12,435 nucleotides of DNA, taken from NCBI GenBank assembly GCA_964645485.1, contig CAZXZO010000006.1, positions 62,798-75,232 of the forward strand. The letters are read 5' to 3'. Below are positions 1 through 12,435 of this stretch, piece after piece. The DNA is from an uncultured Candidatus Poseidoniales archaeon. Lineage in GTDB: Archaea > Thermoplasmatota > Poseidoniia > Poseidoniales > Thalassarchaeaceae. The notes below the pieces were generated by a model. It was not told the DNA's origin and did no database searches. It saw nothing but the letters and a program-made list of their open reading frames with translations. The position numbers and the translations under genes are program-made. Position 1 is the first letter of the stretch, and each line of letters begins with the position of its first letter.

Positions 1-682
1 CATCTGTACCAACTACGAAAGACCCACCATTAAAAGTTGGAGATGCCAAGTCAAGGACTAGAACACTAGAGGTGTTGATATCCGTGAAACTCATCTCAGT
101 GAGAGTTGGGCTCGCCCCATCAAGAATGAATGCAGCCCATCGAATTTGTGCTACATCAGCAACATATCGGGGCATACCATACGCATTTTCAACTGCTACA
201 TGATTGAAACTGGTTTGTGCAATATCAATTGTATCGCGAACTAAAACGCCTTCGAAACATGAAGGATCTGCATTCCACAATGGCTGACCACTTGCTGGGT
301 TCATCATTCTGTAACAACGACCTGTAGCAGATTCATTTGCTGGAGTTGCCCATCGCAAAGTTACTTTGCTTGAATTGCTACCCATTCCATTAGCACCACA
401 GGATGTATCTGCAGCACACAAGTTACCTTTGACATCCAAGTATGTACCATTGGGGAATGTCACTGTTGTCCCTGGCTGAATAATCAATTTAGCGCCCGGT
501 GCAATCTCAACATCACCTGTCAAAGTGTGGCCACCTTGCCAAATCTCAGTTCCGGTAATCGTACCACTTGTAGTTTCATTACTTGCTACTACAGTGGGTG
601 TCAAAGTGACTAATGCAGTCATCGTGCTCATCACAAATAAAGAGACTAGCAGAAGACTTGTGGTTCGGTTATTCATTTCCAT
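1..682 (-). CDS. Secreted/cell-surface protein, N-terminal part (runs off the window); probable right-handed beta-helix-type passenger
   Basis: Manual translation from ATG at 682 is open to the window edge (227 codons): MEMNNRTTSLLLVSLFVMSTMTALVTLTPTVVA-SNETTSGTITGTEIWQGGHTLTGDVEIAPGAKLIIQPGTTVTFPNGTYLDVKGNLC... It has a Sec-type signal peptide. The 'W..G.HTLTGDV.I..GA.L.I.PGT.V.F' pattern is typical of N-termini of beta-helix surface proteins. Not in the ORF track. Confidence 0.85.
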   Translation of the reverse strand, partial: MEMNNRTTSLLLVSLFVMSTMTALVTLTPTVVASNETTSGTITGTEIWQGGHTLTGDVEIAPGAKLIIQPGTTVTFPNGTYLDVKGNLCAADTSCGANGMGSNSSKVTLRWATPANESATGRCYRMMNPASGQPLWNADPSCFEGVLVRDTIDIAQTSFNHVAVENAYGMPRYVADVAQIRWAAFILDGASPTLTEMSFTDINTSSVLVLDLASPTFNGGSFVVGTD

Positions 683-691
683 GACATCAAA

Positions 692-696
692 TCCTT
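692..696 (-). promoter_or_regulatory. Possible Shine-Dalgarno (AAGGA) for the surface-protein gene
   Basis: AAGGA lies 9 nt upstream of the ATG at 682 on the minus strand. Confidence 0.4.
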
Positions 697-723
697 GGTT
701 AAAACAGCCGTGAACGCTGCTTA

Positions 724-731
724 GTTATAAA
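724..731 (-). promoter_or_regulatory. Candidate archaeal TATA box (TTTATAAC) for the surface-protein gene
   Basis: TTTATAAC lies about 42 nt upstream of the ATG at 682 in an AT-rich intergenic region. A second TTATAAA is at 806-812. Confidence 0.45.
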
Positions 732-753
732 AAAACGCCTTACTGCAATTGCA

Positions 754-820
754 ATAATATCAAAATCATGATTAAAATATCACAGCAAATTGCCGTCTTT
801 ACACCTTTATAATATCAAAA
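754..820. repeat. 12-bp direct repeat ATAATATCAAAA (754-765, 809-820) with a third partial copy AATATCA (776-782)
   Basis: Exact match read directly from the sequence; the two full copies are 55 bp apart. Confidence 0.7.
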
Positions 821-866
821 AGTAACTATTTGTATCACTGTAAATGGGTGTTTTGCACGACCATTT
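816..866 (-). terminator. Possible terminator after the subtilase gene: hairpin plus T-tract
   Basis: Immediately after the TGA at 868 the minus strand reads AAATGG-TC-GTG-CAAAA-CAC-CCATTT (842-866, a bulged stem), followed by TTTTTG at 816-821. Confidence 0.35.
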
Positions 867-867
867 C

Positions 868-2121
868 TCACAGTCTTGCTCCAACAGCGTCTGACCAAGC
901 ATCAGCATTTAGTGAGCCATACCCATACCTCAAATGATGCTCACCTGGCGCTTGGAAAACCCCTGGTTCTGATGAGTTGGCTAGAGCCGCCTTCACTAAT
1001 TGAATGGGTGTACGGTCGCCTTGGTGGGTAGGACTGAGCCCCGGGTTGCCGTTGTATCTTTCAAGAATTAACGCAAGTGCACCTGTCACAAATACTGTCG
1101 AATCGCTAGTACCATCACTTCTCGACCAGGTTGCTCCTGTTCGTTGTGAAACAAATGTAGAGTGGATTTCAACCCCAGGAGCAACTACCTCTGGTTTCTG
1201 ATTTGGCCAAAGTCTATTCTCCCCAGATGCGTTGGTGGGTGAGCCGGAACTTGAATACTGCCAGAGGGAATTATTACGATGAACTGCACCAACTGCTATC
1301 ACACCATCAACATTAGCAGGCACAGTGACATCTGGGTAATCTTGGCCAGCACCTCCATGATTACCCGCTGCGGCAACAACGAAAATCCCATTGTCAAGAG
1401 CATCACTAACTGCACCTTCTGTTCTGCCACCAAATGTGGAAACTAAGTCTGGCTTGCCACCCAGACTCAAACTGATAATATCTGCTCCCATGGTTGTCCA
1501 GCACCATTCAATGGCATCCGCAACAGCGACTTCTGATCCCGAACCGCCATCAGCACCAAGAGCTGCCGCAACAATCAATTGTACATTTGGTGCTGCACCC
1601 ACAAATGAACCATTGGCAACAAGGATTCCTGCCATCATTGTCCCATGAGATTGCGTCAAGTCATTATCATGAGGGTTTCCTTCAGTTCCCTGAATGAAGT
1701 CTTTGAAACCTACAAGATTTACTCCTACTAAATCTGGATGCGTTGTATCTATTCCTGTATCAACGATACAAACACGTACCCCTTTACCACTATATCCGTC
1801 AGCGTTTAAGGTGCGTATCCCTGAATTTTCGTAGGCCCATTCCGATTCAGGAATGAACTCATCTAGATAACCTACTATGGAACTATAACTAATCATCAGT
1901 GCAACGATTAACCCAACCATCATCCATAACCCCCATGGGAGGTTTAACGGTGGTTTACGAGGTTTTACCGCATCTGCTTCCTTCCAGGCTTGAGGGTCCT
2001 TTTCCGCTGGCATCCCATATGCCTCCGCGGGGTATCCCGGTGCTCCCGGGTCAATTGTGGAAAGCATCCGCGGGTCTTCGGGTTCTGGCAGAAATTCAAC
2101 GCCTTCCAAACCCGGTATCAC
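868..2121 (-). CDS. S8 family (subtilisin-like) serine peptidase with an N-terminal membrane anchor
   Basis: Catalytic triad motifs are present: IVDTGID (D121), SHGTMMAG (H159) and DGTS (S339), plus the oxyanion-hole motif AAGN (N254) and KPEVVAPG. A hydrophobic helix spans aa ~63-86. The GTG start at 2121 is preceded by GGTGA, and an in-frame TAG at 2152-2154 closes the frame upstream. Confidence 0.93.
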   Translation of the reverse strand: MIPGLEGVEFLPEPEDPRMLSTIDPGAPGYPAEAYGMPAEKDPQAWKEADAVKPRKPPLNLPWGLWMMVGLIVALMISYSSIVGYLDEFIPESEWAYENSGIRTLNADGYSGKGVRVCIVDTGIDTTHPDLVGVNLVGFKDFIQGTEGNPHDNDLTQSHGTMMAGILVANGSFVGAAPNVQLIVAAALGADGGSGSEVAVADAIEWCWTTMGADIISLSLGGKPDLVSTFGGRTEGAVSDALDNGIFVVAAAGNHGGAGQDYPDVTVPANVDGVIAVGAVHRNNSLWQYSSSGSPTNASGENRLWPNQKPEVVAPGVEIHSTFVSQRTGATWSRSDGTSDSTVFVTGALALILERYNGNPGLSPTHQGDRTPIQLVKAALANSSEPGVFQAPGEHHLRYGYGSLNADAWSDAVGARL

Positions 2122-2125
2122 GGCC

Positions 2126-2130
2126 TCACC
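2126..2130 (-). promoter_or_regulatory. Shine-Dalgarno GGTGA for the subtilase
   Basis: The archaeal SD core GGTGA lies 4 nt upstream of the GTG at 2121. Confidence 0.55.
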
Positions 2131-2221
2131 CAGTCTCCGGTAAAGAAGGTGCTAAATGCACTCTTCGGCGTTTAGTTCTCCATTCACCCTAGTTATTGAC
2201 TAAGGATTAGGCTGTGTGTCA

Positions 2222-5200
2222 TCAGAATGGCATTTGTCCACTTATTGAATCACGGATTCTACGGAATCCTATGAATCCAAGGATAAATGCTGCTATGATA
2301 ATCAACGGTACCCAAACATTCACCGATTCCGGTGGTGGGGTTGCTACCTTCAACGCACGTGTGATACTTTCATCAGACTCTACGTCTAAATCAAGTCCAA
2401 ATTCACTCTGTAAAGTAAAGACGAAATTCTTGGTGCCAATTCCTACATCATCTAAATCTATGAAGAGAATGTACTCAGCACTCTCTCCAATAGCAATATC
2501 CTTTGATTCGGAGACGATATAAATATCATCATACCCTTCAATTGAGATATTAACTCGAATTGATTTAGCACCAACAAGACCTGTATTTTCTACTACGACA
2601 ATCATCTTATTGCTCTTTCCAGAAACTGCATCTTCGCCATTAAATGTCCCTGTGTTTTCTACTACGAAGTTTAGAACTGGCTTTGCAGCCTTCACCTGTA
2701 ATTCAATCGGGTCATATGCAGTACCATCAGTACTGTTGATGTTTAGGGTAAGTGTAAATGGTGTAGTATCAGCGCCTGCAGGTGCAAAGATGGTGAAGGA
2801 GTATGTTCTCTCCTCTCCGTGTGCCCAAGGTGATTCACTAGGTCCTGTAGCACTCCAACTCTCTGGTAACCATGATGTGTCAATATCAAAACCAAGCATA
2901 TCTTGGCCATTTCCTGTGTTCTTAATTACGAATTCAACACGCCTTTCCTCTCCCGGGAATACACCAATTGTATCTTCGGGTGATGAGATTATCTCAATTG
3001 AATAGGTCTGCGGAATGTGTACTTTTAAGACATATTCACTGAATGTACCTGTGGAATGAGTTGTCCGAAGTTTGATTACATGGCCTCCAGAAATTGATTG
3101 CGCATCCTCAACATCAGCAGTTGTCACACGCATTCGTATGGATGTAGTATCTTCTCCATCCAATCCAAGAGTTACAGGTGTTGTCTCGCTCCACATCTCT
3201 GTTCCATTTTCATCTGTTCCATTATAGAACTCAATATTCCAGTGGTCGCCATCTTCTGCGTCAAAGACAGTTCCAACTGTATATTCATCAAAGGCTTCAT
3301 TTCCGTTGTAAGTCAAATTGACAGTGAATTCAATCACTTGGTATGCAGATTCATTTGCGTATAATGCATTCACTTCTTCATTGCTATCATCTGTTTGCTC
3401 TGCTCCGCTAATTGAAGTCACATTGAAATCAATTGAATGCTCAAGGATTCTATTGTAATTGAATGTCGTTGCAGGGGCTTCTTGTTGAGCAGAAATTGAA
3501 CTTGTCAATCCAGCACGGTAAACCATTGCCATTCCTCGCTCGTTTGTCTCAAACACGCCATCGAGGTAGAGGTCGCCAGCAGGTAGCAAGAAATTAATCT
3601 CGCCGTTTGAATCCACTGTTTCATTCCAACTGATTGTACCCAAGATTGTAATCTTAATTTCAGGAGTACCGATTATTTCAGCACCAGCGACATTAGTCTC
3701 ACTAAGGTCGTGGCTCGCTCCTTCAAAGTCAATCCAATTTGTGCTGAGTGACATCGTCCCGCCTTGAATCATTGTTGAGTTTACATGTGTACCATCGTGA
3801 ACATCAGCCTCTACAATTGAGATGCCAACAATTCCTTCATCAACAACTGTAGCAGAGAGAATCCAATCACCTGGTTCAACATCAGCAATCCACTCACCGT
3901 CCCAAGAACCATCAGTAGCCATAACCTTAGTTGGGGTACGGGAATCTCTTTCAATTCCTGATGCTGGCATTAGGGTTAGAACTACATCATCTGAAAAGTC
4001 ATCCCACAATTCCATTTGCACATAATCAACCAATCCGGATATTGTCACATTTCCAGCAGTTAACTCAAGATCTGTTGAGTTGGAAACGGTTGATACTTGA
4101 GCAACGATTGATACCGAGGAGAAACCAAGTTGAGATGCTTCAACAGAGTAATTGTTTACGGATGGAACAAATAATTGCCATGTCCCGTATGCAGAACTTG
4201 TCAAGTTGACTGGTTCATCAAGGCCACCACCAAAGACAGTGATGTTTGCACCTTCAACACCTTCATTGAAATCGTACTCGTCATCCGAATCTAAATCCCA
4301 GAACAGGTTTCCTCCAAGAGTAACCCAATGTTCAACTGAGAAATTGATGTTTGACAGATTTTGGCCAGCAGACAATGTCGCTAGTTGTTGGTCTTCCAAG
4401 ACCCACCTATCCATCGATTCTGTGCGGTTAAGTGAAACTACCCAATCTCCGGGGTACAAATAACCTACCATATTGCCTTGGTCATCAGTGTATGGCAGAA
4501 CTACCTCGCCATAACCATCTGAACTAGTTGCAGTTAATGAGAAACCGGTTAGTGGGTCTCCTGTATCACCTTCTGAAAGATGAATTGCTACCTCAGATGA
4601 TTCTAATGATCGCCATAACAAACCAGTTCTAGATGAGGTTTCATTTGCTGAAATAGCGCCTCTAAATTGCTCGTATGTGTCCGAAACCAAAGTTCGGTCA
4701 ACTACAACAATCCAATCACCTTCAGGTATGTAATCTGAAATTGTACCATTTTCATCTGCTACGATTTGGAATGACTTTTCTGAATCAACCGAATTAAAGG
4801 TGACTGACAAATTATCTAGCACACCTCCTGATTGGTTAATTAGGCTGGCTTCCACCTTCCATGATGGTTCAAGTATCAATTCAGTAAACACTGTAGTTGT
4901 ATTGTCCAAACCTAATTCAAGAATGAGGTCATTGTCAATAAGAACAGTATCAAAGTCTGAACCATTTATCTTATTTTGTGCATCAATTGCAATAGTGTAA
5001 ACACCTGGCTGCAATGAAGTCTCAATACTTCCGTTAGCCATTTGCTCTGCACTAATGTTGAGTCTTGTACCAACACTTCCTCCAGATATTGGCACGAAGG
5101 CAAAATCAATCTCTACCAAAGTGCCATTCGTGATATTTCCATCAAGTGAATGGTCAAGGAAAGCAGAAACGTCAACAGTTACATTTGAAGGGTTGGCGAT

Positions 5201-8200
5201 AAGTTCTACATTGGAAATCTTCGCAATGTTTGAATCTGAAACCTCTACCTCTAATGCTTCAACGTTTAATCTCTCATCTGAAACATCAAATGTCCAGTTT
5301 CCTTCCATCAATTTCTGAGAAAAGCGTCCAGTCTCAGGGTCGATATCGAAGTACCAGTGTACATCTTGGTCAACTTGATATGCATGCAATTGCACATTCG
5401 CAAATCCAGGAACATGAGGAGTATATGCAGTTTGATTCTCAAACAGGTAAAGCATACCATCCACCAACATACCTTCCTCTACACGAAGAATAACCGGGGA
5501 AACATCATCAGATACAGTAAATTTGGTACCATTTGACATTTGGTTTGCAATAGATACAGTGGTCATATTCACCTCTACACCTTCAGGCAAGAGTACCGAG
5601 AAATTACCAGCCTCAGAACCATAACTTGTTTGCGTGGAAGTAGTAATACCGCCCCATTGGAATTTCACCTCAATATTTGGGACTCCTTCTTCGGGTGTTT
5701 CTGCTTTGCCAGTATCGACAAGAATTTGTCCTGTAACATTGATACTTCTCCTGAGCATCCAAGAAAGGTCGCTGACATCCTCTGTCAACTCAAATTCTTC
5801 CCACAACATCAGTTCACCACCAGATGAAGATGTATTGGCTACCCACTCACCTTCAGGTAATTCTACTCGATAAGTACCAGATTCATTGTCATAAATTGAT
5901 TCAACGTACTCATCGTCTGATAACAATACACTGTGGAAATTAATGATTTCATCAGTAACAGGTTCAACTGAACCTCCACCAAGGTCCTTCATCAGAGTGA
6001 ATTCCATATCATAATGCATAGGAATAGCAGCGTCATCGCTTGCCATAGTGAAATTCATCGGGTCGATTGTCGCAGTGATTGCTGCACGCCCATCACAGAA
6101 CTGAACCGTTGCTGGTGTCCTCCATGGTACACATTCGTTGAAACCATCGCCATCAGAATCCATCACCATCTCATATGAACCATCAGGAATTGGCCCATAA
6201 CCAAAGGAACCGTTTTCATCGGTTGTTATGATACAAGGTGCAAACAGAACCTCTGTACAAGGTTCAGTAGCCTCTTCATCAATGCTAACTTCAGTTAAGT
6301 AAAGGTCAGTATTTGCAACTGGTTCTCCATCAAACCAAGCTAAATCACCGTCAATCCAAGACCCTGGAAGGTGTAATTCAACACCACTAGTTGCGGTTGT
6401 TTCAACTTCAAGAGGAGTGCTCAACCTTGTGATATTTCCATTAGGAAGAACAACAAATACTCGATAAGAGCCAGGTAGGGCGTCGACTAGATGGAATGAA
6501 CCCGGCTCAACCATTGAACCACTGAAAATTCCAGCACCGCTAAATGTCCCGCTGCCGTTGATTGTTCCAAATGTGTCAAGACTCTCATCCGTTCCATCGG
6601 TGAAGAAAATACCGTTGCCAACAAGGGTTTCACGATATAAATCGGCTGTGTAATCAACGGAACCATTTGCAGTAACTTTTCCTGTTCCATCAAAAGTTCC
6701 TGAGAATAGATATGTCACTGGGTCCGAACCCTCTAGTGAACACATTTCAGAGGATTCAGGAATTGTTTCATTTACACACGTAGGGATTGTTCCACTACTG
6801 GTGATATCACCAACGAATTGGCCATCCCCAGAGAACGTGCCAACACCCGTAAATGAGTGATTATTTGCAATCTGTCTTGTGTAATTTCCAGTGAAATCAG
6901 AAACCAATACATCGCCATCAGTTACTACCAAACCTGCGCCAGTAAAGGTCACCTCTCCTTCGCCACGGAAAACACGAGGGTGTTCATCGGTGGACGTAAC
7001 TGTACCGTTAGTAGTCCAAATGTGCTCCAATTCTTCTTCAGTCCAGATATCGGTGAAAATTAATTCGTGATCACTCAAAGGCAAGCCATTGAATGAGGAA
7101 TGTCCTTCCCAAGTAACAATTCCTGTTGCGCTGGATGCTTCTATGGTCATTGACTTTGAAATAACTGCGCCACCATTGGTATCTGCTTGTGCACCGGTGA
7201 CATTGAAATCCATTTCTCCAAGTAATTTTCCACCACTAACATTTGCTAGAATACCTGTAATTGGATTAACTTCCCTAACATCCCCAGTTGATTCCCCGAG
7301 GATGTCGGCAAACCACTCTTGCCAATCCTGGAAACTGTTTTGTGCTGAGACGATTGCATCTCGGTCCTGATTACGCAAAACCTGTTCATCCTCAGCAAAT
7401 CCTGAAAACGCTGTTACACGAATGTGACCTGCTGGTACACGGAACTCAAATCGTCCATTTTCATCGGCATCAACAGTGCCAATAGGAATCCAATATTCTC
7501 TAGGGTCTTCATCAAAGATGTCTTCGCCACTGTAAGCGTCACGTTCAATCAAAAGGCGAGCCTTAGGAACAACTCCGAAGTCTCCTAATTTCACTTCACC
7601 ACTGAGGGTCGCACCACTGTAGTACTTGAGTATCTTTACTCCTGTGTTAGCATCGTACCAAGGGGTTGTTTCAGTTGCTTCTTCATTATACCAATTTGCG
7701 ATAACAAAGTTTGGCATCATAGCACCTGGAAGCGGGTATGCATATTGTAAACTGCTATTTGAGCTGCCTCTCAAGTCAAAGTGTTGACCTGGTTGAGCAA
7801 TCTTTCCAGGGATTCCCAATTGTGGGCTACCATATCCAATATAGGTGCGCGCAACCATGGTATCGAAGAATTCTGGCTCTTGGTCAACTCGCAAATCAAC
7901 CGCTTGAATAATATCTACATCTTGTGATTCACTCATGACAATATCATTCTTGTATTGCTCTTCATATTCTGCTTGTGTCATGTCCACAACGAAATTAGAA
8001 CTGCCTCTTTGAGTAACATACCATGTCTTCATGTATGTCTCAGGGTCAAGACCTGCAAGTGTGGTTGGTGCATAGAAAATACCTGTTGGATTTCCACCAC
8101 TGGTCTGATATGACCCGCCGGTAGGATAGAGACGATTGTCAACACCGAAATAACGAATGTCGTGATTTCGAGTTATTGTGTCGCCTGGGCTTCCTTCTGA

Positions 8201-11200
8201 ATCTGCAACTGTGTAAGTAATTTCATTTGTTAACTTATGATAAATGTCAACTAATTCAGGCATTTCTAGGACCGTAGTCAAGAAAACTCTACCAAGTGCT
8301 AAGCGAGCATTCTGCCTGTGAATTGAAGATGAAACATCATCAAAACTCTCAACAATATCTTTTGTGTACCAATAATTTCCGATTACTTGGTGACTGAATT
8401 CATCAACAACTTCATCGTTCCTGTCCTTGGATTGATTGAATTGAATCAATGCATCATTTTCATTGTTGAAATCACCGCCGATTTGCTCTTCACTTTCGTA
8501 TACTCGATAGATTGTAGCAGAGGTAGGCATTCCATTGTAATCAAGCACATGGCCTTCACCAAGCGAAATTGCGCCGGCTTTCTTAGTGATTGAGAAAGAG
8601 CGGTCGGTTAAATCTTCAACCCCATTTTCCCCACCTAAGGTATTCAGGAGGAAGAATTCCTCAATTTGACTGTCTGTCATGTGGTCTTGTAAAATACGCT
8701 CGAAGTCAGGAGTAAATGTGCCACCGTTGTATCTCAAATCACCCTCAGCGAGAGTCATAGTGTATAGCGAAAGTAAGTCATGGTCACTTTGGGCTAACAA
8801 CATATTTCCTGCAGCAGGAATTCCCGATTGGAAGTTGTCAGCGACTGTTGGATGCTTACCTTGAGCCAATGCCTGGAAGCCATAATCCCACCATGAAACA
8901 AATGCAGGCCTTTGCCCAAATGGGACATCAGCATCTTGCTCTTCAAGCCATTGATAGCCTTCATTCCAATATTGTCCATTGAACCCAGGTCCAAATGCAC
9001 CCATGTACCAACAACTGCTTTCCTTGGAGGCTCCCCGGCAATGACTGGGCGGATTATATTGAGTTGAATCTAAGAAAGACCAACCAAAGATAGGGTCTTC
9101 CGCGCGTAGAATATTCGGGGTTAGATTGTATATGTTTGAATCTATATCCTTAGCCTTTGAATTCCCCGATGGGATTCCTGAATCTAATCCATAGGTAGCA
9201 TGTTGTGCACCTACTAACAGGAAAACCATCAATATCGCAACTACTCCAGGGAATTTTCTAGCAGTCTTAGTTGTTGAAGAGAAGCGTGCTCGTGGTGAGC
9301 CAATTCCAAGCCTTCTCCAAGCCTTAGCGAAATCAGTTCCACCAACCCATTGCCACATGATGACGAATGCCCAAGCACCCATCACAGCAACTGGAGGAGT
9401 TGCATTGAAAATGAATCTTCCAGCACGCCAAGCCATTACCCCAGCAACTAATATCCAAATTGCTAGAACTAGTCTGCTACTATCACGACGTCGGAGACCT
9501 TGCCAAAGGGCAATGAATCCGGCAAATAATGCTGCCAATGCAACAATCGGGCCAAATGATGCGAACAACATGGCTCTACTCGGAGCCTGTGCTTCCGCAA
9601 TAGTATCGAAGATCTTGTTCTTTGATAGATAGTATCCACCTGTGAAGAGAACATCCCAGCCGTTGTATAATCCAATAAATTGAATCAACCATAGTGCACC
9701 AAGGATGACACCCGCAAGAGCACCACCACTGACCAAAACCAGCAACCATGGTTTATCACGGAATGAAACTGCAACCCAACCGGCTGCAAATGTGAATCCT
9801 ACAATGTAGAACATTGGTTGGAAACCACTTGCATCGAATACCAATCCTAATTGCATATGTGCATAGAATGGTAGTGGTATCAAGAAAGTAACCAGCATCA
9901 TTGTCATAGCAGACACATACAATGCCATACTGTCCCTTCTGCGGAATTGATTAATCACAATCTGAGCGAAGAATGCCAAGAAGACGATTCCAAGACCATA
10001 GACGAATCCTTTCCAACCTAATGCAACAGTTGAGAATGCAATACCAGATAGAATGGCATTAGCAATTGCTCCTTGTCGCTTTTCAAAAGTGGCTTTGATT
10101 CCTTTAAACAAATATGCAGGTGACCAATTTGCATTGGGCACCATTTTGTCATCTCCTGCAGCCTTAACTGCTTTCAGCCAGAAATAGAATCCGAGTGAAA
10201 GGAAGAGAATTGCAAATGCATCGTGGTCAGCCAAAGCGAAGGTGCTGTGACCAACGTGACCAGGCATCAAAGCAATCAACCAAGCCGCAACTGCACCAGT
10301 TGCACGACCGAAGAATCGGTTGCCAATTCCAGCAATTGGAAGCACAGTTAGTGCTCCGTAAATTGCTGGTAGAGCGGCTACTGACCACCAAACAGCTTCT
10401 GATGATGGAACATCAAGCAGAGGCGCTAACATCATGCCTCCAACTGCCAAACTCCACGAAAACAATGGTGGACGTGGGTTGATAGCACCAAGTGGATATG
10501 AACGGTCCATATCAATAATGAAATGATTATGTTCAGCAATGATGTACTCAACTGTTCTCATCATGTACCATGGGTCAGAACCACCAGTCAAATCCCACTC
10601 ATGAGTACCACTAGAGTTCATGAACGGAATGACATTCCATACGACACGAACTAGCAAGCCAAAGAATAGAGCAGCACCGACTGTGATACCGTACCAATGC
10701 TCTGACCAAAATTGCTTAGCAAGACCTGGGTTCCTTCTCGGTGAGCTGTCCCCTAATTTTCCTTTGACACTTAACATCACAACTAGCACATTGAGCCAGA
10801 AGAAGATGAAGAACCAAACAAACATACCATTATTTCCTGAAAAATATGAGTGCCATTCTTGTGAACCATTCATAATTATTCCATTCTCATGGAAAGAGCC
10901 AAGTGAGAAAATTAACCAGTTCATACCGATTAAACCTCCACGAGTACGCATGTTTTCTGCAAAGCAGTAAGCAGTTAGTAGTGCAATAACACCAGTAAAT
11001 AGTGGCCACCAAACTCCGATTGAATCGCCTGAAACCCTCTGAACTTCTGTTGCTGAGAAGAAAGATGCTTCTGATATTAGGTGGGCTGCCAGCCAGACTC
11101 CAAATGCCGCAAACAAAGGAATGTATGCTTTATTTTCGATTTTTTCTGGAAGAAGAGAGAACCACCCCTTTGTGCTAGGCTTGACAAATCTGCCACGAAT

Positions 11201-11806
11201 TCCCAATGTGACTAGGATTCCAGTAACGATTGATATCATCCAGCCGTTGAAGAATAGGAATGCTGTTGCCTCCCTATGTCCGTCCATTGAACCCCACACA
11301 TTCTCTGTGAGAGTGGGGAGCCAAGCCCCGTTCACGTACTGAGTACCGTCCCAAGAAGGGGCGGCAACAGCAGCAAAGGATAGTGCCGCGTAGAAGCCCA
11401 TCACAATCCAAATGAGAAGGTTCGCTTCATCGTTGCGACCGACCCTATCGAAAATGTGGACTCCGAATGCTAATGTTAGGAATAACACTCCAAGTAGAGT
11501 GTTCCCTAGAATCAACTGTGGAATCGCTGCTGCGATTACCAATGGCGAGTAGATTAGCAATGTGACCTGTGCAGGCTTCACTCCGAGGTTTGAGAAGACG
11601 ATTCTTGGCACACTGCCGAACATTGCGCCGATCGTGAGTAACACGAACGGCAATACTTGCGTCATAATTGCTGTCTCTTGATCATAGGTCACACCTAGTG
11701 GATACATTGCCATTGTCATCAGCAGCAGAATTAGTGCCGCTAATGGTGCTCTAGCAAGCCCCCACGCTACATTACGTAGCACAGATGCGTTTCCTTCATT
11801 TTCCAT
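2222..11806 (-). CDS. aglB: Giant oligosaccharyltransferase AglB/STT3 (~3,194 aa) with an extra N-terminal multi-TM domain and a C-terminal Cna-B/carboxypeptidase-regulatory-like and Ig-like extension with a TM anchor
   Basis: STT3 motifs occur in the right order: GSDPWYMMR (10565-10576), LADHDAF (DHD 10220-10228), TIAE (9593-9604), SWWDYG (WWDYG 8879-8893) and VADNFQ, in a core with about 13 TM helices. I place the start at the ATG at 11806 (MENEG), which has a GAGGT SD; the ORF track starts 30 codons earlier at a GTG. TGA stop at 2222-2224. Confidence 0.93.
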   Translation of the reverse strand: MENEGNASVLRNVAWGLARAPLAALILLLMTMAMYPLGVTYDQETAIMTQVLPFVLLTIGAMFGSVPRIVFSNLGVKPAQVTLLIYSPLVIAAAIPQLILGNTLLGVLFLTLAFGVHIFDRVGRNDEANLLIWIVMGFYAALSFAAVAAPSWDGTQYVNGAWLPTLTENVWGSMDGHREATAFLFFNGWMISIVTGILVTLGIRGRFVKPSTKGWFSLLPEKIENKAYIPLFAAFGVWLAAHLISEASFFSATEVQRVSGDSIGVWWPLFTGVIALLTAYCFAENMRTRGGLIGMNWLIFSLGSFHENGIIMNGSQEWHSYFSGNNGMFVWFFIFFWLNVLVVMLSVKGKLGDSSPRRNPGLAKQFWSEHWYGITVGAALFFGLLVRVVWNVIPFMNSSGTHEWDLTGGSDPWYMMRTVEYIIAEHNHFIIDMDRSYPLGAINPRPPLFSWSLAVGGMMLAPLLDVPSSEAVWWSVAALPAIYGALTVLPIAGIGNRFFGRATGAVAAWLIALMPGHVGHSTFALADHDAFAILFLSLGFYFWLKAVKAAGDDKMVPNANWSPAYLFKGIKATFEKRQGAIANAILSGIAFSTVALGWKGFVYGLGIVFLAFFAQIVINQFRRRDSMALYVSAMTMMLVTFLIPLPFYAHMQLGLVFDASGFQPMFYIVGFTFAAGWVAVSFRDKPWLLVLVSGGALAGVILGALWLIQFIGLYNGWDVLFTGGYYLSKNKIFDTIAEAQAPSRAMLFASFGPIVALAALFAGFIALWQGLRRRDSSRLVLAIWILVAGVMAWRAGRFIFNATPPVAVMGAWAFVIMWQWVGGTDFAKAWRRLGIGSPRARFSSTTKTARKFPGVVAILMVFLLVGAQHATYGLDSGIPSGNSKAKDIDSNIYNLTPNILRAEDPIFGWSFLDSTQYNPPSHCRGASKESSCWYMGAFGPGFNGQYWNEGYQWLEEQDADVPFGQRPAFVSWWDYGFQALAQGKHPTVADNFQSGIPAAGNMLLAQSDHDLLSLYTMTLAEGDLRYNGGTFTPDFERILQDHMTDSQIEEFFLLNTLGGENGVEDLTDRSFSITKKAGAISLGEGHVLDYNGMPTSATIYRVYESEEQIGGDFNNENDALIQFNQSKDRNDEVVDEFSHQVIGNYWYTKDIVESFDDVSSSIHRQNARLALGRVFLTTVLEMPELVDIYHKLTNEITYTVADSEGSPGDTITRNHDIRYFGVDNRLYPTGGSYQTSGGNPTGIFYAPTTLAGLDPETYMKTWYVTQRGSSNFVVDMTQAEYEEQYKNDIVMSESQDVDIIQAVDLRVDQEPEFFDTMVARTYIGYGSPQLGIPGKIAQPGQHFDLRGSSNSSLQYAYPLPGAMMPNFVIANWYNEEATETTPWYDANTGVKILKYYSGATLSGEVKLGDFGVVPKARLLIERDAYSGEDIFDEDPREYWIPIGTVDADENGRFEFRVPAGHIRVTAFSGFAEDEQVLRNQDRDAIVSAQNSFQDWQEWFADILGESTGDVREVNPITGILANVSGGKLLGEMDFNVTGAQADTNGGAVISKSMTIEASSATGIVTWEGHSSFNGLPLSDHELIFTDIWTEEELEHIWTTNGTVTSTDEHPRVFRGEGEVTFTGAGLVVTDGDVLVSDFTGNYTRQIANNHSFTGVGTFSGDGQFVGDITSSGTIPTCVNETIPESSEMCSLEGSDPVTYLFSGTFDGTGKVTANGSVDYTADLYRETLVGNGIFFTDGTDESLDTFGTINGSGTFSGAGIFSGSMVEPGSFHLVDALPGSYRVFVVLPNGNITRLSTPLEVETTATSGVELHLPGSWIDGDLAWFDGEPVANTDLYLTEVSIDEEATEPCTEVLFAPCIITTDENGSFGYGPIPDGSYEMVMDSDGDGFNECVPWRTPATVQFCDGRAAITATIDPMNFTMASDDAAIPMHYDMEFTLMKDLGGGSVEPVTDEIINFHSVLLSDDEYVESIYDNESGTYRVELPEGEWVANTSSSGGELMLWEEFELTEDVSDLSWMLRRSINVTGQILVDTGKAETPEEGVPNIEVKFQWGGITTSTQTSYGSEAGNFSVLLPEGVEVNMTTVSIANQMSNGTKFTVSDDVSPVILRVEEGMLVDGMLYLFENQTAYTPHVPGFANVQLHAYQVDQDVHWYFDIDPETGRFSQKLMEGNWTFDVSDERLNVEALEVEVSDSNIAKISNVELIANPSNVTVDVSAFLDHSLDGNITNGTLVEIDFAFVPISGGSVGTRLNISAEQMANGSIETSLQPGVYTIAIDAQNKINGSDFDTVLIDNDLILELGLDNTTTVFTELILEPSWKVEASLINQSGGVLDNLSVTFNSVDSEKSFQIVADENGTISDYIPEGDWIVVVDRTLVSDTYEQFRGAISANETSSRTGLLWRSLESSEVAIHLSEGDTGDPLTGFSLTATSSDGYGEVVLPYTDDQGNMVGYLYPGDWVVSLNRTESMDRWVLEDQQLATLSAGQNLSNINFSVEHWVTLGGNLFWDLDSDDEYDFNEGVEGANITVFGGGLDEPVNLTSSAYGTWQLFVPSVNNYSVEASQLGFSSVSIVAQVSTVSNSTDLELTAGNVTISGLVDYVQMELWDDFSDDVVLTLMPASGIERDSRTPTKVMATDGSWDGEWIADVEPGDWILSATVVDEGIVGISIVEADVHDGTHVNSTMIQGGTMSLSTNWIDFEGASHDLSETNVAGAEIIGTPEIKITILGTISWNETVDSNGEINFLLPAGDLYLDGVFETNERGMAMVYRAGLTSSISAQQEAPATTFNYNRILEHSIDFNVTSISGAEQTDDSNEEVNALYANESAYQVIEFTVNLTYNGNEAFDEYTVGTVFDAEDGDHWNIEFYNGTDENGTEMWSETTPVTLGLDGEDTTSIRMRVTTADVEDAQSISGGHVIKLRTTHSTGTFSEYVLKVHIPQTYSIEIISSPEDTIGVFPGEERRVEFVIKNTGNGQDMLGFDIDTSWLPESWSATGPSESPWAHGEERTYSFTIFAPAGADTTPFTLTLNINSTDGTAYDPIELQVKAAKPVLNFVVENTGTFNGEDAVSGKSNKMIVVVENTGLVGAKSIRVNISIEGYDDIYIVSESKDIAIGESAEYILFIDLDDVGIGTKNFVFTLQSEFGLDLDVESDESITRALKVATPPPESVNVWVPLIIIAAFILGFIGFRRIRDSISGQMPF
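2330..3450 (-). other. About three C-terminal Ig-like domains (NPCBM-associated/NEW3-like and CARDB-like) within AglB
   Basis: Patterns such as 'VEFVIKNTGNGQD...PESWSA' and 'MIVVVENTGLVGAKSIRVNISIEG...DIAIGES' resemble NEW3 and CARDB repeats of archaeal surface proteins. Boundaries are approximate. Confidence 0.55.
3570..7620 (-). repeat. About 11-12 degenerate Cna-B/carboxypeptidase-regulatory-like (prealbumin-fold) protein repeats within AglB
   Basis: A recurring T/A-D-x-x-G-x-(F/Y)-x4-5-P-x-G-x-(W/Y) motif: ADENGRFEFRVPAGHI, TDENGSFGYGPIPDGSY, DNESGTYRVELPEGEW, DPETGRFSQKLMEGNW, ANGSIETSLQPGVY, ADENGTISDYIPEGDW, TDDQGNMVGYLYPGDW, DSNGEINFLLPAGDL and others. Confidence 0.75.
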
Positions 11807-11813
11807 TTCTATT

Positions 11814-11818
11814 ACCTC
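11814..11818 (-). promoter_or_regulatory. Shine-Dalgarno GAGGT for aglB
   Basis: GAGGT lies 7 nt upstream of the ATG at 11806. Confidence 0.65.
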
Positions 11819-11867
11819 GGTTGTTGTCAGTCTTACGACCTTCAGCGTGGCGGCCACCTGACCCCTT

Positions 11868-11874
11868 TTTTTAA
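11868..11874 (-). promoter_or_regulatory. Candidate TATA box (TTAAAAA) upstream of aglB
   Basis: This is the only AT-rich patch in the GC-rich purD-aglB spacer, about 62 nt upstream of the ATG at 11806. Confidence 0.35.
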
Positions 11875-11952
11875 CCGTTGCCAAACGAGCGCGCACCCGC
11901 CTACGCGCACGTAAGGGCCATAGGCGTAGTCCAACACTTGGAATTTTATTCT

Positions 11953-12435
11953 CTACAACGCTCTAAAACCAATGTCCGAACGATAGTGAGAACCCTGCAA
12001 TATGATGCCATTCATCAATGAATATGCAAGATTTCTAGCCTCTTCCAAGTTTGACCCGATGCCTGTGCAAGCAAGAACTCTGCCACCACTTGAGAGCAAA
12101 TCACCATCACTTCCATGCTTTGTCCCCGCATGATGAATGAACGCGCCGCCGTCCGCGTTTGCAATCAGCCCAAGTTCAATTGAAATAGGCAATCCTTTAC
12201 GCGGAGAATCAGGATATCCTTCCGCTGCAAGAACAACTGTCAACGCTGATGAATCGGTAAATTCAGGAGTGTGAGAACCCACTTCTCCAGAAGCAACTGA
12301 AAACAATAATTCGTAAAGGTCACTAGAAATTAATGGTACAGTAACTTGTGTTTCAGGGTCACCGAATCGTACGTTATACTCGACAACATAAGGGTCACCC
12401 AATTCATTAATCATTAGCCCAACATAGAGGCAACC
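11953..12435 (-). CDS. purD: Phosphoribosylamine--glycine ligase (GAR synthetase), C-terminal part; the gene starts beyond the window
   Basis: The frame is open to base 12435 (GCLYVGLMINELGDPYVVEYNVRFGDPETQ). PurD signatures EYNVRFGDPETQ, VVLAAEGYP, HAGT, SGGRVL and YRSDIG are present. TAG stop at 11953-11955. Confidence 0.96.
   Translation of the reverse strand, partial: GCLYVGLMINELGDPYVVEYNVRFGDPETQVTVPLISSDLYELLFSVASGEVGSHTPEFTDSSALTVVLAAEGYPDSPRKGLPISIELGLIANADGGAFIHHAGTKHGSDGDLLSSGGRVLACTGIGSNLEEARNLAYSLMNGIILQGSHYRSDIGFRAL

What the first reader, a model, noticed from the sequence alone, without database searches (positions are those of the whole stretch)
2222..11806. A ~3,200-aa single-chain oligosaccharyltransferase with intact catalytic motifs
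Seen: a 9.6-kb uninterrupted ORF in three parts, namely an extra TM domain (~370 aa), the STT3 core (~1,030 aa) and a stalk plus anchor (~1,800 aa). Known: typical AglB/PglB/STT3 proteins are well under about 1,000 aa, and eukaryotes add accessory functions through separate subunits. From memory, C-terminally extended AglBs occur in Thermoplasmatota, so the family may already be in databases, but I know of no functional description of this size and layout. Inference: a one-polypeptide equivalent of a multi-subunit OST, or an OST doubling as a structural surface protein.
Basis: partly seen in the sequence, partly recalled or inferred. Interest (0 to 1): 0.8.

Follow-up and report, generated by a model that had tools for sequence, protein, structure and literature searches.

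The report
Giant 24-helix archaeal oligosaccharyltransferase (AglB)
This is a real, intact 3,194-residue version of the enzyme that attaches sugars to secreted proteins, from a Marine Group II ocean archaeon, carrying ten extra membrane helices in front and a long, sugar-site-rich surface stalk with its own membrane anchor behind; the design is conserved and already in databases, but I found no study of it.

Summary
One uninterrupted ORF lies on the minus strand (2222-11806 from the ATG; 3,194 aa). It has three parts: an N-terminal 10-helix membrane domain, a complete AglB/STT3 core and a roughly 1,600-1,800-aa beta-sandwich stalk ending in a C-terminal membrane helix. The catalytic motifs are invariant across 35 relatives: D441, D557-H-D559, T765-I-A-E768 and WWDYG 1002-1006.

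It is not a chimera. It is the only STT3 found in this 82%-complete genome. Same-sized open frames occur in all three families and ten genera of the order sampled, in conserved synteny (purD, OST, S8 subtilase). An 89%-identical 3,219-aa protein is also on record from an 'uncultured marine group II/III euryarchaeote'.

The stalk plus anchor is phylum-wide in Thermoplasmatota (2,076-2,750 aa, including cultured Thermoplasma volcanium). The N-terminal domain occurs only in Marine Group II, is always fused, and has no detectable relative anywhere.

Glycosylation sequons are three-fold enriched in the stalk. The most likely reading is a working OST whose own glycosylated ectodomain is part of the cell surface.

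No paper I could search describes this architecture. This scan has already noted it at least 72 times on other genomes, with the same conclusions. I class it as a new variant of a known kind.

The parts
2222..11806 (-). Whole gene: giant AglB/STT3 oligosaccharyltransferase, 3,194 aa from the ATG (an upstream in-frame GTG at 11896 would give 3,224 aa). Residue numbers below count from that GTG (protein P0001).
10727..11806 (-). N-terminal orphan membrane domain, residues 31-390, with 10 predicted TM helices and the N-terminus inside. Conserved cytoplasmic-face motifs are R234-G235 and A-E314-(N/R)-x-x-T-R. It is specific to Marine Group II and always fused to the OST.
9107..10726 (-). STT3/AglB transmembrane domain (13 TM helices), residues about 391-930.
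   Evidence: Pfam PF02516; VIA Z 30.6 to 3WAJ_A over model residues 374-1018; Foldseek E 2.3e-15 to 7E9S_A
10574..10576 (-). Catalytic Asp D441 in external loop 1 (GGSDPWY). It aligns with the GGNDPWY of A. fulgidus AglB-L.
   Evidence: (invariant in 35 sequences)
10220..10228 (-). Second acidic motif D557-H-D559. It aligns with the D-H-H of AfAglB-L.
9593..9604 (-). TIXE motif T765-I-A-E768 in external loop 5.
   Evidence: (T and E invariant)
8879..8893 (-). WWDYG motif, residues 1002-1006.
   Evidence: (invariant)
7148..9106 (-). Extracellular catalytic/peripheral domain of the AglB core, residues about 931-1583. Its last beta-sandwich (about 1425-1583) superposes on the C-terminal peripheral domain of AfAglB-L (residues 776-868).
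   Evidence: 3waj_A, Z 8.4
2327..7147 (-). Stalk, residues about 1584-3190. It is an acidic array of transthyretin-like/CarboxypepD_reg/Cna-B-type beta-sandwiches with one Gly-rich long-strand unit and CARDB-like membrane-proximal domains. BLAST finds no internal repeats. It holds 47 N-X-S/T sequons against 16.4 expected.
2225..2326 (-). C-terminal TM anchor (VWVPLIIIAAFILGFIGF) followed by a basic cytoplasmic tail (RRIRD...). No PGF-CTERM match.
868..2121 (-). Co-directional downstream gene, 100 nt after the OST stop: a membrane-anchored S8 subtilase (417 aa). The neighbourhood is conserved in most of the Marine Group II loci examined.
11953..12435 (-). Upstream gene: 3' end of purD (GAR synthetase), a conserved neighbour.

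Best explanation
This is the sole, catalytically competent AglB-type oligosaccharyltransferase of a Marine Group II (Poseidoniales, probably Thalassarchaeaceae) archaeon, made as one 24-helix polypeptide anchored at both ends. The 13-TM GT-C core with its extracellular domain does the ordinary AglB job. It takes a glycan from a dolichol-phosphate carrier and transfers it to Asn in N-X-S/T sequons of proteins emerging at the outer face of the membrane. That function is inferred from fully conserved catalytic motifs and fold. After the core come roughly 1,600-1,800 residues of diverged beta-sandwich domains that return to the membrane through a C-terminal helix. This ectodomain is acidic and three-fold enriched in sequons. 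It is therefore very probably glycosylated heavily by the enzyme's own active site or by neighbouring copies. I infer that it forms part of the cell's glycoprotein coat or a spacer scaffold around the enzyme. The stalk plus anchor is ancestral to Thermoplasmatota. The N-terminal 10-helix domain was added in the Marine Group II lineage. Its conserved residues lie on the cytoplasmic face, and its role is unknown; possibilities are lipid-linked donor handling, docking to a translocon or partner, or stabilisation.
For: Core identity: Pfam STT3 scores 62.7 bits. phmmer aligns the core to AfAglB-L and eukaryotic STT3. The AlphaFold model has pLDDT 79.7 and pTM 0.79. VIA gives Z 30.6 to 3WAJ_A and Z 30.2 to human STT3B. 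Foldseek gives E 2.3e-15 to 7E9S_A. D441, T765/E768 and WWDYG are invariant, and D557/D559 nearly so, in 35 Thermoplasmatota sequences.

Sole OST: the own genome has one STT3 match, and every relative with a match has one.

Not an artefact: open frames of 3,160-3,540 aa occur in 3 families and 10 genera. They are colinear at 35-88% identity with conserved neighbours. An 89%-identical 3,219-aa UniRef protein comes from an uncultured marine group II/III euryarchaeote.

Stalk is ancestral: forms of 2,076-2,750 aa with a C-terminal TM occur across the phylum, including Thermoplasma volcanium GSS1. The C-terminal 340 aa are homologous between Marine Group II and the other lineages (hhalign probability 99.7%).

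Stalk as glycoprotein: 47 sequons against 16.4 +/- 3.7 expected in the stalk, and 8 against 7.0 in the rest. The same bias appears in most of the 17 orthologs tested; it is weak in the three Marine Group III and f17 sequences. The stalk is 16.6% D+E and 4% K+R.

Stalk fold: beta-sandwich arrays resembling pilins, Cna-B, transthyretin-like domains, MG domains and an S-layer protein.

Expression: a Poseidoniales oligosaccharyltransferase was among genes enriched in field metatranscriptomes (10.1101/2020.09.16.299958).
Against: No enzymatic, proteomic or glycoproteomic data exist for any giant form. The position that holds the DK motif in AfAglB-S2 reads I-P-A-A-G-N-M-L-L here, so the Ser/Thr-pocket motif type is unresolved. 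The score against the NCBIfam archaeo_STT3 model is 193.6 bits, below its 450-bit cut-off. Sequon enrichment shows selection for sites, not that they are occupied. The structural role of the stalk and any role of the N-terminal domain are inference only.
Confidence: 0.8

Rival explanations
1. Precursor model. The giant chain is cleaved after translocation, perhaps by the membrane-anchored S8 subtilase encoded 100 nt downstream. The products would be an ordinary-sized AglB and a separate, C-terminally anchored surface glycoprotein, so fusion would only ensure co-synthesis and glycosylation in cis.
For: An S8 subtilase lies directly downstream and co-directional in most of the Marine Group II loci examined. 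The canonical AglB-L fold ends at about residue 1583. The P. torridus STT3 was detected in all three culture-filtrate secretome replicates (PMC8345856); I did not verify the length of that protein.
Against: Other Thermoplasmatota with the same stalk have no adjacent protease; they have a CARDB partner gene instead. No poorly conserved linker is evident at the core-stalk junction, where identity stays at 44-54%. The secretome in question also contained many cytoplasmic proteins, so lysis or vesicles could explain the detection.
Confidence: 0.12
2. Accessory-platform model. The stalk is not an envelope component but a built-in accessory of the enzyme. It would be a lectin, chaperone or substrate-holding scaffold, or a molecular ruler, playing the part that lumenal domains of non-catalytic subunits play in eukaryotic OST.
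For: The stalk is colinear, with little domain gain or loss, across Marine Group II families at only 20-35% identity, and has no internal repeats. This suggests each domain has its own role. Single domains resemble beta-sandwiches of ER quality-control and insertion machinery: NOMO in the BOS complex at Z 9.4, UGGT at Z 8.8, EMC at Z 7.9. A paralogous CARDB-plus-anchor partner is translationally coupled to the OST gene in other Thermoplasmatota.
Against: These Z scores are at the level of generic beta-sandwich similarity. No match to ribophorin, OST48, Ost3/6 or malectin families was seen in Pfam. The strong sequon enrichment and acidity are typical of surface glycoproteins.
Confidence: 0.2
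3. Assembly chimera, or a fusion created by a sequencing error that joins separate genes.
For: The window comes from a metagenome-assembled genome of 55 contigs. In one single-contig relative (G026) the gene is split into 1,603- and 1,646-aa frames.
Against: The same uninterrupted architecture appears in dozens of independent assemblies across 10 genera, and in a UniRef protein from an uncultured marine group II/III euryarchaeote. The G026 split is an overlap of two frames of the same colinear gene, which is a frameshift and not two separate genes.
Confidence: 0.01
4. Catalytically dead pseudo-enzyme retained only as a surface or structural protein.
For: The DK/MI motif is not recognisable. 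The score against the NCBIfam subfamily model is low.
Against: All metal-binding and acceptor-binding motifs are invariant. It is the only STT3 in these genomes. The core is the most conserved part of the protein, at 53-60% identity.
Confidence: 0.03

Closest known systems
Archaeoglobus fulgidus AglB-L (PDB 3WAJ/3WAK/5GMY/7E9S, 868 aa) and other characterised archaeal AglBs
   Same: It shares the 13-TM GT-C fold and extracellular domain (VIA Z 30.6, Foldseek E 2.3e-15). It shares the catalytic Asp in EL1, the D-x-D/H motif, TIXE and WWDYG. The C-terminal peripheral beta-sandwich of AfAglB-L superposes on the first stalk domain (Z 8.4).
   Different: This protein is 3.7 times longer. It has 10 extra N-terminal TM helices, about 1,600 further residues of beta-sandwich domains and a second membrane anchor. 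The DK-motif position is not conserved. Sequence identity to AfAglB-L is only about 16-21%.
Giant stalked AglBs of other Thermoplasmatota (for example Thermoplasma volcanium TVG1271204, 2,076 aa; Marine Group III forms of about 2,350 aa)
   Same: They have a homologous core. The stalk is colinear though very diverged. The CARDB-like C-terminal module and TM anchor are homologous (hhalign probability 99.7%). The stalk is sequon-rich.
   Different: They lack the N-terminal 10-TM domain and their stalks are 350-750 aa shorter. Many carry a translationally coupled gene of 257-301 aa downstream, encoding signal peptide, CARDB domain and anchor. In Marine Group II that position holds an S8 subtilase.
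Eukaryotic OST complex (STT3A/B plus ribophorins, OST48, DAD1, OST4, TMEM258 and others; PDB 6S7O/6S7T)
   Same: The catalytic subunit has the same fold (Z 30.2 to human STT3B). In concept, both surround STT3 with extra TM helices and large beta-sandwich domains on the non-cytoplasmic side.
   Different: Here everything is one chain. No sequence or specific fold similarity to any non-catalytic subunit was found, so the resemblance is architectural only.
NOMO (nodal modulator, BOS complex, PDB 9C7V) and Gram-positive pilins / Cna-B / CarboxypepD_reg arrays
   Same: These are strings of transthyretin-like/prealbumin-type beta-sandwiches. NOMO also ends in a C-terminal TM anchor. Single-domain Z scores are 8-10.
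   Different: There is no detectable sequence homology and the matches are single domains only. None of these proteins is fused to an enzyme of this kind.

Membership tests
AglB/STT3/PglB oligosaccharyltransferase (GT-C, CAZy GT66; Pfam PF02516) | Sequence match to the STT3 profile above its curated threshold | tested here: met
   PF02516 scores 62.7 bits against a cut-off of 24.5, over residues 440-799. The same match was found in the genome search.
AglB/STT3/PglB oligosaccharyltransferase (GT-C, CAZy GT66; Pfam PF02516) | 13-TM GT-C fold with an extracellular C-terminal domain | tested here: met
   AlphaFold model pLDDT 79.7. VIA gives Z 30.6, rmsd 3.5 and 462 aligned residues to 3WAJ_A. Foldseek gives E 2.3e-15 to 7E9S_A.
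AglB/STT3/PglB oligosaccharyltransferase (GT-C, CAZy GT66; Pfam PF02516) | Catalytic acidic residues: the EL1 Asp, the D-x-D/H motif, and the Glu of TIXE/SVSE in EL5 | tested here: met
   D441 is invariant, D557/D559 are at least 90% conserved, and T765/E768 are invariant in 35 sequences. They align to the corresponding AfAglB-L motifs.
AglB/STT3/PglB oligosaccharyltransferase (GT-C, CAZy GT66; Pfam PF02516) | WWDXG motif | tested here: met
   WWDYG at residues 1002-1006, invariant.
AglB/STT3/PglB oligosaccharyltransferase (GT-C, CAZy GT66; Pfam PF02516) | DK, DKi or MI motif forming the Ser/Thr pocket | tested here: inconclusive
   The position aligned to D-A-A-K of AfAglB-S2 reads P-A-A-G within a conserved G-I-P-x-A-G-N-M-L-L. 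This could be an MI-like variant; I could not resolve it.
AglB/STT3/PglB oligosaccharyltransferase (GT-C, CAZy GT66; Pfam PF02516) | Transfer of a lipid-linked glycan to Asn of a sequon | not testable with these tools
   This needs an enzyme assay or genetics.
NCBIfam TIGR04154 'oligosaccharyl transferase, archaeosortase A system-associated' subfamily | Score above the curated cut-off of 450 bits | tested here: not met
   The score is 193.6 bits over residues 405-1038. The protein is related to this subfamily but is not a member by NCBI's threshold.
PGF-CTERM / archaeosortase A substrates (typical archaeal S-layer glycoprotein anchoring) | C-terminal PGF-CTERM sorting signal | tested here: not met
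   No PGF-CTERM model matched the last 60 or 300 residues at E up to 10. The C-terminus is a plain TM helix with an RRIRD tail. The genome does encode an archaeosortase A homolog (85.2 bits against a cut-off of 75).
UbiA-type intramembrane prenyltransferase (considered for the N-terminal domain) | Profile similarity and Asp-rich motifs | tested here: not met
   Structural matches are weak (8J8J_D at Z 8.5, 4TQ3_A at Z 7.2), below the noise level for helical bundles. hhalign against the UbiA proteins of the same genomes gives probability 1.3%. No conserved Asp-rich motif is present.

The most novel reading that the evidence does not exclude
In Marine Group II, and more broadly in Thermoplasmatota, the enzyme that glycosylates the cell surface is itself a principal surface protein. 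Its 1,600-1,800-aa self-glycosylated ectodomain, tethered at both ends, would form the cell's glycoprotein canopy or spacer. The Marine Group II-only 10-helix domain would be a new membrane module that couples the OST to lipid-linked donor supply or to the protein translocon. That would make it a prokaryotic, single-chain and independently evolved counterpart of the accessory subunits of eukaryotic OST.
Probability: 0.2. Interest if true: 0.8.

Novelty: new variant of a known kind. Interest (0 to 1): 0.6.

Why it matters
Marine Group II archaea are among the most abundant planktonic archaea in the surface ocean. They are uncultured, and their cell envelope is essentially unknown. Their only N-glycosylation enzyme is three to five times the size of every characterised OST, and it is conserved in that form across the whole order.

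If the stalk is a major glycosylated envelope component, it would define what the surface of these cells looks like to viruses, grazers and dissolved organic matter.

The shorter giant forms occur in cultured Thermoplasmatales, which makes the stalk experimentally tractable. The orphan 10-helix domain is a candidate new membrane-protein fold attached to a textbook enzyme.

Tried and rejected
1. Assembly chimera. Rejected because of conservation across 10 genera and a UniRef protein from an uncultured marine group II/III euryarchaeote.

2. N-terminal domain as a stand-alone gene elsewhere. It was not found in 30 Marine Group III genomes. A word-indexed profile search found only Poseidoniales fragments. 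An exhaustive HMM search of 1.84 billion representatives gave 95 hits; every full-length hit was a roughly 3,150-3,230-aa OST with the domain at residues 1-370.

3. N-terminal domain as a duplicated STT3 TM module or a UbiA-like prenyltransferase. hhalign probabilities were 0.4% and 1.3%. Pfam gave nothing consistent across 17 members. The ESM Atlas best score was 0.82, which is at noise level.

4. Internal repeats in the stalk. A BLAST self-comparison found none.

5. PGF-CTERM anchoring. No match.

6. A CARDB partner gene in this genome. The partner profile hit only a CARDB domain in an unrelated 1,640-aa frame, and the genome is 82% complete.

7. Literature. Eight searches combined AglB/STT3/oligosaccharyltransferase with Marine Group II, Poseidoniales, Thermoplasma, and 'giant' or 'largest protein'. 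None returned a description of the architecture. Two key papers are not held in the library and could not be checked: Nikolayev et al. 2020 (Mol Phylogenet Evol) and Vinogradov et al. 2012 (Glycobiology).
Full report
OBSERVATION

The window holds one very long open frame on the minus strand, 11896 to 2222 (3,224 codons from a GTG). The likely start is the ATG at 11806, giving 3,194 aa.
- A same-genus ortholog begins with this ATG directly after a stop codon.
- A GAGGT lies about 8 nt upstream, with an A-rich box further up.

Residue numbers below count from the GTG (protein P0001). Hydropathy analysis and the AlphaFold model give this layout:
- 10 TM helices at residues 31-390
- 13 further TM helices at about 391-930
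- an extracellular region
- a last TM helix at 3192-3210, followed by the basic tail RRIRD

The positive-inside rule holds throughout. In family f2, an insertion of about 200-300 aa with Asp-rich motifs sits in the loop predicted to be outside.

WHAT THE CORE IS

- Pfam STT3 matches residues 440-799 at 62.7 bits, against a cut-off of 24.5.
- NCBIfam archaeo_STT3 matches residues 405-1038 at 193.6 bits, below its 450-bit cut-off.
- phmmer against PDB sequences aligns the core to A. fulgidus AglB-L and to eukaryotic STT3A/B.
- An AlphaFold model of residues 31-1152, built from a 35-sequence alignment, has pLDDT 79.7 and pTM 0.79.
- That model matches 3WAJ_A at Z 30.6 and human STT3B at Z 30.2. 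Other GT-C enzymes follow: DPY19, PglB, ArnT and PMTs. Foldseek gives E 2.3e-15 to 7E9S_A.
- In the 35-sequence alignment, D441 (GGSDPWY), T765 and E768 (TIAE) and W1002-WDYG are invariant. D557 and D559 (DHD) are at least 90% conserved.
- The DK/MI motif could not be assigned. The aligned position reads I-P-A-A-G-N-M-L-L.
- It is the only STT3 in the genome, which is 1.94 Mb in 55 contigs and 82% complete. Each relative with a match has one.

NOT A CHIMERA

Of 41 genomes searched (the window's own plus 40 relatives, from three families and ten genera of the order), 36 have an STT3 match. Most of these lie in an open frame of 3,160-3,540 aa; the shorter frames are at contig ends.

I fetched 16 full loci. 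The proteins are colinear with the window's at 35-88% identity, and the order purD, OST, S8 subtilase, large Ig-domain protein is kept.

A UniRef protein of 3,219 aa, 89% identical, comes from an 'uncultured marine group II/III euryarchaeote'. It is named dolichyl-phosphooligosaccharide-protein glycotransferase.

Source names of close hits (Candidatus Thalassarchaeaceae at 76% identity, Poseidoniaceae for more distant ones) place the window in Marine Group II.

One single-contig relative (G026) has the gene split by a frameshift into 1,603 and 1,646 codons.

DISTRIBUTION OF THE THREE PARTS

The stalk plus anchor is old.
- The sister order in the same class has forms of 2,300-2,390 aa.
- Many other Thermoplasmatota families have forms of 2,085-2,750 aa, each ending in a TM helix.
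- Thermoplasma volcanium GSS1 TVG1271204 is 2,076 aa. Cuniculiplasma and Caldiplasma have similar proteins. They are annotated variously as GT39 family, carboxypeptidase-regulatory-like, or hypothetical.
- BLAST finds weak colinear similarity in the stalks, at 20-25% identity.
- The last 340 residues are clearly homologous between Marine Group II and the rest (hhalign probability 99.7%, E 3e-25).

The N-terminal domain is a Marine Group II addition.
- It was present and fused in 30 of 30 Marine Group II genomes and in none of 30 genomes of the sister order.
- A profile search of the 5.8-billion-protein set found only Poseidoniales fragments.
- An exhaustive HMM search of 1.84 billion representatives found 95 proteins. 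All full-length hits are OSTs of about 3,150-3,230 aa with the domain at their N-terminus.
- The domain evolves fast, at 20-35% identity between families, against 53-60% for the core.
- Its few invariant residues (R234-G235, E314 in A-E-x-x-x-T-R, W327, W361, F366) lie mostly at the cytoplasmic membrane boundary.
- Structural matches to UbiA-type and soluble prenyl synthases (Z 7-8.5) are within the noise expected for helical bundles. hhalign does not support them, nor a duplication of the STT3 TM domain.

THE STALK

An AlphaFold model of residues 1142-2330 has pLDDT 68.7 overall and about 80 from residue 1430 onward.

After the first sandwich, the model shows a helical linker, a Gly-rich unit with very long strands (G-x-G-x-F repeats) and a succession of beta-sandwiches. 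That first sandwich superposes on the last peripheral domain of AfAglB-L (Z 8.4).

Best single-domain matches are transthyretin-like/carboxypeptidase-D regulatory domains, Cna-B, pilin domains and NOMO (Z 8-10). Foldseek lists the TIE protein, pilins, alpha-2-macroglobulin MG arrays and an archaeal S-layer protein.

Pfam recognises only CarboxypepD_reg (residues 2544-2602) and a weak CARDB (3084-3140). BLAST self-comparison shows no repeats.

The stalk is 16.6% Asp+Glu and 4% Lys+Arg. It carries 47 N-X-S/T sequons against 16.4 +/- 3.7 expected from composition. The N-terminal domain plus core has 8 against 7.0. The same bias is seen in most of the 17 orthologs tested across the phylum; it is weak in the three Marine Group III and f17 sequences.

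The C-terminus is not a PGF-CTERM signal, although the genome has an archaeosortase A homolog.

NEIGHBOURS

In Marine Group II a membrane-anchored S8 subtilase follows the OST within 60-110 nt.

In several other Thermoplasmatota a gene of 257-301 aa overlaps the OST stop codon. It encodes a signal peptide, a CARDB domain and a C-terminal anchor. It is a paralog of the OST's own membrane-proximal module (hhalign probability 96.8-98.7%). The partner profile found no stand-alone copy in this genome.

INTERPRETATION

Shown:
- The gene is real and conserved.
- It is the only STT3 gene found in this genome.
- It has the full fold and motif set of an AglB.

Inferred:
- It is the working OST.
- Its stalk is itself heavily N-glycosylated and surface-exposed, so it acts as an envelope or spacer component as well as part of the enzyme.

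Rival readings, a cleaved precursor or a built-in accessory platform, cannot be excluded.

Weak outside support comes from two papers:
- A Poseidoniales OST gene was among those enriched in coastal metatranscriptomes (10.1101/2020.09.16.299958).
- The Picrophilus torridus STT3 was found in all three culture-filtrate proteomes, along with many cytoplasmic proteins (PMC8345856). I did not verify that protein's length.

NOVELTY

The sequences are in public databases under generic names. I found no paper that describes the size, the double anchoring, the stalk or the N-terminal domain. Two relevant subscription papers could not be read.

This scan has already flagged the same architecture in at least 69 other genomes. 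Follow-up conclusions there match mine.

- the exhaustive negative search for the N-terminal domain
- the negative UbiA and STT3-duplication tests
- the homology of the C-terminal module across the phylum and with the partner protein
- the replacement of that partner by an S8 subtilase in Marine Group II

I class it as a new variant of a known kind.

Noticed in passing
window 868-2121 (-): S8 subtilase of 417 aa with one N-terminal TM helix and little room for a propeptide. It lies directly downstream of the OST in most of the Marine Group II loci examined. In other Thermoplasmatota that position holds a CARDB-plus-anchor partner gene instead.
   Followed up: partly
L029:9260-10087, L037:9315-10085, L043:2812-3582 and others: In non-Marine-Group-II Thermoplasmatota, a gene of 257-301 aa (signal peptide, CARDB domain, C-terminal TM) overlaps the stop codon of the giant AglB. 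It is a paralog of the AglB's own last roughly 200 residues (hhalign probability 97-99%).
   Followed up: partly
L012:10049-12043 and L013:749-2419 (family f2 orthologs): The N-terminal membrane domain carries an insertion of 200-300 aa in the loop between TM5 and TM6. The insertion has Asp-rich DxDxDG-like motifs (for example DSDADGLPDWYE), which suggests a calcium-binding extracellular module.
   Followed up: no
L024 (G026:C1:1437000-1451800): In a single-contig Marine Group II genome the giant OST is split into overlapping frames of 1,603 and 1,646 codons. This is either a sequencing indel or a true frameshift.
   Followed up: no
L049:2949-7480 (G000:C6, just beyond the window start): The gene after the subtilase appears as frames of 274 aa and 1,247 aa overlapping by 37 nt; the longer one has Big_7 Ig-like domains. 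It may be one secreted protein broken by a frameshift, or two genes.
   Followed up: no
phylum survey, family f7 (G143, G152, G166, G171, G176, G186, G215): Seven Thermoplasmatota genomes of one family, all 99% complete, gave no STT3 match at E <= 0.001. This lineage either lacks AglB or has one too divergent for the profile.
   Followed up: no
window residues about 1620-1800 of the OST (roughly 6500-7040, minus strand): A conserved Gly-rich unit with repeated F-[ST]-G-x-G-x-F motifs is modelled as unusually long paired beta-strands. No Pfam family matches it.
   Followed up: no
L066 (G000:C7:31080-31880): The genome encodes an archaeosortase A homolog (85 bits against a cut-off of 75). PGF-CTERM surface proteins probably exist in this organism, although the OST is not one of them.
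   Followed up: no
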